From Candidatus Zambryskibacteria bacterium RIFCSPHIGHO2_01_FULL_46_25 (GTDB lineage: Bacteria; Patescibacteriota; Minisyncoccia; Phycocordibacterales; Zambryskibacteraceae), in the NCBI GenBank assembly GCA_001825155.1, contig MHVH01000005.1, forward strand, positions 3,528-67,527: DNA of 64,000 nt, given 5' to 3'. Position numbers and translations under genes: made by a program. The first letter of the stretch is position 1, and the number at the start of each line of letters is the position of its first letter. The notes under the pieces are model-generated. The model ran no database searches. It was not told the origin of the DNA and was given only the letters and a program-made list of their open reading frames with translations. Of this stretch, positions 1 through 64,000 are shown piece after piece.

Positions 1-512
1 CAGATGAGTATCAGCACGGCGCGGAGGAAGCGGGGCACGAGGTAAGGAGGATGAATCTGGGGGAAATGCGATTCGACCCCATCCTTCGGCACGGCTATCG
101 CTCTATCCAGGAACTTGAGCCGGATCTCAAAGCGTTTCAAGAGAACGTGAGTTGGTGCGAACACTTCGTCATCTTCTATCCGACCTGGTGGTCCACTATG
201 CCCGCGCTCCTCAAAGGCATTTTCGACCGGGCATGGCTTCCCGGTTTCGCTTACAAATTTACAAGCAGTTTCAGCTGGAAGAAATTGCACAAAGGCAAGA
301 CTGCGAGAGTCGTCATCACTTCCGACAACATCCCTTTCGCCGCCTACATCCTTTTCGGCGACACATCGAATGAAATCGCGAGAGCCATCCTCTGGTTTGC
401 CGGGTTTAAAGTGAGGATAAAAAAATTCGGCTACCTCAAACATTTCGGCTCCACCGGCCGCCGCGAGCGTATCAAACGCAAGGTTTATAATTTTGGGAAA
501 AAGGCGAAATAA
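1..512 (+). CDS. NAD(P)H dehydrogenase (quinone)/flavodoxin-like fold protein, 5-prime-truncated by window edge
   Basis: Reading frame is open from the window start (…DEYQHGAEEAGHEV…). C-terminal part carries the YPTWWSTMPALLKGIFDRAW motif typical of MdaB/NQO-type flavodoxin_2 proteins. Stop at 510-512. Confidence 0.55.
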   Translation, partial: DEYQHGAEEAGHEVRRMNLGEMRFDPILRHGYRSIQELEPDLKAFQENVSWCEHFVIFYPTWWSTMPALLKGIFDRAWLPGFAYKFTSSFSWKKLHKGKTARVVITSDNIPFAAYILFGDTSNEIARAILWFAGFKVRIKKFGYLKHFGSTGRRERIKRKVYNFGKKAK

Positions 513-712
513 ATGTCAAAGCTATCTGTCGGAACGGGGTGAACACAAGACAACATCCTAGACTAGACAACTCCATTCGTTATATCTCTTCGGCGGAGCG
601 CATCTCGTTTGAATTTAAGGTTAAGATACCTCTTCCAAGGAAGCTGTTTGGGAATCCGTAGATATTTATCGAATTATTAAAAAGACAGCCAACCCACGGA
701 ATGGGCTGGCTA

Positions 713-1396
713 TCATCTGCGAGAAGACTGCCTCTGGATGAAATTTGGGTTTGCTGTTGGATCGATAACCCGCATCTCATCGAGAAGAGAGAATGTTCCG
801 TTCCTATAGGATAGTCGTTTGAGTTCGCAGTGACGTGGATGGGCTAGTGACTCAAAGTATTCTTCTGTCCAGCCGAGCAGGCTCATTAAGAGGACACGAA
901 ACTCGAAGCCGTGGGTAATCACAAGCGTACACCCCTTCGATTTGTCTCGCGCTCTCTTTTGAAGTTTTTCAGCGAACAGACTGAAGCGGTTTAGCATTTC
1001 AGTACCGTTCTCACCACCAGGGAATTGGTAGCGAAGTACTCCCGTCAGATATCGTTGTTTCTCGATAACTGAGCGGTTGTGAATCGTTACGTTACCCCAG
1101 TTCTGTTTTGCGATGAGATGTTCTGTGGTCAGCGACCACTTAATGCGTGTGGGCATTGCCGACACCATAATTCCTGCCGTCTCCAATACCCGTTTACTGG
1201 GTGACAAGATTAGGTGTAGGTGCTTGCACATACCGAGGTGTTCAATCAGGCTCTGCCCCATGGATAAGGCCTGATCTTTCCCTTTGTCGCTGAGCGGCAT
1301 GTCTTCATCCGCGATGCGTTCATATGCGGATTTGTCGATGTCCTCCAGTGATTCGGCATGCCGCATCACGAAGAACATCTTGTCTTGTGTGTTCAT
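713..1396 (-). CDS. histidine phosphatase superfamily protein (phosphoglycerate-mutase-like)
   Basis: N-terminal RHAES motif (catalytic Arg-His of branch-1 histidine phosphatases) and a later THG motif. 227 aa. Confidence 0.7.
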   Translation of the reverse strand: MNTQDKMFFVMRHAESLEDIDKSAYERIADEDMPLSDKGKDQALSMGQSLIEHLGMCKHLHLILSPSKRVLETAGIMVSAMPTRIKWSLTTEHLIAKQNWGNVTIHNRSVIEKQRYLTGVLRYQFPGGENGTEMLNRFSLFAEKLQKRARDKSKGCTLVITHGFEFRVLLMSLLGWTEEYFESLAHPRHCELKRLSYRNGTFSLLDEMRVIDPTANPNFIQRQSSRR

Positions 1397-1448
1397 TCGT
1401 GACCTCCGTCATTGACAGGAAAACGTTTCTTTAGATATAATACCAGCT

Positions 1449-2009
1449 ATGAGTTCAGAAGTCAATATGTCCAAGTCGCTAGCTACATTTTTTCAAAAAG
1501 ACGTTTTTCCAAGCAAAAATGATAATTGGAAGGATCTTCTTTTTGAAGATCGGCTGACAGGAAAAGCTATTGTGTTTGATAATGAAAATAAAATAGCATT
1601 GGTTGGTACCAAAGTTAATTCTCTCTATCAACTTCCTGGCGGTGGAATAGATAGTAACGAATCTATTGAAGATGGTGTGATTAGAGAATGTTTGGAAGAG
1701 ATTGGGTGTGAAGTTACTCTTATAAAAAAGATTGGGGTGATTGATGATTATAGAAATAGAGATAAAAAACATTGCATTAACCACTGCTATGCAGCTAAAT
1801 TAGTTGGAGAAAAAGGCGCCCCCGCTCTTACAGAAGATGAGGCGAAAAATGGATTGCATGTAGTCTGGGTTTCTCTAGATGAAGCAGTCCAAATATTCGA
1901 TAAAGAAGTTTTACAACTGAAAAAGGGTGAAATACCTTTTTACAATACTGGTTACAATATTTTGCGAGATATATTCTTTCTTAAAGAGATGCAAAAGAAT
2001 ATTCAATGA
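1449..2009 (+). CDS. NUDIX hydrolase
   Basis: Nudix box GGIDSNESIEDGVIRECLEEIGC fits Gx5Ex7REUxEExGU. Lies in an AT-rich segment. Divergent from the histidine phosphatase gene. Confidence 0.8.
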   Translation: MSSEVNMSKSLATFFQKDVFPSKNDNWKDLLFEDRLTGKAIVFDNENKIALVGTKVNSLYQLPGGGIDSNESIEDGVIRECLEEIGCEVTLIKKIGVIDDYRNRDKKHCINHCYAAKLVGEKGAPALTEDEAKNGLHVVWVSLDEAVQIFDKEVLQLKKGEIPFYNTGYNILRDIFFLKEMQKNIQ

Positions 2010-2010
2010 A

Positions 2011-3033
2011 ATGACCAGGATCTTCCTTTTAACTGATTATCGAAGACAATTTTATTCATCAACAAAAAGTAGAGGGGGTGGAATAGACCTTATTCGATTG
2101 GCAGAATATTTTAAAAAATTAAATTTTGATTTAGTGGTGATGCCTTTTTCTGAGGTTGATCTACGAACACAAAATTATAAAAACGAATGGGTTTTATATC
2201 AATCCTCCGAAGATCCCAGTTTGTTTTATAGAAGTTATCTAGACGATATTGTCTTGGGACTATTCCTACAAGGGGCGAGGCTTATTCCTGACATCTATAA
2301 GTTTCGTGCCCACCACAATAAGCATTTTATGGAGATTCTACGAGATGTATCTGATATACCAGAAATAAAAAATATCAAGTCTGATCGCTACGGCACATAC
2401 GAAGATTATCTAAAGAATATAAATAAATTTAAAAACAATTCCTATGTATTGAAATCAAGTAATACATCAAAAAGTCGTGGAGTGTTTTTACTAAATAATA
2501 TAAAAGATAAATTAACTATACCAAGGAAAATATCTAACACTTTTTCTCTCAGAAATATTCAATACTATTTTGAAAGGTTAAGAACGGGTAAAAAACCTTT
2601 ATATATATCAAACAACCGAAAAAAATTCATTCTCCAGCCCTATATTGCCAGTCTTCAGGGGGATTATCGTGTTGTAGTGTATGGCGACAAGTTCTACGTT
2701 CTATATAGATCCAATAGAAAAAATGATTTTCGAGCTAGTGGAAGTATGATGTTTAACTATGAAATCGAATTGCCTCCTAACCTTTTAAATTTCGCCAAGA
2801 AAGTTTTTGATGGTTTTGATGTCCCATATATAGCGCTTGATATTGGTGTAAAAGATAACAATTTCTTTGTGTTTGAATTTCAATTTCTATCTTTTGGTCA
2901 ATACACACTTGAAAAATCAAAGTTCTTCTATCGACTTGAGGATAAGGATTGGATTAAGATATTTGAAGAGCCAGATCTTGAAAGAGAAATTTCTATATCT
3001 GTAATGAAGTTTATTAGTAAGCCAAAAAACTAA
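2011..3033 (+). CDS. ATP-grasp fold protein (RimK/D-Ala-D-Ala-ligase-like), function unknown
   Basis: ATG at 2011 directly after the NUDIX stop (ATGA overlap). C-terminal motifs (YRVVVYGDKFY, ALDIGVKDNNFFVFEFQ) resemble ATP-grasp carboxylate-amine ligases. AT-rich. Confidence 0.5.
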   Translation: MTRIFLLTDYRRQFYSSTKSRGGGIDLIRLAEYFKKLNFDLVVMPFSEVDLRTQNYKNEWVLYQSSEDPSLFYRSYLDDIVLGLFLQGARLIPDIYKFRAHHNKHFMEILRDVSDIPEIKNIKSDRYGTYEDYLKNINKFKNNSYVLKSSNTSKSRGVFLLNNIKDKLTIPRKISNTFSLRNIQYYFERLRTGKKPLYISNNRKKFILQPYIASLQGDYRVVVYGDKFYVLYRSNRKNDFRASGSMMFNYEIELPPNLLNFAKKVFDGFDVPYIALDIGVKDNNFFVFEFQFLSFGQYTLEKSKFFYRLEDKDWIKIFEEPDLEREISISVMKFISKPKN

Positions 3034-3037
3034 ATAT

Positions 3038-4771
3038 ATGTGCGGAATAGCTGGTTTTATAGATAAAAGTAATAAATATGATATTGCTGAGAGGGAAGAT
3101 CTTCTTCATCGAATGTTGGGCTTGATTGAGCATAGGGGAGGTGACTCTATGGGTATTAAAACTATAGGTTCGGTTACGATGGGTCATACCAGGTTATCAA
3201 TATTAGACGCAGATAAGCGAGCCTATCAGCCTATGGCAAGTGATAACACGGTGCTCTCTTTTAATGGTGAGATATATAATCACTCAAAACTTCGAAGTCA
3301 ATACTGTAAGAGTCAAAAAATAAGTTCTTACTCAGACACCTCAACACTTTTTGCTTTGTTGCAAACACTTTCGTTAAAGAAAGTACTGGCTCTAATTCAC
3401 GGTATGTATGCGTTTAGTTTCTTAGACATGAGAAACAAATCATTAAGCCTTATTTTAGATAAACTAGCAATCAAACCATTGTATTATGTAGACACTCCAG
3501 ATTTTTTTGCTTGGGCTTCAGAAATAAAAGCTTTCAAAGCAATTCCCGGTTTTAAGTTTAAGTTTCGTGATGATGGCTTGGAAGAATTTATGTGTTTTAG
3601 ATATATTGTTGGTGAAAAAACTTTATTTAAGAATATATACAAGATGCAAGCTGGTGAAATCTTAACTTTTTCGCTTAAGACAAATTTTTTTAACAAAAAA
3701 ATATATTACAAACTACAGAAATCAAAAAAACAAAGTGGATCATCCTTGAGCAGACTCTTAAAAGATAGTGTTTATAATCATCTGATGAGTGATATTCCAA
3801 CTGGAATCCAATTGAGTGGCGGGGTAGATTCTAGTCTGGTAGCTTATTTTGCCCAGAAGTTTTCTAAAAAACCACTTCATACATTTTCTATAGGTTTAAA
3901 AAACAATAAGTGGAATGAGTTTATATATTCTGATATGGTGGCGAAACTTTTGAAAACCAACCATCATAAAATAACTTTTTCAAAACGAGACTTTATTAGG
4001 TTGTTTTCAAAGCTCACCTATCATCTAGATGAGCCTATTGTTCATCCAAACACTATTCCTATGTATTTACTAGCAAAAGAAGCAAGAAAATACACAAAAG
4101 TTCTATTAACTGGTGAAGGGGCGGACGAAGTATTTTATGGGTACAACAGATATTTTCAAAAGCTTTTGAAATCAAGTAAAGACATCCTTATTTCCAATTC
4201 ATTTACTGACCCGAAGTTTGTCTCGTCTATCTTAAAAAAGTTTAACCCCGTTTTCTTGAAAAGACTAGCAATCATAAAAAATGTGGAAGGAGCAAGTATA
4301 GTCAATAGGGTGAGCTATTATGACGTTTATAGTTATTTACCACATGTCCTATTGAGGCAAGATAAGGCGGGAATGGTAGCGAATATAGAAAATAGGGTGC
4401 CTTTTCTTTATGATTCTGTTTGTGAGTACGGCTATAATTCAAAAGACAAAGTTGGAAAATATGGTGGTAAGAACTCAATTAAAAAGATCGCACTAAAATA
4501 TCTTCCTAAAGATTTAGTCTTAAGAAAGAAAATAGGTTTTGGCTTACCAATTTCCAACTGGCTGAAAGACAATAGTGGGTTTTTACCACACCTTTCTAAT
4601 TTAAAAAATCATCAAATAATTAAAAGGTATTTTATTAAAAGTGAGATTAATCAGCTTATTAATGAACATGTAGCAGAGGATAATGATCACTCAAGTATAC
4701 TGTTTACTCTCATTAGTTTGATGACATGGTATGACATTTTTATAAACACTTCCTTACCACATAAACCATAA
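3038..4771 (+). CDS. asnB: asparagine synthase (glutamine-hydrolysing), AsnB family, copy 1
   Basis: N-terminal MCGIAG (class II glutamine amidotransferase nucleophile Cys2). PP-loop SGGVDSS. 577 aa. AT-rich. Confidence 0.85.
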   Translation: MCGIAGFIDKSNKYDIAEREDLLHRMLGLIEHRGGDSMGIKTIGSVTMGHTRLSILDADKRAYQPMASDNTVLSFNGEIYNHSKLRSQYCKSQKISSYSDTSTLFALLQTLSLKKVLALIHGMYAFSFLDMRNKSLSLILDKLAIKPLYYVDTPDFFAWASEIKAFKAIPGFKFKFRDDGLEEFMCFRYIVGEKTLFKNIYKMQAGEILTFSLKTNFFNKKIYYKLQKSKKQSGSSLSRLLKDSVYNHLMSDIPTGIQLSGGVDSSLVAYFAQKFSKKPLHTFSIGLKNNKWNEFIYSDMVAKLLKTNHHKITFSKRDFIRLFSKLTYHLDEPIVHPNTIPMYLLAKEARKYTKVLLTGEGADEVFYGYNRYFQKLLKSSKDILISNSFTDPKFVSSILKKFNPVFLKRLAIIKNVEGASIVNRVSYYDVYSYLPHVLLRQDKAGMVANIENRVPFLYDSVCEYGYNSKDKVGKYGGKNSIKKIALKYLPKDLVLRKKIGFGLPISNWLKDNSGFLPHLSNLKNHQIIKRYFIKSEINQLINEHVAEDNDHSSILFTLISLMTWYDIFINTSLPHKP

Positions 4772-4821
4772 ATAGAGGGTTATTTTATTTCTTGTCATTA
4801 TGAGATACTCTTAATTTCATC

Positions 4822-5637
4822 ATGTCACTCAAAATAGGTATTGTCGGTCTCCCGAACGTTGGTAAATCCACGCTCTTCAACGCGCTCACCAAGCAGTCTG
4901 TGCCGGCGGAGAATTATCCTTTCTGCACCATTGATCCATCTGTTGGCATCGTGCCGGTGCCAGATGAGAGACTAGATAAACTCTCCGTTCTTTCGAAATC
5001 GAAGAAGACTATTCCGGCCGTGGTCGAGTTCGTCGACATCGCGGGCCTCGTGAGAGGCGCTTCGGAAGGGGAAGGTCTGGGCAACAAATTTCTCTCCCAC
5101 ATACGCGAAGTGGACGCCATTATTGAAGTGGTGCGAATTTTCGAAGACAAAGAAATAATCCACGTGCACGACAAGGTCGACCCGCTTTTCGATATCGAAA
5201 TCATCAATCTGGAGTTGAAAGCGGCGGGGATAGATAAACCGATTCTCTACGTTGTAAACACCAGCGAGGCTTCAGAGAACAGACGCGAGATGCTCGACAA
5301 GATTCCCGGGCCCTACATCGAGATAGATCCCATTTTCGGCACGGGCTTGGACAAACTTATCATCGAAGCATACAAGCTTCTCGACCTTATAACTTTTCTT
5401 ACGACTGGGGAGAAAGAAAGCAGAGCGTGGACGACGCATCGCGGGGCCACCGCGCCGGAAGCGGGCAAGTCTATCCACACCGATTTCAAAGACAAATTCA
5501 TCCGCGCCGAAGTCATACACTGGGATAAGCTTCTCGAAGCGGGCTCTTACGTTGCCGCCCGCGCCAAGGGCTGGGTCCGCATCGAAGGCAAAGAGTACAT
5601 CGTCCAAGATGGCGACGTCATGGAGTTTCTTATCTAG
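4822..5637 (+). CDS. ychF: Obg-family ribosome-binding ATPase YchF (compact form)
   Basis: G1 [16 protein letters not shown]3 motif, C-terminal TGS-like region (…[21 protein letters not shown]). 271 aa, shorter than the usual 360 or so. Confidence 0.8.
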
Positions 5638-5655
5638 CCGTCATATAATAGGCAT

Positions 5656-6210
5656 ATGAATACTTCAAATCGCATCGGGAAGTGGTCAGTCATTATCGGC
5701 ATTATGATTGTGCTTAACCTCTTCTTCAATTACGCTCTCTCGCTCGCTTACAAGAGCCCGGAGTACAACAATTTCTGTCCAAACGAGCAGGTTATCAACA
5801 TTCCCGATGATCAGAACGAGTGCGTGGCCCAGGGAGGCCAATGGACGGACAATGGCTACTACGGCAAACCTATGCCGGTCGGAGAAGTCGTTCCCATAGG
5901 TTATTGCGACCTCCAGTATACTTGCCGGCAAGAGTTTGAAGACGCGATGAAGAGCTACAACAGAAACATTTTCATTGTCTTGGTGGTTCTTGGAGCCGTG
6001 AGCGTCCTCGCAGGCAATTTCTTCGTTGGCAATGAGGTGATTGCCGGCGGCCTCTCGCTTGCCGGCGTGCTCTCTTTCCTCGTCGCCTCCGTACGCTACT
6101 GGAGCTCGGCCAATGACCTCATTCGCGTCATCATCCTCGCCATCGCCCTTGGACTCCTCTTCTGGATAGCGATTAAAAAATTCAACCAACGATCGACAAC
6201 CAACAACTAA
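5656..6210 (+). CDS. hypothetical membrane protein
   Basis: N-terminal and C-terminal hydrophobic helices. Competing minus-strand ORF 5686..6654 overlaps leuS and is judged spurious. Confidence 0.4.
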   Translation: MNTSNRIGKWSVIIGIMIVLNLFFNYALSLAYKSPEYNNFCPNEQVINIPDDQNECVAQGGQWTDNGYYGKPMPVGEVVPIGYCDLQYTCRQEFEDAMKSYNRNIFIVLVVLGAVSVLAGNFFVGNEVIAGGLSLAGVLSFLVASVRYWSSANDLIRVIILAIALGLLFWIAIKKFNQRSTTNN

Positions 6211-6216
6211 CAATAG

Positions 6217-8985
6217 ATGCAGGAATACGACCCGAAAAATATAGAAGCGAAGTGGCAGAAAGAGTGGGAGAAATCCGGTCTTTATCGTGCAGAGGATTCT
6301 TCCGAAAGGCCCAAGTATTACTCTCTCATTGAGTTTCCTTATCCTTCCGGCGATGGCTTGCATGTCGGTCATCCTCGCCCGTATATCGGCATGGATGTCA
6401 TTTCGAGGAAGAAGAGGATGGACGGCTTCAACGTGCTTTATCCCATAGGCTGGGACGCCTTCGGTTTGCCAACGGAGAATTATGCCATCAAGACCGGCCG
6501 TCCTCCGTCCGAAATTACGAAAGAGAATACCGACACATTCCGCAGACAAATCCAGTCTCTCGGAATATCTTTCGACTGGTCGCGGGAGATAAACACGACC
6601 GACCCGAAATATTACAAATGGACACAGTGGCTCTTCTTGAAATTTCTCGAACATGGTCTGGCGTACAAAGCAAAAATTCCGATTAATTGGTGTCCGCAGG
6701 ACAAAATTGGTTTAGCGAACGAAGAAGTCTTGTCCGTTGGCGGACAAGAAGTCTGCGAACGCTGCGGCACGCCGGTCGAACAGAGGGAGAAAGAGCAATG
6801 GATGCTTGCCATTATTAAGTACGCGGAGAAACTTTTGAGTGACCTGGACACTGTTGATTATCCCGAGCGCGTCAAAGTTCAGCAGAAAAATTGGATTGGA
6901 AAATCTGAAGGAGCGGAGATAGAATTTAAAATCAAAAATCAAAAACCAAAAATCAAAGTTTTTACCACTAGGCCGGATACCATTTTTGGCGCGACTTTTT
7001 TGGTAAAAGCGGGAAAAGAAGACAAATTCACGGGAAAGTATGCCATCAATCCGGCTACTAAAGAAGAGATTCCGATTTGGGAAGCAGAATATGTCATGGG
7101 CGACTACGGCACCGGAGCCATTATGGGCGTACCCGCGCATGATGAAAGGGATTATGATTTTGCTATTAAGCATGATTTGCAGATAAAACACGTAATAATG
7201 CCAGTTTTGCCGGATCCGACCAATCCTCATCGAACCGACAAAGAAGTCATTGTTCGCAAAGTTACTTTAAGCATCATCTATGATCCGAAAGCAAAGAAAT
7301 ATCTGTCTCTAAAATGGAAAAAAGTTCCGTGGAGAACTTTTATCACCGGTGGAATCGAAGAGGGGGAAGATCCGATACTGGCCGCAAGAAGGGAAATAGC
7401 GGAAGAAACAGGATACACGGATATTAATCTGGTTAGAGTCCTGGGAGGCAAGACCCAAGCGGAATTCTACGCGGAACACAAGGGCGTTAATCGCATCGCG
7501 TATGACACTTTGATCCTTTTTGAACTTGTAAGCGATGCGCGTCAGACAGTGGCAGCCGAAGAACTCGATAAACACGAGGTCGAATGGATAACCGAAGACG
7601 AATTTAAGAATGCGCGCATAAATCACTCGGAAATAGACATCATCAGGAAACGCATCGAGACCGGCAAGGATTTTTATATCGGAGAAGGCGTTCTCGTAGA
7701 TTCAGAAGGATTTGACGGTTCATCTAGCGAAGAAGCAAGGGGAAAGATTACCGAGAAATTTGGCAAAAAGGTTGTCAAATACAAACTCCGGGACTGGGTT
7801 TTTTCGAGGCAGAGATACTGGGGCGAGCCAATACCGGTTGTGCATTGCGCTAAGTGCGGCATTGTGCCGGTGCCGGAGAAAGATTTGCCGGTGCTGTTGC
7901 CGAAAGTCAAGAATTACGAGCCTACCGATACGGGCGAATCGCCGCTCGCGGCCATAGAAGAATGGGTCAATACATCGTGCCCTAAGTGCGGTGGCGATGC
8001 CAAGAGAGAGACCGACACCATGCCCAACTGGGCCGGTTCTTCGTGGTATTTCCTCGCTTATCTTTTCGACAAAAAGGGATTTGAGAATCCCGCATCCATT
8101 GAAAATTGGAAATTGCAAATTGAAAATTTCCGGCATTTCATGCCGGTTGACTGGTACAACGGTGGTATGGAGCACACGGTACTTCATCTTCTCTATTCGC
8201 GTTTCTGGAACAAATTCCTGTTTGATATTGGTCTTGTGCCGACAAGCGAGCCGTACAAGAAGCGCACTTCCCACGGTCTGATTCTCGCCGAAGGGGGAGA
8301 GAAGATGAGTAAGTCGAAGGGCAATGTCATTAATCCGGACGCAATCGTCGAGCGCTTCGGCGCGGATACCCTGCGGGTCTATGAGATGTTCATGGGCCCC
8401 TTCGAGCAGGCGATAGGGTGGAGTGAGGCATCGCTTGTCGGACCGAGAAAATTTTTAGAGAGGGTTTGGCGGTTGAAAGATAAAATTCACCAAGGCAAGG
8501 CCTTAGATACCAATTCCCAAGGCCTTGCCTTGGTTCATCGAACTATCAAGAAAGTGACTAATGATATCGAAGCGATGGGATTCAACACCGCAGTATCAAC
8601 CCTGATGATTTTTGCGAATGACTTGGAAAAAAGAAAAGGAATCTCTCAAGAAGAATACGAAACATTGCTAAAGTTGTTAGCGCCATTCGCGCCGCACATG
8701 ACAGAAGAATCGTGGCACCAACTTGGACATTCGATGTCCAAATCGATTCACGAAGAGCTCTGGCCCAAGTTCGATGAAACAAAACTTGTATCTGAGACTG
8801 TTACGATTGTGGTTCAGGTCAACGGCAAGGTACGTGCGAAGTTTACGACCCAGTCTATCGTGGAAGAAAAAGAGGCTATCGACTTGGCAATGAACTTACC
8901 CGAAACGCAAAAGTGGGTTGGGGATAAGAAGGTGGAGAAGACCATTTATGTGCCTGGAAAACTGGTAAATATCGTGGCAACTTGA
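6217..8985 (+). CDS. leuS: leucyl-tRNA synthetase with embedded Nudix-like domain
   Basis: HVGH (HIGH) motif, TTRPDT CP1 motif, KMSKS, C-terminal VQVNGKVRAK. About 140-aa insertion at aa 341-470 containing a perfect Nudix box GGIEEGEDPILAARREIAEETGY. Confidence 0.95.
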   Translation: MQEYDPKNIEAKWQKEWEKSGLYRAEDSSERPKYYSLIEFPYPSGDGLHVGHPRPYIGMDVISRKKRMDGFNVLYPIGWDAFGLPTENYAIKTGRPPSEITKENTDTFRRQIQSLGISFDWSREINTTDPKYYKWTQWLFLKFLEHGLAYKAKIPINWCPQDKIGLANEEVLSVGGQEVCERCGTPVEQREKEQWMLAIIKYAEKLLSDLDTVDYPERVKVQQKNWIGKSEGAEIEFKIKNQKPKIKVFTTRPDTIFGATFLVKAGKEDKFTGKYAINPATKEEIPIWEAEYVMGDYGTGAIMGVPAHDERDYDFAIKHDLQIKHVIMPVLPDPTNPHRTDKEVIVRKVTLSIIYDPKAKKYLSLKWKKVPWRTFITGGIEEGEDPILAARREIAEETGYTDINLVRVLGGKTQAEFYAEHKGVNRIAYDTLILFELVSDARQTVAAEELDKHEVEWITEDEFKNARINHSEIDIIRKRIETGKDFYIGEGVLVDSEGFDGSSSEEARGKITEKFGKKVVKYKLRDWVFSRQRYWGEPIPVVHCAKCGIVPVPEKDLPVLLPKVKNYEPTDTGESPLAAIEEWVNTSCPKCGGDAKRETDTMPNWAGSSWYFLAYLFDKKGFENPASIENWKLQIENFRHFMPVDWYNGGMEHTVLHLLYSRFWNKFLFDIGLVPTSEPYKKRTSHGLILAEGGEKMSKSKGNVINPDAIVERFGADTLRVYEMFMGPFEQAIGWSEASLVGPRKFLERVWRLKDKIHQGKALDTNSQGLALVHRTIKKVTNDIEAMGFNTAVSTLMIFANDLEKRKGISQEEYETLLKLLAPFAPHMTEESWHQLGHSMSKSIHEELWPKFDETKLVSETVTIVVQVNGKVRAKFTTQSIVEEKEAIDLAMNLPETQKWVGDKKVEKTIYVPGKLVNIVAT
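8098..8131. repeat. ATTGAAAATT-type 12-nt tandem repeat cluster, in-frame inside leuS (encodes IENWKLQIENF)
   Basis: attgaaaattggaaattgcaaattgaaaatttcc. Same repeat family as 32437..32470 and 34287..34319. Confidence 0.6.
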
Positions 8986-9032
8986 CACGGGTTGACATGG
9001 GAGTATGGTAATGATACAAATAACAGAAAGAT

Positions 9033-10067
9033 ATGGAAAAAATAGCAACCAGCTTTAAGCCGAAGGACGCAACCAAGAAGCTTTTGTCGATTCTCACCAA
9101 GCGTGGTCAGGATGTCATCGTCTCGCGCTATGGTCTCAGCGCCAAGGCGCAGAAACTCACACTTGACGCTATCGGCAAGAAATACAACATTACCCGTGAG
9201 CGCGTCCGCCAAATCGAGAATCATTCTCTCGCCGTTGTGCGAAAGTCAAAGGCATACAAAGAGACCCAGCCGGTTTTCGATGAACTCAAGGAAATTGTTT
9301 CCGCTCTCGGCGGAATCGTAGCGGAGAAAGACCTTTTGAAGCACTTGAGCAAGGATCTGGCCATCCAGAACCATTACCACTTTCTCCTGGTTATCGGAGA
9401 AGAATTCAAGCGTGAGAAAGAAGATGAGGAATTCCATCACCGCTGGAATGTGGATCAGGAGCTCGCGCAGAAGATCCAGAATACCTTAAAGAAGCTTTAC
9501 GCCAAGCTTACCGACGACGAGCTCGTGGTCGAGGGCGACCTCATAAGCTCTTTCCTCGAAGAGGTTAAGGATTTGAACGAAAAGTACAAGGACGAAGAGA
9601 TTATCAAGCGATGGCTTGGCATTTCTCACAAGATTGGCAAGAATCCTCTCGGCGAGTGGGGCAGAACCTCGTCTCCCAACGTCAATGCTAAGGGTATGCG
9701 CGACTACGCCTTCCTCGTCATTAGGAAGCACGGTTCGCCTATCCATTTCAAAGAAGTGGCCAAGGCTATTACCCAGTATTTCAATAAGAAGGCTCACGTG
9801 GCCACTACTCACAACGAGCTCATCAAGGACAAGCGCTTTGTTCTCGTTGGACGCGGTCTCTACGCTCTCGCCGAATGGGGCTACATGTCGGGCGTGGTTA
9901 AGGACGTCATCCGCAGCATTCTCACCAAAGAAGGCCCTCTGACCAAAGAAAAAATCGTTGAGAAAGTGCTCAAAGAACGTTACGTCAAAGAGAACACCAT
10001 TCTTGTTAATCTTCAGAATTCGAAATATTTCAAGAAAGACAAAGAGGGGAGGTATTCAAACGTTTAA
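9033..10067 (+). CDS. sigma-70 region-4-like HTH domain protein
   Basis: N-terminal …LDAIGKKYNITRERVRQIENHSLAVVRK matches the sigma-70 region 4.2 HTH signature. Rest unassignable. Confidence 0.5.
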   Translation: MEKIATSFKPKDATKKLLSILTKRGQDVIVSRYGLSAKAQKLTLDAIGKKYNITRERVRQIENHSLAVVRKSKAYKETQPVFDELKEIVSALGGIVAEKDLLKHLSKDLAIQNHYHFLLVIGEEFKREKEDEEFHHRWNVDQELAQKIQNTLKKLYAKLTDDELVVEGDLISSFLEEVKDLNEKYKDEEIIKRWLGISHKIGKNPLGEWGRTSSPNVNAKGMRDYAFLVIRKHGSPIHFKEVAKAITQYFNKKAHVATTHNELIKDKRFVLVGRGLYALAEWGYMSGVVKDVIRSILTKEGPLTKEKIVEKVLKERYVKENTILVNLQNSKYFKKDKEGRYSNV

Positions 10068-10087
10068 TCTCGGGGTAGAATATAAGA

Positions 10088-11338
10088 ATGTTCGAGGAAC
10101 TTGCTACTCTTTTTAACCAAGAGGTTTTCTCCATTGCCCTGCGCTTTCTCTTCTCTTCGTGGCCGGTTTGGGTACCACTTATTCTCATAAATCTCGCCTG
10201 GCGCGTCTGGCTCGATTACGTAAGAAGGGCGTGGATCAGTAAGCAGGGCTACGTATTCCTCGAGATCAGGTTGCCGAAAGATGTGGCCAAGTCTCCGGCT
10301 GCCATGGAGCTCGTTCTCCAGGGTATCTGGGAGAATGCCAACATTTCCACTCCCGCGGACGCTTTCTGGGAGGGGAAACTCCGCGAGTGGTTCTCGCTCG
10401 AAATCGTTTCGATCGGAGGGCAAGTCAGGCTCTTCATTTGGGCCTTCCCGCGGTGGAGGAAGATTATCGAGTCGAGGATTTACGCGCAGTATCCGGAGGC
10501 CGAAGTCTTCGAAGCCAAAGATTATGCTCTCGATCTCAAGTACGATCCGGACAAGACTATGAATGCCTGGGGCGTCAACACCGCTCTCGTCAAGCCCGAT
10601 GCTTATCCGATCAAGACGTACATAGAGTACGAACTCGACAAGAAGACGGGCGACGAACAGGAAGAGATCGTCGATCCCATCACTCCGGTAATCGAATATC
10701 TCGGTGCTCTGAAGCCGGGCGAGGTGGCCGGCATCCAGATTCTAATTCGTGCCCACGCCAAGGAAGGCTATCTCTATGGTCGCCTCATCACCAAGGAGAA
10801 TTGGCAGGGCGATATCAAGAAGGAGATCGAAAAAATGGTCAAGGAGGAGCAGCTGGCCAAACCTGTGGAAGACAGCAAGGGCGTAACCTTCCTCAATCTG
10901 ACAAAAACTCAGACCGAAACTATCGCGGCGATACAAAGGAACGCGGGTAAGCTCGCGTTCGATACCATGATTCGTCTCATGTATGCCGCTCCCAAAGATG
11001 AATTCGAGAAAACGCGAGGCATGGGCATTATCGGCTCCATGCGCCAGTTCGGTTCGGCAAATATGAATGGCATTAAACCGATTTTCTTTACCTTCACTCA
11101 CGCCTGGCAGGACTACAAGGGTATGCGCAAGAGAGTGCGAATGACAAACTTCCTCGATGCATATAAGAGAAGAGCCTTTTTCGGCATCCCTCATTATCAC
11201 TTGTTCGGAAGGCCTTACATCCTCACGACCGAGGAGCTTGCCACTATCTTCCATTTGCCCGGAGCGGTAGCCACCACGCCGTCTCTGGTTCGCGCGCCCT
11301 CGAAGAAAGCCGAAGCGCCCGCCAATCTTCCCATCTAA
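10088..11338 (+). CDS. hypothetical protein with N-terminal transmembrane helix
   Basis: Long ORF with good coding periodicity. No recognisable motifs. Confidence 0.45.
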   Translation: MFEELATLFNQEVFSIALRFLFSSWPVWVPLILINLAWRVWLDYVRRAWISKQGYVFLEIRLPKDVAKSPAAMELVLQGIWENANISTPADAFWEGKLREWFSLEIVSIGGQVRLFIWAFPRWRKIIESRIYAQYPEAEVFEAKDYALDLKYDPDKTMNAWGVNTALVKPDAYPIKTYIEYELDKKTGDEQEEIVDPITPVIEYLGALKPGEVAGIQILIRAHAKEGYLYGRLITKENWQGDIKKEIEKMVKEEQLAKPVEDSKGVTFLNLTKTQTETIAAIQRNAGKLAFDTMIRLMYAAPKDEFEKTRGMGIIGSMRQFGSANMNGIKPIFFTFTHAWQDYKGMRKRVRMTNFLDAYKRRAFFGIPHYHLFGRPYILTTEELATIFHLPGAVATTPSLVRAPSKKAEAPANLPI

Positions 11339-12219
11339 TGAAGGATCAATCGCAGGCAGTGAAGGTTTATTTATTTCTTGTGGGGATTATCGTGCTTGTG
11401 GCTGCTGTGAGATATCTTACGCCACCCAGCGATTTTCCAACCGGTTCCATGGTTACAGTAGTGGAAGGTTCAGGACTCTATGTGCTTGCGGAGAACTTAC
11501 AAGAACAAAATGTCATACGCTCTCCCTTTTGGTTTCGCGCTGCCGCTATACTTCTCGGCGGAGAAAGAGATATGAAAGCCGGCCAGTATTATATGGAGCG
11601 ACCCCAAAATCCCTTTTTCGTCGCCTGGCGTATCCATCAGGGTCGGTACGACGTCGAGACGGTCAGGCTTACTGTGCCGGAAGGATTTACAATAAAAAAG
11701 ATTTCCGCGCTTTTTGATGAACGCTTCCCATTTTTTGATAATGCGTATTTCGAGAACTCGGCTCCAGAAGGGTATCTCTTTCCGGACACGTACTTCGTGC
11801 CAGTTACCGCGTCGGCTTCTTCGACGGTAAAGATAATGCGAGACAATTTCATCAGAAAAATTTTCCCCGTAATGCCAGAAGTGGAGGATTCTGGGAAAGA
11901 GCTTGAAGATATCATCATCGTGGCCTCGCTCATAGAAGGGGAGGCGAATAATCAAAAAGATAGGGAAATAGTTTCCGGTATTTTGTGGAAGAGGCTCAAA
12001 ATAGGCATGCCGCTCCAAGTGGACGTGGAAAAGAAGACGTACGAATTCCAGGGCTTGCCAAAAAGCCCGATCAATAATCCCGGTCTCGACAGCATAAGGG
12101 CGGCACTTCATCCCACTTCGACGCCCTATCTCTATTATTTGACCGGTGATGACGGCAACATGTACTATTCCAAGACCTTTGACGAACATGTTGCCAAGAA
12201 GCAAAAATATATCAAGTAA
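11338..12219 (+). CDS. mltG: endolytic murein transglycosylase MltG/YceG
   Basis: N-terminal TM helix. YceG-like motifs (EGYLFPDTY, …GLPKSPINNPG…). Confidence 0.85.
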   Translation: MKDQSQAVKVYLFLVGIIVLVAAVRYLTPPSDFPTGSMVTVVEGSGLYVLAENLQEQNVIRSPFWFRAAAILLGGERDMKAGQYYMERPQNPFFVAWRIHQGRYDVETVRLTVPEGFTIKKISALFDERFPFFDNAYFENSAPEGYLFPDTYFVPVTASASSTVKIMRDNFIRKIFPVMPEVEDSGKELEDIIIVASLIEGEANNQKDREIVSGILWKRLKIGMPLQVDVEKKTYEFQGLPKSPINNPGLDSIRAALHPTSTPYLYYLTGDDGNMYYSKTFDEHVAKKQKYIK

Positions 12220-13327
12220 AAAGGTTTACGTCGGACTCTCCGGCGGGGTTGACTCTGCTGTCTCAGCAGCTTTGCTTAAGGAGCAAGGTTTCGATGTGAC
12301 CGGCGTTTTTATTAAGGCGTGGCAGCCAGAATGGATGGCTTGCATTTGGCGTGAGGAGCGCCGGGACGCCATGAGAGTTGCTCTCGCGCTTGATATTCCA
12401 TTTCTTTTTTTAGATTGCGAGCGTGAGTACAAGCAGGCGGTAGTGGATAAGATGATTGCCGAGTACAAAGCGGGCCGCACACCGAATCCGGACGTGCTCT
12501 GCAATCGGGAAATCAAGTTCAGCGTCTTTTGGGAAAAAGCTCGCGAACTCGGCGCGGACTATATTGCAACCGGGCATTATGCGAGAAATCCCTCCCTGCC
12601 CCTCCCTTTGTCAAGGGAGGGGAATAAAACTGATACCCCCTTGATAAAGAGGGCTGGGGGATTGTGTGAAGGAGTCGACAAAGAAAAAGATCAAAGTTAT
12701 TTTCTCTGGATTCTGACCGAAAAGGACTTGTCCCACGTCATTTTTCCGGTGGGAGATTTGGAGAAGAGGGAAGTGCGAGAACTCGCGCAGAAATTCAAAT
12801 TACCCGTGGCGGAGAAGAAGGATAGCCAGGGTATATGCTTCATGGGTGATGTTTCCATGGAGGAATTTCTCTCCCACTATGTTTCCGCGAAGCCCGGCAA
12901 AGTTATGAACGCCGATGGAGAAGTGATAGGCAGGCACGAAGGTCTTGTCTACTACACTATCGGCGAACGGCGCGGCTTCGAAGTGACAAAAAAGAGCGCC
13001 GCGAGCGGGCCGTTCTATATTGTGGCGAAGGACCCGGACACGAATACTCTTGTCGTATCTGACAAAGAAGAAGAGATTCTGGAATTTTCTCCGACCAAAA
13101 TACTTTTGAAAAATGTTAATTGGATTAATGAGCCAGAGAATTCGGAAATTTCCGGCAGAGTCCGCTATAGGGGAGAGAAATTGCCTCTAAGGCTGTCGGT
13201 TGTGGGTCGTCGGTTGTCTGTTGAATTCAAGAATCCCGTTCCCGGCCTCTCTCTCGGTCAGTCGCTGGTCTTCTACGACGGCGAGAATTGCCTCGGCGGC
13301 GGCATCATGGACAAAGTTTTGGAATAA
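12188..13327 (+). CDS. mnmA: tRNA-specific 2-thiouridylase MnmA
   Basis: PP-loop VGLSGGVDSAV, AEYKAGRTPNPDVLCN, C-terminal GQSLVFYDGENCLGGG. Start codon uncertain; ATG 12188 overlaps the mltG end. Carries an 81-bp in-frame repeat insertion. Confidence 0.85.
   Translation: MLPRSKNISSKKVYVGLSGGVDSAVSAALLKEQGFDVTGVFIKAWQPEWMACIWREERRDAMRVALALDIPFLFLDCEREYKQAVVDKMIAEYKAGRTPNPDVLCNREIKFSVFWEKARELGADYIATGHYARNPSLPLPLSREGNKTDTPLIKRAGGLCEGVDKEKDQSYFLWILTEKDLSHVIFPVGDLEKREVRELAQKFKLPVAEKKDSQGICFMGDVSMEEFLSHYVSAKPGKVMNADGEVIGRHEGLVYYTIGERRGFEVTKKSAASGPFYIVAKDPDTNTLVVSDKEEEILEFSPTKILLKNVNWINEPENSEISGRVRYRGEKLPLRLSVVGRRLSVEFKNPVPGLSLGQSLVFYDGENCLGGGIMDKVLE
12587..12667. mobile_element. 81-bp MITE-like miniature of the DUF559 TIR element, inserted in-frame in mnmA
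   Basis: Left part (aatccctccctgcccctccctttgtcaagggagggg) and right part (cccccttgataaagagggctgggggattgtgt) match the two termini of the element at 42228..42677. Length 81 is divisible by 3. Adds about 16 aa (…NPSLPLPLSREGNKTDTPLIKRAGGLCEG…) relative to canonical MnmA between GHYAR and DQSYFL. Confidence 0.6.
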
Positions 13328-13374
13328 TAATTATAGACAGCCCAAAATACATACTGAAGTGCACAAAATCCCAT

Positions 13375-13412
13375 ATACGTTATAATTATGCGGTCGCACA
13401 ATAGTAGCGTAT
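13375..13412. promoter_or_regulatory. 38-bp palindromic element (ATACGTTA-N22-TAgCGTAT), copy 1, overlapping the start codon of the PaaX-like gene
   Basis: atacgttataattatgcggtcgcacaatagtagcgtat. Near-identical copy at 14001..14038. Confidence 0.5.
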
Positions 13413-13977
13413 GGGTAAATTAGAAGAAAAAAGCGGAAAAAGATCCAAAAGAAAGCATTTGCAATACGCCATATTTCAAACTGTTGCCGCTGTCGGGGTT
13501 TTAAGCGCGGCTGTCATGGCCCCGAACGTACTAATTGCCATGGATAAGCTCGGCTCGATTCCAAACAGAAGACAGAAAGAATATATTAGTTCATCTGCCA
13601 GTAAATTAGTCAAGCGAGGACTGCTTCACTTCGATGGCAAAAGATATCAAATGACCTCAATAGGGGAGAGTCTATTCCGGCGTTGGCAATTTGCAGATTT
13701 CCAGATCCAAAAACCTAAGAGATGGGATAAAAAGTGGCGGGTTATGATTTTTGATATCCCGGAGAAGAAAAGAAAGATCAGAAATGATCTAACCACGTTA
13801 TTTCGCGCGGCCGGCATATACCGTCTCCAAAACAGCGTTTGGGTATATCCGTATGAATGCGAGGATATCATTACTTTGCTCAAAACCGATTTCGGCATCG
13901 GCAAGTATCTTCTATATATGATTGTCGATGAGCTTGAAAATGATAAATATTTGCGTCAGCACTTCGGTCTTATCTAG
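13411..13977 (+). CDS. PaaX-family transcriptional regulator (wHTH N-terminus, Cas2-like C-terminal region)
   Basis: WDKKWRVMIFDIPE…LQNSVWVYP resembles the PaaX WDGKW hinge and the Cas2/VapD core (catalytic-Asp region, QNSVF). 188 aa. Confidence 0.55.
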   Translation: MGKLEEKSGKRSKRKHLQYAIFQTVAAVGVLSAAVMAPNVLIAMDKLGSIPNRRQKEYISSSASKLVKRGLLHFDGKRYQMTSIGESLFRRWQFADFQIQKPKRWDKKWRVMIFDIPEKKRKIRNDLTTLFRAAGIYRLQNSVWVYPYECEDIITLLKTDFGIGKYLLYMIVDELENDKYLRQHFGLI

Positions 13978-14000
13978 CTCAATTTAATTAAAAAATCCCT

Positions 14001-14038
14001 ATACGTTAAAGTCATGCGGTCGCACAAAAGTAACGTAT
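14001..14038. promoter_or_regulatory. 38-bp palindromic element copy 2 (ATACGTTA-N22-TAACGTAT), about 58 nt upstream of the ATP-cone nuclease gene
   Basis: atacgttaaagtcatgcggtcgcacaaaagtaacgtat. TATAAT at 14083 follows. Confidence 0.5.
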
Positions 14039-14095
14039 CTACACAATTGGTGATGATTTAAAAACGATATCTTTTCTATCTGCTATAATATTTCC

Positions 14096-14938
14096 ATGCC
14101 GGAAACAGCGGACACGATAACTATAATCAAGGCTTCGGGGCAAAGAGAGGCTTTCGACCCGGAGAAACTGCGCTTCTCGCTTTTAAACTCCGGCGCGTCG
14201 CAGGAGGAGGCAGAAGAAGTGTTGAAGCATCTAGAGCCGGAGCTCAAGAACGGTATGTCTACGCATGATATTTACCATCATGCGTTCTCCATTCTCACCA
14301 AGATGAGCCGCCCGGTCGCCCGAAGTTATTCGTTGCGCCGCGCCGTCATGGATCTTGGCCCGTCTGGCTTTCCTTTCGAGGATTTCGTTGCCGAGATTTT
14401 GCGGGCTCAAGGTTTCCAGTGCATTACCCGCCAGACAGTTATAGGTGGCTGTGTGCCTCATGAGGTGGATGTCGTGGCTTACAACAACAAGAAACTTATT
14501 ATGGTTGAGGCCAAGTTCCACAACGAACTCGGCACGAAGTCCGATCTCAAGGTGGTGCTCTACGTCAAGGCGCGCTTCGATGACATCAAAGACAATGTAT
14601 ATGACTACGGCGGCAATGATAGAAAAGTTACAGACAGCTGGCTTGTGACCAATACCAAATTTTCCTCGACGGCGATCCACTATGCCGAGTGCAAGAATAT
14701 GACGCTTATCGGCTGGAATTATCCGGAGAAGAATAATCTCCAAGATATGATTGAGAACGAAGGTCTGCATCCCGTCACTTGTCTTACCACGCTTTCGAAC
14801 GATGAGAAAAAACAGCTTCTAGCTGGAGGCGTCGTGCTTTGCTCGAGTATCAAGGAGAGGCCACAGGTGCTTAAGGATCTTCTTGGCTCCGCCTTCGATG
14901 CTGATTCAGTACTTAATGAAATTAACGAACTAAAATAA
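14096..14938 (+). CDS. ATP-cone domain protein fused to PD-(D/E)xK (restriction-endonuclease-like) domain
   Basis: N-terminus ITIIKASGQREAFDPEKLRFSL is ATP-cone-like. Central HEVDVVAY…LIMVEAKF fits D-x(n)-E-x-K nuclease motifs. Confidence 0.6.
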   Translation: MPETADTITIIKASGQREAFDPEKLRFSLLNSGASQEEAEEVLKHLEPELKNGMSTHDIYHHAFSILTKMSRPVARSYSLRRAVMDLGPSGFPFEDFVAEILRAQGFQCITRQTVIGGCVPHEVDVVAYNNKKLIMVEAKFHNELGTKSDLKVVLYVKARFDDIKDNVYDYGGNDRKVTDSWLVTNTKFSSTAIHYAECKNMTLIGWNYPEKNNLQDMIENEGLHPVTCLTTLSNDEKKQLLAGGVVLCSSIKERPQVLKDLLGSAFDADSVLNEINELK

Positions 14939-14957
14939 TTCGACTAACTCACTATAA

Positions 14958-15407
14958 ATGATAAATCTTTTAAATATTTCCCCCGCTTACGAACCATTGG
15001 CCTACCTTGTGCTCGCGCTTGTGCTAGGTTCGCTTCTGGGCATGGAACGCACACTTGCTCACAAGACCGCCGGCGTTCGCACTTATGGGCTGGTTTCCAT
15101 GGGTTCGGCGCTCTTCATCCTAATTGCCAAGTACGTCATACCGACAGTAGAGGCTTATAACTACGACCCTATGCGCATAGCGGCCGGAGTTGTCATGGGC
15201 ATCGGTTTTCTCTGCGGCGGGGTAATCATCTTTAAGGACTCCCAGCTCTCCGGACTTACCACGGCGGCTGGACTCTGGGTGGCCGCGGGTATTGGCATGG
15301 CAGTCGGATATGGGCTAGTCATGCTCGCTGTCTTCGCTACCGCGGCAACGCTTGTCGTCTTTACGTTGTTCTGGTTTATCGAGCATAAAATAATCTCGAG
15401 AACTTAA
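14958..15407 (+). CDS. MgtC/SapB family membrane protein
   Basis: MgtC-type N-terminus (…LGSLLGMERTLAHKTAGVRTYGLVSMGSALF…) with 4-5 TM helices. Confidence 0.8.
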   Translation: MINLLNISPAYEPLAYLVLALVLGSLLGMERTLAHKTAGVRTYGLVSMGSALFILIAKYVIPTVEAYNYDPMRIAAGVVMGIGFLCGGVIIFKDSQLSGLTTAAGLWVAAGIGMAVGYGLVMLAVFATAATLVVFTLFWFIEHKIISRT

Positions 15408-15988
15408 TGGAAGAGAGGGAAGCCGAGCTCAAGAAGATTAAGGAAGATGTGTTAAATTTGACCGCCTCTCCGCTCTATGCGTATCGTGTAGAAAATAATT
15501 ACTTTCCGGTAATTGGAGAAGGCAATCACACGGCGAAAATTATGTTCATAGGCGAAGCGCCGGGGCAGAATGAGGCCAAGACTGGCAGACCTTTCTGCGG
15601 CAGGGCTGGAAAAGTGCTGGATACGCTTCTACAGAGTATCGGCATAGACAGGAAAGATGTTTACGTCACCAATATAGTTAAGGATCGACCGCCGGAGAAC
15701 CGCGACCCCTTGCCGGATGAAATCGAACTCTACGCGCCGTTTCTCGACCGGCAGATTGCCGCCATCAAGCCGGCGGTTATCGCCACTCTCGGTCGTTTCT
15801 CCATGCAATATGTCATGAGTCGATACGGGCTTGAGTTCGAGTTTGATAGTATTTCAAAAATTCACGGGCAAGTTTTTACTGCGGACAAATTCAAGGTCAT
15901 TCCTCTCTACCACCCCGCCGCTGCCATTTATAATCAGCACCTACTCGATACCCTGAAGGAAGATTTCAAAAAACTTGCAGATTTGTAG
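15407..15988 (+). CDS. uracil-DNA glycosylase, family 4
   Basis: GEAPGQNE…GRPFCGRAGKVL motif of family-4 UDG. Confidence 0.85.
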   Translation: MEEREAELKKIKEDVLNLTASPLYAYRVENNYFPVIGEGNHTAKIMFIGEAPGQNEAKTGRPFCGRAGKVLDTLLQSIGIDRKDVYVTNIVKDRPPENRDPLPDEIELYAPFLDRQIAAIKPAVIATLGRFSMQYVMSRYGLEFEFDSISKIHGQVFTADKFKVIPLYHPAAAIYNQHLLDTLKEDFKKLADL

Positions 15989-16037
15989 GGGATGTGGGAT
16001 AATAGGGAATAGATTGCTCACACTGATTGGAGTTGAT

Positions 16038-16274
16038 ATGAGTTGCTCTCATCCGATGGCGTCGCTCCACGTGATTTTGTTCGGCTTCGAGAACAGGTAC
16101 TGTTCTCGTTGCAAAAACATCATCAACGCACACGGCGAAGTGGTTCCGGCGCCGCCGGCGCCGGTTCCGAGCTTCGTCGAGAGTTGCGAGACGATCGTCG
16201 ACATGGCGGAGTTGCCGATCAAGCTCTTCCGCCTCGGTCGGTCTCTCCTGAGAGGTCGGCGTTTCGCGAGATAA
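16038..16274 (+). CDS. small hypothetical protein (78 aa), GC-rich
   Basis: GGAG 5 nt upstream of ATG 16038. Strong intrinsic terminator directly downstream. No homology recognised. Confidence 0.3.
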   Translation: MSCSHPMASLHVILFGFENRYCSRCKNIINAHGEVVPAPPAPVPSFVESCETIVDMAELPIKLFRLGRSLLRGRRFAR

Positions 16275-16287
16275 TGATCTCGTTCGA

Positions 16288-16318
16288 AAGGCCGGGCGTG
16301 TTCGCCCGGCCTTTTCTA
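16288..16318 (+). terminator. rho-independent terminator
   Basis: GGCCGGGCG-tgtt-CGCCCGGCC followed by TTTTCTATT. Confidence 0.7.
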
Positions 16319-16337
16319 TTGTGTTATATTCATTGTA

Positions 16338-17933
16338 ATGGATTCAGCCCAAATCAGGCAGAAATTCTTGAAATTTTTTGAGGAAAGAGGGCATGCCGTG
16401 GTGCCCTCCTCCTCACTCGTGCCGGAGGGGGACTCGTCTGTTCTCTTCACCACCGCGGGCATGCAGCAGTTCAAGCCTTACTATCTCGGTTCGAAAGATC
16501 CTATAAAAGATTTCGGCTCCAAGAATACTGTTTCAATACAGAAGAGCATGCGTACTTCCGACATAGACGAAGTGGGGGATGAGAGCCATCTCACGTTTTT
16601 CGAAATGCTTGGCAACTTCTCCTTCGGCGGCTACTGGAAGAAGGAGGCTATAGAATACGCGCACGAATTCATAACGAAGGAAATGGGTTTGAAAATAGAT
16701 TACGTAACCGTTTTTGAAGGGGAGGAAGGTGTGCCGGAAGATACGGAGTCCGCGGAAATTTGGAAATCAATTGATTCGGAAATTGTTATCAAGAAAGCCG
16801 GCCGAAAAGATAACTTCTGGGGTCCGACAGGGGAAGAAGGTCCGTGTGGACCGACGACAGAAATATATGTAAATGGTCTCGAAATTTGGAATATTGTCTT
16901 CAACGAGTATTACCAAGATAAAGCTAAGAAGCTAACGAAGCTAGAGAAGCTAGGAATAGACACCGGCATGGGTCTCGAGCGCCTTGCCATGGTTTCGCAA
17001 AATGTTTCAACTCTTTTTGAAACGGATCTTTTTGCGAATATAATTTCGCGGTTGCCCGACGAAGTGCCCATAAGAATCAAGAGGATTGTCGCGGATCACA
17101 CTCGCGCTATCGAAGCCATGCTGGGAGAAAATCTCCAACCGTCGAATAAGGACCAGGGTTATGTATTGCGCAGACTGATAAGGCGAGTGCTTATGTATGA
17201 AAATAAATATGTATTTAAATACGTAATTAATTCCGAAGTTTTCGATTCCGAAAGGAAGAAATTCAATGAGACCTTGGGATCTGGCTTAAAGCAGTTCGAA
17301 AGAGGTGTTGACCCGTTCATTCTTTTTACCACCTATGGCTTTCCAATCGAGTTGACCGAAGAGATTGCAAAAGAGAAGGGAGTCGCGGTTGATAGGAAAA
17401 AATTCGATGAGGATTTCAAACAACACCAGGAGATTTCCAAAGCGGGTATGGAGCAGAAATTCAAAGGCGGTTTGGGAGGGCACTCGGACATGGAGGTGAA
17501 GCTTCATACCGCCACGCACCTTTTGCATCAGGCGCTCCATGACGTCTTGGGTGACGAGGTGGGGCAGAAGGGCTCTAACATTACGCCCGAAAGATTGCGT
17601 TTTGACTTCTCTTTCCCCAGAAAGATGACTGAAGAAGAGAAAAAGAGGGTAGAAGAGATAGTAAATAAAAAAATCGCTGCCGCCCTTCCAGTGCAACACT
17701 CGGTGTTGCAGAAAGAGGAGGCGTTAAAGACCGGTGCGCGCCACTTCTTCGACCAGAAATATCCGGACGAAGTATCTATCTACTACATTGGCGAGTCGCT
17801 CGAAAGCGCGTACTCCAAGGAATTCTGTGGCGGGCCACATGTCGCGAATATAGGCGAGTTAGGGCATTTCAGAATTACGAACGAAGAATCGTCATCAGCC
17901 GGTGTTCGCCGGATAAAAGCGGTATTGGAATAG
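16338..17933 (+). CDS. alaS: alanyl-tRNA synthetase, compact form (catalytic core plus editing domain; no C-Ala domain)
   Basis: N-terminus aligns to AlaS motif 1 region (…VPSSSLVP…FTTAGMQQFK…), FFEMLGNFSFGGY, GMGLERLA. Editing-domain HTATHLLHQALH and CGGPHV. Only 531 aa. Confidence 0.8.
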   Translation: MDSAQIRQKFLKFFEERGHAVVPSSSLVPEGDSSVLFTTAGMQQFKPYYLGSKDPIKDFGSKNTVSIQKSMRTSDIDEVGDESHLTFFEMLGNFSFGGYWKKEAIEYAHEFITKEMGLKIDYVTVFEGEEGVPEDTESAEIWKSIDSEIVIKKAGRKDNFWGPTGEEGPCGPTTEIYVNGLEIWNIVFNEYYQDKAKKLTKLEKLGIDTGMGLERLAMVSQNVSTLFETDLFANIISRLPDEVPIRIKRIVADHTRAIEAMLGENLQPSNKDQGYVLRRLIRRVLMYENKYVFKYVINSEVFDSERKKFNETLGSGLKQFERGVDPFILFTTYGFPIELTEEIAKEKGVAVDRKKFDEDFKQHQEISKAGMEQKFKGGLGGHSDMEVKLHTATHLLHQALHDVLGDEVGQKGSNITPERLRFDFSFPRKMTEEEKKRVEEIVNKKIAAALPVQHSVLQKEEALKTGARHFFDQKYPDEVSIYYIGESLESAYSKEFCGGPHVANIGELGHFRITNEESSSAGVRRIKAVLE

Positions 17934-17980
17934 TTCGACTTCGCTCACTATAAATAATAAAATAAGGTATAATTACCAAT

Positions 17981-19285
17981 ATGCCGAAAAAAATTGAGGA
18001 TATAATCGTTTCCGACAGGAGAAGGAGCATTCGGGATATTCCTATTCCAGAAAGCAGGCGCAAGCTTCCTGCCAAAGCGCCGCGCATGGATGCGATAGAA
18101 GACACTTCATCTCTTCCTCCCGTACGCACGCCCATTCCTCGCCATAAGAAAGGTTTCCGCAGGAAAATATGGACTGCCGGTGCCGTTGCAGTTGTTATCC
18201 TGTTGTTCGCCATTCTCTCGCTTATGAATGGCGCGACATTGAGTTATGTGCCGAAATCGGCCGCTCTCGCGTTTGATAACGATGCCTACACCGCTCACAA
18301 GTCCGGCGCGAATGGCCTCTTCTATAGTGTGGTCAAGCTCTCTCGCGATAAAAGTATGAATGCTCCCGCTGGAGCTGAGCAGAATGTGAGCCGGAAGGCT
18401 TCCGGAGTAATAGTAGTCTACAACGATAGCGCCGAGTCCCAGCGCCTGGTTGAGAACACGCGTTTCGAATCTCCGTCCGGCAAGATTTATAGGATAAGCA
18501 AAGCAATAACCACGCCGGCAAGGAGAGCCGTAAGCGGCGTTACCCAACCCGGTTCCGTGGAGGCGACTGTCTATGCCGATGTGGCGGGTGAAGCGTATAA
18601 TTCCGCGCCGACGGATTTTACCGTTCCAGGACTTAAAGGTACTTCGCGCTATAGCACTATTTATGCTCGCTCGAAAACTCCTCTTGCCGGAGGCTTTGTC
18701 GGCATGGAAAAGGTAGTCAAGGCGGAGGACCTTAGCCGGACCAAGACGGAACTGGAAACCGCCTTAAGAGAAGAACTCTACCGCGAGGCGGAAGCGGAGG
18801 TGCCGGAGGACTTCATCCTTTTCCGAACTCTTTCAACATTTGATTTCGAAGATTTGCCCCAGGCTCCAGGTAGTGGCGGTAGCGCGGTTGTGAGTATGAG
18901 AGGCCACCTCTATGGCGTCATGTTCAAGAAGAGCGATTTCGCCGGTTTCCTCGCAGAGAAAAAACTCGGCACGGCTCCTGCTGAAATTATAGAAATTCCT
19001 GATTATTCCGCCCTTGAAATCGCCTTTGCCTCAGTACCTCCGGCGGATCTCCTGGCTTCAAACGATGTGAGTTTCAAAATTAAGGGTAATGCTCAGGCGG
19101 TTTGGGTAACAGACGAAGTTTCTCTCCGCGCCGATTTGGCTGGTCACCACAAGAGGGATGTGCCCGGCGTTCTCAACAATTATCCGACCATCGCTTCCGC
19201 GAGTGTTACCGTGAGACCGTTCTGGAAGTCCTCTGTTCCCGCCGAAGCGGAGAAAATCAAGATAACTAAACTCTCTTCCGAGTAG
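17981..19285 (+). CDS. hypothetical membrane-anchored protein
   Basis: Single TM helix near aa 65-90. Long, low-complexity extracytoplasmic region. Confidence 0.45.
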   Translation: MPKKIEDIIVSDRRRSIRDIPIPESRRKLPAKAPRMDAIEDTSSLPPVRTPIPRHKKGFRRKIWTAGAVAVVILLFAILSLMNGATLSYVPKSAALAFDNDAYTAHKSGANGLFYSVVKLSRDKSMNAPAGAEQNVSRKASGVIVVYNDSAESQRLVENTRFESPSGKIYRISKAITTPARRAVSGVTQPGSVEATVYADVAGEAYNSAPTDFTVPGLKGTSRYSTIYARSKTPLAGGFVGMEKVVKAEDLSRTKTELETALREELYREAEAEVPEDFILFRTLSTFDFEDLPQAPGSGGSAVVSMRGHLYGVMFKKSDFAGFLAEKKLGTAPAEIIEIPDYSALEIAFASVPPADLLASNDVSFKIKGNAQAVWVTDEVSLRADLAGHHKRDVPGVLNNYPTIASASVTVRPFWKSSVPAEAEKIKITKLSSE

Positions 19286-19286
19286 T

Positions 19287-19517
19287 ATGGCAAAAAGCGT
19301 CAATCCTATAGAGAAAACAGGTGTTGTTACGGAATCGCTTCCAAATATCATGTTCAAGGTTAAGCTCGATGATCCGCCAGTTGGCGGAGGTGAAGAAATA
19401 TTGACCTACCTTTCCGGCAAGATGAGACTCCACCGCATTAGGGTACTTGTGGGGGACAAAGTTATTATGGAGATGGAGCCCTATGGCGGCAAAGCCCGCA
19501 TAACCAAGCGTTTATAA
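19287..19517 (+). CDS. infA: translation initiation factor IF-1
   Basis: S1-like IF-1 sequence (…LPNIMFKVKLDD…SGKMRLHRIRVLVGDKV…). Confidence 0.9.
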   Translation: MAKSVNPIEKTGVVTESLPNIMFKVKLDDPPVGGGEEILTYLSGKMRLHRIRVLVGDKVIMEMEPYGGKARITKRL

Positions 19518-19565
19518 GAAAAGTCTTGCCAAGAAATCAGGCTTAGGTTACAATGCATTCTTGTC

Positions 19566-19682
19566 ATGAAAGTAAAGGCGGCGGTAAGAAAAATGTGCGC
19601 CAAATGCCAGATAGTCCGCAGGAAGGGCTATGTTTATGTTGTCTGCAAGGCCAATCCCCGTCATAAGCAAAGACAAGGTTAA
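19566..19682 (+). CDS. rpmJ: 50S ribosomal protein L36
   Basis: [38 protein letters not shown], 38 aa, C4 zinc-ribbon pattern. Not in the ORF track (below 60 aa). Confidence 0.85.
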
Positions 19683-20065
19683 TGAGAATACTCGGTATCA
19701 CCATTCCAGAAGAAAAGCGTCTTGAAATTGGCTTAACAATCCTTTACGGGGTTGGCCGTTCGCGCGCGCGTAGCATTCTCGACCAAGCCAAGATTCCTTA
19801 CGGCACCAAGTCCAAAGAGGCTACCGTCGAGCAGGAAAACAAGATTCGTTCTGTCATTGAGACCCTTATGCTTGAGGGAGACCTCAAGCGTGAAGTAACC
19901 AGCAACGTCAAGCGTCTCAAAGATATTAAGGCTTACCGGGGTATTCGTCACCAGCGAGGCTTGCCGACTAGGGGCCAGCGCACCAAGTCAAATTCTCGCA
20001 CCACGCGACCTTATCGAGGCAGGAAGACCATGGGCACAGGCAGGAAGATAGCGGAGAAGAAATAA
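19682..20065 (+). CDS. rpsM: 30S ribosomal protein S13
   Basis: S13 signature and position in the infA-rpmJ-rpsM-rpsK-rpsD-rpoA-rplQ order. Confidence 0.9.
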   Translation: MRILGITIPEEKRLEIGLTILYGVGRSRARSILDQAKIPYGTKSKEATVEQENKIRSVIETLMLEGDLKREVTSNVKRLKDIKAYRGIRHQRGLPTRGQRTKSNSRTTRPYRGRKTMGTGRKIAEKK

Positions 20066-20069
20066 AAAT

Positions 20070-20519
20070 ATGGGAAAGCAGAAAATCGTAACAATCAAAG
20101 ATACGGAGGTGAAAGTGGCGGATGCCGCTGTTGAGGCTGCTCCTGCTCAGCCGGTCAAGTCGTCCAAGAGGCGGGTCGATTCTGGCATTCTATGCGTTGA
20201 ATCTACTTACAACAACACCAAGCTTGTGCTGACCGATAATAAAGGAAACACTCTCGCCTGGTCTTCGAGTGGGAACCTTGGTTTCAAGGGAGCGAAGAAA
20301 GGCACTCCTTTTGCCGCCGCCAAGGTTGGAGAGGCGCTTGCCGTTAAGGCCGGGGATATGGGGGTAAAGGAAGTAAGGGTGGTAGTTAAAGGGGTCGGTT
20401 CCGGACGAGAGTCGGCTATTCGCGGATTTATTTCCAAAGGTATTAATCTTGTCGCCATCCGGGACATGACCCCGGTGCCTCATAATGGGCCGAAACCGCC
20501 TAAGCCGAGAAGGACATAA
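20070..20519 (+). CDS. rpsK: 30S ribosomal protein S11
   Basis: S11 conserved C-terminal region (…VKGVGSGRESAIRGF…). Confidence 0.9.
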   Translation: MGKQKIVTIKDTEVKVADAAVEAAPAQPVKSSKRRVDSGILCVESTYNNTKLVLTDNKGNTLAWSSSGNLGFKGAKKGTPFAAAKVGEALAVKAGDMGVKEVRVVVKGVGSGRESAIRGFISKGINLVAIRDMTPVPHNGPKPPKPRRT

Positions 20520-20520
20520 C

Positions 20521-21126
20521 ATGAAAATAGGACCGAAATACAAAATAGCAAGGCGTCTTGGAGCACCGATTTTCGAGAAAACCCAAGGACCGAAGTATGC
20601 CCTTTCTCTCGCGCGCAAGGAGAGAACCACAGCCAGGCGCGGTCGCCCAAAGAGCGAATATGGTCTCCAGCTTCTCGAGAAGCAGAAGGCGCGCTACAGC
20701 TACGGCATGACCGAAAGGCAATTCCGCATTTGCGTAGACAAAGCGCTTCGCTCAAGCTCTCCCGTACAGAAGCTCTTTGTCCTGCTTGAAACTCGTCTGG
20801 ACAATACGCTCTTCCGCGCTGGGATTGCCAAGACGCGCTCGGCCGCCAAGCAGATTGCCGGACATGGGCACGCTTTGGTGAATGGCCGTCGAGTGACCAT
20901 ACCATCAATGAGCCTCAAACTTGGCGATAAGGTGTCGATAAGAGAGGCATCTGCTGGAAGTATGCTCTTCTCGGATGCGGCCGATAGGATGAAAACGCTT
21001 GCCGCGCCTGCCTGGGTCAAGGTTGACCCTGAGCAGAGGGTGGCGGAAGTAGTGGGCGAGCCGGTGTACGTGCCAGGCGAACAACTCTTCGATCTCGGAG
21101 TCGTAATTGAATTCTATAACAGATAG
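20521..21126 (+). CDS. rpsD: 30S ribosomal protein S4
   Basis: Start MKIGPKYKIARRLG immediately after the rpsK stop. S4 domain. Confidence 0.9.
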   Translation: MKIGPKYKIARRLGAPIFEKTQGPKYALSLARKERTTARRGRPKSEYGLQLLEKQKARYSYGMTERQFRICVDKALRSSSPVQKLFVLLETRLDNTLFRAGIAKTRSAAKQIAGHGHALVNGRRVTIPSMSLKLGDKVSIREASAGSMLFSDAADRMKTLAAPAWVKVDPEQRVAEVVGEPVYVPGEQLFDLGVVIEFYNR

Positions 21127-21160
21127 TGTTATAATTATTACCTAATTTTTTCATAATATT

Positions 21161-22126
21161 ATGGCCGATTACACAATACATTTGCCTTCGAAGCCAAGAG
21201 TGGTTTCCGAGGAAGGGGATAGTGGAGTCTTCGAGATCGAAGGTCTTTACCCCGGCTACGGTCATACCCTAGGCAATAGCTTGAGACGCATCATCCTCTC
21301 CTCTCTTCCCGGTGTCGCTATTACCTCTGTCAAAATTGCCGGCGTGAGTCACGAGTTTTCGACGATAGAGGGTATTAAAGAGGATGTCGTAACCATCCTT
21401 CTTAACTTGAAGAAAATTCGTATGCGCTTCTCGACGGATGAATCACAAATTCTCTCTCTCAAGACTAAGGGCGAGAAAACTATCACAGCGGCAGATCTCG
21501 ATATTCCGGGCCAGGTGGAGATTCTTACCCCAGATGCTGTCATCGCGACCTTGACCTCCAAGTCGAGCGCTCTTGAGATTGAGATTAAGGCGGAGAAGGG
21601 ACTCGGCTTTATGCCGAAGGAAATGATTGAAAAATCCCGCGTAGACATTGGCTCCATCGCTCTCGATGGTATTTTTACGCCCATTCGTCGCGCCAGCTAC
21701 GAGGTGGAGAACATGCGCGTTGGCGACAGAACCGATTTCAATAAACTACGCCTGTTTATAGAGACGGATGGCACCATTACTCCGACCGAGGCTCTCACGG
21801 TCGCGATTGAGGTCATGATTAACCAGCTCAAGGCCATTGTCGGTTTCAAGGAGGAAATGCCTTTGGAGGAAGAGTTTCCTAAGTCTGCCGGAAGCTCTTC
21901 TGTCACAAGCCGGCCGGAAGTGGATCCGGAAGTGCTCAAGACCAGAATCGAATCTCTCGACATGGGTGCTCGCACACAGCACGCGCTTGCCGATGCCAAT
22001 ATTCGCACCGTCGGTGGCTTGGCCAGAAAGAAGGAAAAAGACCTTCTCGAGATAGAGGGTCTCGGCGCCAAGGGCATTCAGGAAATCAGGAAGGCTCTGG
22101 GAGAATTTGGCATTACTCTCAAGTAA
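21161..22126 (+). CDS. rpoA: DNA-directed RNA polymerase subunit alpha
   Basis: N-terminal dimerisation domain (…GYGHTLGNSLRRIILSSLPG…) and C-terminal alphaCTD helix-hairpin-helix. Confidence 0.95.
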   Translation: MADYTIHLPSKPRVVSEEGDSGVFEIEGLYPGYGHTLGNSLRRIILSSLPGVAITSVKIAGVSHEFSTIEGIKEDVVTILLNLKKIRMRFSTDESQILSLKTKGEKTITAADLDIPGQVEILTPDAVIATLTSKSSALEIEIKAEKGLGFMPKEMIEKSRVDIGSIALDGIFTPIRRASYEVENMRVGDRTDFNKLRLFIETDGTITPTEALTVAIEVMINQLKAIVGFKEEMPLEEEFPKSAGSSSVTSRPEVDPEVLKTRIESLDMGARTQHALADANIRTVGGLARKKEKDLLEIEGLGAKGIQEIRKALGEFGITLK

Positions 22127-22127
22127 A

Positions 22128-22475
22128 ATGCGGCACGGTAACAGCAACAGAAAATTCGGTAGGAAAACCGACCAGAGAAGGGCTCTGATGAAGTCCTTGG
22201 CGTACTCACTCGCGCTTAAGGGCAAGATCAAGACTACGGAAGCCAAGGCCAAGGAGCTCCGCCCATTTATGGAGAAGCTGGTTACTCTCGGCAAGAAGGA
22301 GACTCCCGCTTCCAAGAGGCTTCTCGTAAGTCGAGTAGGGGCGCCCGCCGCCAAGAAAATTTTCAACGATCTCGCGCCTACCTACAAGGAGAGAGCCGGT
22401 GGCTATCTTCGCATTACCAAGATGGTTCGCAGAAAGTCCGACGGCGCTCCCCAGGCGGTAATAGAATTTGTATAA
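22128..22475 (+). CDS. rplQ: 50S ribosomal protein L17
   Basis: MRHGNSNRKFGRKTDQRRALM… L17 N-terminus. Confidence 0.9.
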   Translation: MRHGNSNRKFGRKTDQRRALMKSLAYSLALKGKIKTTEAKAKELRPFMEKLVTLGKKETPASKRLLVSRVGAPAAKKIFNDLAPTYKERAGGYLRITKMVRRKSDGAPQAVIEFV

Positions 22476-22482
22476 CATGAAC

Positions 22483-22827
22483 ATGAAGCACACTATTGAT
22501 GCCAAAGGAAAAGTGCCCGGACGAATAGCGACGCAGGTAGCGGTTATTCTCATGGGGAAGAACAGAACAGACTTCGCCCGAAACAAAATTCCTGATGTCG
22601 AAGTCGAGGTCACTTCCGCCGGAGGTATGGTTCTAAACCAGAAGAAACTTACGGACAAGAAGTACGCTCGCCACTCACTCTATCCGGGAGGTCTTACGCT
22701 GGAATCGATGGCGCATGTCGTCGAGAAGAAGGGCGCCAAGGAAGTGCTCCGTCGCGCGGTTTATGGCATGCTCCCGAAGAACAAATTGCGCCCGCGCATG
22801 ATGAAGAATTTGAAAATCCATGAGTAA
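22483..22827 (+). CDS. rplM: 50S ribosomal protein L13
   Basis: MKHTIDAKGKVPGRIATQVA… Start could be 22468 or 22477. Confidence 0.88.
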   Translation: MKHTIDAKGKVPGRIATQVAVILMGKNRTDFARNKIPDVEVEVTSAGGMVLNQKKLTDKKYARHSLYPGGLTLESMAHVVEKKGAKEVLRRAVYGMLPKNKLRPRMMKNLKIHE

Positions 22828-23212
22828 AGAAAAATATTTAGAAGCAGTAGGGAGAAGGAAGACCGCGATTGCCCGCGTGCGCATCACGCCTGCGACGAAG
22901 TCCACCGTAGTCGTAAACGGGGGAGAATTCGAAAAATATTTCCCGACTCAAGAACTTCGCAGGACAATCCTTTCCGCCTTTAACGACGTGCCGGGCAAGT
23001 TCGAAGTCTCGGCCAAGCTTATCGGCGGTGGCATTTCTTCGCAAGCAGACGCCTTCCGCCACGGTATTGCCAGAGCTCTCCTCGTCCACGATGTGAACCT
23101 TCGCTCAATGCTCAAGCTCAAGGGCTTCCTCAAGCGCGACCCTCGCGCCAAGGAACGTCGCAAATTCGGTCTCAAGAAAGCCCGCAAAGCCCCGCAGTGG
23201 TCGAAGAGATAG
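22820..23212 (+). CDS. rpsI: 30S ribosomal protein S9
   Basis: …GGGISSQADAFRHGIARAL… and C-terminal KFGLKKARKAPQWSKR. Confidence 0.9.
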   Translation: MSKEKYLEAVGRRKTAIARVRITPATKSTVVVNGGEFEKYFPTQELRRTILSAFNDVPGKFEVSAKLIGGGISSQADAFRHGIARALLVHDVNLRSMLKLKGFLKRDPRAKERRKFGLKKARKAPQWSKR

Positions 23213-23214
23213 TC

Positions 23215-23237
23215 ACTTAGCTGTCCGACAGCTAAGT
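23215..23237. repeat. perfect palindrome ACTTAGCTGTC-CG-GACAGCTAAGT (copy 1). Probable bidirectional terminator
   Basis: Copies at 23581..23603 and 63372..63394. Located after the rpsI stop and downstream of the minus-strand small gene. Confidence 0.6.
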
Positions 23238-23318
23238 TGTGTGAATTTTTGCAAAACGAAACCCCGTACCAGAGCCGAAGCTTAGTACGGGGCGTGGGAT
23301 AGGTGTCGGCGGCGGGTT

Positions 23319-23501
23319 TCAGTCGGGGATGACACAGGCGGAAAACGAAACGATGTTCTTGCTACGTGCCAGTGCCATTTCTTCCGCGGCCTGCCGAATC
23401 TCCAGAGAGATGTTATCTCCCTCCTTGATTTCGATTTCCGTCGAATCGAGTTTGTTGTCGTGTATCTCGTCTTCTAAAACAACCATTACTAGCAACTTCA
23501 T
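23319..23501 (-). CDS. small acidic hypothetical protein (60 aa)
   Basis: ATG preceded by AAGGAGG at 7-nt spacing on the minus strand. AT-rich islet. Confidence 0.4.
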   Translation of the reverse strand: MKLLVMVVLEDEIHDNKLDSTEIEIKEGDNISLEIRQAAEEMALARSKNIVSFSACVIPD

Positions 23502-23580
23502 AGACAGCCTCCTTTTACTACCATACGCCAAATAAGTATTTTGTCAAATCTAAACTTGATTTATGCGGTTTTTATAATGC

Positions 23581-23603
23581 ACTTAGCTGTCGGACAGCTA
23601 AGT
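23581..23603. repeat. palindromic repeat copy 2 (ACTTAGCTGTC-GG-ACAGCTAAGT)
   Basis: Brackets the AT-rich small-gene insert together with copy 1. Confidence 0.6.
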
Positions 23604-23667
23604 GCTGAAGTGGAGGAATTCCAGTGGTTGAAGTTGCATATTATTTTGCCTAGAGCATACTAACATT

Positions 23668-24186
23668 ATGGTGAATATCTTTTGGGGAGTTCTTAGTGGT
23701 GTAATTACTTCAGCCATTCTTTTTCTTCTTTTTCTTTTGAAAGAAAAAGTTTTCAATCCTTGGTTAGAAAATAGGCTGTATAAGGGAGTGATGTTGGATG
23801 GGTCATGGACAGGCAAAAGATCACGCTCTCTCGCAAGTGTAAATCCTAAAACCGCCTCAACACATGAACTAAACATACAAATGGATCTTAAACAGAGTGG
23901 TTATAAAATCCAAGGCATTTTTTCGGCGGATTCAGGAATAACAATTCAGAAGGATAAAACGAGACAATATAGTAATGTATATAGAATACATGGGCATATT
24001 CAAGATAATTTTGTTGTTCTTGAATACTATCCATTTTCCAGAAAAAGAGTTGGTATAGGGACATTCTTACTTGAGGTTAGGGAGGGTGGCAAAAAGTTAG
24101 TGGGACACGCAACCTTTGTTTCTGAAGGGGCTATGAATATCGTAACTATGCAAGACATTACTCTCGATAGGGTTAGTGAGAATTAA
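23668..24186 (+). CDS. hypothetical protein with N-terminal transmembrane helix (172 aa)
   Basis: AT-rich. TM helix at aa 8-28. No recognisable domain. Confidence 0.4.
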   Translation: MVNIFWGVLSGVITSAILFLLFLLKEKVFNPWLENRLYKGVMLDGSWTGKRSRSLASVNPKTASTHELNIQMDLKQSGYKIQGIFSADSGITIQKDKTRQYSNVYRIHGHIQDNFVVLEYYPFSRKRVGIGTFLLEVREGGKKLVGHATFVSEGAMNIVTMQDITLDRVSEN

Positions 24187-24229
24187 GCCCTTGATTTTTT
24201 TTATAAATTAGATATTCTATAACCCACCT

Positions 24230-24763
24230 ATGGATCCAAAAAACGACGATTTTTCTATTGAAAGTACTGATCTTGACGACTCGGTGATAGCCGAGGAGCA
24301 TGCTAGTGAGTCCATACAGAAACTCAGGGCGAAGCTCAAGGAGGCGGAAGGGAAAGCCAAGGAGTATCTCGACGGTTGGCAGAGAGCGCAGGCCGACTTT
24401 GTTAATATAAGAAAGAGGGATGACGAAGCGAAGAATGAGTTCCTGAAGTTCGCCAATTCCGACCTCATATATCAGCTCATGCCGGTGCTCGACAGCCTGG
24501 AGCTCTCATTGCCGCATGACAACAAAGAACTTGAAGCCGTCTATAAGCAGCTTCTCTCTATCCTCAAGTCGAATGGTTTGGAAGAATCAAATCCCATGGG
24601 AATGGAATTTGATCCGCGCCTTCACGAATCCATTGGCACTCTTCCGGCCGAGACTGGCGAGGATGACCACAAAATTCTTGAAGTTGCGCAAAAAGGTTAT
24701 ATACTATCGGGGAAAATTATCAGACCCGCCAAAGTAAAGATTGGCGAATTTAACGGAAAATAA
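24230..24763 (+). CDS. grpE: nucleotide exchange factor GrpE
   Basis: GrpE motifs (…[15 protein letters not shown]…MPVLDSLE…). Confidence 0.9.
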
Positions 24764-24764
24764 A

Positions 24765-26648
24765 ATGGCTAAAATAATTGGAATCGATCTTGGAACAACT
24801 TTTTCCGCGGTGGCGGTAGTGGAAGCGGGCAACCCGAAGATTCTTGAGAACGCGGAGGGCGCGCGCACCACTCCTTCCATAGTCGCTATTTCGAAAACGG
24901 GTGAGCGTCTCGTTGGCCTTCTTGCCAAACGTCAGGCCGTTACCAATCCGAAGAATACTATCTTCGGCATCAAGCGCTTTATCGGTCACACTTATGCCGA
25001 CCCTGCCGTGCAGAAGGACAAGGTTACCGTGCCATTTGAGCTCAAGGAGGGTGCCAATGGCGGCGTAATGGTGAAGATAGGTGATAAAGACAATCGTCCG
25101 GAAGAAATTTCCGCCATGATTCTACAGAAACTTAAGGTCGATGCCGAAACCAGATTGGGCGAGAAGGTGACTGAAGCTGTCATCACCGTGCCAGCCTACT
25201 TCAACGACTCTCAGCGCCAGGCTACCAAGGATGCCGGTCAGATAGCCGGATTAAACGTATTACGCATTATCAATGAGCCCACGGCCGCCGCTCTGGCATA
25301 CGGCTTCAACAAGAAGAAGAATGAGCAGATTGCGGTCTTCGACTTCGGTGGAGGTACTTTCGACATCTCCATCCTCGAGGTTGGCGATGACGTGGTGGAG
25401 GTTAAGAGCACCGACGGCGACAGTCATCTCGGAGGCAAGGATATCGACCAGAAGGTTTTAAACTTCATCGCAGACGAGTTTAAGAAAGAATCAGGAATTG
25501 ATGTAAGAAGCGACGCTCTCGCTCTCCAGCGTCTCGATGAAGCGGCTGAGAAGGCAAAGATTGAACTCTCAACTGCAACCGAAACAGAAATAAATATTCC
25601 CTTCGTTACTTCCGATGCTTCCGGTCCAAGACACCTCCTCATGAAGCTTTCTCGTGCCAAACTCGAGGAACTCTCGAGAGAATTTGTGGACCGCGCCATG
25701 GAGATAACCAAGCGGGCCGTAGAGGCATCACCCTTCAAAATAAATGAGATTGAAGAAGTAATTCTTGTCGGCGGTCAGACTAGGATGCCTATGATTGCCG
25801 AAGCGGTGAAGGTCTTCTTCGGCAAGGAGCCGAACAAATCCATCAATCCGGACGAAGTGGTCGCCCTCGGCGCCGCCATCCAGGGAGGTATTCTCGCCGG
25901 AGATGTCAAAGACGTTTTGCTTCTTGATGTTATCCCGCTTTCTCTCGGCATCGAGACCATGGGCGGAGTGGCTACCAAGCTTATCGAGAAGAACACCACC
26001 ATCCCTTCCGCGAGGTCGCAGATATTCTCCACCGCGGCTGACAACCAGACCAGCGTGGAGATTCATATCGTCCAAGGCGAGCGCGCCATGGCCGCCGACA
26101 ACAAGAGTCTCGGCCGATTTATTCTCGACGGCATACCGCCGTCGCCCAGAGGCATGCCCCAAGTTGAGGTGACCTTCGACATCGACGCCAATGGCATATT
26201 GAACGTGAAGGCCAAGGACAAGACCACCAACAAAGAACAATCGATAAGAATCGAGGCCTCCTCCGGACTCTCGAAGGAAGATATCGAGAAGATGCAGAAA
26301 GACGCCGAAACGAATGCTGCCGAAGACCAGAAGAAGAAGGAGTTAGTTGACGCCAAGAATACCGCCGAACAACTTGCCTACACCGCTGAGAAATCTCTTA
26401 AAGATGCTCCATCTGTGCCGGAAGACATCAAGTCAGGAGTTAATGGCAAAATTGACGCATTGAAAAAAGAAAAAGAAAGCGGCACTTTGGAATCCATCAA
26501 GTCCGCCACCGAGGCACTCTCGGCGGAGATGCAGAAGATAGGGGAGTACCTCAACAAACAATCAACAACTGACAATAAACAAGAAGGTCCGGAAGTGAAG
26601 GACGCTGAGGTTAAGGAAGAGCCCAAGAAAGAAGAGGAGAATAAATAA
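24765..26648 (+). CDS. dnaK: molecular chaperone DnaK (Hsp70)
   Basis: [26 protein letters not shown], full Hsp70 architecture. Start directly after the grpE stop. Confidence 0.97.
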
Positions 26649-26670
26649 TGGTTCGACAGCCTCACCATAA

Positions 26671-27546
26671 ATGAAGGATTACTACAAGATTCTGGGTGTT
26701 AATAAGGACGCAAGCCAGGACGAGATTAAGAAGGCGTTCAGGAAGCTTGCGCACGCGCACCATCCGGACAAGTCTGGCGGCGACGAAGCCAAGTTCAAGG
26801 AAGCCAACGAAGCTTACTCCGTGCTCTCGGACAAGAAGAAACGCACGCAATATGACCAGTTTGGTTCGGCTACTGGACCAGCCGGGGGCTGGTCCAGCAC
26901 CAACGGTTTCAATCCATCGGATTTCGGCTTCTCCGCCGATTTTGGCGGATTCTCCGGATTTGGCCAGCAGGGATTCGATGCCGGAGATTTGGGTGATATT
27001 CTCTCATCTATTTTCGGCGGTAGACGAGTGCGCCGCGGCAGGGATATCGCGGTTGATATAGAATTATCTTTCCAAGAATCAATCTTTGGCGCACAACGCA
27101 AAGTGGTTATTAATTCCAAATTTGTGAAGCAGAAAGAGGTTTCCATCTCCGTGCCGCCCGGTATCGACGACGGACAGATGATAAGACTCTCCGGCATGGG
27201 CGAGACGCTTGATGGCGGGCTGCCGGGCGACCTGTATGTCAAGGTTCACGTGCGAAGGCATCCGTATCTTCGTAAGGACGGATACAATCTCGCCATGGAC
27301 TTACGAGTACTTCTCTCGGATTCGCTTCTCGGCGCCGAGAAGAAGATTGCCACGCTTGATGGCGAAATTACCTTGAAGGTTCCTTCCGGCACCAAGCATG
27401 GCACAATTCTCCGGGTGAAGGGCAGGGGCGTGCCGAGCGAGCGCGGCAGAGGCGACCTTTATATCCGCATTCTCATAGACATCCCCGAGAAGCTCTCCAA
27501 AGAACAAAAGAAACTCGTTGAGGAATTAAAGAAACAGGGGTTATAA
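26671..27546 (+). CDS. dnaJ: DnaJ-like co-chaperone, J-domain plus C-terminal domains, without Cys-rich zinc finger (CbpA-type)
   Basis: J-domain DYYKILGV…HPDK. G/F-rich region. No CxxCxGxG repeats. Confidence 0.8.
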   Translation: MKDYYKILGVNKDASQDEIKKAFRKLAHAHHPDKSGGDEAKFKEANEAYSVLSDKKKRTQYDQFGSATGPAGGWSSTNGFNPSDFGFSADFGGFSGFGQQGFDAGDLGDILSSIFGGRRVRRGRDIAVDIELSFQESIFGAQRKVVINSKFVKQKEVSISVPPGIDDGQMIRLSGMGETLDGGLPGDLYVKVHVRRHPYLRKDGYNLAMDLRVLLSDSLLGAEKKIATLDGEITLKVPSGTKHGTILRVKGRGVPSERGRGDLYIRILIDIPEKLSKEQKKLVEELKKQGL

Positions 27547-27553
27547 TTACATA

Positions 27554-28504
27554 ATGTCTAAAAAGATACTATTATCCGGGGTAAAGCCGACGGGGAGGCC
27601 GCATGTCGGCAACTATTTCGGCGCCATGAAGCAGTTCGTCGAGCTCCAGAGTCAATACGAGAGTTACATCTTCATCGCGGACCTGCACGCCCTAACTACC
27701 GTCCAGAACAGGCAAGAGCTTGAGGAGAACACGACGGGCGTGCTTCTCGACTACATGGCCATAGGCCTCGATCCAAAGTCGGTAACGATTTACAAACAAT
27801 CTGACGTGCCACAGGTGGCGGAGCTTGCATGGATTTTCAACTGTCTTACAACTGTGCCCTACCTCGAGCGTGCTCACGCTTACAAGGACGCTGTTGCCAA
27901 CAAGAAGGAGCCGAATGTGGGCCTATTTGACTACCCCATGCTCATGGCGGCGGATATCTTGATACAAGATGCGGATGTTGTACCTGTGGGTCAGGACCAG
28001 AAGCAACATGTAGAGATTGCTCGCGACACGGCAGAAAAATTCGACAGAATTTTTCAAAAATGCTTCAAACTACCAGAACCTCTTATACTCGATACTGTGG
28101 CGACCGTTCCCGGCACAGATGGCAGGAAGATGAGCAAGAGTTATAACAACACCATTCCGCTTTTCGCGAGCGATGAAGAGATAGAAAAAGCGGTGATGGG
28201 TATTGTAACCGACTCTGGCGCTGATGTTCCGGAAAATGTTTACGCTATCCACGCGCTCCTTCGTGACAGAGTTTCGCTTGACGCTCTTTATGCCGAGAAC
28301 AAGGGTCAGTACAAGAAGCTCAAGGAATTGCTTATCGAGGACTTGAAAGCCATGATTACCCCCATGCGCGAGAGGCGCCAGGCGCTCGAAGAAGATAAGT
28401 CTGCCGTGCTCGAAGTGCTCAAAGCCGGCGGCCTCGTTGCCCACGAGAGAGCCGAGAAGAAGATGGAGGAGGTGAGAAAAGCAGTGGGATTAAAATTATA
28501 CTGA
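27554..28504 (+). CDS. trpS: tryptophanyl-tRNA synthetase
   Basis: GVKPTGRPHVGNY (HIGH-like) and KMSKS. About 316 aa, class Ic. Confidence 0.9.
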   Translation: MSKKILLSGVKPTGRPHVGNYFGAMKQFVELQSQYESYIFIADLHALTTVQNRQELEENTTGVLLDYMAIGLDPKSVTIYKQSDVPQVAELAWIFNCLTTVPYLERAHAYKDAVANKKEPNVGLFDYPMLMAADILIQDADVVPVGQDQKQHVEIARDTAEKFDRIFQKCFKLPEPLILDTVATVPGTDGRKMSKSYNNTIPLFASDEEIEKAVMGIVTDSGADVPENVYAIHALLRDRVSLDALYAENKGQYKKLKELLIEDLKAMITPMRERRQALEEDKSAVLEVLKAGGLVAHERAEKKMEEVRKAVGLKLY

Positions 28505-28505
28505 A

Positions 28506-29747
28506 ATGATACAAGGATTCATACACGCATTAAGAATTCAGTCGAAGATTATTTTTGTCGTGGTAAGAAATCTCAAGGGCCTGACACAAGTTGTGGTCAC
28601 GGCGGATAATCCGGAATTTGATAAAGCGAAGAATCTTACTCTTGAATCAGTCATACGATGCACAGGGGAGATGAAGGATGCTCCACAAGCGCCTGGAGGG
28701 TCAGAAATGCATCCTTCTAGAATTGAGGTTCTTAGCGCCGCTGAGCCAGAACTGCCAATCCCTGTCGTAGTTAAGGGCAGTGACGAAGAAACGGAGGCAC
28801 CGACCCGTTTCGACTACCGCTGGCTTGACTTGCGAAAGCCCGAGAAGACAAAAATTTTTAAAGTCTGGACGGAATTCGAGAAAGGCTGGCGCAAATACTG
28901 GGACGAAAACGGATACATCCAGCTCTATCCGCCAGCATTCATGTCCATTCCGTCGGAGACGGGGGCAGATGTTTTTGAGGTGAAGTACTTCGACCGCAAG
29001 GCTTATCTGGCCCAGTCGCCGCAATTCTACAAGCAGATGGCTATGGCCGCGGGTATGGAGAAGGTTTTCATGGTTGGACCGGTTTTCCGCGCCGAACAGT
29101 CGTTTACCACACGCCACGTAACGGAGTTCACCGGCTGGGACTTCGAAATCTCATACATCAACGACCACAACGATGTCATGGATGCCGAAGAGGGGATGAT
29201 TGTGGCTGGCTTCGAGCAACTCAAGAAAGCTTTTCCTGACCTCGACATAACGATTCCCAAAAGACCCTTCCCGAGAATTACCATGGTTGAGGCAAAAAAG
29301 ATTCTCTCCGGCATGGGTATTCCGTCGCCCGAAGAGCACGACCTTGCGCCCGAGGAAGAGAGAGCCATTTCGGAATATGTAGAGAAGGAAATGGGACACG
29401 AATTTGTTTTTATCACCGAGTATCACAAATCCAAGAGCGCTTTCTACCACATGCGCCTCGACGAGAACTCCGACAGAAGCCGCCGGGCGGACTTGCTTTA
29501 CCGTGGCATAGAAGTGACGACCATGGCTCAGCGCGAACACAGAGTGGAAATTTTGGAAAAGCAGGCACTGGAGAAGGGTATGAATCTTGAGCCACTCAAG
29601 GATTACATCAACTTCTTCCGCTGGGGTTGTCCGCCGCATGGCGGCGCCGGTATCGGTCCGGCTCGCTTTATCATGAGAATTCTCGACTTGCCCAACGTTC
29701 GCGAAGCAACGTATTTGCCAAGAGACGTGAAGAGATTGAATCCATAA
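28506..29747 (+). CDS. aspS: aspartyl-tRNA synthetase, archaeal/eukaryal type (class IIb). AsnRS not fully excluded
   Basis: QSPQFYKQ, FRAEQSFTTRH (motif 2), GGAGIGPARFIMRILDLPNVREATYLPRD (motif 3). Strong resemblance to archaeal AspRS. Confidence 0.8.
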   Translation: MIQGFIHALRIQSKIIFVVVRNLKGLTQVVVTADNPEFDKAKNLTLESVIRCTGEMKDAPQAPGGSEMHPSRIEVLSAAEPELPIPVVVKGSDEETEAPTRFDYRWLDLRKPEKTKIFKVWTEFEKGWRKYWDENGYIQLYPPAFMSIPSETGADVFEVKYFDRKAYLAQSPQFYKQMAMAAGMEKVFMVGPVFRAEQSFTTRHVTEFTGWDFEISYINDHNDVMDAEEGMIVAGFEQLKKAFPDLDITIPKRPFPRITMVEAKKILSGMGIPSPEEHDLAPEEERAISEYVEKEMGHEFVFITEYHKSKSAFYHMRLDENSDRSRRADLLYRGIEVTTMAQREHRVEILEKQALEKGMNLEPLKDYINFFRWGCPPHGGAGIGPARFIMRILDLPNVREATYLPRDVKRLNP

Positions 29748-29753
29748 ATAAAA

Positions 29754-29788
29754 GAAACCCGCCACCGATCGCGATGGCGGGTTTCGCC
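29754..29788. terminator. bidirectional rho-independent terminator between convergent aspS and the 101-aa gene
   Basis: CCCGCCACCGATCGCGATGGCGGG flanked by T-runs on both strands. Confidence 0.7.
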
Positions 29789-29804
29789 GTGATCGGGGCG
29801 GGTA

Positions 29805-30110
29805 TTACTCGATGGCCCAGAATCCGTTCGTGATGTCCCAGTTGACCTCACGACCGAACCGTCGGAGCAGTTTGTCGGTCATCTTGTACATGATCTCTTC
29901 GCTGCTCTTCTTCATGCCATCGTATTCGTACGTGAAGGCGATGCCGAACTGGTTCGTGCCACACGAGCGCACAACCATGAATTTGAACTTGGTTCCCTCG
30001 TCGCCCTGCTTGACCTCCAGGGCGAAGCTCTTCACTTCGTCCAAGGAAATCATCCGGGAAAACTTGATTTGGCCGTTGATGAGGAAGCCTTCGTAACGAA
30101 ACTGAGCCAT
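29805..30110 (-). CDS. hypothetical protein (101 aa), GC-rich
   Basis: GGAGG SD upstream of ATG on the minus strand. A palindrome AAGTACGC-N6-GCGTACTT (30152..30173) lies upstream. Confidence 0.4.
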   Translation of the reverse strand: MAQFRYEGFLINGQIKFSRMISLDEVKSFALEVKQGDEGTKFKFMVVRSCGTNQFGIAFTYEYDGMKKSSEEIMYKMTDKLLRRFGREVNWDITNGFWAIE

Positions 30111-30276
30111 CTGATACCTCCGTAAGGAGTGAAAGGAACATAAGTACGCGACATTGCGTACTTCTTAATCCTATCATACTTCACTCTAAATGTCAAGCTT
30201 TTGCGAGGAAATGGCTCAAATGCGAGGTTTTAGCCCTTCGACAAGCTCAGGGTAAAGGATATATAATGTTATTTAA

Positions 30277-30972
30277 ATGACTGCCGGATTTTCTGTAAAA
30301 ACCGAAGTGTTTGAAGGACCCTTGGATCTCCTGCTTGAGCTTGTGAGCAAGCGGAAGCTCTTCGTCAATGATGTATCGCTTTCCGAAGTGGCGGACGACT
30401 TCATCCGCCACATCTCGGAAATGGAGGAATACTCCCTTTCTCTCTCCGCGGAATTTATCCTCGTCGCCTCGACTCTGATGCTTATCAAATCGCGCTCGCT
30501 CCTGCCGACACTCGAGTTTACCGAGGAGGAAGAAGAAAGCATCCACGACCTTGAGAATAGGCTGTTAGCCTATTCTCACACCCAAGAGCTGGCAGCAAAA
30601 CTCAAAGCAATTTTCGGCAAGAGCATCATTTTCGAGAAGACGCCCTCAAAGAATCCTCTCATAGTCTTCTCTCCGGATGCCGAAACCAATCCGGAGAGCC
30701 TTCTCTCCGCTCTCGAGCGAGTTATAGAAGCGCTGCCGAAGAAAGAGGTTCTCTCCAAGGTTACGGTCAAGAAGGTTATTAGCCTTGAAGAGATGATCGA
30801 AAAGCTCACGGAACGGATATCAAAGTCCGGGAAATTGTATTTCAAAGATCTCAAACATAAAGACAAGATCTCGATGATCGTGGGTTTTCTCGCCATGCTC
30901 GAGCTTGTGAAGCGCGGCATTATCAGCGTGAAGCAGCACAGTCGGAACGAAATTGAAATCGAACATGCTTGA
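30277..30972 (+). CDS. scpA: segregation and condensation protein A
   Basis: ScpA N-terminus (…FEGPLDLLLELV…). Confidence 0.85.
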   Translation: MTAGFSVKTEVFEGPLDLLLELVSKRKLFVNDVSLSEVADDFIRHISEMEEYSLSLSAEFILVASTLMLIKSRSLLPTLEFTEEEEESIHDLENRLLAYSHTQELAAKLKAIFGKSIIFEKTPSKNPLIVFSPDAETNPESLLSALERVIEALPKKEVLSKVTVKKVISLEEMIEKLTERISKSGKLYFKDLKHKDKISMIVGFLAMLELVKRGIISVKQHSRNEIEIEHA

Positions 30973-31507
30973 ACAAAAAATAGAATCAATACTGTTGTTC
31001 AAAAACGAGCCGGTCACTCTCGCGGAGCTTTCCAAGATACTTAATGTCCCGCGAGAGAATTTACAATTTGCAATTTCCAATTTACAAAAAAAATATGAGA
31101 ATTCGGGAATAGTTATCATCACGGATGGAGAGAATTACAGCCTCGGCACGCATCCAGACAATTCGGAACTGATAGAAGAAATTCAGAAAGAGGAGCTCAA
31201 CCGCGACATCGGGCGGGCGGGGCTCGAAACTCTGGCGATTATCCTGTATCGTGGGCCGGTATCGAGGAGAGAGATTGACTACATCAGAGGCGTCAATTCG
31301 AGCTTCATCCTGCGTTCGCTCCTCATCCGCGGTCTTGTCGAGCGAACCGATATTCCAGGCGAACGAAGCTACAGTTACAAGCCGACGCTGAAGCTCCTTG
31401 AACATCTCGGAGTGTCGCGCCGAGAGGATTTGCCGGAGTATGGCGCGGCGGAGAAGAAGGTGGAAGAATTTATCCAAAGCGGCATAGATGGAGAGAAAGA
31501 TGATTAA
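30953..31507 (+). CDS. scpB: segregation and condensation protein B
   Basis: ScpB winged-helix signature …GLETLAIILYRGPVSRREIDYIRGV…. Confidence 0.85.
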   Translation: MKSNMLEQKIESILLFKNEPVTLAELSKILNVPRENLQFAISNLQKKYENSGIVIITDGENYSLGTHPDNSELIEEIQKEELNRDIGRAGLETLAIILYRGPVSRREIDYIRGVNSSFILRSLLIRGLVERTDIPGERSYSYKPTLKLLEHLGVSRREDLPEYGAAEKKVEEFIQSGIDGEKDD

Positions 31508-32447
31508 AAAATTTTTTAAAAACAGGGAGCTCGAGATTAAATTTTTTGTATTTTTGGCAATGGGATTGTCACTCCTTTTACTCGTATCGTATGTCTTGGG
31601 TTCGAAGATTGAGAGAGGGGACAATTCTGTAGGGACGGGACTTGTCCAGAGCCGATTCCCGGAAATGATGCTTAAGGCTAAGGCCGCTTATGTCTACGAT
31701 GCTCGCACCAAGACTGTTCTTTATGCCAAAAACGAGAATACTCGCATGCCGCTCGCCTCGCTTACCAAGGTCATGTCGGCTCTCGTGGCAAAAGAGCTTA
31801 GTCCGGACTATTCCACCGTAACGATTAGTCGTAGCGCTCTCGATACGGATGGCGACAGCGGTCTTCGTCCGGGAGAGAAATGGAGGCTCAAAGATATTCT
31901 CGACTTTTCCCTCGTGGCTTCTTCGAACGACGGCATGCGCGCGGTGGCTCTTGCTCTGGGTGCGCTTGAGCAATCCGATGCCTCCGATGAAGAAATTATC
32001 GGAGAGTTCGTCTCTCGCATGAACAGGAAGGCGGCGGAGATTGACCTCAAGAATACTTATTTCCGCAATGAGACGGGGCTCGATGAGACGGAATTCAAGG
32101 GCGGAGCCTACGGCACGGCAAGGGACATGTCTTCTCTCATGGAGTATATTCTCCTTTATCATCCCGACTTGCTTGAGGCTACGCAAGAGGTTTCCATGTT
32201 CGCCTTGTCTCTTGACGACTATCGCCACGAAGCAAAGAATACCAATCCTCTGGCCGGGAGGATTCCCGGTCTTGTGGCATCGAAGACCGGCTTCACCAAT
32301 ACTGCCGGAGGCAATCTGGCTCTCATATTCGACCCGGAGCTTGGTCGGCCGATTGTCGTTACCATTCTCGGTTCGACCGAAGAGGGCCGATTCGAAGACG
32401 CACAAACACTCATTAATGCTACTCTCAAGCATCTCAATGAAAATTGA
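31488..32447 (+). CDS. D-alanyl-D-alanine carboxypeptidase (peptidase S11, PBP5-like)
   Basis: Signal/TM N-terminus. SLTK (SxxK) active-site motif and SSND-like SxN motif (VASSNDG). Confidence 0.8.
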   Translation: MERKMIKKFFKNRELEIKFFVFLAMGLSLLLLVSYVLGSKIERGDNSVGTGLVQSRFPEMMLKAKAAYVYDARTKTVLYAKNENTRMPLASLTKVMSALVAKELSPDYSTVTISRSALDTDGDSGLRPGEKWRLKDILDFSLVASSNDGMRAVALALGALEQSDASDEEIIGEFVSRMNRKAAEIDLKNTYFRNETGLDETEFKGGAYGTARDMSSLMEYILLYHPDLLEATQEVSMFALSLDDYRHEAKNTNPLAGRIPGLVASKTGFTNTAGGNLALIFDPELGRPIVVTILGSTEEGRFEDAQTLINATLKHLNEN

Positions 32448-32470
32448 AAATTATAAATTGAAAATTTTAC
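32437..32470. repeat. ATTGAAAATT-type tandem repeat cluster upstream of asnB copy 2
   Basis: aatgaaaattgaaaattataaattgaaaatttta. Spans the dacB-like C-terminus (…HLNEN*) and the asnB2 intergenic region. Confidence 0.6.
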
Positions 32471-32474
32471 CCCT

Positions 32475-34319
32475 ATGTGCGGAATAACAGGGATCACAGA
32501 CAAAAACCTAGCGAAGAAAGAGTTCATCGAGAAGATGACCACTGTTATCGCCCACAGAGGCCCTGATGACGACGGTTTTCTCGTCGACGAACATGTCGCG
32601 CTTGGCATGAGGCGACTTTCAATTATTGATTTAGTCCACGGGGAACAGCCTATTGCGACGCCTGACGGTCGATATAAAATTTTCTTCAACGGTGAGATTT
32701 ACAACTATAAAGAATTAAAGAAAGAGTTGAATAATTATCAATATAAAACCGAGAGTGACACGGAAGTAATACTGGCAGGATTTGTGAAGTGGGGTCCGGA
32801 AGTTCTGAAAAAGCTCCGCGGAATGTTTGCCTTTTGTATTTATGATACGCAGGAGAAGAAAATTTTCTTGGCTCGGGATTTCTTCGGCATAAAACCCTTA
32901 TATTACTGGACACAGGCAAGGCCTATGGGTCCCATAGGCCTTGCCTGTGTAGCGTTTTCTTCCGAGATAAAAAGTTTCTTTGAGTTACCCGGATTCAAGC
33001 CGGAGGTGAATGATGCCGCCGTCTACAACTATCTTTCATACCAATACAATCCGCTGGAAGAAACTTTTTTCAAAAATGTTTTCAAGCTTCCTCCCGCGCA
33101 CTATCTGACGATCGATCTCAAGACTGGCAAGTGGGAGAAGAAGCGCTATTGGCAGTTCAAGTTCTCTCCAGAAGAAGCTCTGGACGAGGAGAATACGCGC
33201 AAAGAGATTCTAAATACGATGGAGGATTCGGTGGCGCATCATATGATTGCCGATGTGCCGGTGGGTTCCTTCTTGTCGGGTGGTATAGATTCCTCTATCA
33301 TCGCAACCTTGATGCAGAAAGTTCGTGGCGAGAAAAAAATAAAAACCTTTACCGTCGGTTTCAACTCTGTAAGCGAAGGTAGGGAAGCGAAAGAGACTTC
33401 AGAGCCGCTTGGTACAGACCATACGGAAATCAGTGTCGGGGCCGAAGAATACTTTGCCACCTTACCCAAGGCGGTGTGGCACTTCGACGAGCCGGTGGCG
33501 GACCCGTCGGCCATCGGGCTTTATTTCCTGGCTCGCGAGGCGAGAAAACACGTCAAGGTGGTGCTCTCGGGAGAAGGCGCCGACGAGCTCTTCGGTGGAT
33601 ACAACATTTATCTCGCGCCCATTGCCGCCGAGAGATTGCGCAAGTTTCCGAAATTCATTTTGAAATTAATCAGTGTACTGCCATTCCGCGGTAGAAACTA
33701 TGCTCAAAGAGCTCTCTTGAAGCTCGAAGACTGGTACATAGGCAATGCCTTAGTATTTAAGCCAGAAGAGATTAGGTCTCTCTGGCGAGACAACCCTATG
33801 TCAAGGGGCATCCTTGACACTCTATATCGAGAAGCGGCTGGGCTCAGCGATTCGACCAAGATGCAATACATAGACATAAACACTTGGCTAGTGGGTGACA
33901 TCCTCGCCAAGGCGGACAAGATGACTATGGCACATTCGCTCGAGCTCCGAGTGCCGTTTTTGGACAGCTCCGTAGCGACACTTGCTTCAAAGCTTCCGAA
34001 TAAATTTAAGTGGCATAATGGTGTAACGAAGTATCTCTTGCGGGAAGCTTTCAAAAATGTTTTGCCGGAATCCACGCGTAAGCGCAAGAAGCTCGGTTTC
34101 CCGACGCCGGTGCGTGAATGGATTACGAAAGAGAGAACGAATGTCATTCTCGAAAATCCATATATCAAATCGCATTTCGATGTTGCAAAAATCGAAGAAT
34201 TGATTAGCGACCATATCTCAAAAAGAACCGACAACTCGCGCAAAATCTACCTCCTCCTCATGCTCGCCCTCTGGTACAATGTATTTATTGAAAATTCTAA
34301 ATTGAAAATTGAAAATTAA
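32475..34319 (+). CDS. asnB: asparagine synthase (glutamine-hydrolysing), AsnB family, copy 2
   Basis: MCGITG N-terminus. SGGIDSS PP-loop. 614 aa. C-terminus (…IENSKLKIEN*) is encoded by the tandem repeat. Confidence 0.85.
   Translation: MCGITGITDKNLAKKEFIEKMTTVIAHRGPDDDGFLVDEHVALGMRRLSIIDLVHGEQPIATPDGRYKIFFNGEIYNYKELKKELNNYQYKTESDTEVILAGFVKWGPEVLKKLRGMFAFCIYDTQEKKIFLARDFFGIKPLYYWTQARPMGPIGLACVAFSSEIKSFFELPGFKPEVNDAAVYNYLSYQYNPLEETFFKNVFKLPPAHYLTIDLKTGKWEKKRYWQFKFSPEEALDEENTRKEILNTMEDSVAHHMIADVPVGSFLSGGIDSSIIATLMQKVRGEKKIKTFTVGFNSVSEGREAKETSEPLGTDHTEISVGAEEYFATLPKAVWHFDEPVADPSAIGLYFLAREARKHVKVVLSGEGADELFGGYNIYLAPIAAERLRKFPKFILKLISVLPFRGRNYAQRALLKLEDWYIGNALVFKPEEIRSLWRDNPMSRGILDTLYREAAGLSDSTKMQYIDINTWLVGDILAKADKMTMAHSLELRVPFLDSSVATLASKLPNKFKWHNGVTKYLLREAFKNVLPESTRKRKKLGFPTPVREWITKERTNVILENPYIKSHFDVAKIEELISDHISKRTDNSRKIYLLLMLALWYNVFIENSKLKIEN
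34287..34319. repeat. ATTGAAAATT-type tandem repeat cluster forming the 3-prime end of asnB copy 2
   Basis: attgaaaattctaaattgaaaattgaaaattaa. Confidence 0.6.
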
Positions 34320-34324
34320 TCCCC

Positions 34325-35377
34325 ATGGACATCTTAAAAATTATTAGTCCGACGGTTATGGCATTCTTTATCGGCATTTTCATCACGCCGTTCTTCACTA
34401 AGTATTTCTACAAATACAAAATGTGGAAGAAGTCTCCTCGCACCGAAGCGGGGGACATTACTTCCGACCACTTCAAGAAAATTCACAATACCGACTTGGA
34501 AATTTCAACTCCGCGCGTCGGTGGCATTATCATCTGGGCATCCGTATTTATCACAGTCGCGGTTATTTACATCCTCTCGATTGTTTTCCCATATGACGCG
34601 ATAGGGGAGCTGTCCTTCTTCAGCCGCTCGCAGACCGTGGTGCCTCTGGGAGCCTTCTTCCTCGCGGCACTCATCGGCCTCTTGGACGACTTACTGCAAA
34701 TATTCGGCCAGGGGAGTTATGCCAAAGATGCCTTGGTTTATCGCAAGGTAAAAATTGTTTTCGTCACGCTCATCGGCCTTGCTATCGCTACCTGGTTTTA
34801 CTTCAAGCTTGATTTCACTTCCATCCACATACCATTTGATGGGCCGTGGGAGCTCGGAATCTGGTTTATACCGTTTTTCGCTCTGGTAATGCTCGCCACC
34901 TTCTCCACTTCGGTCATAGACGGCCTCGACGGCCTGGCCGGGGGGGTGATGGCCTCTTGCTTCACCGCTTTTGCCGCCATCGCCTTCCTCGGAAGCCAGT
35001 ACGACATCTCGGCGCTCTCTGGGGCCATCGCCGGCGGCATATTGGCCTTCCTCTGGTTCAATGTGCCGCCGGCGAGATTCTACATGGGCGAGACCGGCAT
35101 GCTCGCGCTTACTGTGGCGCTCTCGGTTATCGCCTTTCTCACCGATTCTGTTCTCCTCTTGCCGGTAATCGCCTTACCGCTGGTGCTTACCACTCTCTCG
35201 GTTATTATCCAGATTGGTGTTTACAAAGTCTTCAATCATCGTCGGGTTTTCCTCGTCGCTCCGCTTCATCATCATTTCCAAGCTCTTGGTTGGCCGCGCG
35301 AGAAAGTGGTTATGCGCTACTGGATTGTTTCCGTTGTCTGCGCCATTACCGGAGTAATACTCTATCTTGTCAGCTAA
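34325..35377 (+). CDS. mraY: phospho-N-acetylmuramoyl-pentapeptide transferase
   Basis: Polytopic membrane protein. GLLDDL and PLHHHF motifs of MraY/GT4. Confidence 0.9.
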   Translation: MDILKIISPTVMAFFIGIFITPFFTKYFYKYKMWKKSPRTEAGDITSDHFKKIHNTDLEISTPRVGGIIIWASVFITVAVIYILSIVFPYDAIGELSFFSRSQTVVPLGAFFLAALIGLLDDLLQIFGQGSYAKDALVYRKVKIVFVTLIGLAIATWFYFKLDFTSIHIPFDGPWELGIWFIPFFALVMLATFSTSVIDGLDGLAGGVMASCFTAFAAIAFLGSQYDISALSGAIAGGILAFLWFNVPPARFYMGETGMLALTVALSVIAFLTDSVLLLPVIALPLVLTTLSVIIQIGVYKVFNHRRVFLVAPLHHHFQALGWPREKVVMRYWIVSVVCAITGVILYLVS

Positions 35378-36461
35378 AATCGCTCAGCTTAAAGAATGGT
35401 ATGAAGAGCACGAAAGAAGGCTGGCAACCTTCTCGCTCCTGTTCGGCTTCGTATTCGACTCACTCACTCTTACGCGCATTGATGCCTTGCAAGACAATCT
35501 CTGGCTTTTCGGCAACTTGGTGGTAATAGGTGTCTGCATAATCCTTCTTAACCGGCAGGAAAATGATGGCATACAAGACAAAGAAGTTTCGAAGCACTTC
35601 TGGCTGTATAACCTGCTCCAGTTCGGCTTCGGAAACATACTCGGCGGATTCTTTGTCCTCTACTTCAGAAGTGGCACGCTTGCCGTATCTTGGCCGTTTC
35701 TTCTCATCTTACTTGTCGCCATGGTGGCAAACGAGCTTTTCCAGAAGCGCTACGCTCGACTCGTTCTGCAAATCTCGTTTCTCTATCTCACTATTTACGC
35801 CTTCCTAATCTTTATTGTGCCTATAGCTCTTCACAGGATTGGGGCATGGATTTTCCTCGCGAGCGGGCTTGTAAGTCTCCTTGCCGTATGGCTCTTCCTC
35901 ATCGCTTTACATCAGTTCTCGAGAGAGAGGTTCAGGGAGAGCCGGGTCTCCATTGTCCGCTCGGTAGCCGCGATTTTCGCGGTTATGAACATTCTCTACT
36001 TCACCAATCTTATCCCGCCCATCCCACTCTCGCTCAAGGATGCCGGCATTTATCATAATGTGGAAAAATTACCGAGCGGCAGATACAGCGTGCTCGAAGA
36101 AGAGGAGAAGGGGATTATGAGTTTCTTCGACTTCCGCAAAGACATTCACCTGGTCTCCGGCAATACACTCTTTGCTTACAGCGCCATTTATTCTCCGTCC
36201 GACCTTGATACCCAGATTGTCCACGAATGGCAGCATTACGACGAGAAGCAGGGCGAGTGGCTTACAAGCACCACTATTCCACTCCGCCTCTCCGGCGGCA
36301 GGGTAGAGGGCTTCCGCACGTATTCGAGCAAATCGAGCCTTGCTCCAGGCCCATGGCGCGTAAACGTCTCGACTCCCAGGGGCCAACTATTGGGCCGCAT
36401 AAATTTCGAAATAGTTTCTGTCAATTCCTATCCGGCAATAAAAGCCGTTGTGAAGGATTAA
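35367..36461 (+). CDS. hypothetical polytopic membrane protein with C-terminal soluble domain
   Basis: About 6 TM helices, then a domain of about 130 aa. No motif recognised. Confidence 0.45.
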   Translation: MSAKIAQLKEWYEEHERRLATFSLLFGFVFDSLTLTRIDALQDNLWLFGNLVVIGVCIILLNRQENDGIQDKEVSKHFWLYNLLQFGFGNILGGFFVLYFRSGTLAVSWPFLLILLVAMVANELFQKRYARLVLQISFLYLTIYAFLIFIVPIALHRIGAWIFLASGLVSLLAVWLFLIALHQFSRERFRESRVSIVRSVAAIFAVMNILYFTNLIPPIPLSLKDAGIYHNVEKLPSGRYSVLEEEEKGIMSFFDFRKDIHLVSGNTLFAYSAIYSPSDLDTQIVHEWQHYDEKQGEWLTSTTIPLRLSGGRVEGFRTYSSKSSLAPGPWRVNVSTPRGQLLGRINFEIVSVNSYPAIKAVVKD

Positions 36462-36602
36462 CGGCTGACTCAAGGGTGGTTTTGTTATCCACAAGTTGAG
36501 AACATATTATCCCCACATGTCAAGTTGACATACTAACCACTAGGCGTAGGGTTTAAGACATTCTATATTTAGAAGTTTGTATTACACAATAAAATTAAAA
36601 AT

Positions 36603-38985
36603 ATGACAAAATTGCTGCGGGGGGGGGGCTTTACTAGGTAATTCATTCAAACTTCTACTTGTTTTCACAGTTGCCTTCGGCGGCTTTTTTGTTGCTAATT
36701 CGGCACAGGCGGCTACGATAAATGTCCCGGCTGAGCAGGCGACCATTCAAGCAGCAATTACTGCTGCGAATCCTGGCGACATAATTAATGTCGCGGCGGG
36801 GACATATCCCGAAAATGTTTCAATAAGTGGCAAGACAAATCTCACAATTCAGGGCGCTGGAATTTCAACCATCGTTGAACCAGCAAGCGGAATCGGTTTT
36901 GCAATCACGAATTCTAGCAACATAACAATCAAGAATCTCAAAATTCACACCGTCGGCACCGATGCACACGGCGTCTGGGTTGCTGGAACCCCTAGCGGTA
37001 GTGCGGTGACCGGTCTTACAGTGCAGGATGACACAATCGTTGTGGATGGCTACTCCAGCGGTATTTACGCTGGGTGGGTAGATACGACACCTCACTCGGG
37101 GTGGCTTATCGGTGGGTCAGGACACGGGAACACTATAGAAGTGAACTCTGGCGCAGGAGTTACAGGCGATGGAATGGATCTCTATGACGTATCTGACTCG
37201 GAAGTAAGTTACAACACGATTACGCTTACAAACCCGACTGATAGTACGCCCGTTATTTGGTCAAGTGAACTCTCCAATCTGAACAATCTAAAATTCGAGC
37301 ACAATACGATGAGCGGTTCTACCGGTAGCGAAGTATGGATTGGTACGGATTTCAGTAGCCAATCACCTGATACATCTATCTCGACCGTCTCCGTGTTGGG
37401 CAACACGTTCGGCAACTGGGGTGTGCGCGCGTTGAAACTCGAAGGATCTGTTACGGGGGTGTCCGTAAATGCCAACATCTTCCAGATGACTGCGGATACG
37501 ACTCAAGTAATCGGTGGTACCGCTGCGCCTAGTGCAACAGGGACGGGAAATACGTTTAATATTTCTCTCCCGGCAAAAATTCAAAAAGCGGTAGACGCGG
37601 CATTTGCCGGCGACACTATTAATGTTGCCGCAGGGACGTATGACGAACAGCTAACTGTAGATAAGGATGTAACGATCAGTGGCGTTTCCGGTGCGATTCT
37701 CCAGCCGACGGGAAACGATGATGCTTGGGACATCCAATTTGCCAGTGGCGGAAGCGGCGCGACCTTAGAGGGATTCACTCTCGACTTTAACGGTTCTGCT
37801 AATGATAGGGATGGAAGAGGTATAGGAATTAGCGATTCCGGCGGTCCGACAGTCACAAATGTCACGATTCAGAATAACGACATTACTATGGGTGTGGGTG
37901 TAGGTGCAGCGACGGGTGGACTGGAGGGCGTGGGTATTCAGACTGGCCTTAATGCCGATATAGGCGGTTTGCAAATACTGGATAACGACTTTCATGCCGG
38001 CAGTACTGTAATAACTGATGGCAATTCACAGGGTGAGGAAGGAATCTATGTAAATCCGAGCTCCGGTACCGGAGAGATAACCATATCCGGCAACACATTC
38101 GACGGAGAGTTGTTTACTGGCATCTCAATCGAGTCGGATAACGTCACAGTAAGCAACAATACCGTGACTCGTACGAGTATCGTCCAGAACACTAACGGCA
38201 TAAGAGTCAATGAATTCTACGGAAGTAAGACTTACAGCATAACCATAAGTGATAACGTTGTCAGCGGATTCGATAACGGCTTGCGTCTTGGTAGCGGAAG
38301 CGATGGGGGGTCGACATTAGCAGTAACCGTGGAGAATAACACGATTACTGACAACACCCGTGGTATTTGGGTCAGAAACGATGCAGTAGTAACCGCTTCA
38401 GGCAATACATTCTCAGGTAATACATCGAATCCCGAAATTCTTGCCGGAAGTGACGGAACTGTCAACGGAGTAAATGTCTGGGGAAATCCAGTCGTCACAA
38501 TCAACGGTGATGTAAATATGGGGGTTTGGGATAGAAACGGTTTCAGTGATCCTGGCGCTTCTGCTACAGACAGCTCTGGCGCTTCAGTTGATGTGGTTGT
38601 TACTGGCTCAGTAAACATATCCATAGCAGGCACATACACCTTGACTTATACGGCTACTGATATGTTTGGGAATACGGCATCTGCTGATCGCACAGTTACT
38701 GTAAGAATCGCAAGTGGCGGAGGCGGGGGGTCTTCGAACGGCGGAGGCGGCAGGAGTTCCGGAGCAGCTTCGCCTAGAGCTCTTCAGGCGGTGAATGCGG
38801 CCGGAGTAACTCTGCCCGTTCCCGCGGCCGGAGTCATAGGACAGGTTCTCGGTGCTTCTACTGTTAGTCCGGAGATACAGGCCCAAATTGATTCCATCAA
38901 ACTAACTCTAAGAGGTCTCATCTCACAACTCATTGCTCTGCTTCAACAGCAGCTTGCAGCCGCTATCGCGTCTCAGGGAAATTAG
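36603..38985 (+). CDS. secreted right-handed beta-helix repeat surface protein. Start codon out of frame as sequenced (G10 tract), putative phase-variable gene
   Basis: ATG 36603 then G10 (36619..36628). As sequenced: MTKLLRGGGFTR*. The frame from 36607 has no ATG, GTG or TTG before the signal peptide (…SFKLLLVFTVAFGGFFVANSAQA|ATINVPA). G9 would give one continuous ORF. Beta-helix repeats (NNTITDN, NVTIQNND…). Gly-rich C-terminal region. Confidence 0.6.
36619..36628. repeat. G10 homopolymeric tract between start codon and signal-peptide coding region
   Basis: Counted directly: ctgcGGGGGGGGGGcttt. Confidence 0.9.
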
Positions 38986-39008
38986 CAATTAATTCTGGTG
39001 CTTGGCCC

Positions 39009-39038
39009 AAAAAACCGCCTTGACTTAGGCGGTTTTTT
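39009..39038 (+). terminator. rho-independent terminator after the beta-helix protein gene
   Basis: AAAAAACCGCCTTGACTTAGGCGGTTTTTTGG. Confidence 0.75.
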
Positions 39039-39055
39039 GGTTAATAGTTAATCTT

Positions 39056-39958
39056 ATGATTTCTTGGCTCAAGAGGCACTTCATACCGCACGAGGGGAAT
39101 GGTCACAGACCTCATATTCTGCATAGGAAGAATGCCGCCCAACTCGTGGGAGTGGTGCTACTTTTCGAACTTGCGCTATTTATCTTGCCAGGGCTCAACT
39201 TCGCCGGCTTCGTCAATAGTCTCAATCTTGGCGCGGTCTTGCCCGGAGTGCTCTCGACGCTTACCAATGAGAAGAGGCTGGCGGAGAACATGCCACAGCT
39301 TCTCGAGAATCCTTTGCTTATGCAATCGGCCCAGCTCAAGGCGGAAGACATGGCGACAAAAAGTTATTTCGCTCACACTTCTCCGGAAGGGAAGACTCCG
39401 TGGTATTGGCTCAAGCAAGTTGGTTACTCGTATGCCTATGCCGGAGAGAACTTGGCGGTGAACTTCGTTGATTCCGAAGATGTGACGGAAGCTTGGATGA
39501 ATTCTCCAACTCATCGCGCCAATATCGTAAGCGGTGCTTACACTGAGATAGGGACAGGCATCGCGACGGGCGTGTACAAGGGCAATAATGCCGTTTTTGT
39601 CGCCCAGGTTTACGGCCGTCCGGCATTGTTTAACCCCTCGCTTCTACCGGCTGCGGCGCAGAAGTCTGCCGGTTTGAACCGAGTGGTGCAAGAAACGACA
39701 AGGTTTTTCCAAGAAGCGGCCGCATCGCCCAGGCGCACGACAGACGCCGTGCTCTTTAGTGTCATGGGCATCATTACTCTCGCGCTCCTTTTCAATATCT
39801 TTATCAAAATCAGGCACCAACATCCGGATCTTATATTAAACGGCGCGGTGGTCATGGTGGTAATTCTCGCTCTCCACATCGGCAACGGATATGTTTCAAA
39901 AGATCATGGCTTGGAAACGTCTTTTATCGCCTACAACGCCTCAGAAGTAGAAGAATAG
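39056..39958 (+). CDS. CAP/SCP/PR1-like (YkwD-type) domain protein with N- and C-terminal TM segments
   Basis: …SYFAHTSPEGKTPWYW…YAGENLA…WMNSPTHRANI… CAP-domain signature. Confidence 0.7.
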   Translation: MISWLKRHFIPHEGNGHRPHILHRKNAAQLVGVVLLFELALFILPGLNFAGFVNSLNLGAVLPGVLSTLTNEKRLAENMPQLLENPLLMQSAQLKAEDMATKSYFAHTSPEGKTPWYWLKQVGYSYAYAGENLAVNFVDSEDVTEAWMNSPTHRANIVSGAYTEIGTGIATGVYKGNNAVFVAQVYGRPALFNPSLLPAAAQKSAGLNRVVQETTRFFQEAAASPRRTTDAVLFSVMGIITLALLFNIFIKIRHQHPDLILNGAVVMVVILALHIGNGYVSKDHGLETSFIAYNASEVEE

Positions 39959-39977
39959 TGTTATAATTTCGCACAAG

Positions 39978-41078
39978 ATGCGAAGCAGGATAAAAGTCGA
40001 TAAGCCTTTTTTGGTCATCACGATTATACTCATCGTGGCGGGCTTTTTTATTTTCTCCTCCGCTTCTTTGGGCCTCTTGGCGAAGGAGAGTTCAAACTAT
40101 TCGAGTGTCGCGTTCTCGCAAACCGTCCTCGGCCTTTTCCTCGGCACGATTGCCATGATTCTGGCGGCCAGGCTCGATTACAAAATATGGAAAAAATGGG
40201 CTTTCTATCTCCTCATCCTGGCGGTAATTTTAAATATCATTGTTCTCATTCCTGACATCGGTTTCGAGCATGGCGGCGCGCGAAGATGGCTACGGGTAGG
40301 AGAGCTTTCTCTCCAGCCGGCCGAGGTACTCAAGTTCGCCTTCATCATCTACTTTGCCGCCTGGGCGGCGGGAGTTAAGGAAAAGATATCTACCTTCTCC
40401 ATGGGCCTCTTGCCCCTCATGACTCTCCTTGGCCTCTGTGGCATTCTCCTTCTTCTCCAGCCGGACACGGACAACTACATGGTCATCGTCGCGACCGGCA
40501 TGGGCATGTTCATAGCGGCGGGCGGTCGATGGCGGCACGTGTTAATACTGGGACTTATAGGACTTATAGGACTTATAGGACTTGCGGTAGCAAGGCCGTA
40601 TGTCATGCAGAGGATTACGACTTTTCTCAATCCGACATTGGACTCTCTTGGCTCCGGTTATCAGATACAGCAAAGCCTTATCGCTATCGGTTCCGGAGGT
40701 CTCTTCGGCACCGGTTTTGGTCAGAGTATTCAGAAATTTACCTATCTCCCGGAGCCGGTGGGCGATTCTATCTTTGCCGTGGCCGGAGAAGAGTTCGGCT
40801 TCGTGGGTTCGGTTTTGCTTATCGCGATATTCACCCTTTTTGCCGTGCGAGGGCTCAAAATCGCCGGCAATATGGAAGATAGGTTCGGTAGACTGGTGGT
40901 TGCTGGAATTGTTATAATGATTATCTCCCAGGCATTCGTCAATATAGGCGCCATGCTAGGAGTAATACCGCTTTCAGGCATTACCTTGCCCTTCGTCTCG
41001 CATGGCGGCACCTCTCTTTTCTTGAGCCTGTTTGAGATTGGCGTAATCCTTTCAGTATCCAAATCGCAAAAATCATGA
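39978..41078 (+). CDS. ftsW: SEDS-family peptidoglycan glycosyltransferase FtsW/RodA
   Basis: 10-TM SEDS topology and conserved C-terminal …GVIPLSGITLPFVSHGGTSL… Contains a 3x 9-bp tandem repeat (ggacttata) encoding LIGLIGLIG. Confidence 0.85.
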   Translation: MRSRIKVDKPFLVITIILIVAGFFIFSSASLGLLAKESSNYSSVAFSQTVLGLFLGTIAMILAARLDYKIWKKWAFYLLILAVILNIIVLIPDIGFEHGGARRWLRVGELSLQPAEVLKFAFIIYFAAWAAGVKEKISTFSMGLLPLMTLLGLCGILLLLQPDTDNYMVIVATGMGMFIAAGGRWRHVLILGLIGLIGLIGLAVARPYVMQRITTFLNPTLDSLGSGYQIQQSLIAIGSGGLFGTGFGQSIQKFTYLPEPVGDSIFAVAGEEFGFVGSVLLIAIFTLFAVRGLKIAGNMEDRFGRLVVAGIVIMIISQAFVNIGAMLGVIPLSGITLPFVSHGGTSLFLSLFEIGVILSVSKSQKS

Positions 41079-42220
41079 GAATTTTATTTACCGGCGGAGG
41101 CACAGGAGGACACTTCTACCCGATTATCTCCATTGCCGATGAGCTCAAAGCTCTCGCCAAGGACAAGAGGCTTCTTGAGCTCGAGCTCTTCTACATGTCG
41201 CCTACGCCATATGATGCAGGAACGCTCTTCGAGCACGGCCTCGAATACAGGAAGAATAGCGCCGGCAAATTGCGCCGCTCGAAATCCGGCTTGAACCTTT
41301 TCCGCAATTTCTTCGACTTATTTAAAACAGGGTGGGGGATTATCACGTCGGTTGTGCAGGTCTTCAATCTCTATCCAGACGTGGTCTTTGGCAAGGGCGG
41401 GTACGCGAGTTTCCCGGCGCTTCTGGCGGCAAGAATCTTGCGCATACCGGTCGTCATCCACGAATCCGACAGCGTGCCGGGCAAGGTTAACTTATGGGCG
41501 GGCAAATTCGCCCAAAAGGTCGCCGTTTCCTACAAAGAAGCTGGGCAGTTTTTTCCCCCGGAAAAAACTGCCTATACCGGCCAGCCTGTGCGCCGAGAAA
41601 TCGCTTCGCCGCTTCTCGAGGGAGCGAGAGAATTTCTGGGCCTCAAGGAGGATGTGCCGGTCGTCCTCATCCTTGGTGGCTCTCAAGGCTCGCAGAAAAT
41701 CAATGCCGCCGTTCTCGAAGCTTTGAAAGAACTTTTGGAGAAATACGCCGTCATCCATCAGACGGGAGGCAATAACTTCGCCGAGGTCAAAGCGACAGCC
41801 GAGGCGGTGCTCTACGGCTCAACGCACAAAGACCGCTACAAGCCATTCGATTATCTCAACACTCTGGCCATGCGCATGGCGGCCGGCCTCGCCACCATAG
41901 TGGTTTCCCGCGCCGGCTCCGCCATATTCGAAATTGCTTCGTGGGGCGCGCCATCGATTATCATCCCCATTAACGAGAAGGTGAGCCACGACCAGCACTC
42001 TAACGCCTTCGCCTATGCTCGCTCCGGTGCCTGTACCGTGGTGGAAGAAATTAATCTCTCTCCCAACATCCTCATATCCGAGATCGACAGGCTTATAGGA
42101 GACAAAATACTTACGGAAAACATGAAGGCGGCCGCTAAAGTATTCTACAAACCCGACGCCGCCAAGCTCGTGGCGGAAGAGATACTAAAGATAGCATTGG
42201 AGCATGAGATAGAGAAATAG
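41075..42220 (+). CDS. murG: undecaprenyldiphospho-muramoylpentapeptide beta-N-acetylglucosaminyltransferase
   Basis: MRILFTGGGTGGHFYP N-terminus (GT28). Confidence 0.9.
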   Translation: MRILFTGGGTGGHFYPIISIADELKALAKDKRLLELELFYMSPTPYDAGTLFEHGLEYRKNSAGKLRRSKSGLNLFRNFFDLFKTGWGIITSVVQVFNLYPDVVFGKGGYASFPALLAARILRIPVVIHESDSVPGKVNLWAGKFAQKVAVSYKEAGQFFPPEKTAYTGQPVRREIASPLLEGAREFLGLKEDVPVVLILGGSQGSQKINAAVLEALKELLEKYAVIHQTGGNNFAEVKATAEAVLYGSTHKDRYKPFDYLNTLAMRMAAGLATIVVSRAGSAIFEIASWGAPSIIIPINEKVSHDQHSNAFAYARSGACTVVEEINLSPNILISEIDRLIGDKILTENMKAAAKVFYKPDAAKLVAEEILKIALEHEIEK

Positions 42221-42227
42221 ATAAATA

Positions 42228-42677
42228 AATCCTCCCCCATAAATCCCTCCAACCCCCCTTTATCAAGGGAGGTGAATCATGAAATACAATTTTATTCCAT
42301 ATGATAAAAATCTGGTACTCCGGGCCAGAGAATTAAGAAATAATCAAACGGAAGCAGAGAAATACTTTTGGACCAATGTTCTTAAAAGTAAAAAATTCAA
42401 GACTTTCATATTTTTGAGACAAAAACCGGTTGGAAATTTCATTGTCGATTTCTACTGCTCGCGTTTGTTACTCGGCATAGAAATTGACGGCCATATCCAT
42501 GACAAGAATAGGGATAAAGAAAGAGATAATATATTAAAAGAGAAATTCGGGATTACGGTCCTTAGGTATAGAAACGAAGATGTTATGGATAATCCTGAAA
42601 AAATTGTGAAAGACCTATTGCGACAAATGAAAGGTTGATCCCTCCCTTGATAAAGGGAGGGCAGGGAGGGATTGTGT
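42228..42677. mobile_element. about 450-bp element with imperfect terminal inverted repeats (AATCC(C)TCCC… / …GGGAGGGATTGTGT) carrying a DUF559/Vsr-like nuclease gene
   Basis: Left end cctcccccataaatccctccaacccccctttatcaagggagg. Right end ccctcccttgataaagggagggcagggagggattgtgt, the reverse complement of the left end. A miniature derivative lies at 12587..12667. Confidence 0.6.
42279..42638 (+). CDS. DUF559-type endonuclease-domain protein (Vsr/PD-(D/E)xK-like)
   Basis: …RQKPVGNFIVDFYCSRLLLGIEIDGHIHD… signature of the DUF559/very-short-patch-repair-like fold. 119 aa. AT-rich. Confidence 0.7.
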   Translation: MKYNFIPYDKNLVLRARELRNNQTEAEKYFWTNVLKSKKFKTFIFLRQKPVGNFIVDFYCSRLLLGIEIDGHIHDKNRDKERDNILKEKFGITVLRYRNEDVMDNPEKIVKDLLRQMKG

Positions 42678-42689
42678 TAAAATGAGCCC

Positions 42690-43913
42690 ATGCAACAGAA
42701 AACTAGTGAAAAAGTGGTAGTCCGTATCCCGCCGTCGCCAACGGGCTTTTTCCACATTGGCCGAGCGCGTATGGCGTTGTTTAATTATCTCTTTGCCAAA
42801 AAACATGGCGGAGAAATCGTTTTTCGACTTGAGGACACAGACAAGGAGCGTTCCAAAAAAGAATTTGAAGAAGACATTATCGAATCGTTAAAATGGCTCG
42901 GCATTTCGTATGACCAAGGTCCATTCAGACAGTCGGAGAGGGGAGAGATATACAAAAAATATATTCAGAAGATGCTCGATAACGGCACGGCCTATGTTTC
43001 GCACGAGACGGAAGGGGAAAACAAGGAAGTCATCAGATTCAAGAATCCAAACAAGACCGTAACTTTTTCCGATGAGATACGAGGCGAAATATCTTTCGAT
43101 ACGACCGAACTGAAAGATTTTGTAGTGGCAAGAAATATAGATGATCCTTTGTATCACCTAACGGTTGTTATAGATGACCATGAGTCAGGTATTACGCATG
43201 TTATACGCGGAGAGGACCATATCTCCAACACTCCTCGTCAGATTCTTCTACAAGAAGCGATTGGCGCGAATAGGCCTGTGTATGCTCACCTACCCATGAT
43301 TCTTGCCCCCGACAGGTCGAAGATGTCTGCGAGGCATGGGGCCGTGTCCGTTCGCGAATACCGTGCCATGGGTTATTTGCCTCATGCCTTCAACAATTAC
43401 CTCGCGTTACTCGGCTGGAATCCGGGTACGGAGCAGGAAATATTTACCATGGAGGAGCTTATCGAGCAGTTCGATTTGAAAAAAATTCAGAAAGGCGGGG
43501 CCATATTTGACCAAAAAAAGCTCGACTGGGTAAACAAAGAGCATATCAAACTTCTGCCCGAAGCCGAGCAGAAAAAATTATTGTTGAAAAGCATCGAAAA
43601 CGAACCCTACATGACGGGTGAGCCAGAGCTTGATGTGGAGAAAATTTGCTGGAGGTATATAAATCAGGGAGAAACCATACGTCATTTAGAAAAAGTTAAG
43701 GAGCTTCTGAAAGAAGAATGGACTATATATAAAAGAGAAATAATGGCTTATTCAGAACAAGAGGGAAGAGGCAACGTTCTCTGGCCCGTGCGCTACGCGC
43801 TTACCGGTGCAGAAGCTTCCCCGGACCCGTTTATCATGCTGGAATTCCTGGGCAAAGAGAAGTCCCTTAAGCGTATCGAAAAAGCTATAATGGCTCTAAA
43901 GAATGCCAAATAG
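42690..43913 (+). CDS. gltX: glutamyl-tRNA synthetase (compact)
   Basis: PSPTGFFHIGRAR (HIGH) and KMSAR (KMSKS variant). 407 aa. Confidence 0.9.
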   Translation: MQQKTSEKVVVRIPPSPTGFFHIGRARMALFNYLFAKKHGGEIVFRLEDTDKERSKKEFEEDIIESLKWLGISYDQGPFRQSERGEIYKKYIQKMLDNGTAYVSHETEGENKEVIRFKNPNKTVTFSDEIRGEISFDTTELKDFVVARNIDDPLYHLTVVIDDHESGITHVIRGEDHISNTPRQILLQEAIGANRPVYAHLPMILAPDRSKMSARHGAVSVREYRAMGYLPHAFNNYLALLGWNPGTEQEIFTMEELIEQFDLKKIQKGGAIFDQKKLDWVNKEHIKLLPEAEQKKLLLKSIENEPYMTGEPELDVEKICWRYINQGETIRHLEKVKELLKEEWTIYKREIMAYSEQEGRGNVLWPVRYALTGAEASPDPFIMLEFLGKEKSLKRIEKAIMALKNAK

Positions 43914-45192
43914 ATTTTTCATTGTTTTATTTGTGTTCTGTGTTCTGGGTTTTTCATCTCTTGCTCTAGCGGTTAGTCCGGCCGAGCTATCGACGCAGAT
44001 TGAGAGCGTGCGCCGCGAGCGTGAGGCTCTGGTCGAAGAGCAGACACGCCTGCAGGCGGAACTTGAGGCGATCAATCGTGAGAGCCAGTCGCTTGGTACG
44101 GCGGTCAAGTCTCTTGACGCCACAAAGAAGAAGATTGCCGCCGACATCAAGGTAACGCAGTCGAAAATTTCTTCCACCGACCTATCCATTCGCTCGCTTG
44201 AGAACAATATGGCGGACAAGGAGGAGAAGATTGGCGCGCATGAGAAGGCGATTGCTCTTGCTCTGCAATCCGTCTCGATTTACGATACGCGTCCACTCTG
44301 GGTTGATATGCTTGCCGCAACGAGTTTCTCGGATGCGTGGCGGGACAGGACTCAGCTTGAAGGCTTGAGTGCTTCTCTCAATGATGAAGTGACGAGCCTG
44401 AGAGAAACGAAAAATATTTTAAGCGAAGAGAAGAAGAAAAAGGAGGCCGCGAAGAAGCAGATTGTCTCGCTCCAAGGAGAGCTTACCGGACAGAAGACCG
44501 TTGTCGAAGAAAGCCAGAAAGCGAAGGAACGCTTGCTCGCCGAGACCAAGAACAAGGAAGCGGTTTACCAGCAGATGATCAAGGAGAATCTCGAGAGGCA
44601 GGCGCGGTTCGAGAAGGATATCTATGAACTCGAGTCCCAGCTCAAAATAGCTCTCGACCCATCACTCATCCCTGACCAACGGCACGGCTTGCTCTCCTGG
44701 CCTCTGGACAAAATTTTTGTCACCAACTTTTTCGGCAAAGTAAGCGGTGCCGCGCTTCGTATCTATGCCTCCGGCTCGCACAATGGCGTGGATTTGCGCG
44801 CTTCCCAAGGTACGAGAGTCTTGGCGATGCTTGGTGGGGTAGTAGAGGGCACCGGTAATACCGACAACCAAAGAGGTTGTTATTCTTACGGTCGCTGGGT
44901 GCTTATAAAACACGGCAACGGTCTCACTTCGATTTATGCGCACCTCTCGGCCTCTCTCGTCTCAACCGGGCAAGAGATTAAAACTGGACAGCTTATAGGC
45001 TACTCCGGCGGCACGCCGCGCACCTCTGGTGCCGGCTACTCGACCGGTCCGCATCTCCATGTTGGTCTCTTCGCGAGCCAGGGAGTCTCAGTGCGCCAAT
45101 TTACTCAGAGCATTGGTTGCAAGCAGATTGTCCTGCCCATCGCCGACATCAAGGCCTATCTCGACCCCCTTGCGTATCTGCCTTCTCTCTAA
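43903..45192 (+). CDS. M23-family peptidoglycan DD-metalloendopeptidase with N-terminal coiled coil (EnvC/NlpD-like)
   Basis: Signal peptide. Long coiled coil. C-terminal HNGVDL…HLH M23 motifs. Confidence 0.8.
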   Translation: MPNRFFIVLFVFCVLGFSSLALAVSPAELSTQIESVRREREALVEEQTRLQAELEAINRESQSLGTAVKSLDATKKKIAADIKVTQSKISSTDLSIRSLENNMADKEEKIGAHEKAIALALQSVSIYDTRPLWVDMLAATSFSDAWRDRTQLEGLSASLNDEVTSLRETKNILSEEKKKKEAAKKQIVSLQGELTGQKTVVEESQKAKERLLAETKNKEAVYQQMIKENLERQARFEKDIYELESQLKIALDPSLIPDQRHGLLSWPLDKIFVTNFFGKVSGAALRIYASGSHNGVDLRASQGTRVLAMLGGVVEGTGNTDNQRGCYSYGRWVLIKHGNGLTSIYAHLSASLVSTGQEIKTGQLIGYSGGTPRTSGAGYSTGPHLHVGLFASQGVSVRQFTQSIGCKQIVLPIADIKAYLDPLAYLPSL

Positions 45193-45204
45193 TATGCTTA
45201 ATTT

Positions 45205-45483
45205 ATGAGTAAGAAAAAAGGATTCATTTCGACACTCCTCATCATCATAGCGGCTTTGGCGGCGCTAAAATATTTTTTGAACTGGTCCATCTTCGACGCG
45301 GCGGCTTCCGACCAGGGGCAGGGGACTATCGCTTATGTCAGAGATGTCTTGAACACGGTTTGGGCTTACATTGGTTCTCCGGTTACTTACGCTTGGTATG
45401 AAGTGGTGGTACCTCTCTTCAGCTTCGCCTTCGATTCCCTAAGGCAGCTCATAGGAGAAGGAAGAAGCGCTCTAGGACAATAA
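45205..45483 (+). CDS. small hypothetical membrane protein
   Basis: N-terminal TM helix. 92 aa. A further 38-aa hydrophobic ORF follows at 45490..45606. Confidence 0.35.
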   Translation: MSKKKGFISTLLIIIAALAALKYFLNWSIFDAAASDQGQGTIAYVRDVLNTVWAYIGSPVTYAWYEVVVPLFSFAFDSLRQLIGEGRSALGQ

Positions 45484-45629
45484 CTTATTATGCTGAAGCC
45501 TTTTAAAATAATTTTATTCTTTTTTCTTGCAGTCATATATGTTCCGGCGTATTTGCTTATGCAGTTCACTTTCTCATGGTGGTCTGGACTTCTGGGAGGG
45601 GATTGAAGCGAATACTTGGAGCTTCAATC

Positions 45630-45692
45630 GGCCGGAAGCTGACGAGCTGAGGCGGGGTCGCGGAAATTTCTAGCAAGAAATTATCCGTGACT
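45630..45692. repeat. left copy of the roughly 65-bp direct repeat bracketing the GC-rich pyrE/pyrF islet
   Basis: ggccggaagctgacgagctgaggcggggtcgcggAAATTTCTagcaAGAAATTatccgtgact. Right copy at 47642..47708. Confidence 0.6.
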
Positions 45693-45710
45693 TGATTTTA
45701 ATAATAGAAA

Positions 45711-45738
45711 GGGCCGGCAGCGCATGCGCTGCCGGCCC
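45711..45738 (-). terminator. GC-rich hairpin downstream of the pyrE-like gene (terminator or cassette-boundary element)
   Basis: GGGCCGGCAGCGCATGCGCTGCCGGCCC. Near-identical element at 46551..46575. Confidence 0.6.
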
Positions 45739-45757
45739 TCGTTCGTTCGAAACCGCA

Positions 45758-46474
45758 CTACACGGAGAACTGGTGCGCCTTGATCTCCTCCTCGACGGCG
45801 GCCACTGCTGTCTTGGACCACATGCCCAACTCGCCGTACGCGTACGTGATGTCGAGGAGGTTGTAGACGACCACGATCTTCTGGAAGCCTGCCGCAGTCA
45901 GGCGTGGCACGGCACCCTGCTGGCGATCGATCCAGATGAGGCATGGCATCTCGTGCCCGGGGTAGCCGTCTTCGATACCTCGCTCCGCTGCGACGACTTT
46001 CGAACGTCCGTCGGTCACGACGTTATCGATCCACCAGTACTGATGGCGGGCCAGGTCCGGCCGACCGTTGATCCAGACTTTTTTGTGCGCGCCGTGCTGC
46101 TTCGGCTGCTCGCGCATCACTCGGTGCCCGATCGGCTGCGCCGTCCACGCCATCTCTTTCAGGAGGCTGAGGCTGCTAAGGGAGGCCGCCTGGGCGAGGG
46201 TGTTGCCGGCCACCGGCACGCCGATGAGACATTGCTGGCGGCTCTCATCGAGGTCGGTGTTGTCGTAGACGACCCGCGCCAGCTTCAGGCCGATGAGGCT
46301 CGCCAGCTGAGGGTTGTCGGTGAGATCTTCGCGACCGAAGACGTAGACGTGCGACATGATGCCGGATGCGAGCTTGAACGGCTCATCGCTGCGTCGCACG
46401 AATCCGCACTTACTCATCATGGCGAGGATGTCAAGATCCTCATTGGTATACTTAGCGCCGGATGGGACTTGCAT
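45758..46474 (-). CDS. pyrE: orotate phosphoribosyltransferase-like type I PRTase
   Basis: FKLASGIMSHVYVF (compare FTLKSGRKSPYFFN of OPRT), LIGVPVAGNTLA, and PRPP-binding VWIDNVVTDGRS. SD GGAGA upstream. GC-rich. Confidence 0.6.
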   Translation of the reverse strand: MQVPSGAKYTNEDLDILAMMSKCGFVRRSDEPFKLASGIMSHVYVFGREDLTDNPQLASLIGLKLARVVYDNTDLDESRQQCLIGVPVAGNTLAQAASLSSLSLLKEMAWTAQPIGHRVMREQPKQHGAHKKVWINGRPDLARHQYWWIDNVVTDGRSKVVAAERGIEDGYPGHEMPCLIWIDRQQGAVPRLTAAGFQKIVVVYNLLDITYAYGELGMWSKTAVAAVEEEIKAHQFSV

Positions 46475-46550
46475 GACAGATCTCCTCTCGAAACAGGATT
46501 AAACGATACGATCTAGGGCTAGACTATCAGATAAGGAAGGGAAGTCAAAA

Positions 46551-46575
46551 GGGCCGACAGCTACGCTGCCGGCCC
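46551..46575 (-). terminator. GC-rich hairpin downstream of the pyrF-like gene (second copy)
   Basis: GGGCCGACAGCTACGCTGCCGGCCC followed by ctcgattgttgttc, paralleling ctcgttcgttcg after copy 1. Confidence 0.6.
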
Positions 46576-46597
46576 TCGATTGTTGTTCTTGCTCGTT

Positions 46598-47503
46598 CTA
46601 CGCTGCCACGAGATAGTAGGGGATGTAGAGGTTGATCTCGTCGCGCGTCTTCTTCGCCGCAGCTCCCGGATCATCCGCGAAGATGATGCCGGAAGACGAG
46701 TTGATGGCGATGGAGCCTGCACCCATGTAGGCGGCCTTGACGGTTTCCTCGACGAAGCCGCTCTGTGTGCCAATGCCGGGGATGAGGAACCACAACTGGT
46801 TGCCGACGATTTCACGCCCCTTGACGAGATGTCGCGAGTAGATCGGTTCCGATGTGTACGGGCTCTTGTGTGCGGCGCCCATGACCACGCCGGCGTTCTC
46901 GAGAACGCCAAACTCGGTCGACCAGTCGAGGATGTCCCGAACCATCGCTTCCCAGACTATGCGCACGTCGGCAAGCAGTCGGTCTTGAACTCGCCACGCC
47001 GCAGGATTGCTGGTGCGGCCGAGGCCGACCAGCGCCCGGCCGGGGTACTTCGGGTCCACAAGGGCCTTGAGCGTGTCGGAGCCCATGTAACCGTTGTAGT
47101 TCATCCCGTCGACGCCGTCGAGAAGGAAGTGAGCGTCACGGTACTGACGCTGGGTGCGGTCGATGTCACCGCGCTTGCAGTCGAGGAAGACGGGGATGTC
47201 CGGGTACTTCTCGTGGATGTAGGCGACGATGGAGCGGAGTGCTTCCGCTCCTCCCACCAGTGCCTCCCAGTGGGCGCGCTGAGGCTTGAACATGCTGGCG
47301 TAGAGAGCGGTCGCATCGACGACACCCTTCATCCAGTAGAGCACCACGGTGCCTTGCAACTCCTCCGTGATGTCTTCCCAGGTACGGCAGCCGAAGTGGT
47401 CCAGAACTGTCTGGGGCACCTTCTCGAGAAGTGGGTCGAGGCCGACGCAGAGGAGGCTGTTGACGGCGATTTGACGAGCGGTCAGTGCGGCACGGAAGTT
47501 CAT
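46598..47503 (-). CDS. pyrF: orotidine-5-phosphate decarboxylase, long (type 2) form
   Basis: LCVGLDP and FLDCKRGDIDRT (DxKxxDIxxT) OMPDC signatures. Start set at ATG 47503 with AAGGAG 8 nt upstream. GC-rich. Confidence 0.65.
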   Translation of the reverse strand: MNFRAALTARQIAVNSLLCVGLDPLLEKVPQTVLDHFGCRTWEDITEELQGTVVLYWMKGVVDATALYASMFKPQRAHWEALVGGAEALRSIVAYIHEKYPDIPVFLDCKRGDIDRTQRQYRDAHFLLDGVDGMNYNGYMGSDTLKALVDPKYPGRALVGLGRTSNPAAWRVQDRLLADVRIVWEAMVRDILDWSTEFGVLENAGVVMGAAHKSPYTSEPIYSRHLVKGREIVGNQLWFLIPGIGTQSGFVEETVKAAYMGAGSIAINSSSGIIFADDPGAAAKKTRDEINLYIPYYLVAA

Positions 47504-47641
47504 ATCTAGGCTCCTTATTGATTGTGTGCGTTTCCTGCCCGCTACATTAGCAGAATGGACGAAAATAGGGAAGTGTGGTGCTTTTCGAAAAATGGGCATA
47601 TTCCCCTACCGCTGCGGTGGGGGAGAGGAGCGAGTGCTCGC

Positions 47642-47708
47642 AGCTCCTCTCGGCCGGAACTCACGCCGGTGAGTGAGGCGGGGTCGCGCAAAAACTCAGC
47701 AGAGTTTT
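47642..47708. repeat. right copy of the roughly 65-bp direct repeat bracketing the GC-rich islet
   Basis: ggccggaactcacgccggtgagtgaggcggggtcgcgcAAAAACTCagcaGAGTTTTatgcgtgact. The internal hairpin differs from the left copy by compensatory changes. Confidence 0.6.
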
Positions 47709-47825
47709 ATGCGTGACTAGTGCAAAAGAGCGCATATGGTGTAATTCGCCAAGCTTTATCCAAAAGCCTTCTTATCCCCATAAGTTCGTTTTACATATAT
47801 TGTGCGAACCTATACAATATAGAAT

Positions 47826-48788
47826 ATGAGCCGTCCCCTGCCAATAAAAGACTACATCCTCCCCTTCCTCGATTACTGCGAGATTGAAAAAGGTTTGTCG
47901 AACAATACGCAGAAAAATTATAAGCAGTATCTCCTACTCTTCATTCGCTGGCTCGAAAAAATTAGCGAATCGGATTTAAAGCCCGAGGACCTTACCCCCA
48001 AGCATATCTGGGATTATCGGCTCTATCTGGCTCGCGGCTATAAGGCTCCAGGAGGCTCGTTTCTCGGTAAGAAGAGCCAAAACTATTACCTCATAGCGGT
48101 TAGAAGCCTTTTAAACTATTTTGCCGAACATGATATCGTTTCGCTCCCCTCTTCGAAAATAAAATTGGCGAAGCAGAAATCTGAGGAAACAATTTCTTTT
48201 CTCGACACGAGCGACGTGGAGAAAATGCTCAAGATTCCGGACGTCTCAACTTTGGGCGGTTTGCGCGACAGGGCTATAATGGAACTCTTTTTCTCATCCG
48301 GAATGCGCATCTCCGAGCTTGTGGCTTTAAACGCCGATCAACTCTCCTTTCTCTCCGACAAGAAGACTGACAAGACCTATGAGCTCTCAATCATAGGCAA
48401 AGGCAAACACATGAGAACCATCTTCATCTCTCCTCGCGCGGCCGGGTGGCTAAGACAGTATCTTAATAAGCGTCACGACGTGCATAAGCCACTATTCCTT
48501 AACTCGCGACCGGATGATGAGGACAACAATCGCCTCTCTCCCCGCTCGATACAGAAAATGATTTCGCGTTGCGCCATGCTCGCCGGACTTTCTAAAAAAG
48601 TTACGCCTCACACTCTGCGTCATAGCTATGCGACTGATCTACTCTCCCACGGAGCGGACCTCCGAAGCGTCCAGGAGCTTTTGGGTCACAAGAATGTGGC
48701 CACCACTCAGATATATACCCACGTTACCAACAAACAACTCCGCGATATCCACGAGAAGTTCCATGGTGGACAAGATATGAAGAAATAA
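47826..48788 (+). CDS. tyrosine site-specific recombinase, XerC/XerD-like
   Basis: …LRHSYATDLLSHGADLRSVQELLGHKNVATTQIYTHV… with the R…HxxR…Y catalytic signature. Confidence 0.85.
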   Translation: MSRPLPIKDYILPFLDYCEIEKGLSNNTQKNYKQYLLLFIRWLEKISESDLKPEDLTPKHIWDYRLYLARGYKAPGGSFLGKKSQNYYLIAVRSLLNYFAEHDIVSLPSSKIKLAKQKSEETISFLDTSDVEKMLKIPDVSTLGGLRDRAIMELFFSSGMRISELVALNADQLSFLSDKKTDKTYELSIIGKGKHMRTIFISPRAAGWLRQYLNKRHDVHKPLFLNSRPDDEDNNRLSPRSIQKMISRCAMLAGLSKKVTPHTLRHSYATDLLSHGADLRSVQELLGHKNVATTQIYTHVTNKQLRDIHEKFHGGQDMKK

Positions 48789-48945
48789 AGCCCGCCCGCC
48801 GAGCGCAATGCTCGGCGGGCGGTAATCGTGATGCCATGACATAAATGTCTCAAAGTTTTACTTTGATTTCGGTCAGCGCATGTGTCTTCCTCCATTTACC
48901 AGATTATCCTGATTTGAACCGATTGTCCAGAAATTCTAAAACAAC

Positions 48946-48970
48946 AAACCCCGCCGGATTGGCGGGGTTT
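48946..48970. terminator. bidirectional terminator hairpin
   Basis: AAACCCCGCCGGATTGGCGGGGTTTGTTGTT. T-rich on both strands. Confidence 0.65.
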
Positions 48971-48991
48971 GTTGTTCCGCCAGTTGGCGGA

Positions 48992-49468
48992 TTATTTCTT
49001 AGCGACTTCGTCCGACTCGCTAAATTTGCCAACGGCAAATTTAGACCAGCAGGCCGAGGACGACATCCAGGGCTTGGCGCCTTGCTTCTCGTAGAGATAG
49101 CGGGCGTAGGCCACGTTGTCATCAATGTTGTGTAGGTCGAGACCTAGCTTTACGGCATCCTTCTCGTGATAAAGGAGGTTAATTTGCATTACCCCTCTGT
49201 CATAGGTGTTCTTCTCGCCGCGGAGCACCTCTCCCTTGGAGTTGTAGTGCCTGTTGCGGGATTCGCACTTGCCGATCTTGGCGAGAATTGGAGTGGCCGC
49301 GAAGTAATCGTTAAGGAATTTCTCAACGTTCTTCGGATCAGTAAGCGGCATATAGTCTTCTGATTTGACCTCAAGAGAGATCTGCTGAACTTCGATTCCA
49401 TTGTCAGTAGCAGTCACCGGAGATGTAATCGCCGGGAGGACTGACAGAGCGCCGGAAGAAAAAGTCAT
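48992..49468 (-). CDS. secreted lytic-transglycosylase-like (SLT/lysozyme-like) small protein
   Basis: Signal peptide. …KCESRNRHYN…RGVMQINLLYH… resembles the SLT catalytic E-S … G-L/V-M-Q motif. Confidence 0.5.
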   Translation of the reverse strand: MTFSSGALSVLPAITSPVTATDNGIEVQQISLEVKSEDYMPLTDPKNVEKFLNDYFAATPILAKIGKCESRNRHYNSKGEVLRGEKNTYDRGVMQINLLYHEKDAVKLGLDLHNIDDNVAYARYLYEKQGAKPWMSSSACWSKFAVGKFSESDEVAKK

Positions 49469-49676
49469 GAGAAGACTAATGGTAGTAAGCTGAATAATAA
49501 CAGTAGGATAAATTGGTAATCTTGAGTGGCAGTTTCCGTGAGGTCCCTAGAGACCCGCTCTCTCAAGCGAAAAGCCAGCTCTTCGCTGACTTACCTACAT
49601 ACTAGCATACTTCAATCTTGCTGTCAAGCATTTTGTGTGGTCCAGTATATAATAAGTGGCTCTGTTAAGCCATATA

Positions 49677-50051
49677 TTATCTAGGTTTGCAGTTAGATGC
49701 CAGGGTATAACCGGATGTCTCTGCTACCTCCGAGGAAACAAAGACGATTTTATTGGTTTCCGATATCTGTTTGGTGCCTGGACAGTGTAAATAATGGTAT
49801 TTCTTGCCATTTTTCGAAGCTACCACCTGGGTGGAATTTTCAATGGCATTCAGGACTGAGGCAGAATTGGAAATTTCCGGATTGTATTCAATTTGGATAC
49901 CTTCCCTCTCCCCTCCTCCGTATAGCAGACCCAGACCGAAGGAGAGCCCGGCGATAAGCAGTATAACCAGAGCCAAGAAGAACTTCTTGAACATAGGAAA
50001 ACGCTCTATGTGTCCCCTATTGTCAAACTCAACTTCTTCTGATAAACTCAT
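49677..50051 (-). CDS. hypothetical membrane-anchored protein (124 aa)
   Basis: TM helix, then a small Cys-containing domain. No assignment. Confidence 0.4.
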   Translation of the reverse strand: MSLSEEVEFDNRGHIERFPMFKKFFLALVILLIAGLSFGLGLLYGGGEREGIQIEYNPEISNSASVLNAIENSTQVVASKNGKKYHYLHCPGTKQISETNKIVFVSSEVAETSGYTLASNCKPR

Positions 50052-50072
50052 TGGGCTTAATTATACCAGGCC

Positions 50073-50351
50073 ATGGCACATAAGAAATCAGCTGGCAAGA
50101 CAAAAAACGGCCGAGATTCCAATGCGAAATACTTGGGAATCAAGGTTACTCCGGGAGCAATGGCTCGCGTCGGCTCTGTTCTTGTGCGTCAGCGAGGCAC
50201 CGACGTGCTCCCAGGTCAGAATGTCTCCATGGGCAAGGACCATACCCTCTTCGCTTCAAAGGACGGCAAGGTATCTCTTACCTACAAACGCAAGATCCAT
50301 TTCGACAACACGATTATGAAGAAGAAGGTTATGAACGTTCTTCCCGCCTAA
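50073..50351 (+). CDS. rpmA: 50S ribosomal protein L27
   Basis: [24 protein letters not shown]… L27 signature. Confidence 0.9.
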
Positions 50352-50607
50352 GCTTCTCCAAAGCTTCTTCTTTCTCCCTCCTCTTCTCTTCTCTCTTGGC
50401 TTGTTTTTCCTGAATCCTTTTATCCTCGGCTTCCCTATACTTCTCTTCCTGTGCCTTGAGCTGTCTGACCGCCGCCAGTCCCGGGCCGTCCGCCACGACA
50501 GCAAGTTTGTTGGGTATAAGGAAATTTATGGCATAACCGTCGGAAACCTGACGCTCCTCAAACTTCCTTCCTGTTCCTTTAACGTCTTTTAGAAAAATGA
50601 CTTTCAT
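50329..50607 (-). CDS. rplI: 50S ribosomal protein L9-like (N-terminal domain plus long helix only)
   Basis: [37 protein letters not shown] matches the L9 N-domain. The remainder is a K/E-rich helix. Convergent 23-nt overlap with rpmA. Confidence 0.6.
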
Positions 50608-50703
50608 GGGCATTAATGATAGCGCGTAACGGTTTTTCTAAATATTGACACCTAATAAAATTTGGCGTATTTTTGTGCCAGGAAGTTCAGATTGGAGGGT
50701 GTG

Positions 50704-51123
50704 ATGCAGCAGCGCGTAGGTCTTTTTTTTGTGCCGGGACCGTCGATTACGGTTGATATGTTTTATGTCAACCTTAAGGAGTGGATCAAGGAGTTCAAGG
50801 TTTCGCTCATGGTTGTCGTCACTTACGACCGCGTTTACGACCGCGTTGGTCTCGCTTTTGCCTGGGACTTTTCCCAGGGTGTGGGGCTTTCAGAGTTGCT
50901 TGACCAGATGAAAGCTCACATGGAGCGAACCTTCGAGACTAGAGGAGAGGTGTTTGTTGCCGAAACCGAATCGGCAGAATTCAGCCCTCTGATGGAAGCA
51001 TTCATCGATCTCAAGAATGCTTACAAAGCCCAAGCCGAAGCTCTGCTCAATGAACGTGAACAAACGAAGCGATATCGGGAGGAACTGGCAATTCTTCAAG
51101 GAGCGGTCAAGAATCTTCGCTGA
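50704..51123 (+). CDS. hypothetical protein (139 aa)
   Basis: GGAGG SD before ATG 50704. TTGACA at 50646. Confidence 0.35.
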   Translation: MQQRVGLFFVPGPSITVDMFYVNLKEWIKEFKVSLMVVVTYDRVYDRVGLAFAWDFSQGVGLSELLDQMKAHMERTFETRGEVFVAETESAEFSPLMEAFIDLKNAYKAQAEALLNEREQTKRYREELAILQGAVKNLR

Positions 51124-51205
51124 TCCGCGGCAGCCCCTACTCTGGGGCTGCCGTCTCGTTTTGACAACTTTCGCAGATTGCGCCATATTATTGAGCGGAG
51201 GCTGT

Positions 51206-51595
51206 ATGAGATTAGCGGTACTTTACGAAGGTCCGAAAGACGAGGTTCTGAGAGTTCATGCTGACGAACTCAACGAATCGTGCGGAAGGGAGTACTCCCG
51301 AGAGATAGCGGAAGATGGGAGTTCGATCCTAGTCCTGCCAAAGGACTACACCAGGTATGGCGACGGGCTGAAGGAGCTGGAAGAGCTGTGGCAGCTCTCT
51401 TGGAAGGTCACACGGGCTCCTTTCGTGCCGTACGTGAAGCTCCCTGGCGCCGAGTATTTCGTGGCGCTGGCATACGCCGTTGTGGAGCTCGAGAAGCAGA
51501 GCTGGCTCAGACTAGCCTTCGTGCTCGGCGAGCCTGGCTTCGACGACCTGTCCTCTCATCCGATGTCCGGCAGTCTCGGCGTCGAACGGGATTAG
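51206..51595 (+). CDS. hypothetical protein (129 aa)
   Basis: GGAGG SD before ATG 51206. Followed by a perfect palindromic terminator. Confidence 0.35.
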   Translation: MRLAVLYEGPKDEVLRVHADELNESCGREYSREIAEDGSSILVLPKDYTRYGDGLKELEELWQLSWKVTRAPFVPYVKLPGAEYFVALAYAVVELEKQSWLRLAFVLGEPGFDDLSSHPMSGSLGVERD

Positions 51596-51609
51596 TGCGA
51601 CACAACAAG

Positions 51610-51637
51610 CCCGGCGGCAGGAATTCCTGCCGCCGGG
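51610..51637. terminator. perfect palindromic hairpin (CCCGGCGGCAGGAATTCCTGCCGCCGGG) plus T-run
   Basis: Followed by TTCTTCGTTTTTATTT on the plus strand. Lies between convergent genes. Confidence 0.7.
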
Positions 51638-51647
51638 TTCTTCGTTT

Positions 51648-52871
51648 TTATTTATTCAAAATCTCAAGCGCTTTGTTCATCTGCGGATCGCGGCCGGCCT
51701 GGAAGTCCGCTGGAGTGCGGATGATTTGATAATCCGGTTCTATCCCCCTCTCCGATATTGAAAGGCCGTTTGGCGTAAGCCATCTTGCCACCGTGACCTT
51801 GAGCGAGGTCTCTGAAGTGATGTCCACGAGTTCTTGCACCGACCCCTTGCCGAAAGTTGTTTCCCCGACGAGTATGGCCCGTCCATGTTCGGCCAAGGCG
51901 CCAGCCAAAATTTCCGAAGCGGAGGCGGAACCCTTGTCTATAAGAATTACGAAATCAAGTTTCCTGTTAGCGAAGATATCATATCCCCTGCTTCTATATG
52001 CCCGCTCCTCCCTTCTGTCGCCGAAGTCCTCCCGCACGATTACCTTGCTTGCCGGCAGAAACCGACTTGCCATGTCTATGGCCGCTTCAAGATAACCGCC
52101 CGGATTGCCACGCAAGTCGAGAATGAGTTTGTCCGAGCCGGAGAGGATAAATTCGCGCAAGGCTCCGCGGAAAAGATTTGGCGATTGTTCCGAGAAGCTG
52201 TATAACTCGATAACGAAGATTCCTCCCGGAAGCGTTTTGGTATTGATAACCGGTATATTGATGACATCGCGAATAATTTTTACTTCGAAAGGCTCTTTCG
52301 TTCCGTTTCTAAAGACCGTAAGCGCCACGGTTGTGCCTCGGGGTCCGCGAATGAGCTGGACGGCATCTTCCGTAGTAAGGCCGTTCGTGTCTTTGTCACC
52401 AATTTTTATAATTCTGTCTCCCGCCAGCATACCGGCGCCGGAAGCTGGACTGCCCTTCAGAGGTGCTATCACCGTAATCGCTCCCTCTTGAGCCAAGACT
52501 TCCATACCCACTCCTTCGAAGTTGCCACGGATATCAGAGGCGAAGAGCTCTGACTCCACCGGCGGGAAGAAGACGGTATACGGGTCGCCGAGTGATGCTG
52601 CCAAGCCCTCGATAGCCCCATAGAGCTTATCTTCGTCCCCCACTGTTGCCACGGTGGTGCTTGCGGGCACGTACTTCTCATTGATGATATTCCACGTTTT
52701 CCAGAAAGGGCTGAAGTCGATGTTATCGACTTCAGCAGATTCGGCATTCTCGACGCTTGAAACGGCGCCGGAAATCCGGTTTTCACCGGAGCGGAATCCC
52801 ATGCTGTAGAAAACGAAAGCGATAATCACTCCGAGTCCGATGATAGCCCCGTGTCTTTTTAAGAATTCCAT
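51648..52871 (-). CDS. ctpA: carboxyl-terminal processing protease (peptidase S41) with PDZ domain
   Basis: …GDRIIKIGDKDTNGLTTEDAVQLIRGPRGTTV… (PDZ) and …IDLRGNPGGYL… S41 motifs. Start taken at MEFLKRHG. Confidence 0.85.
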   Translation of the reverse strand: MEFLKRHGAIIGLGVIIAFVFYSMGFRSGENRISGAVSSVENAESAEVDNIDFSPFWKTWNIINEKYVPASTTVATVGDEDKLYGAIEGLAASLGDPYTVFFPPVESELFASDIRGNFEGVGMEVLAQEGAITVIAPLKGSPASGAGMLAGDRIIKIGDKDTNGLTTEDAVQLIRGPRGTTVALTVFRNGTKEPFEVKIIRDVINIPVINTKTLPGGIFVIELYSFSEQSPNLFRGALREFILSGSDKLILDLRGNPGGYLEAAIDMASRFLPASKVIVREDFGDRREERAYRSRGYDIFANRKLDFVILIDKGSASASEILAGALAEHGRAILVGETTFGKGSVQELVDITSETSLKVTVARWLTPNGLSISERGIEPDYQIIRTPADFQAGRDPQMNKALEILNK

Positions 52872-52899
52872 TCGAAGTATTTTAACATATAATGGTGAT

Positions 52900-54261
52900 A
52901 TGACACTCAAGCTTCACAATACTTTGACGGGCAAGGAGGAGGAATTCCACCCGATAGAGAAAAGCAAGACAAAGATGTTTGTCTGTGGGCCTACCGTTTA
53001 CGACTATTCCCATCTGGGCCACGGCAAGACCTATACCCAGTTTGACGTAATCGCCCGGGCACTAAGGTATCTGGGCCATGAATTGACTTACGTCGTGAAT
53101 ATTACCGATATAGACGACAAGATAATAAAACGCGCCACCGAACGAGGGGTGGATCCGGCCGCACTTGCGCAGGAATACGAAAAGGCCTATGTCGAAGATA
53201 TGCGGGCTCTTAATGTAGTGAATATAGATAAATACGCTCGCGCCCATGATTATGTGCCGGAAATAGTAAGTCAGGTAAAGCGTTTGATTGAGAATGGTTT
53301 GGCGTACAAAATCTCCGACGGTTATTACTTCGACGTAAAGAAATTCGATGATTACGGGAAGCTGTCCAGGAGAAATATTTTGAAACCCAATGACGCGGTT
53401 TCGCGCATAGACGAGAATCCGGAGAAGAGAAATCCGGGCGATTTTTGCTTGTGGAAATTACGCAAGAAAGGCGAACCATTCTGGTCATCGGAGTTGGGCG
53501 AGGGCCGTCCAGGCTGGCACATAGAGGACACCGCCATTACCGAGAAAGAGTTCGGAGCGCAATACGATATTCACGGCGGCGCCGTGGATCTCATTTTCCC
53601 GCACCATGAAGCGGAAATCGCCCAGATGGAATCAATCTCGGGCAAGAAGCCCTTGGTTCGTTATTGGCTCCATACGGGTTTTTTAAACATCAGTTCCGAA
53701 AAAATGTCTAAGAGTCTCGGCAACTTCCTCACCATCCGAGATGTATTGGCGAAGGGCGTTTCTCCCCTGGCTTTGCGCTATTACTTCCTCACCGCGCATT
53801 ACCGCACGCCCATGGATTTCTCGTGGGAAGCGCTCGAAGCGGCGCAGAACGCATACCGCAAACTCAAGGAGTTTGTTTCCACCCCCACCAGCCTCCCCCT
53901 TACCAAGGGGGAGGTGCCAGAGGCGGAGGGGGTGTATTTGGATGAATTTAAATCTGCGCTTGAAAACGATTTAAATACTCCAGAAGCGCTAGGGGTGGTG
54001 TGGAATCTTATCAAAGATGAATCAATCTTCCCCGCCAACAAGCGCGCGACGCTTCTTGAATTCGACAAAGTACTCGGCCTCGACCTGGAACACAATGAAT
54101 TTTTGAATGTGCCGCCGGAAGTCGTTGAGCTGGGTGAACAAAGACAGAAGGCAAAGGAGAATAAAAATTTTGCCGAAGCGGATAAGATAAGGCAAGAGAT
54201 CGAGAACAAGGGCTTCGAAATCCGCGACACCGAAGGCACGTTTATTATAATGAAGAAATAG
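52900..54261 (+). CDS. cysS: cysteinyl-tRNA synthetase
   Basis: MTLKLHNTLTGKEEEFHPI…MFVCGPTVYDYSHLGHGKTY (HIGH) and KMSKS. Confidence 0.9.
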   Translation: MTLKLHNTLTGKEEEFHPIEKSKTKMFVCGPTVYDYSHLGHGKTYTQFDVIARALRYLGHELTYVVNITDIDDKIIKRATERGVDPAALAQEYEKAYVEDMRALNVVNIDKYARAHDYVPEIVSQVKRLIENGLAYKISDGYYFDVKKFDDYGKLSRRNILKPNDAVSRIDENPEKRNPGDFCLWKLRKKGEPFWSSELGEGRPGWHIEDTAITEKEFGAQYDIHGGAVDLIFPHHEAEIAQMESISGKKPLVRYWLHTGFLNISSEKMSKSLGNFLTIRDVLAKGVSPLALRYYFLTAHYRTPMDFSWEALEAAQNAYRKLKEFVSTPTSLPLTKGEVPEAEGVYLDEFKSALENDLNTPEALGVVWNLIKDESIFPANKRATLLEFDKVLGLDLEHNEFLNVPPEVVELGEQRQKAKENKNFAEADKIRQEIENKGFEIRDTEGTFIIMKK

Positions 54262-54265
54262 AAAA

Positions 54266-54290
54266 GGTTCGACGTTGACAACGTCGAACC
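54266..54290. terminator. perfect palindromic hairpin GGTTCGACGTTGACAACGTCGAACC, terminator for the Cys-rich gene (minus strand) and cysS
   Basis: T-run follows on the minus strand. Confidence 0.65.
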
Positions 54291-54300
54291 TGCACGGCGG

Positions 54301-54558
54301 TTACTTGGTCGGGATAGGACAGGAGCAGTACTTCACTTTTTTGCTTGGCGCTCCCATCTTGATGCCGTGGCAGTGCGGACAGAATATCCGCTTGCACCTG
54401 TTGCACTCATGATCTTCAACTTCCCCGAGAATGCATGATGGACATGATCCCTCGCAGCCACAGCGATTGTTGGGATTTACCCCGTCCCACTCTCCGACGA
54501 CGACAGGGAATCTGTCTGTAGGATACTCGTATGTCAGCTCATCAATCTTAGGATTCAT
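54301..54558 (-). CDS. small Cys-rich protein (85 aa, 12 Cys), probable metal-binding
   Basis: CGCEGSCPSC…CNRCKRIFCPHCH…CSCP. AAGGAG SD. Preceded by the shared 65-bp upstream repeat. Confidence 0.45.
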   Translation of the reverse strand: MNPKIDELTYEYPTDRFPVVVGEWDGVNPNNRCGCEGSCPSCILGEVEDHECNRCKRIFCPHCHGIKMGAPSKKVKYCSCPIPTK

Positions 54559-54580
54559 TAGGAACTCCTTCCGCGGAATA

Positions 54581-54645
54581 CTCTACAATAATATTTAAAC
54601 TTCCGCAACTACATAATAACAATACGACCGTCGGCTTATTATGTA
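54581..54645. promoter_or_regulatory. 65-bp upstream repeat copy 1 (contains inverted repeat TACATAATAA-N…-TTATTATGTA)
   Basis: ctctacaataatatttaaacttccgcaactacataataacaatacgaccgtcggcttattatgta. Copy 2 at 55307..55375. Confidence 0.55.
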
Positions 54646-54692
54646 TACGATTTAAAAACGCTATAGCGTAGTTATTTCGTAATAAAACGAAT

Positions 54693-54721
54693 CGCCGGAC
54701 GTCCCATCGGGACGTCCGGCG
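54693..54721 (-). terminator. palindromic terminator after the 166-aa gene
   Basis: CGCCGGACGTCCCATCGGGACGTCCGGCG followed by a T-rich tract on the minus strand. Confidence 0.6.
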
Positions 54722-54734
54722 TGAAAAGAACAGA

Positions 54735-55235
54735 CTAGAGAAGTTGCTCCAGGCGGCTTGTCAATTCTCTCTCGACCTCGCAGAGCCCCCCGACTTCTTC
54801 ACGAATTTTCCTGGCGGCCATGTCGTCCATGACGTGAAAGTCGACGATTGTCCCAATCATCGTCGCCACGTTATGGACCTTCATCAACAAGTCCTCGACG
54901 TCTTCTGGTAGTTCGCCCGAAATCGGGAAGACCCCGAGGAAATCGAAGAGCTTGTTGACCATGCTGCGGTTGATCTTCGACACGATGCCGGTCATCGCCC
55001 GGTCAATATCCGTGTCCTGGTACGTTTCCAGGAGCTCGAGGGAAATCTCGATGTTTTCCCCGTCGAACTTGCGCTCGCCGGGCAGAACTCTCACGAAGTT
55101 CCTTCGTACTCCTGGACCGTTCGGGTCTGTTTCCTCCGGCCATTCCGTAATCTGGAGCTGATTCGGTATCTTCCCCAGTTCTTCCAACAGCCGGGCCAGC
55201 GCCTGAATCGGAACCCTTGTCTTGAAAAGAGCCAT
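54735..55235 (-). CDS. hypothetical protein (166 aa)
   Basis: AGGAGG SD. Monocistronic unit with its own repeat-containing upstream region and terminator. Confidence 0.45.
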   Translation of the reverse strand: MALFKTRVPIQALARLLEELGKIPNQLQITEWPEETDPNGPGVRRNFVRVLPGERKFDGENIEISLELLETYQDTDIDRAMTGIVSKINRSMVNKLFDFLGVFPISGELPEDVEDLLMKVHNVATMIGTIVDFHVMDDMAARKIREEVGGLCEVERELTSRLEQLL

Positions 55236-55306
55236 GCTGTCCTCCTGTAGGCAAAGCCTACCTGGAAACTTCGAGTGCGGAATTGCTCTCGAATGGACAA
55301 CCTAAA

Positions 55307-55375
55307 CTCTACAATAATATTTAAATATACGCAACTACATAATAAGCCGACGACCGTTTGCTTATTATGTAGTTG
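55307..55375. promoter_or_regulatory. 65-bp upstream repeat copy 2 (CAACTACATAATAA-N16-TTATTATGTAGTTG)
   Basis: ctctacaataatatttaaatatacgcaactacataataagccgacgaccgtttgcttattatgtagttg. Confidence 0.55.
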
Positions 55376-55402
55376 TGGCTAGGGAGTTACAAAATAAAAG
55401 AC

Positions 55403-55431
55403 CGCGCCCCTCGATGTTACTCGGGGCGCGG
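55403..55431 (-). terminator. GC-rich terminator after the 80-aa gene
   Basis: CCGCGCCCCTCGATGTTACTCGGGGCGCGG followed by TCTTTTATTTTG on the minus strand. Confidence 0.65.
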
Positions 55432-55457
55432 CTGAGGACTTCTTTGGCTTTTTCGCT

Positions 55458-55700
55458 CTACCTCCGGCGGGGAGAGCTGGTCAGTTGACGAACGAGCTCG
55501 CCGAAGGTGAAAGTTCCTGGCGAGTTGACCACCACCTCTTTGTCGAAAGTGATGTGGCAGATTTGGGCGACGCCAATCGCTCTTGAGCTGCCGAAGACAT
55601 ACCCGTCTTCTGTCAGCGTTTCTCGTGGGATGTGGAGCCAGCGGCTGACGTAGCTGGCTATCTCTTCTCGAGACGGGGTTCTTGTTGCATAATCGCGCAT
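55458..55700 (-). CDS. hypothetical small protein (80 aa)
   Basis: GGAGG SD 5 nt before ATG 55700 (minus). Confidence 0.35.
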   Translation of the reverse strand: MRDYATRTPSREEIASYVSRWLHIPRETLTEDGYVFGSSRAIGVAQICHITFDKEVVVNSPGTFTFGELVRQLTSSPRRR

Positions 55701-55776
55701 CAATACCTCCTGTTTTGCACCATGCCTTTTCTTACAATACTGCATTTTTATAATAAGTCAAATATAAAAAGGAAAA

Positions 55777-55800
55777 GAGCGAGCGCGTTAGCGCTCGCTC
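55777..55800 (-). terminator. perfect palindrome GAGCGAGCGC-GTTA-GCGCTCGCTC plus T-run (minus strand)
   Basis: Follows a possible 66-aa Lys/Arg/Pro-rich ORF (55788..55988, minus). Confidence 0.5.
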
Positions 55801-56050
55801 CTCTGCCGGCTTCCCCTCGGGATCCGCTGGACGGGCGGGTTGTCGAGCCCGTCGAAGCGGCTCCCGCTTCCCGGCCAGGTTGGCGCGGGACGTTTGGGAG
55901 GGGCCGGCTTTCTGGTGGTCTTCATACATGCCTCTCTTTTTATATCATACACCCAAATACTTAATTTGTCAAGTGTTATCTTATTCACAACTTAAACACC
56001 GTTTTCTGCCCATTTCTAGATTGTTTCTATAAGACTCGAACTGATACGAT

Positions 56051-57481
56051 GTGTTCATGCAAATTGTCGGCACCTCCACCCTAAACAGCGCCGGGCTGCG
56101 CATCCCTCCCCACTCGGCTGAAGCCGAGATGGCTCTCTTGGGTTCTATCATGCTTCGTCCGGACGCCATTTACGAAATCTTGGACATCGTTACACCTACC
56201 TCATTTTATTTCGAGAAACATCGAACGATTTTCGAAGCGATGCTCGAACTTTTTGGCAAACACAGTCCGATAGATATTCTCTCTCTTTCCTCACGCTTGA
56301 AGGAGAAGGACCAGCTCGAGCGTCTTGGCGGCACGACTTATCTTACGGAACTTTCTAACACGGTTCCCTCATCCGCGAACGTCAAGCACTACGCCGAGAT
56401 TGTGATGAAGAAATATATGATGAGGCAACTTATAGAAGCCTCCGAGCATCTCTCGCATTTAGGCTTCAACGAAGCTGGTGATCTTGAGGAAATTCTGGAC
56501 GCGGCGGAGAAAAAAGTTTTTGACATCACCCAGCACTTCGCCGGTTCGGCGCGCTTCAAAGATCTCACTCCCCTTCTCACGGAAGCGTTCGAAAGATTTG
56601 AGAAGCTCTCAAGCGCTGAGCACGAGCTCCGCGGCGTGCCAACCGGGTTCAAATCACTTGACGACATTCTCGGCGGCTTCCAGAATTCCGACCTCATCAT
56701 CATTGCCGCCAGGCCCTCGGTCGGCAAGACAGCTCTCGCTCTCGATATCGCCAGGAGAACCGCAAGCGAGCATCAGACTCCCGTCGGCGTTTTCTCGCTC
56801 GAGATGAGCGCTGACCAGCTTGTTGACAGAATTGTCGCTGCCCAATCGAAGACCGACTCCTCTATCATCAGGAAAGGCATAAGGACACAGGCGGGCACTT
56901 GGCGCGAAGACGTGTTCAAGAATATTCGCGACGCCCTCGACGATCTTTCTCGTACTCCTATCTTCATAGACGACCAACCGGGCAATACCATTATGAAAAT
57001 GAGAAGTGCCGCGAGGAAGCTCAAGATTGAAAAGGGTCTCAAGCTCCTTGTCGTCGATTACCTCCAGCTCATGGTGCCATCTACCACCCGCACCAACGAC
57101 TCGATGGTCCAGCAAGTGACCGAGATCTCCCGCTCCCTAAAGCATCTAGCCCGCGAGCTCAACATTCCGGTCATCGCACTCTCGCAAATGTCGCGCGCCA
57201 TCGAGACCCGCGGTGGCAAGCCTAAGCTCTCCGACCTGCGCGACTCTGGCTCTCTCGAGCAGGACGCGGACGCGGTTATCTTCATCCACAGTAACGAAGA
57301 GGATTTGCGCGATGAGAGCGGCCACATGAAAGATGTGCAGAGGAAAGAGCTTATCATAGCCAAACACAGGAACGGTCCCTTAGGCTCGGTCATTCTAGAC
57401 TTTCACACTCGCTTCAACACCTTCGTCGAGATAGATTTCTCGAACTATGGCAAAGCGGAAGAAGATTTTAAGAGCTTCTAA
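56051..57481 (+). CDS. dnaB: replicative DNA helicase DnaB
   Basis: N-terminal domain (…PHSAEAEMALLGSIM…). RecA-like core with Walker A (GKTALALD) and DnaB motifs. Confidence 0.9.
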   Translation: MFMQIVGTSTLNSAGLRIPPHSAEAEMALLGSIMLRPDAIYEILDIVTPTSFYFEKHRTIFEAMLELFGKHSPIDILSLSSRLKEKDQLERLGGTTYLTELSNTVPSSANVKHYAEIVMKKYMMRQLIEASEHLSHLGFNEAGDLEEILDAAEKKVFDITQHFAGSARFKDLTPLLTEAFERFEKLSSAEHELRGVPTGFKSLDDILGGFQNSDLIIIAARPSVGKTALALDIARRTASEHQTPVGVFSLEMSADQLVDRIVAAQSKTDSSIIRKGIRTQAGTWREDVFKNIRDALDDLSRTPIFIDDQPGNTIMKMRSAARKLKIEKGLKLLVVDYLQLMVPSTTRTNDSMVQQVTEISRSLKHLARELNIPVIALSQMSRAIETRGGKPKLSDLRDSGSLEQDADAVIFIHSNEEDLRDESGHMKDVQRKELIIAKHRNGPLGSVILDFHTRFNTFVEIDFSNYGKAEEDFKSF

Positions 57482-57484
57482 AAC

Positions 57485-58105
57485 ATGAATTCCATCGACA
57501 AACTTACGGAAATATTTTCGAAATTTCCGGGCATTGGGCCTAGGCAGGCGAAACGTTTTGTCTACTATATTCTCTCAAGGAATGGCAGTTTCTCGAGTGA
57601 GCTTGTCACGGCGGTTGAGAATTTGAAGAAAGAGATAACACAGTGTGCCGAATGCCAGAGGTTTTTCGTTTACCCCGAGCGGAGTCGGGGGGCGAAACTT
57701 TGTTCTATCTGTGCCGATGATACTCGCGACAGTTCAATGTTAATGCTCGTGCCACGCGATATTGACCTTGAAGCGGTGGAGAGAAGCGGAGGCTACAAGG
57801 GCTACTACTTTGTCCTTGGTGGAGTGGTGCCGATTCTTGAGAAAGAGCCGGAGAAAAAGATAAGAATAAATAAGTTACAAGAAACAATTTCCAAAAGAAA
57901 AAATTTGAAAGAAGTGATTCTTGCCATGAATGCCAATGCCGACGGCGAGCATACGGCCGATTACATAAAAGAGCAGTTATCCACAGCTTACCAAGGCAAG
58001 GCCTTGGCGTTTTCGATTCTTGGGCGCGGGCTATCGACTGGCATCGAACTTGAATACGCCGACCCGGAAACCCTCAAAAACGCCTTTTTGCATAGGACGA
58101 AATAA
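57485..58105 (+). CDS. recR: recombination protein RecR
   Basis: HhH (…FPGIGPRQAKR…), C4 zinc finger (CAECQ…CSICAD), Toprim. Confidence 0.9.
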   Translation: MNSIDKLTEIFSKFPGIGPRQAKRFVYYILSRNGSFSSELVTAVENLKKEITQCAECQRFFVYPERSRGAKLCSICADDTRDSSMLMLVPRDIDLEAVERSGGYKGYYFVLGGVVPILEKEPEKKIRINKLQETISKRKNLKEVILAMNANADGEHTADYIKEQLSTAYQGKALAFSILGRGLSTGIELEYADPETLKNAFLHRTK

Positions 58106-58501
58106 CTATTTTATCGAATCGATTACGACCTCGAAGTAAGGTTGACGGTGGCCGTATTTCTTGAAATAGCGGGACTTCTGCTTGTATTTGATAACATCGA
58201 CTGTCTTGTATCGGGCAATTTTATTTAAAGTGGCGGAGACGTAGGAACCTTTGATGAAAGGGTTGCCGAGAGTAACCTCAGATGCGCCGTTGTCGGTCAT
58301 GAGAACATTGTCGAAGGTGATGGAGTCACCCTCTTTGTACTCTCCAACTATCTTCTCAATCTTGACCCTATCCCCAACCCTCGCTCTGTACTGCTTGCCT
58401 CCGGTGGCGAAGACGGCAAATAACCCTGAGGTGCTAGGGGCTAGGGGCTTGGTTCTAGCTTTGGAGACGGGCTTTTTGGGAGCTTTTACAGCTTCTGTCA
58501 T
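58106..58501 (-). CDS. rplU: 50S ribosomal protein L21 with Lys/Pro/Ala-rich N-terminal extension
   Basis: …FAVFATGGKQYRARVGDRVKIEKI… L21 core. About 27-aa basic N-terminal extension. Confidence 0.85.
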   Translation of the reverse strand: MTEAVKAPKKPVSKARTKPLAPSTSGLFAVFATGGKQYRARVGDRVKIEKIVGEYKEGDSITFDNVLMTDNGASEVTLGNPFIKGSYVSATLNKIARYKTVDVIKYKQKSRYFKKYGHRQPYFEVVIDSIK

Positions 58502-58507
58502 AGCGCT

Positions 58508-59569
58508 TTATTCTACTGATGGTTTGTCCAAAGTCAACGCCTCGACCTCCATGCCGGTACCGGTAATGCGAAGCACGTCTTTATCAATCTTTTTGAACTC
58601 TTTGCCAGCGGAATTGTAGTGGTTGACGGTGGTCGAGAGGGCGTTTCCCAGCTTGCCGTAATACTCCTCGTATGCCGAAAGGTGCTTCTGGAGGTCGCCG
58701 ACATTCTTGATGATGGTCTTGACCGACTCTTCTATCTGCATGCCCTTAAGGCCCTGGAGCACGGTCTGGAGGTATGCTAGGAATGATGTCGGGGAAACGA
58801 TGAGTACGTGGTATTTGGAAGCGGCGCGCTGGATGAGAGACTCGGAATCTTCCTTCAAGGCGCCGATTTTGTTTACAATAAGGTCGTAGTAAATCGCTTC
58901 GTGCGGTATGAACATGAAAGCGAAGTCCATGGTCCCTTGTCCCGGTTGAATATATTTTGCCGTCTCGGCAATTCTGTTCTTGAGGTCGGCGACGAAGACC
59001 TTCTCGAGACTTTCTCTCTGCATCGAGTCCTTCTCCTCCACGATGCGGTTGTAATTTTCAAGCGAGAACTTGGAATCAATCGGAATAATTTTATCCTTCA
59101 CGAATACTGCCGCATCAACTATGGTGCCGTCCGGGAACGGATACTGCATTTGGTAGCTCCCTGGTGGCAAAACATTTTTGAGCAGCGTTTCGAGATAATA
59201 CTCGCCGAGCACTCCGCGCTGCTTCGGATTCTTCAAAATATCCTGGAGACTTTGCAGCTGGTCGGCGAAGGAGATAACCTGCTTATTGGTCTCATCGAGC
59301 TTGGTCAGTCCTTGCGTTACTTCTCTTATGAGTTTGGCCGACTCGCCGAACTGGGTGCGCACGGACTCGTTCATCATCTTGGTGCTCTCCGCCATTTTGT
59401 GGTCCACAGTTCTCGAAAGTTCGTTAAGTTGGGTTAAGAGCAAGTTCAATCCTTCCCCACCCCCTTCTTTCTTTTTCCCGGCAAGTTGGAAAACAAGCCA
59501 CACATTGACTAAAAGGAGCGCTGCTACGATAATGAGTGTCCAATCCATAACCAGATTATAACATGTCAC
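58508..59569 (-). CDS. rmuC: DNA recombination protein RmuC
   Basis: N-terminal TM. Coiled coil. …QRGVLGEYYLETLLKNVLP… RmuC signature. Confidence 0.8.
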   Translation of the reverse strand: MTCYNLVMDWTLIIVAALLLVNVWLVFQLAGKKKEGGGEGLNLLLTQLNELSRTVDHKMAESTKMMNESVRTQFGESAKLIREVTQGLTKLDETNKQVISFADQLQSLQDILKNPKQRGVLGEYYLETLLKNVLPPGSYQMQYPFPDGTIVDAAVFVKDKIIPIDSKFSLENYNRIVEEKDSMQRESLEKVFVADLKNRIAETAKYIQPGQGTMDFAFMFIPHEAIYYDLIVNKIGALKEDSESLIQRAASKYHVLIVSPTSFLAYLQTVLQGLKGMQIEESVKTIIKNVGDLQKHLSAYEEYYGKLGNALSTTVNHYNSAGKEFKKIDKDVLRITGTGMEVEALTLDKPSVE

Positions 59570-60015
59570 TCCACCAAGATATAAAAGTGCAGATGGTCGA
59601 AGCTATGAAAGCTAGAGAAGCTACGAAGCTTTCCGTTTTGCGCGGGCTTATGGCTTCTTTCACCAACGAGCTTGTGGCGAAGAAGAGGAAGCCGGACGAA
59701 GAACTTGGGGATGAAGATGCTCTCTCCGTTATCTCTCGCGCCGTCAAGCAGAGGAAGGATTCTATAGAACAATTCGAGAAAGGCAATCGCCAGGACCTCG
59801 CGGATGTCGAGAAGGCGGAAATGGCAATCCTCGAAACGTATCTCCCCGCCCAGATGTCTCAGGAAGAAGTGGAATCGTTCATCAATGATAAGATAACGAA
59901 AGAGAATCCAGAGAAAGATAAGAAGAATCAGTTCATGGGTCTGGTGATGAAAGAACTCAAGGGCCGAACTGACGGAAGCGTGGTCAAAGAAGCCCTTGAC
60001 AAAGTCTGGGGTTAG
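59563..60015 (+). CDS. GatB/YqeY domain protein
   Basis: YqeY-like sequence (…LSVLRGLMASF…KQRKDSIEQFEKGNRQDLA…). Confidence 0.8.
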   Translation: MSLHQDIKVQMVEAMKAREATKLSVLRGLMASFTNELVAKKRKPDEELGDEDALSVISRAVKQRKDSIEQFEKGNRQDLADVEKAEMAILETYLPAQMSQEEVESFINDKITKENPEKDKKNQFMGLVMKELKGRTDGSVVKEALDKVWG

Positions 60016-60049
60016 TGCTAAGATAGAAAATAGAAATGGAGGTTCTCTC

Positions 60050-60190
60050 ATGAGAAAAGTGCATTTGGGATGCCGTCGTGGCCGCAAGGGTCGTCGGACG
60101 CGCAAGCCGGCGGCGACCCTCAGCAAGCTCATGCGAAAAATGAAGGCGACGGGCGTGCAACCCGACCCGCCGCACTGGCAGGACAGGTAA
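60050..60190 (+). CDS. very basic small ORF (46 aa), GC-rich
   Basis: GGAGG SD 7 nt upstream. Strong terminator immediately after. Confidence 0.3.
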   Translation: MRKVHLGCRRGRKGRRTRKPAATLSKLMRKMKATGVQPDPPHWQDR

Positions 60191-60196
60191 GGTTTC

Positions 60197-60230
60197 AAAA
60201 AGGGCAGGCGCCCGTTGCGCCTGCCCTTTT
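60197..60230. terminator. rho-independent terminator (AAAAGGGCAGGCGC-CCGTT-GCGCCTGCCCTTTT)
   Basis: Perfect 13-bp stem flanked by A/T runs. Bidirectional. Confidence 0.75.
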
Positions 60231-60325
60231 CCTATCCCCCACTTTTCATTGACGCTGTACCGCGCTTATAAGAGAATTGGGCTAGAAATCTAGTCGTTCA
60301 CAACTCACAATCGGAGGTCTCGCCC

Positions 60326-60517
60326 ATGTTTCCAGTCTCGCCTCGCCAGTGGTGCCAGGATCGTCGCAGATATACCAGACGCAGTACCCACCGTATCGAC
60401 AGGACGGGCAAGCGAGCGCACGAGCTCAACCGCGCGTCAGAGTCCGGACCACTCGCGAATCACCAAGCGCAAGTTGCCGCTGAGAAGAGAGCCGAGTCAA
60501 GCGACGACGAGGAGTAG
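60326..60517 (+). CDS. small ORF (63 aa; Arg-rich N-terminus, acidic C-terminus), GC-rich
   Basis: GGAGG SD 8 nt upstream. Terminator hairpin 60545..60575 (TGGCCGGCACTTGCGTGCCGGTCA + TTTTTGT). Confidence 0.3.
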   Translation: MFPVSPRQWCQDRRRYTRRSTHRIDRTGKRAHELNRASESGPLANHQAQVAAEKRAESSDDEE

Positions 60518-60656
60518 ATTCCGTGTTAGTTTTCATCTAAAACCGTGGCCGGCACTTGCGTGCCGGTCATTTTTGTCCCACAACCTTGCTATCCACACTT
60601 TTGGCAGCCGAAATGTATTAAAATAGTTTAACAATTATCAATTAGCGAGAAGTCTA

Positions 60657-62954
60657 ATGAAGCCAAAATTCGCCACCAGCAAGAACGCCAATCTAAAAAC
60701 TATTATCAAGCGAGACGGAAGCAAAGTCCCTCTCAATCCAAAGAAGATTACGAATGCGGTCACGAGGGCTTTGCAAGAGACGAAGGAGTACCGTCCGGGC
60801 GTGGCGGAGAAGATTACTGACGCGGTGGTGAGGAAGCTTGCTTTGCGAAAGTCCTACGACAAGAAGTATGTGCCAATGGTTGAGGGCATCCAGGATCTCG
60901 TGGAGATGGAGCTCATGCTTCAAAAATTTACGGCTACGGCCAAGGCCTACATTCTCTACCGGGCCGAGCGCACCAAGTCTAGAGAGCAGAACGCCATGAT
61001 TCCTCAGGAGGTCAAAGACAAAATTGCCGAGAGCAGTAAGTACTTTAAAGCTCCATATCAAGAATTTATTTTCTACCAGTTCTATTCCAAGTGGAGGCCG
61101 GAGTTCGGACGCCGAGAAACTTGGGTTGAGGCGATAGACCGCTTCATGGATTATATGAAAGTGAAGATGGGCAGCATGCTCACTACTGGTGAATACTCGG
61201 AAGTGCGCGAAGCGATTTTGAAGCAGGACATCTGTCCTTCCATGCGCCTCTTGTGGTCGGCGGGCAAAGCATGCGATGCATCAAACGTTTGCGCTTACAA
61301 CTGCGCCTATATCGCCCCGGTTTCCTGGCGAGACCTTTCCGAGATTATGTATGTCTCAATGTGTGGCGCCGGGTGCGGCTTCTCCGTTGAACCGGAGAAC
61401 GTGGGCAAGTTCCCACAGATTAAAAAGCAGACCGGTCATATGGCGCCAAAAATTGTGATTGAAGACAGCAAGGAAGGATGGTGCAAGGCCTTTGTGGAGG
61501 CCTGCACCGCATGGGAGAAGGGCAAGGACGTGGAACTCGATTATTCTCTCATTCGTCCGGCTGGGGCTAAACTAGCGACCATGGGTGGTCGCGCTTCGGG
61601 CCCCGCTCCCCTTCAGGAACTTATGCAATTTACGAAGAGGAAGATGCTCGCCAAGCAGGGCCGCAGGCTCACCACTCTCGATTTGCATGACATCATCTGC
61701 CAAATAGGGCTTATTGTCGTTGCTGGCGGCGTGCGTCGCTCAGCGCTCATCTCCCTCTCTTCTCTTGATGACACCGATATTCGCGATGCCAAGAAGGGCA
61801 CCTTCTGGCAGACGGAGGGCCAGCGCTCGATGGCCAATAATTCCGCGGTCTATGAAGCCAAACCAACGGCCGAGGAATTCATGCAGGAGTGGACATCCCT
61901 TGTCACTTCGCACTCAGGCGAGCGAGGTATCTTCAATCGCGGAGGCTTGCAGTTCCAGGTGCCCAAGAGGCGCTGGGAAGTGCTCAAGAAGGCAAAATTG
62001 CCGGGAGTCAATCCTTGCGGCGAGATTTATCTCCAATCCAAACAATTCTGCAATCTGACTTCTATTGTGGTTAGGCCGGCGGACGATATGGAAAATCTGA
62101 AGAAGAAAATGCGTCTTGCGACTCTTCTCGGCACCTACCAGGCGACACTTACCGACTTCGGTTATCTTTCGAAAGAGTGGAAGAAAAATTGCGAGAAGGA
62201 ACAATTGCTCGGTGTTTCTATCACAGGCTATTACGACAACGAACTCATAAGGGATGATAAAAACCTGCAAGCCTTGCGCGAAGAATCGATAAAAACGAAC
62301 AAGAAGTACGCCAAGCGTTTCGGCAAGAACGAATCGACAGCCATCACTTGCGTGAAGCCGCACGGCAACTCCGGCCAGCTTCTGGGCGTGGGCTCCGGCA
62401 TGCACACTTGGTACTCCCACTACTACATCCGCCGCGTGAGAATCTCCGCCAATGACCCACTTTTGAAGCTCGCCAGAAACCAGGGCGTGCCTGTATTTCC
62501 GGAAGTTGGTTACTCAACTTCGAATGCCGCGACCATGGTTATGGAATTCCCTTGCAAGGCTCCCGAAGGCGCTTTGGTCAATAAGGACGTGACCGCTCTT
62601 GAGATGCTTGAGGAGTGGAAGAGACTCAAGGTAAACTTCACCGAGCATAATCCTTCTGTCACCATATACATTGGCGATGACGAATGGATCTCGGTGGCGA
62701 ACTTCGTTTACAAGAACTGGGATATCGTGGGCGGACTCTCCTTCCTTCCAAGGTCGAACCATGTCTACCAACTCGCCCCGTATGAGGAGATAACGAAAGA
62801 AGAATACGAAAGAAGGGTCAAGGAGCTTCGCCATCTGGACTTCTCGAAACTCGTTGTTTATGAGCAAGAAGACAATACTGTTGGTGCCAGAGAATTGGCC
62901 TGCGCCGGTGGAGTTTGCGAAATTGATGTGGTGCCGGCAGAAGCAGCGGCGTAA
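60657..62954 (+). CDS. nrdJ: ribonucleotide reductase, class II (adenosylcobalamin-dependent) with N-terminal ATP-cone
   Basis: ATP-cone (…IIKRDGSKVPLNPKKITNAV…). Active site …NPCGEIYLQSKQFCNLTSIVV…. C-terminal CAGGVCE redox pair. 765 aa. Confidence 0.85.
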   Translation: MKPKFATSKNANLKTIIKRDGSKVPLNPKKITNAVTRALQETKEYRPGVAEKITDAVVRKLALRKSYDKKYVPMVEGIQDLVEMELMLQKFTATAKAYILYRAERTKSREQNAMIPQEVKDKIAESSKYFKAPYQEFIFYQFYSKWRPEFGRRETWVEAIDRFMDYMKVKMGSMLTTGEYSEVREAILKQDICPSMRLLWSAGKACDASNVCAYNCAYIAPVSWRDLSEIMYVSMCGAGCGFSVEPENVGKFPQIKKQTGHMAPKIVIEDSKEGWCKAFVEACTAWEKGKDVELDYSLIRPAGAKLATMGGRASGPAPLQELMQFTKRKMLAKQGRRLTTLDLHDIICQIGLIVVAGGVRRSALISLSSLDDTDIRDAKKGTFWQTEGQRSMANNSAVYEAKPTAEEFMQEWTSLVTSHSGERGIFNRGGLQFQVPKRRWEVLKKAKLPGVNPCGEIYLQSKQFCNLTSIVVRPADDMENLKKKMRLATLLGTYQATLTDFGYLSKEWKKNCEKEQLLGVSITGYYDNELIRDDKNLQALREESIKTNKKYAKRFGKNESTAITCVKPHGNSGQLLGVGSGMHTWYSHYYIRRVRISANDPLLKLARNQGVPVFPEVGYSTSNAATMVMEFPCKAPEGALVNKDVTALEMLEEWKRLKVNFTEHNPSVTIYIGDDEWISVANFVYKNWDIVGGLSFLPRSNHVYQLAPYEEITKEEYERRVKELRHLDFSKLVVYEQEDNTVGARELACAGGVCEIDVVPAEAAA

Positions 62955-63039
62955 ACTTATACCAAGCTAGACCCCTCACACAGCCTTCCCCTTCGCAGGG
63001 GCGGGTTTTTGCATACAAACAAAAAGGCCCACGCGCGGT

Positions 63040-63145
63040 GCGGGCCAGTGGTTGTAGCGGGAGGGCTGGCTGGACTTATGGAGCCAAGTGGGAAGGACAG
63101 GACAGTCCTCCATGCCTGGCGGGAACCAACCCTACCCGCACCCAT
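63040..63145 (+). ncRNA. candidate structured small RNA (class undetermined; SRP-RNA-like size)
   Basis: Closing helix GGTGCGGG…CCCGCACC with nested stems (GGTTG/CAACC, ATGGAG/CTCCAT, GGAC/GTCC). GC-rich. Between nrdJ and tRNA. Confidence 0.25.
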
Positions 63146-63228
63146 ATTATAAGACGTATGATTCTTGAATTCAAGTCAGAATTGTGTCTTGAAAAGAGCC
63201 CAAATTTCCGCTAGAGTATGCGGGTTAG

Positions 63229-63300
63229 GGCCCTATCGTCTATCGGCTAGGACACAGCCTTCTCAAGGCTGGAAGCGGAGTTCGATTCTCCGTAGGGTCA
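63229..63300 (+). tRNA. tRNA-Glu (anticodon CTC)
   Basis: Hand-folded cloverleaf. Acceptor GGCCCTA/TAGGGTC (one G-U). D-arm GTCT…GGAC. Anticodon stem CAGCC/GGCTG with loop TTCTCAA. T-arm CGGAG-TTCGATT-CTCCG. Discriminator A. No encoded CCA. Confidence 0.6.
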
Positions 63301-63371
63301 TAAAAACATGTTATGTTTTTATGAGTCGCAGGCACGACGGTGCCGAGGCGTGACCACACAAGATTTGCCTT

Positions 63372-63394
63372 ACTTAGCTGTCCAACAGCTAAGT
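63372..63394. repeat. palindromic repeat copy 3 (ACTTAGCTGTC-CA-ACAGCTAAGT)
   Basis: Third member of the 23215 and 23581 family. Followed by a perfect 22-bp palindrome ACACTATGATA/TATCATAGTGT at 63401..63422. Confidence 0.6.
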
Positions 63395-63483
63395 TGTGAC
63401 ACACTATGATATATCATAGTGTCCTACGTTATCTTTTAGCTATAGCAGAATTGTAACGTATGTGAATTTTTGCAAACGCGAAG

Positions 63484-63621
63484 CTATTTCTTTATCTGTT
63501 TCCAGAGCCAGATGCCGGCGAGGATGAGGTCAATGACGATAATCAAGCAGACAATCGAGCCGAAGATTCCCCATCCGTCCCCTACCCCAGCTCCATCGAA
63601 TCCATAGCCAAATCTCATCAT
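63484..63621 (-). CDS. small Gly-rich membrane peptide (45 aa), YjcZ-like
   Basis: MMRFGYGFDGAGVGDGWGIFGSIVCLIIVIDLILAGIWLWKQIKK. No obvious SD. Confidence 0.3.
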   Translation of the reverse strand: MMRFGYGFDGAGVGDGWGIFGSIVCLIIVIDLILAGIWLWKQIKK

Positions 63622-63656
63622 AGTATTTTTTGTTAATTATACCTCTCAATTATACT

Positions 63657-64000
63657 CTACTTAAACTCCACCGCGAAGCGGTACATGCCCATGGAGCAGA
63701 AGCCGTCGAGGGTACCGGCTTCCGGGGTGCCGAGGTCTATATCGGTGGTACCCGTTTGCGGTAGAAACATGCTTACGTTCCTCTTCGGTATGCGGAGCGA
63801 TAGTGAGCAATCGAAGGTACCGCCGGTCTTCATGCGGAGAATAGTCGGCAAGCCGGCTTCCGCAACCGAATTCTTGGGCCTATAGCCGCCCTTGGCGGAG
63901 ATTTCGATTATCTGAACTCCGTCTACGATACTTACGTTGTTGGCAGGCAAGCTGTCTTGAGCGGGCACGCTTCGCCAAAGGAAGATTATTCCTGCCGCCA
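63657..64000 (-). CDS. hypothetical protein, N-terminus beyond the window end
   Basis: ORF open to the window edge on the minus strand. No motif recognised. Confidence 0.3.
   Translation of the reverse strand, partial: AAGIIFLWRSVPAQDSLPANNVSIVDGVQIIEISAKGGYRPKNSVAEAGLPTILRMKTGGTFDCSLSLRIPKRNVSMFLPQTGTTDIDLGTPEAGTLDGFCSMGMYRFAVEFK

What the first reader, a model, noticed from the sequence alone, without database searches (positions are those of the whole stretch)
54301..55988. Cluster of independently transcribed small minus-strand genes sharing a 65-bp upstream repeat; includes a 12-cysteine 85-aa protein
Between cysS and dnaB there are three, possibly four, small minus-strand ORFs of 85, 166, 80 and maybe 66 aa. 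Each has a strong SD (AAGGAG/AGGAGG/GGAGG) and its own GC-rich palindromic terminator (54266, 54693, 55403, 55777). Two of them are preceded by near-identical 65-bp elements (54581..54645 and 55307..55375). Each element contains an inverted repeat (CAACTACATAATAA-N16-TTATTATGTAGTTG) and has a conserved inner core (GACGACCG). Spacing to the start codon differs: the repeat lies about 13 nt from the ATG of the Cys-rich protein and about 70 nt from the ATG of the 166-aa protein. This argues for a cis-regulatory site such as an operator rather than part of the transcripts. The Cys-rich protein (CGCEGSCPSC…CNRCKRIFCPHCH…CSCP) looks like a metal-binding or zinc-ribbon module. None of these proteins is recognisable. 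Together they look like a co-regulated accessory module.
Basis: partly seen in the sequence, partly recalled or inferred. Interest (0 to 1): 0.6.

Follow-up and report, generated by a model that had tools for sequence, protein, structure and literature searches.

The report
Duplicated promoter block in small-gene islet
Between cysS and dnaB of a groundwater Parcubacteria genome lies a variable islet of small genes in which one gene's own promoter, with a palindrome beside it, has been copied in front of a neighbouring cysteine-rich gene; that gene belongs to a rare undescribed protein family that always carries a conserved RNA leader predicted to hide its ribosome-binding site.

Summary
Four small minus-strand genes lie between cysS and dnaB, each with its own promoter-like site, SD and terminator. 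A 66-nt direct repeat (54580-54645 and 55306-55371, 86% identical) precedes two of them. The Cys-rich protein has 10 cysteines, not 12. The "66-aa" ORF is really a 45-aa peptide gene that is conserved in a relative.

The repeat ends at the -10 hexamer. It consists of a promoter (TTGCGK-17-TAGAGT) and a palindrome centred 19 nt upstream of -35.

The 166-aa protein is not an orphan. It belongs to a rare Parcubacteria family of about 13 sequence clusters with no Pfam match. Several relatives carry it at the same dnaB/cysS site. Wherever enough upstream DNA was available, a family gene has the same promoter type and a roughly 70-nt leader. That leader has covarying hairpins and two anti-SD segments that pair with the SD, and it is absent from Rfam.

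The Cys-rich gene received only a copy of the promoter block. The palindrome is not conserved in sequence across relatives, and no regulon or regulator could be shown. Protein functions remain unknown. The Cys-rich protein has a weakly FYVE-like 8-Cys spacing.

The parts
54265..54291 (.). GC-rich palindromic terminator between the convergent cysS and Cys-rich genes
   Evidence: I4: 13-nt arms, 100% complementary; terminator scan
54301..54558 (-). 85-aa Cys-rich protein gene. It has 10 Cys, spaced CxC-x3-CxxC-x9-CxxC-x4-CxxC-x14-CxC.
   Evidence: The homologue P0003 in L001 is 68-71% identical with all 10 Cys conserved. dN/dS is 0.19.
54559..54579 (-). Short 5' region of the Cys-rich gene (ATTCCGCGGAAGGAGTTCCTA) containing the SD AAGGAG. 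It differs at 1 of 21 nt in L001.
54580..54645 (-). Repeat copy 1. The -10 TAGAGT is at 54580-54585, followed by a 17-nt AT-rich spacer, and the -35 TTGCGG is at 54603-54608. The degenerate palindrome has arms at 54610-54619 and 54636-54645.
54646..54681 (.). Second palindrome, with a GCTATAGC centre. Palindromes with the same centre lie upstream of family promoters in L020 and L028.
   Evidence: (I3)
54693..54721 (-). Terminator of the 166-aa gene (CGCCGGACGTCCC...GGGACGTCCGGCG, then ATTCGTTTT). A similar terminator occurs in L020 and L026.
54735..55235 (-). 166-aa gene. It is a member of a rare Parcubacteria protein family with the motifs VRILPGDRKFDGE and LxDxLGIFPR.
55236..55305 (-). Structured 5' leader of the 166-aa gene: a predicted three-way junction with two covarying hairpins. 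GUCC and UCC segments pair with the SD AGGAGGAC.
   Evidence: (-30.5 kcal/mol, z -4.0)
55306..55375 (-). Repeat copy 2. The -10 TAGAGT is at 55306-55311 and the -35 TTGCGT at 55329-55334. The 44-nt palindrome at 55332-55375 has 16-nt perfect arms.
   Evidence: D1, I2; z -6.25
55401..55432 (-). Terminator of the 80-aa gene
   Evidence: -24.4 kcal/mol, z -4.35, U-rich tail
55458..55700 (-). 80-aa ORF, found only in this species. It has the SD AGGAGG, a promoter-like site at 55734-55761 and its own terminator, but no comparative support.
55788..55925 (-). 45-aa Pro/Arg/Lys-rich peptide gene. Its terminator at 55773-55804 overlaps the 3' end, and a promoter-like site TTGACA-17-TATGAT lies at 55944-55972.

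Best explanation
The cysS-dnaB interval of this Parcubacteria (Candidatus Zambryskibacteria-like) genome is a lineage-variable islet of small genes that are transcribed independently.

Its anchor is the 166-aa gene. This gene belongs to a rare, fast-evolving protein family that travels as a self-contained expression cassette. The cassette consists of:
- a characteristic promoter, TTGCNN-17-TAKWGT, with a conserved AT-rich spacer (..TTTAAATATTATTG);
- a roughly 70-nt 5' leader that folds into a three-way junction in which two anti-SD segments (GUCC and UCC) pair with the Shine-Dalgarno AGGAGGAC;
- the ORF;
- a GC-rich terminator.

The 66-nt repeat is the non-transcribed part of that cassette. 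It holds the promoter and a palindrome centred 19 nt upstream of the -35 hexamer, at about -54. A second copy sits in front of the Cys-rich gene and is joined to a short unstructured leader. This copy probably remains from a tandem cassette duplication of the kind still seen in relative L020, with the paralogous ORF replaced.

Inferred consequences:
- Both genes receive the same transcriptional input. The palindrome is a candidate site for a dimeric DNA-binding protein.
- Only the 166-aa protein is additionally gated at translation initiation by its SD-occluding leader.

Shown: the repeat; the promoter conservation; family membership and synteny; leader conservation and hairpin covariation; purifying selection on the Cys-rich and peptide genes.

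Inferred: promoter activity and transcription start; SD occlusion in vivo; any protein binding to the palindrome; the duplication history; all protein functions.
For: Repeat:
- The 66-nt repeat is 86% identical, and its cores are unique to these two sites in 64 kb.
- Read on the coding strand, similarity ends at the -10 hexamer.

Promoter:
- The same -35/-10 and spacer stand upstream of family genes in L023, L021, L026, L027, L020b and L029.
- The motif is not generic in the window.

Family and synteny:
- Full HMMER search finds 18 hits. About 13 are small proteins of 83-177 aa that share two motifs.
- The long hits are repeat-protein artefacts.
- The family gene lies between dnaB and cysS in L023-L025 and probably in L021, and next to a convergent cysS in the P0009 contig and L026.
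- It lies in other contexts in L028, L029 and L047.

Leader:
- The RNAalifold consensus has 21 pairs.
- The covariance model built from 6 sequences finds the leader at 67-83 bits upstream of three family genes that were not in the training set and that sit in other genomic contexts.
- It matches only once in the 64-kb window.
- 93% of cells are paired against 37-59% when partners are slid. Six pairs show double changes. 0 of 500 shuffles reach the covariation score.
- One-nt indels among the leaders argue against a coding constraint.

Tandem duplication precedent:
- L020 carries two paralogues, each with its own promoter and leader.
- The order terminator, then ATTCGTTTT, then GCTATAGC palindrome, then promoter is shared by L020 and the window.

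Palindromes:
- Palindrome centres lie exactly 19 nt 5' of -35 in both window copies, in L020b and in L028.

Genes are real:
- dN/dS is 0.19 for the Cys-rich gene and 0.19 for the peptide gene.
Against: - There are no transcript data, so the promoter, the transcription start and the leader boundaries are predictions.
- Helix 1 and the base of helix 3, which are the SD pairings, are invariant. They are supported by conservation and thermodynamics only, not by covariation.
- Folding z-scores are modest in several members, from -1.0 to -2.1.
- The leader sequences come from few, related genomes, so phylogenetic inertia inflates the shuffle statistics.
- The palindromes differ in sequence between lineages. 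They are absent where a terminator abuts the promoter (L021, L026, L027), and the left arm is missing in L001.
- There is no residual similarity between the Cys-rich gene and the family, so 'replacement of a paralogue' is only a scenario.
- The rest of the source genome could not be searched, because both public-collection scans returned only chance hits.
Confidence: 0.6

Rival explanations
1. The 44-nt palindrome is the functional core: an operator for a dedicated dimeric transcription factor that co-regulates the Cys-rich and 166-aa genes as a small regulon. The promoter similarity is secondary.
For: - Copy 2 has perfect 16-nt arms, and the fold z-score is -6.25.
- The palindrome is present in both copies.
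- Its centre is exactly 19 nt 5' of -35, as for the unrelated palindromes in L020b and L028. This suggests a conserved position for a binding site with co-evolving specificity.
Against: - The arms are degraded to 10 nt in copy 1.
- The left arm is absent in L001, while the promoter and short leader there are nearly identical.
- Sequence is not conserved in any other relative.
- There are no other sites in 64 kb.
- No regulator gene lies in the islet, and none of the four proteins matches a DNA-binding family.
Confidence: 0.25
2. The repeat is only a scar of recombination. Tandem duplication or gene conversion between adjacent cassettes left it, and palindromes act as breakpoints. The palindrome has no regulatory role, and the two promoters are simply constitutive.
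For: - Tandem paralogues occur in L020.
- The roughly 1.13-kb indel relative to L001 ends inside the palindrome of copy 1.
- Palindrome sequence is not conserved between lineages.
Against: - The promoter part is identical over 20 nt in three copies from two species that are only about 80% identical overall. That indicates selection on the promoter.
- The fixed 19-nt offset of palindrome centres in four promoters is unlikely for random scars.
Confidence: 0.3
3. The islet is a mobile or cassette-type element carrying cargo genes. It could be integron-like, a MITE, or a phage or plasmid remnant, with the inverted repeats acting as recombination sites.
For: - The small genes are co-oriented and separated by inverted repeats.
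- Gene content varies between relatives.
Against: - There is no composition anomaly.
- No integrase, transposase or tRNA lies nearby.
- Every gene has its own promoter and terminator, unlike integron cassettes.
- No homologue was found in viral contigs, phage records or plasmids or in PHROGs or PADLOC.
- The family gene is syntenic across relatives.
Confidence: 0.05

Closest known systems
SD-occluding 5' leaders: RNA thermometers of the ROSE and fourU type, and translational riboswitches or autoregulatory ribosomal-protein leaders. This comparison rests on established knowledge; Rfam was searched.
   Same: A short 5' UTR with hairpins in which the Shine-Dalgarno is base-paired. It is conserved together with the downstream gene. 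The stems covary.
   Different: There is no Rfam 15 match at E<=1. The architecture differs: a three-way junction in which two separate anti-SD segments (GUCC, UCC) pair side by side with one SD. The loops are not conserved, and no ligand, temperature or protein dependence is known. The downstream gene is an uncharacterised family, not a heat-shock or ribosomal protein gene.
Promoter duplication through tandem gene duplication or gene conversion
   Same: The direct repeat of the promoter region flanks one gene unit, with 726 nt start-to-start spacing. Relative L020 has true tandem paralogues, each with the same promoter and leader.
   Different: In this window the second promoter copy drives an unrelated Cys-rich ORF, and the leader was not copied.
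FYVE and other binuclear (cross-brace) RING-like treble-clef zinc fingers. The class is described in PMC4506424, which cites Burroughs et al. 2011 for prokaryotic members.
   Same: The spacing CxxC-x9-CxxC-x4-CxxC-x14-CxC and the signature H-x-C-x2-C-x3-F-C-x2-C match. The best PDB hits of both homologues are FYVE domains: EEA1 and ZFYVE19. Similarity exceeds Cys-fixed shuffles, at 11/2000 and 25/2000.
   Different: E-values are not significant (0.02-2). There is no Pfam FYVE hit. The FYVE-defining basic motif R(R/K)HHCR and the WxxD and RVC motifs are absent. The last pair is CxC, not CxxC. There are two extra N-terminal Cys. The structure model is unusable, with pLDDT 40.
Integron gene-cassette arrays
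   Same: An array of small, co-oriented, unrelated ORFs separated by imperfect inverted repeats, with content that varies between relatives.
   Different: There is no intI and no attC core sites. Each gene has its own promoter and terminator. There are only two repeat copies. The flanks are housekeeping genes in conserved synteny.

Membership tests
Operator-defined regulon (transcription-factor binding site) | Inverted-repeat site at a fixed position relative to the promoter | tested here: met
   The palindrome centre is 19 nt 5' of -35 in both window copies.
Operator-defined regulon (transcription-factor binding site) | Site sequence conserved at orthologous promoters in relatives | tested here: not met
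   The left arm is missing in L001. No similar palindrome exists in L021, L023, L026 or L027. L020b and L028 carry different palindromes.
Operator-defined regulon (transcription-factor binding site) | Further sites elsewhere in the genome, and a cognate regulator | tested here: inconclusive
   There are only two sites in 64 kb. The source genome was not present in the scanned collections. No DNA-binding domain was found in the islet proteins.
Sigma-70-type promoter | -35 and -10 hexamers at 17-nt spacing upstream of the SD and ATG, conserved in relatives | tested here: met
   TTGCGK-17-TAGAGT in the window, and TTGCNN-17-TAKWGT in 8 of the 10 aligned promoters; L029 has TTGACT-17-TATTGT, and the spacing in L028 is ambiguous. 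The consensus scan did not list the window sites, because the hexamers fall below its 9/12 cut-off. Activity was not tested.
Structured cis-regulatory RNA leader that occludes the SD | Conserved secondary structure supported by compensatory changes | tested here: met
   93% of cells paired, 6 pairs with double changes, 0/500 shuffles, and slid controls at 37-59%. The model detects members it was not trained on at 67-83 bits.
Structured cis-regulatory RNA leader that occludes the SD | SD base-paired in the conserved structure | tested here: inconclusive
   This is predicted in the consensus and in most single-sequence MFE folds. These pairs are invariant, so there is no covariation.
Structured cis-regulatory RNA leader that occludes the SD | Switching in response to temperature, a ligand or a protein | not testable with these tools
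   This needs probing or reporter experiments.
Any Rfam 15 family | Covariance-model match | tested here: not met
   Only three chance-level matches (E 0.018-0.48, far below the gathering scores), and none on the leader.
FYVE zinc finger | Eight Cys in cross-brace spacing | tested here: met
   C39/C42, C52/C55, C60/C63 and C78/C80 are all conserved in P0003. This is spacing only; no structure is available.
FYVE zinc finger | WxxD, R(R/K)HHCR and RVC motifs (phosphoinositide pocket), and a significant profile match | tested here: not met
   The sequence reads EDHECNRC and KYCSC. There is no Pfam hit at E<=10. PDB E-values are 0.02-2.
Integron cassette array | intI integrase, attC sites and promoterless cassettes | tested here: not met
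   The flanking genes are cysS, dnaB, recR and an S41 peptidase gene. Each gene has its own promoter and terminator.
Phage, plasmid or defence-system genes | Homologues in viral, plasmid or defence libraries | tested here: not met

The most novel reading that the evidence does not exclude
The unit palindrome - promoter - SD-occluding leader - fast-evolving ~165-aa ORF - terminator may be a previously undescribed, self-contained and self-duplicating regulatory cassette of Parcubacteria. Its leader would be a true sensor: a new riboswitch or thermosensor, or the autoregulatory binding site of its own protein. Its promoter block could be donated to new genes, such as the FYVE-like cross-brace zinc-finger protein. 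That would make the dnaB-cysS junction a nursery for new, tightly controlled effector or conflict genes in these episymbionts.
Probability: 0.15. Interest if true: 0.6.

Novelty: new member of a known kind. Interest (0 to 1): 0.4.

Why it matters
Gene regulation in Candidate Phyla Radiation bacteria is almost unknown, and most of their small proteins have no annotation. This locus offers three things:
- a concrete, testable promoter type;
- a new conserved leader RNA, absent from Rfam, that probably gates translation and is strictly linked to one protein family;
- an example of a promoter block being reused for a neighbouring new gene.

If the leader proves to be a sensor or an autoregulatory site, it would be one of the few cis-regulatory RNAs defined in Parcubacteria. 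It would also give a handle on the function of the family. As it stands, the finding is a tidy but modest piece of comparative genomics in a rare lineage.

Tried and rejected
1. Regulon test. Scans of genome contigs and metagenome contigs with the invariant 20-mer TTTAAATATTATTGTAGAGT returned only unrelated chance hits (Reinekea, Ignavibacteria and others).
2. Structure prediction. I ran it before the family was found, on a single sequence or a 2-row alignment.
3. Pfam, NCBIfam, PHROGs and PADLOC for all four proteins gave nothing, apart from isolated sub-threshold single hits. Pfam on all 14 family members gave no consistent hit.
4. A PDB profile search of the family gave only noise: I-MsoI at E 0.04.
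5. The long representative hits P0014, P0016, P0017 and P0021 were rejected as repeat or low-complexity artefacts (ankyrin, Big_9).
6. Rfam on the region gave no credible match.
7. Viral-contig scans with both protein families and with the leader 3' motif were negative. R1 scores were <=20 bits, which the seeded 17-mer explains.
8. tblastn of the 166-aa protein against phage and plasmid records found no match.
9. A search for a degraded family paralogue under the Cys-rich gene, or elsewhere in the window, found none.
10. Population polymorphism gave no information. Ten strain contigs are identical over the 1.8-kb islet, apart from one SNP.
11. A coding uORF in the leader was rejected because of 1-nt indels among homologues.
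Full report
**Organism and setting.** Exact matches to the proteins are named by NCBI as hypothetical proteins of 'Candidatus Zambryskibacteria bacterium RIFCSPHIGHO2_12_F…' and 'Parcubacteria group bacterium GW2011_GWA1_47_10'. The flanks are housekeeping genes: the S41 peptidase gene and cysS on one side, dnaB, recR and the L21 gene on the other. GC content shows no anomaly across the islet. The only tRNA gene in the window is far away. Ten contigs from different samples are identical over the 1.8-kb islet, apart from one SNP.

**Check of the observation.**
- The minus-strand ORFs of 85, 166 and 80 aa are present at the stated coordinates.
- The repeat is real. It is 66 nt long, at 54580-54645 and 55306-55371, and 86% identical.
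- Its 20-nt and 14-nt cores occur only at these sites in the window. 0 of 100 dinucleotide-preserving shuffles reach those counts.
- Three terminators were found by the scan. The fourth, at about 55401-55432, has a 12-nt loop that the scan does not allow. It folds at -24.4 kcal/mol (z -4.35) and is followed by a U-tract.
- The Cys-rich protein has 10 cysteines, not 12.
- The perfect palindrome exists only in copy 2, with 16-nt arms at 55332-55347 and 55360-55375. Copy 1 keeps 10-nt arms.
- The repeat ends 21 nt from the ATG of the Cys-rich gene, not 13 nt.
- The '66-aa' ORF should be read from ATG 55925, giving 45 aa.

**What the repeat is.** Read on the coding (minus) strand, each copy runs palindrome, then TTGCG(T/G), then a 17-nt AT-rich spacer (..TTTAAATATTATTG), then TAGAGT. 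Similarity between the copies stops immediately after TAGAGT. The repeat is therefore the non-transcribed promoter region.
- Downstream of copy 1 lie 21 nt that contain AAGGAG, and then the ATG of the Cys-rich gene.
- Downstream of copy 2 lie 70 nt of leader, and then AGGAGGACAGCATG of the 166-aa gene.
- The -10 motif is not a common feature of this genome. TTGYAKWGT occurs 4 times in 64 kb, against 2.2 expected.

**Relative L001.** L001 comes from GCA_040960095.1 and is about 80% identical at the nucleotide level in dnaB.
- Its gene order is dnaB, then a 46-aa peptide gene, a terminator, the promoter block, a 78-aa Cys-rich gene, a terminator, and cysS.
- The 80-aa and 166-aa genes are absent. 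The window has about 1.13 kb extra. The right-hand breakpoint falls inside the palindrome of copy 1, so L001 keeps the loop and right arm but not the left arm.
- From the -35 to the ATG the promoter block is nearly identical to copy 1, although the proteins are only 68-71% identical.
- Both shared genes are under purifying selection: dN/dS is 0.19 for each.
- All ten Cys are conserved.

**The 166-aa protein has a family.** The word-indexed search found only the protein itself. The exhaustive HMMER search found 18 hits.
- Four long hits are repeat or low-complexity artefacts.
- About 13 are proteins of 83-177 aa sharing VRILPGDRKFDGE.IE..LEL and R.M.DKL.D.LGIFPR. The C-terminal helical part is variable.
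- None matches Pfam or PDB.
- One member is named as coming from 'Candidatus Parcubacteria bacterium'.

**Where family members sit.**
- In L023-L025 the family gene is the only gene between dnaB and cysS.
- In L021 the family gene follows a 79-aa membrane-protein gene; the flanking ORFs there were not identified by Pfam.
- In the P0009 contig it follows a 59-aa ORF and converges on cysS.
- In L026 it converges on cysS.
- L028, L029 and L047 show other contexts.
- L020 has two tandem paralogues.

The family gene is therefore the ancestral occupant of this site. L001 probably lost it, and the Cys-rich gene is the lineage-specific addition.

**Conserved cassette.** Upstream of each family gene whose promoter region was recovered stands the same promoter type followed by a conserved leader.
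- RNAalifold predicts a three-way junction:
  - helix 1 pairs GUCC with GGAC;
  - hairpin 1 is UUCG, a bulge, 4-5 bp, then CGAA;
  - helix 3 pairs UCC with GGA at its base, with a 6-bp hairpin directly 5' of the SD.
- The strand AGGAGGAC, which holds the SD, is thus fully paired to two separate anti-SD segments.
- The window sequence folds this way at -30.5 kcal/mol, z -4.0. Other members give weaker z-scores, from -1.0 to -3.1.
- A covariance model built from six sequences recovers the leader at 74.5, 82.7 and 67.4 bits upstream of three family genes that were not used for training and that lie in unrelated contexts. It finds only one copy in the window.
- On the ten-row alignment, 93% of cells are paired, against 37-59% when partners are slid. 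Six pairs carry double changes. 0 of 500 shuffles reach the covariation score.

Caveats: the SD-pairing helices are invariant, so they rest on conservation and energy alone. The alignment was fitted to the model. The sequences are related to one another. One-nt indels exclude a coding constraint. Rfam 15 has no match for the leader.

**Palindromes.**
- The centre of the window palindrome lies exactly 19 nt 5' of the -35 hexamer in both copies.
- The unrelated palindromes with a GCTATAGC centre in L020b and L028 have the same offset.
- The window also carries a GCTATAGC palindrome (54646-54681) just after the terminator of the 166-aa gene. L020 has one in the same place.
- This supports the view that the downstream unit in the window descends from a second tandem cassette.
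- Where a terminator abuts the promoter (L021, L026, L027) there is no such palindrome.
- A binding site for a dimeric protein at about -54 is therefore plausible but not established. No candidate regulator was identified.

**The Cys-rich protein.** Its spacing, CxxC-x9-CxxC-x4-CxxC-x14-CxC, is preceded by a CxC. That spacing is typical of cross-brace binuclear zinc fingers.
- The best PDB matches for the profile and for each homologue alone are FYVE domains (EEA1, ZFYVE19), but E-values are 0.02-2.
- Similarity to the EEA1 fragment exceeds Cys-fixed shuffles, at 11/2000 and 25/2000. This is a post-hoc comparison.
- The motifs that define FYVE are absent, and Pfam gives no hit.
- The class is known in prokaryotes according to PMC4506424, which cites Burroughs et al. 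2011.
- I treat this as a lead: probably a small two-zinc (possibly three-zinc) finger protein, and not a FYVE domain.

**Other genes.**
- The 45-aa peptide is rich in Pro, Arg and Lys, and it is conserved. Its function is unknown.
- The 80-aa ORF has expression signals but no homologue outside the species.

**Mobility.** No homologues were found in viral contigs, phage records, plasmids, PHROGs or PADLOC.

**Verdict.**
- The finding is real and partly well interpreted. The shared element is cis-regulatory DNA, and the two genes probably share transcriptional input.
- The conserved core of the element is the promoter of a gene cassette, not an operator.
- The set of genes is not a conserved module.
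- The main regulatory feature of the locus is the SD-occluding leader of the 166-aa family.
- This is new as a family and as an RNA motif, but it is of a known kind.

Noticed in passing
window 55981-55989 (+), in the dnaB upstream region: TTATTCACA matches the DnaA-box consensus TTATNCACA (consensus recalled from general knowledge). It sits in a block (about 55968-56030) that is almost identical in relative L001. It may be a DnaA-controlled dnaB promoter, or it may be chance.
   Followed up: no
L001 2533-3400 versus window about 52960-53795 (cysS): The central part of cysS in L001 cannot be aligned to the window at the nucleotide level, while both ends are 73-81% identical. Overall aa identity is only 55%. 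The gene looks mosaic, which suggests recombination or replacement of the catalytic core.
   Followed up: partly
L001 1454-1550: L001 has an extra segment of about 75-95 nt between the conserved dnaB-proximal block and the promoter of the small peptide gene. It includes the inverted repeat CTTCAGG...CCTGAAG.
   Followed up: no
L021 300-345: A non-family 79-aa membrane-protein gene upstream of the family gene uses a similar -10 region (ATTATTGTAGAGT) and a short leader, like the Cys-rich gene in the window. This may be a second case of promoter-block reuse.
   Followed up: partly
window 54693-54721; L020 547-577; L026 ~101-130: The terminator of the family gene (CCGGACG.CCC...GGG.CGTCCGGCG followed by ATTCGTTT) is itself conserved across relatives. 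In L026 it ends an upstream ORF that may be another tandem paralogue.
   Followed up: no
L003 4298-5639; L005 4143-5361: In some assemblies of the same strain, cysS or the S41 peptidase gene is split into two ORFs. These are probably assembly or sequencing frameshifts rather than biology.
   Followed up: no
window 55788-55925 (-): The 45-aa conserved peptide is very rich in Pro, Arg and Lys (KPAPPKRPAPTWPG...). It gave a weak, non-significant Pfam hit to a bee proline-rich antimicrobial peptide family, at E 0.43. Its function is unknown.
   Followed up: partly
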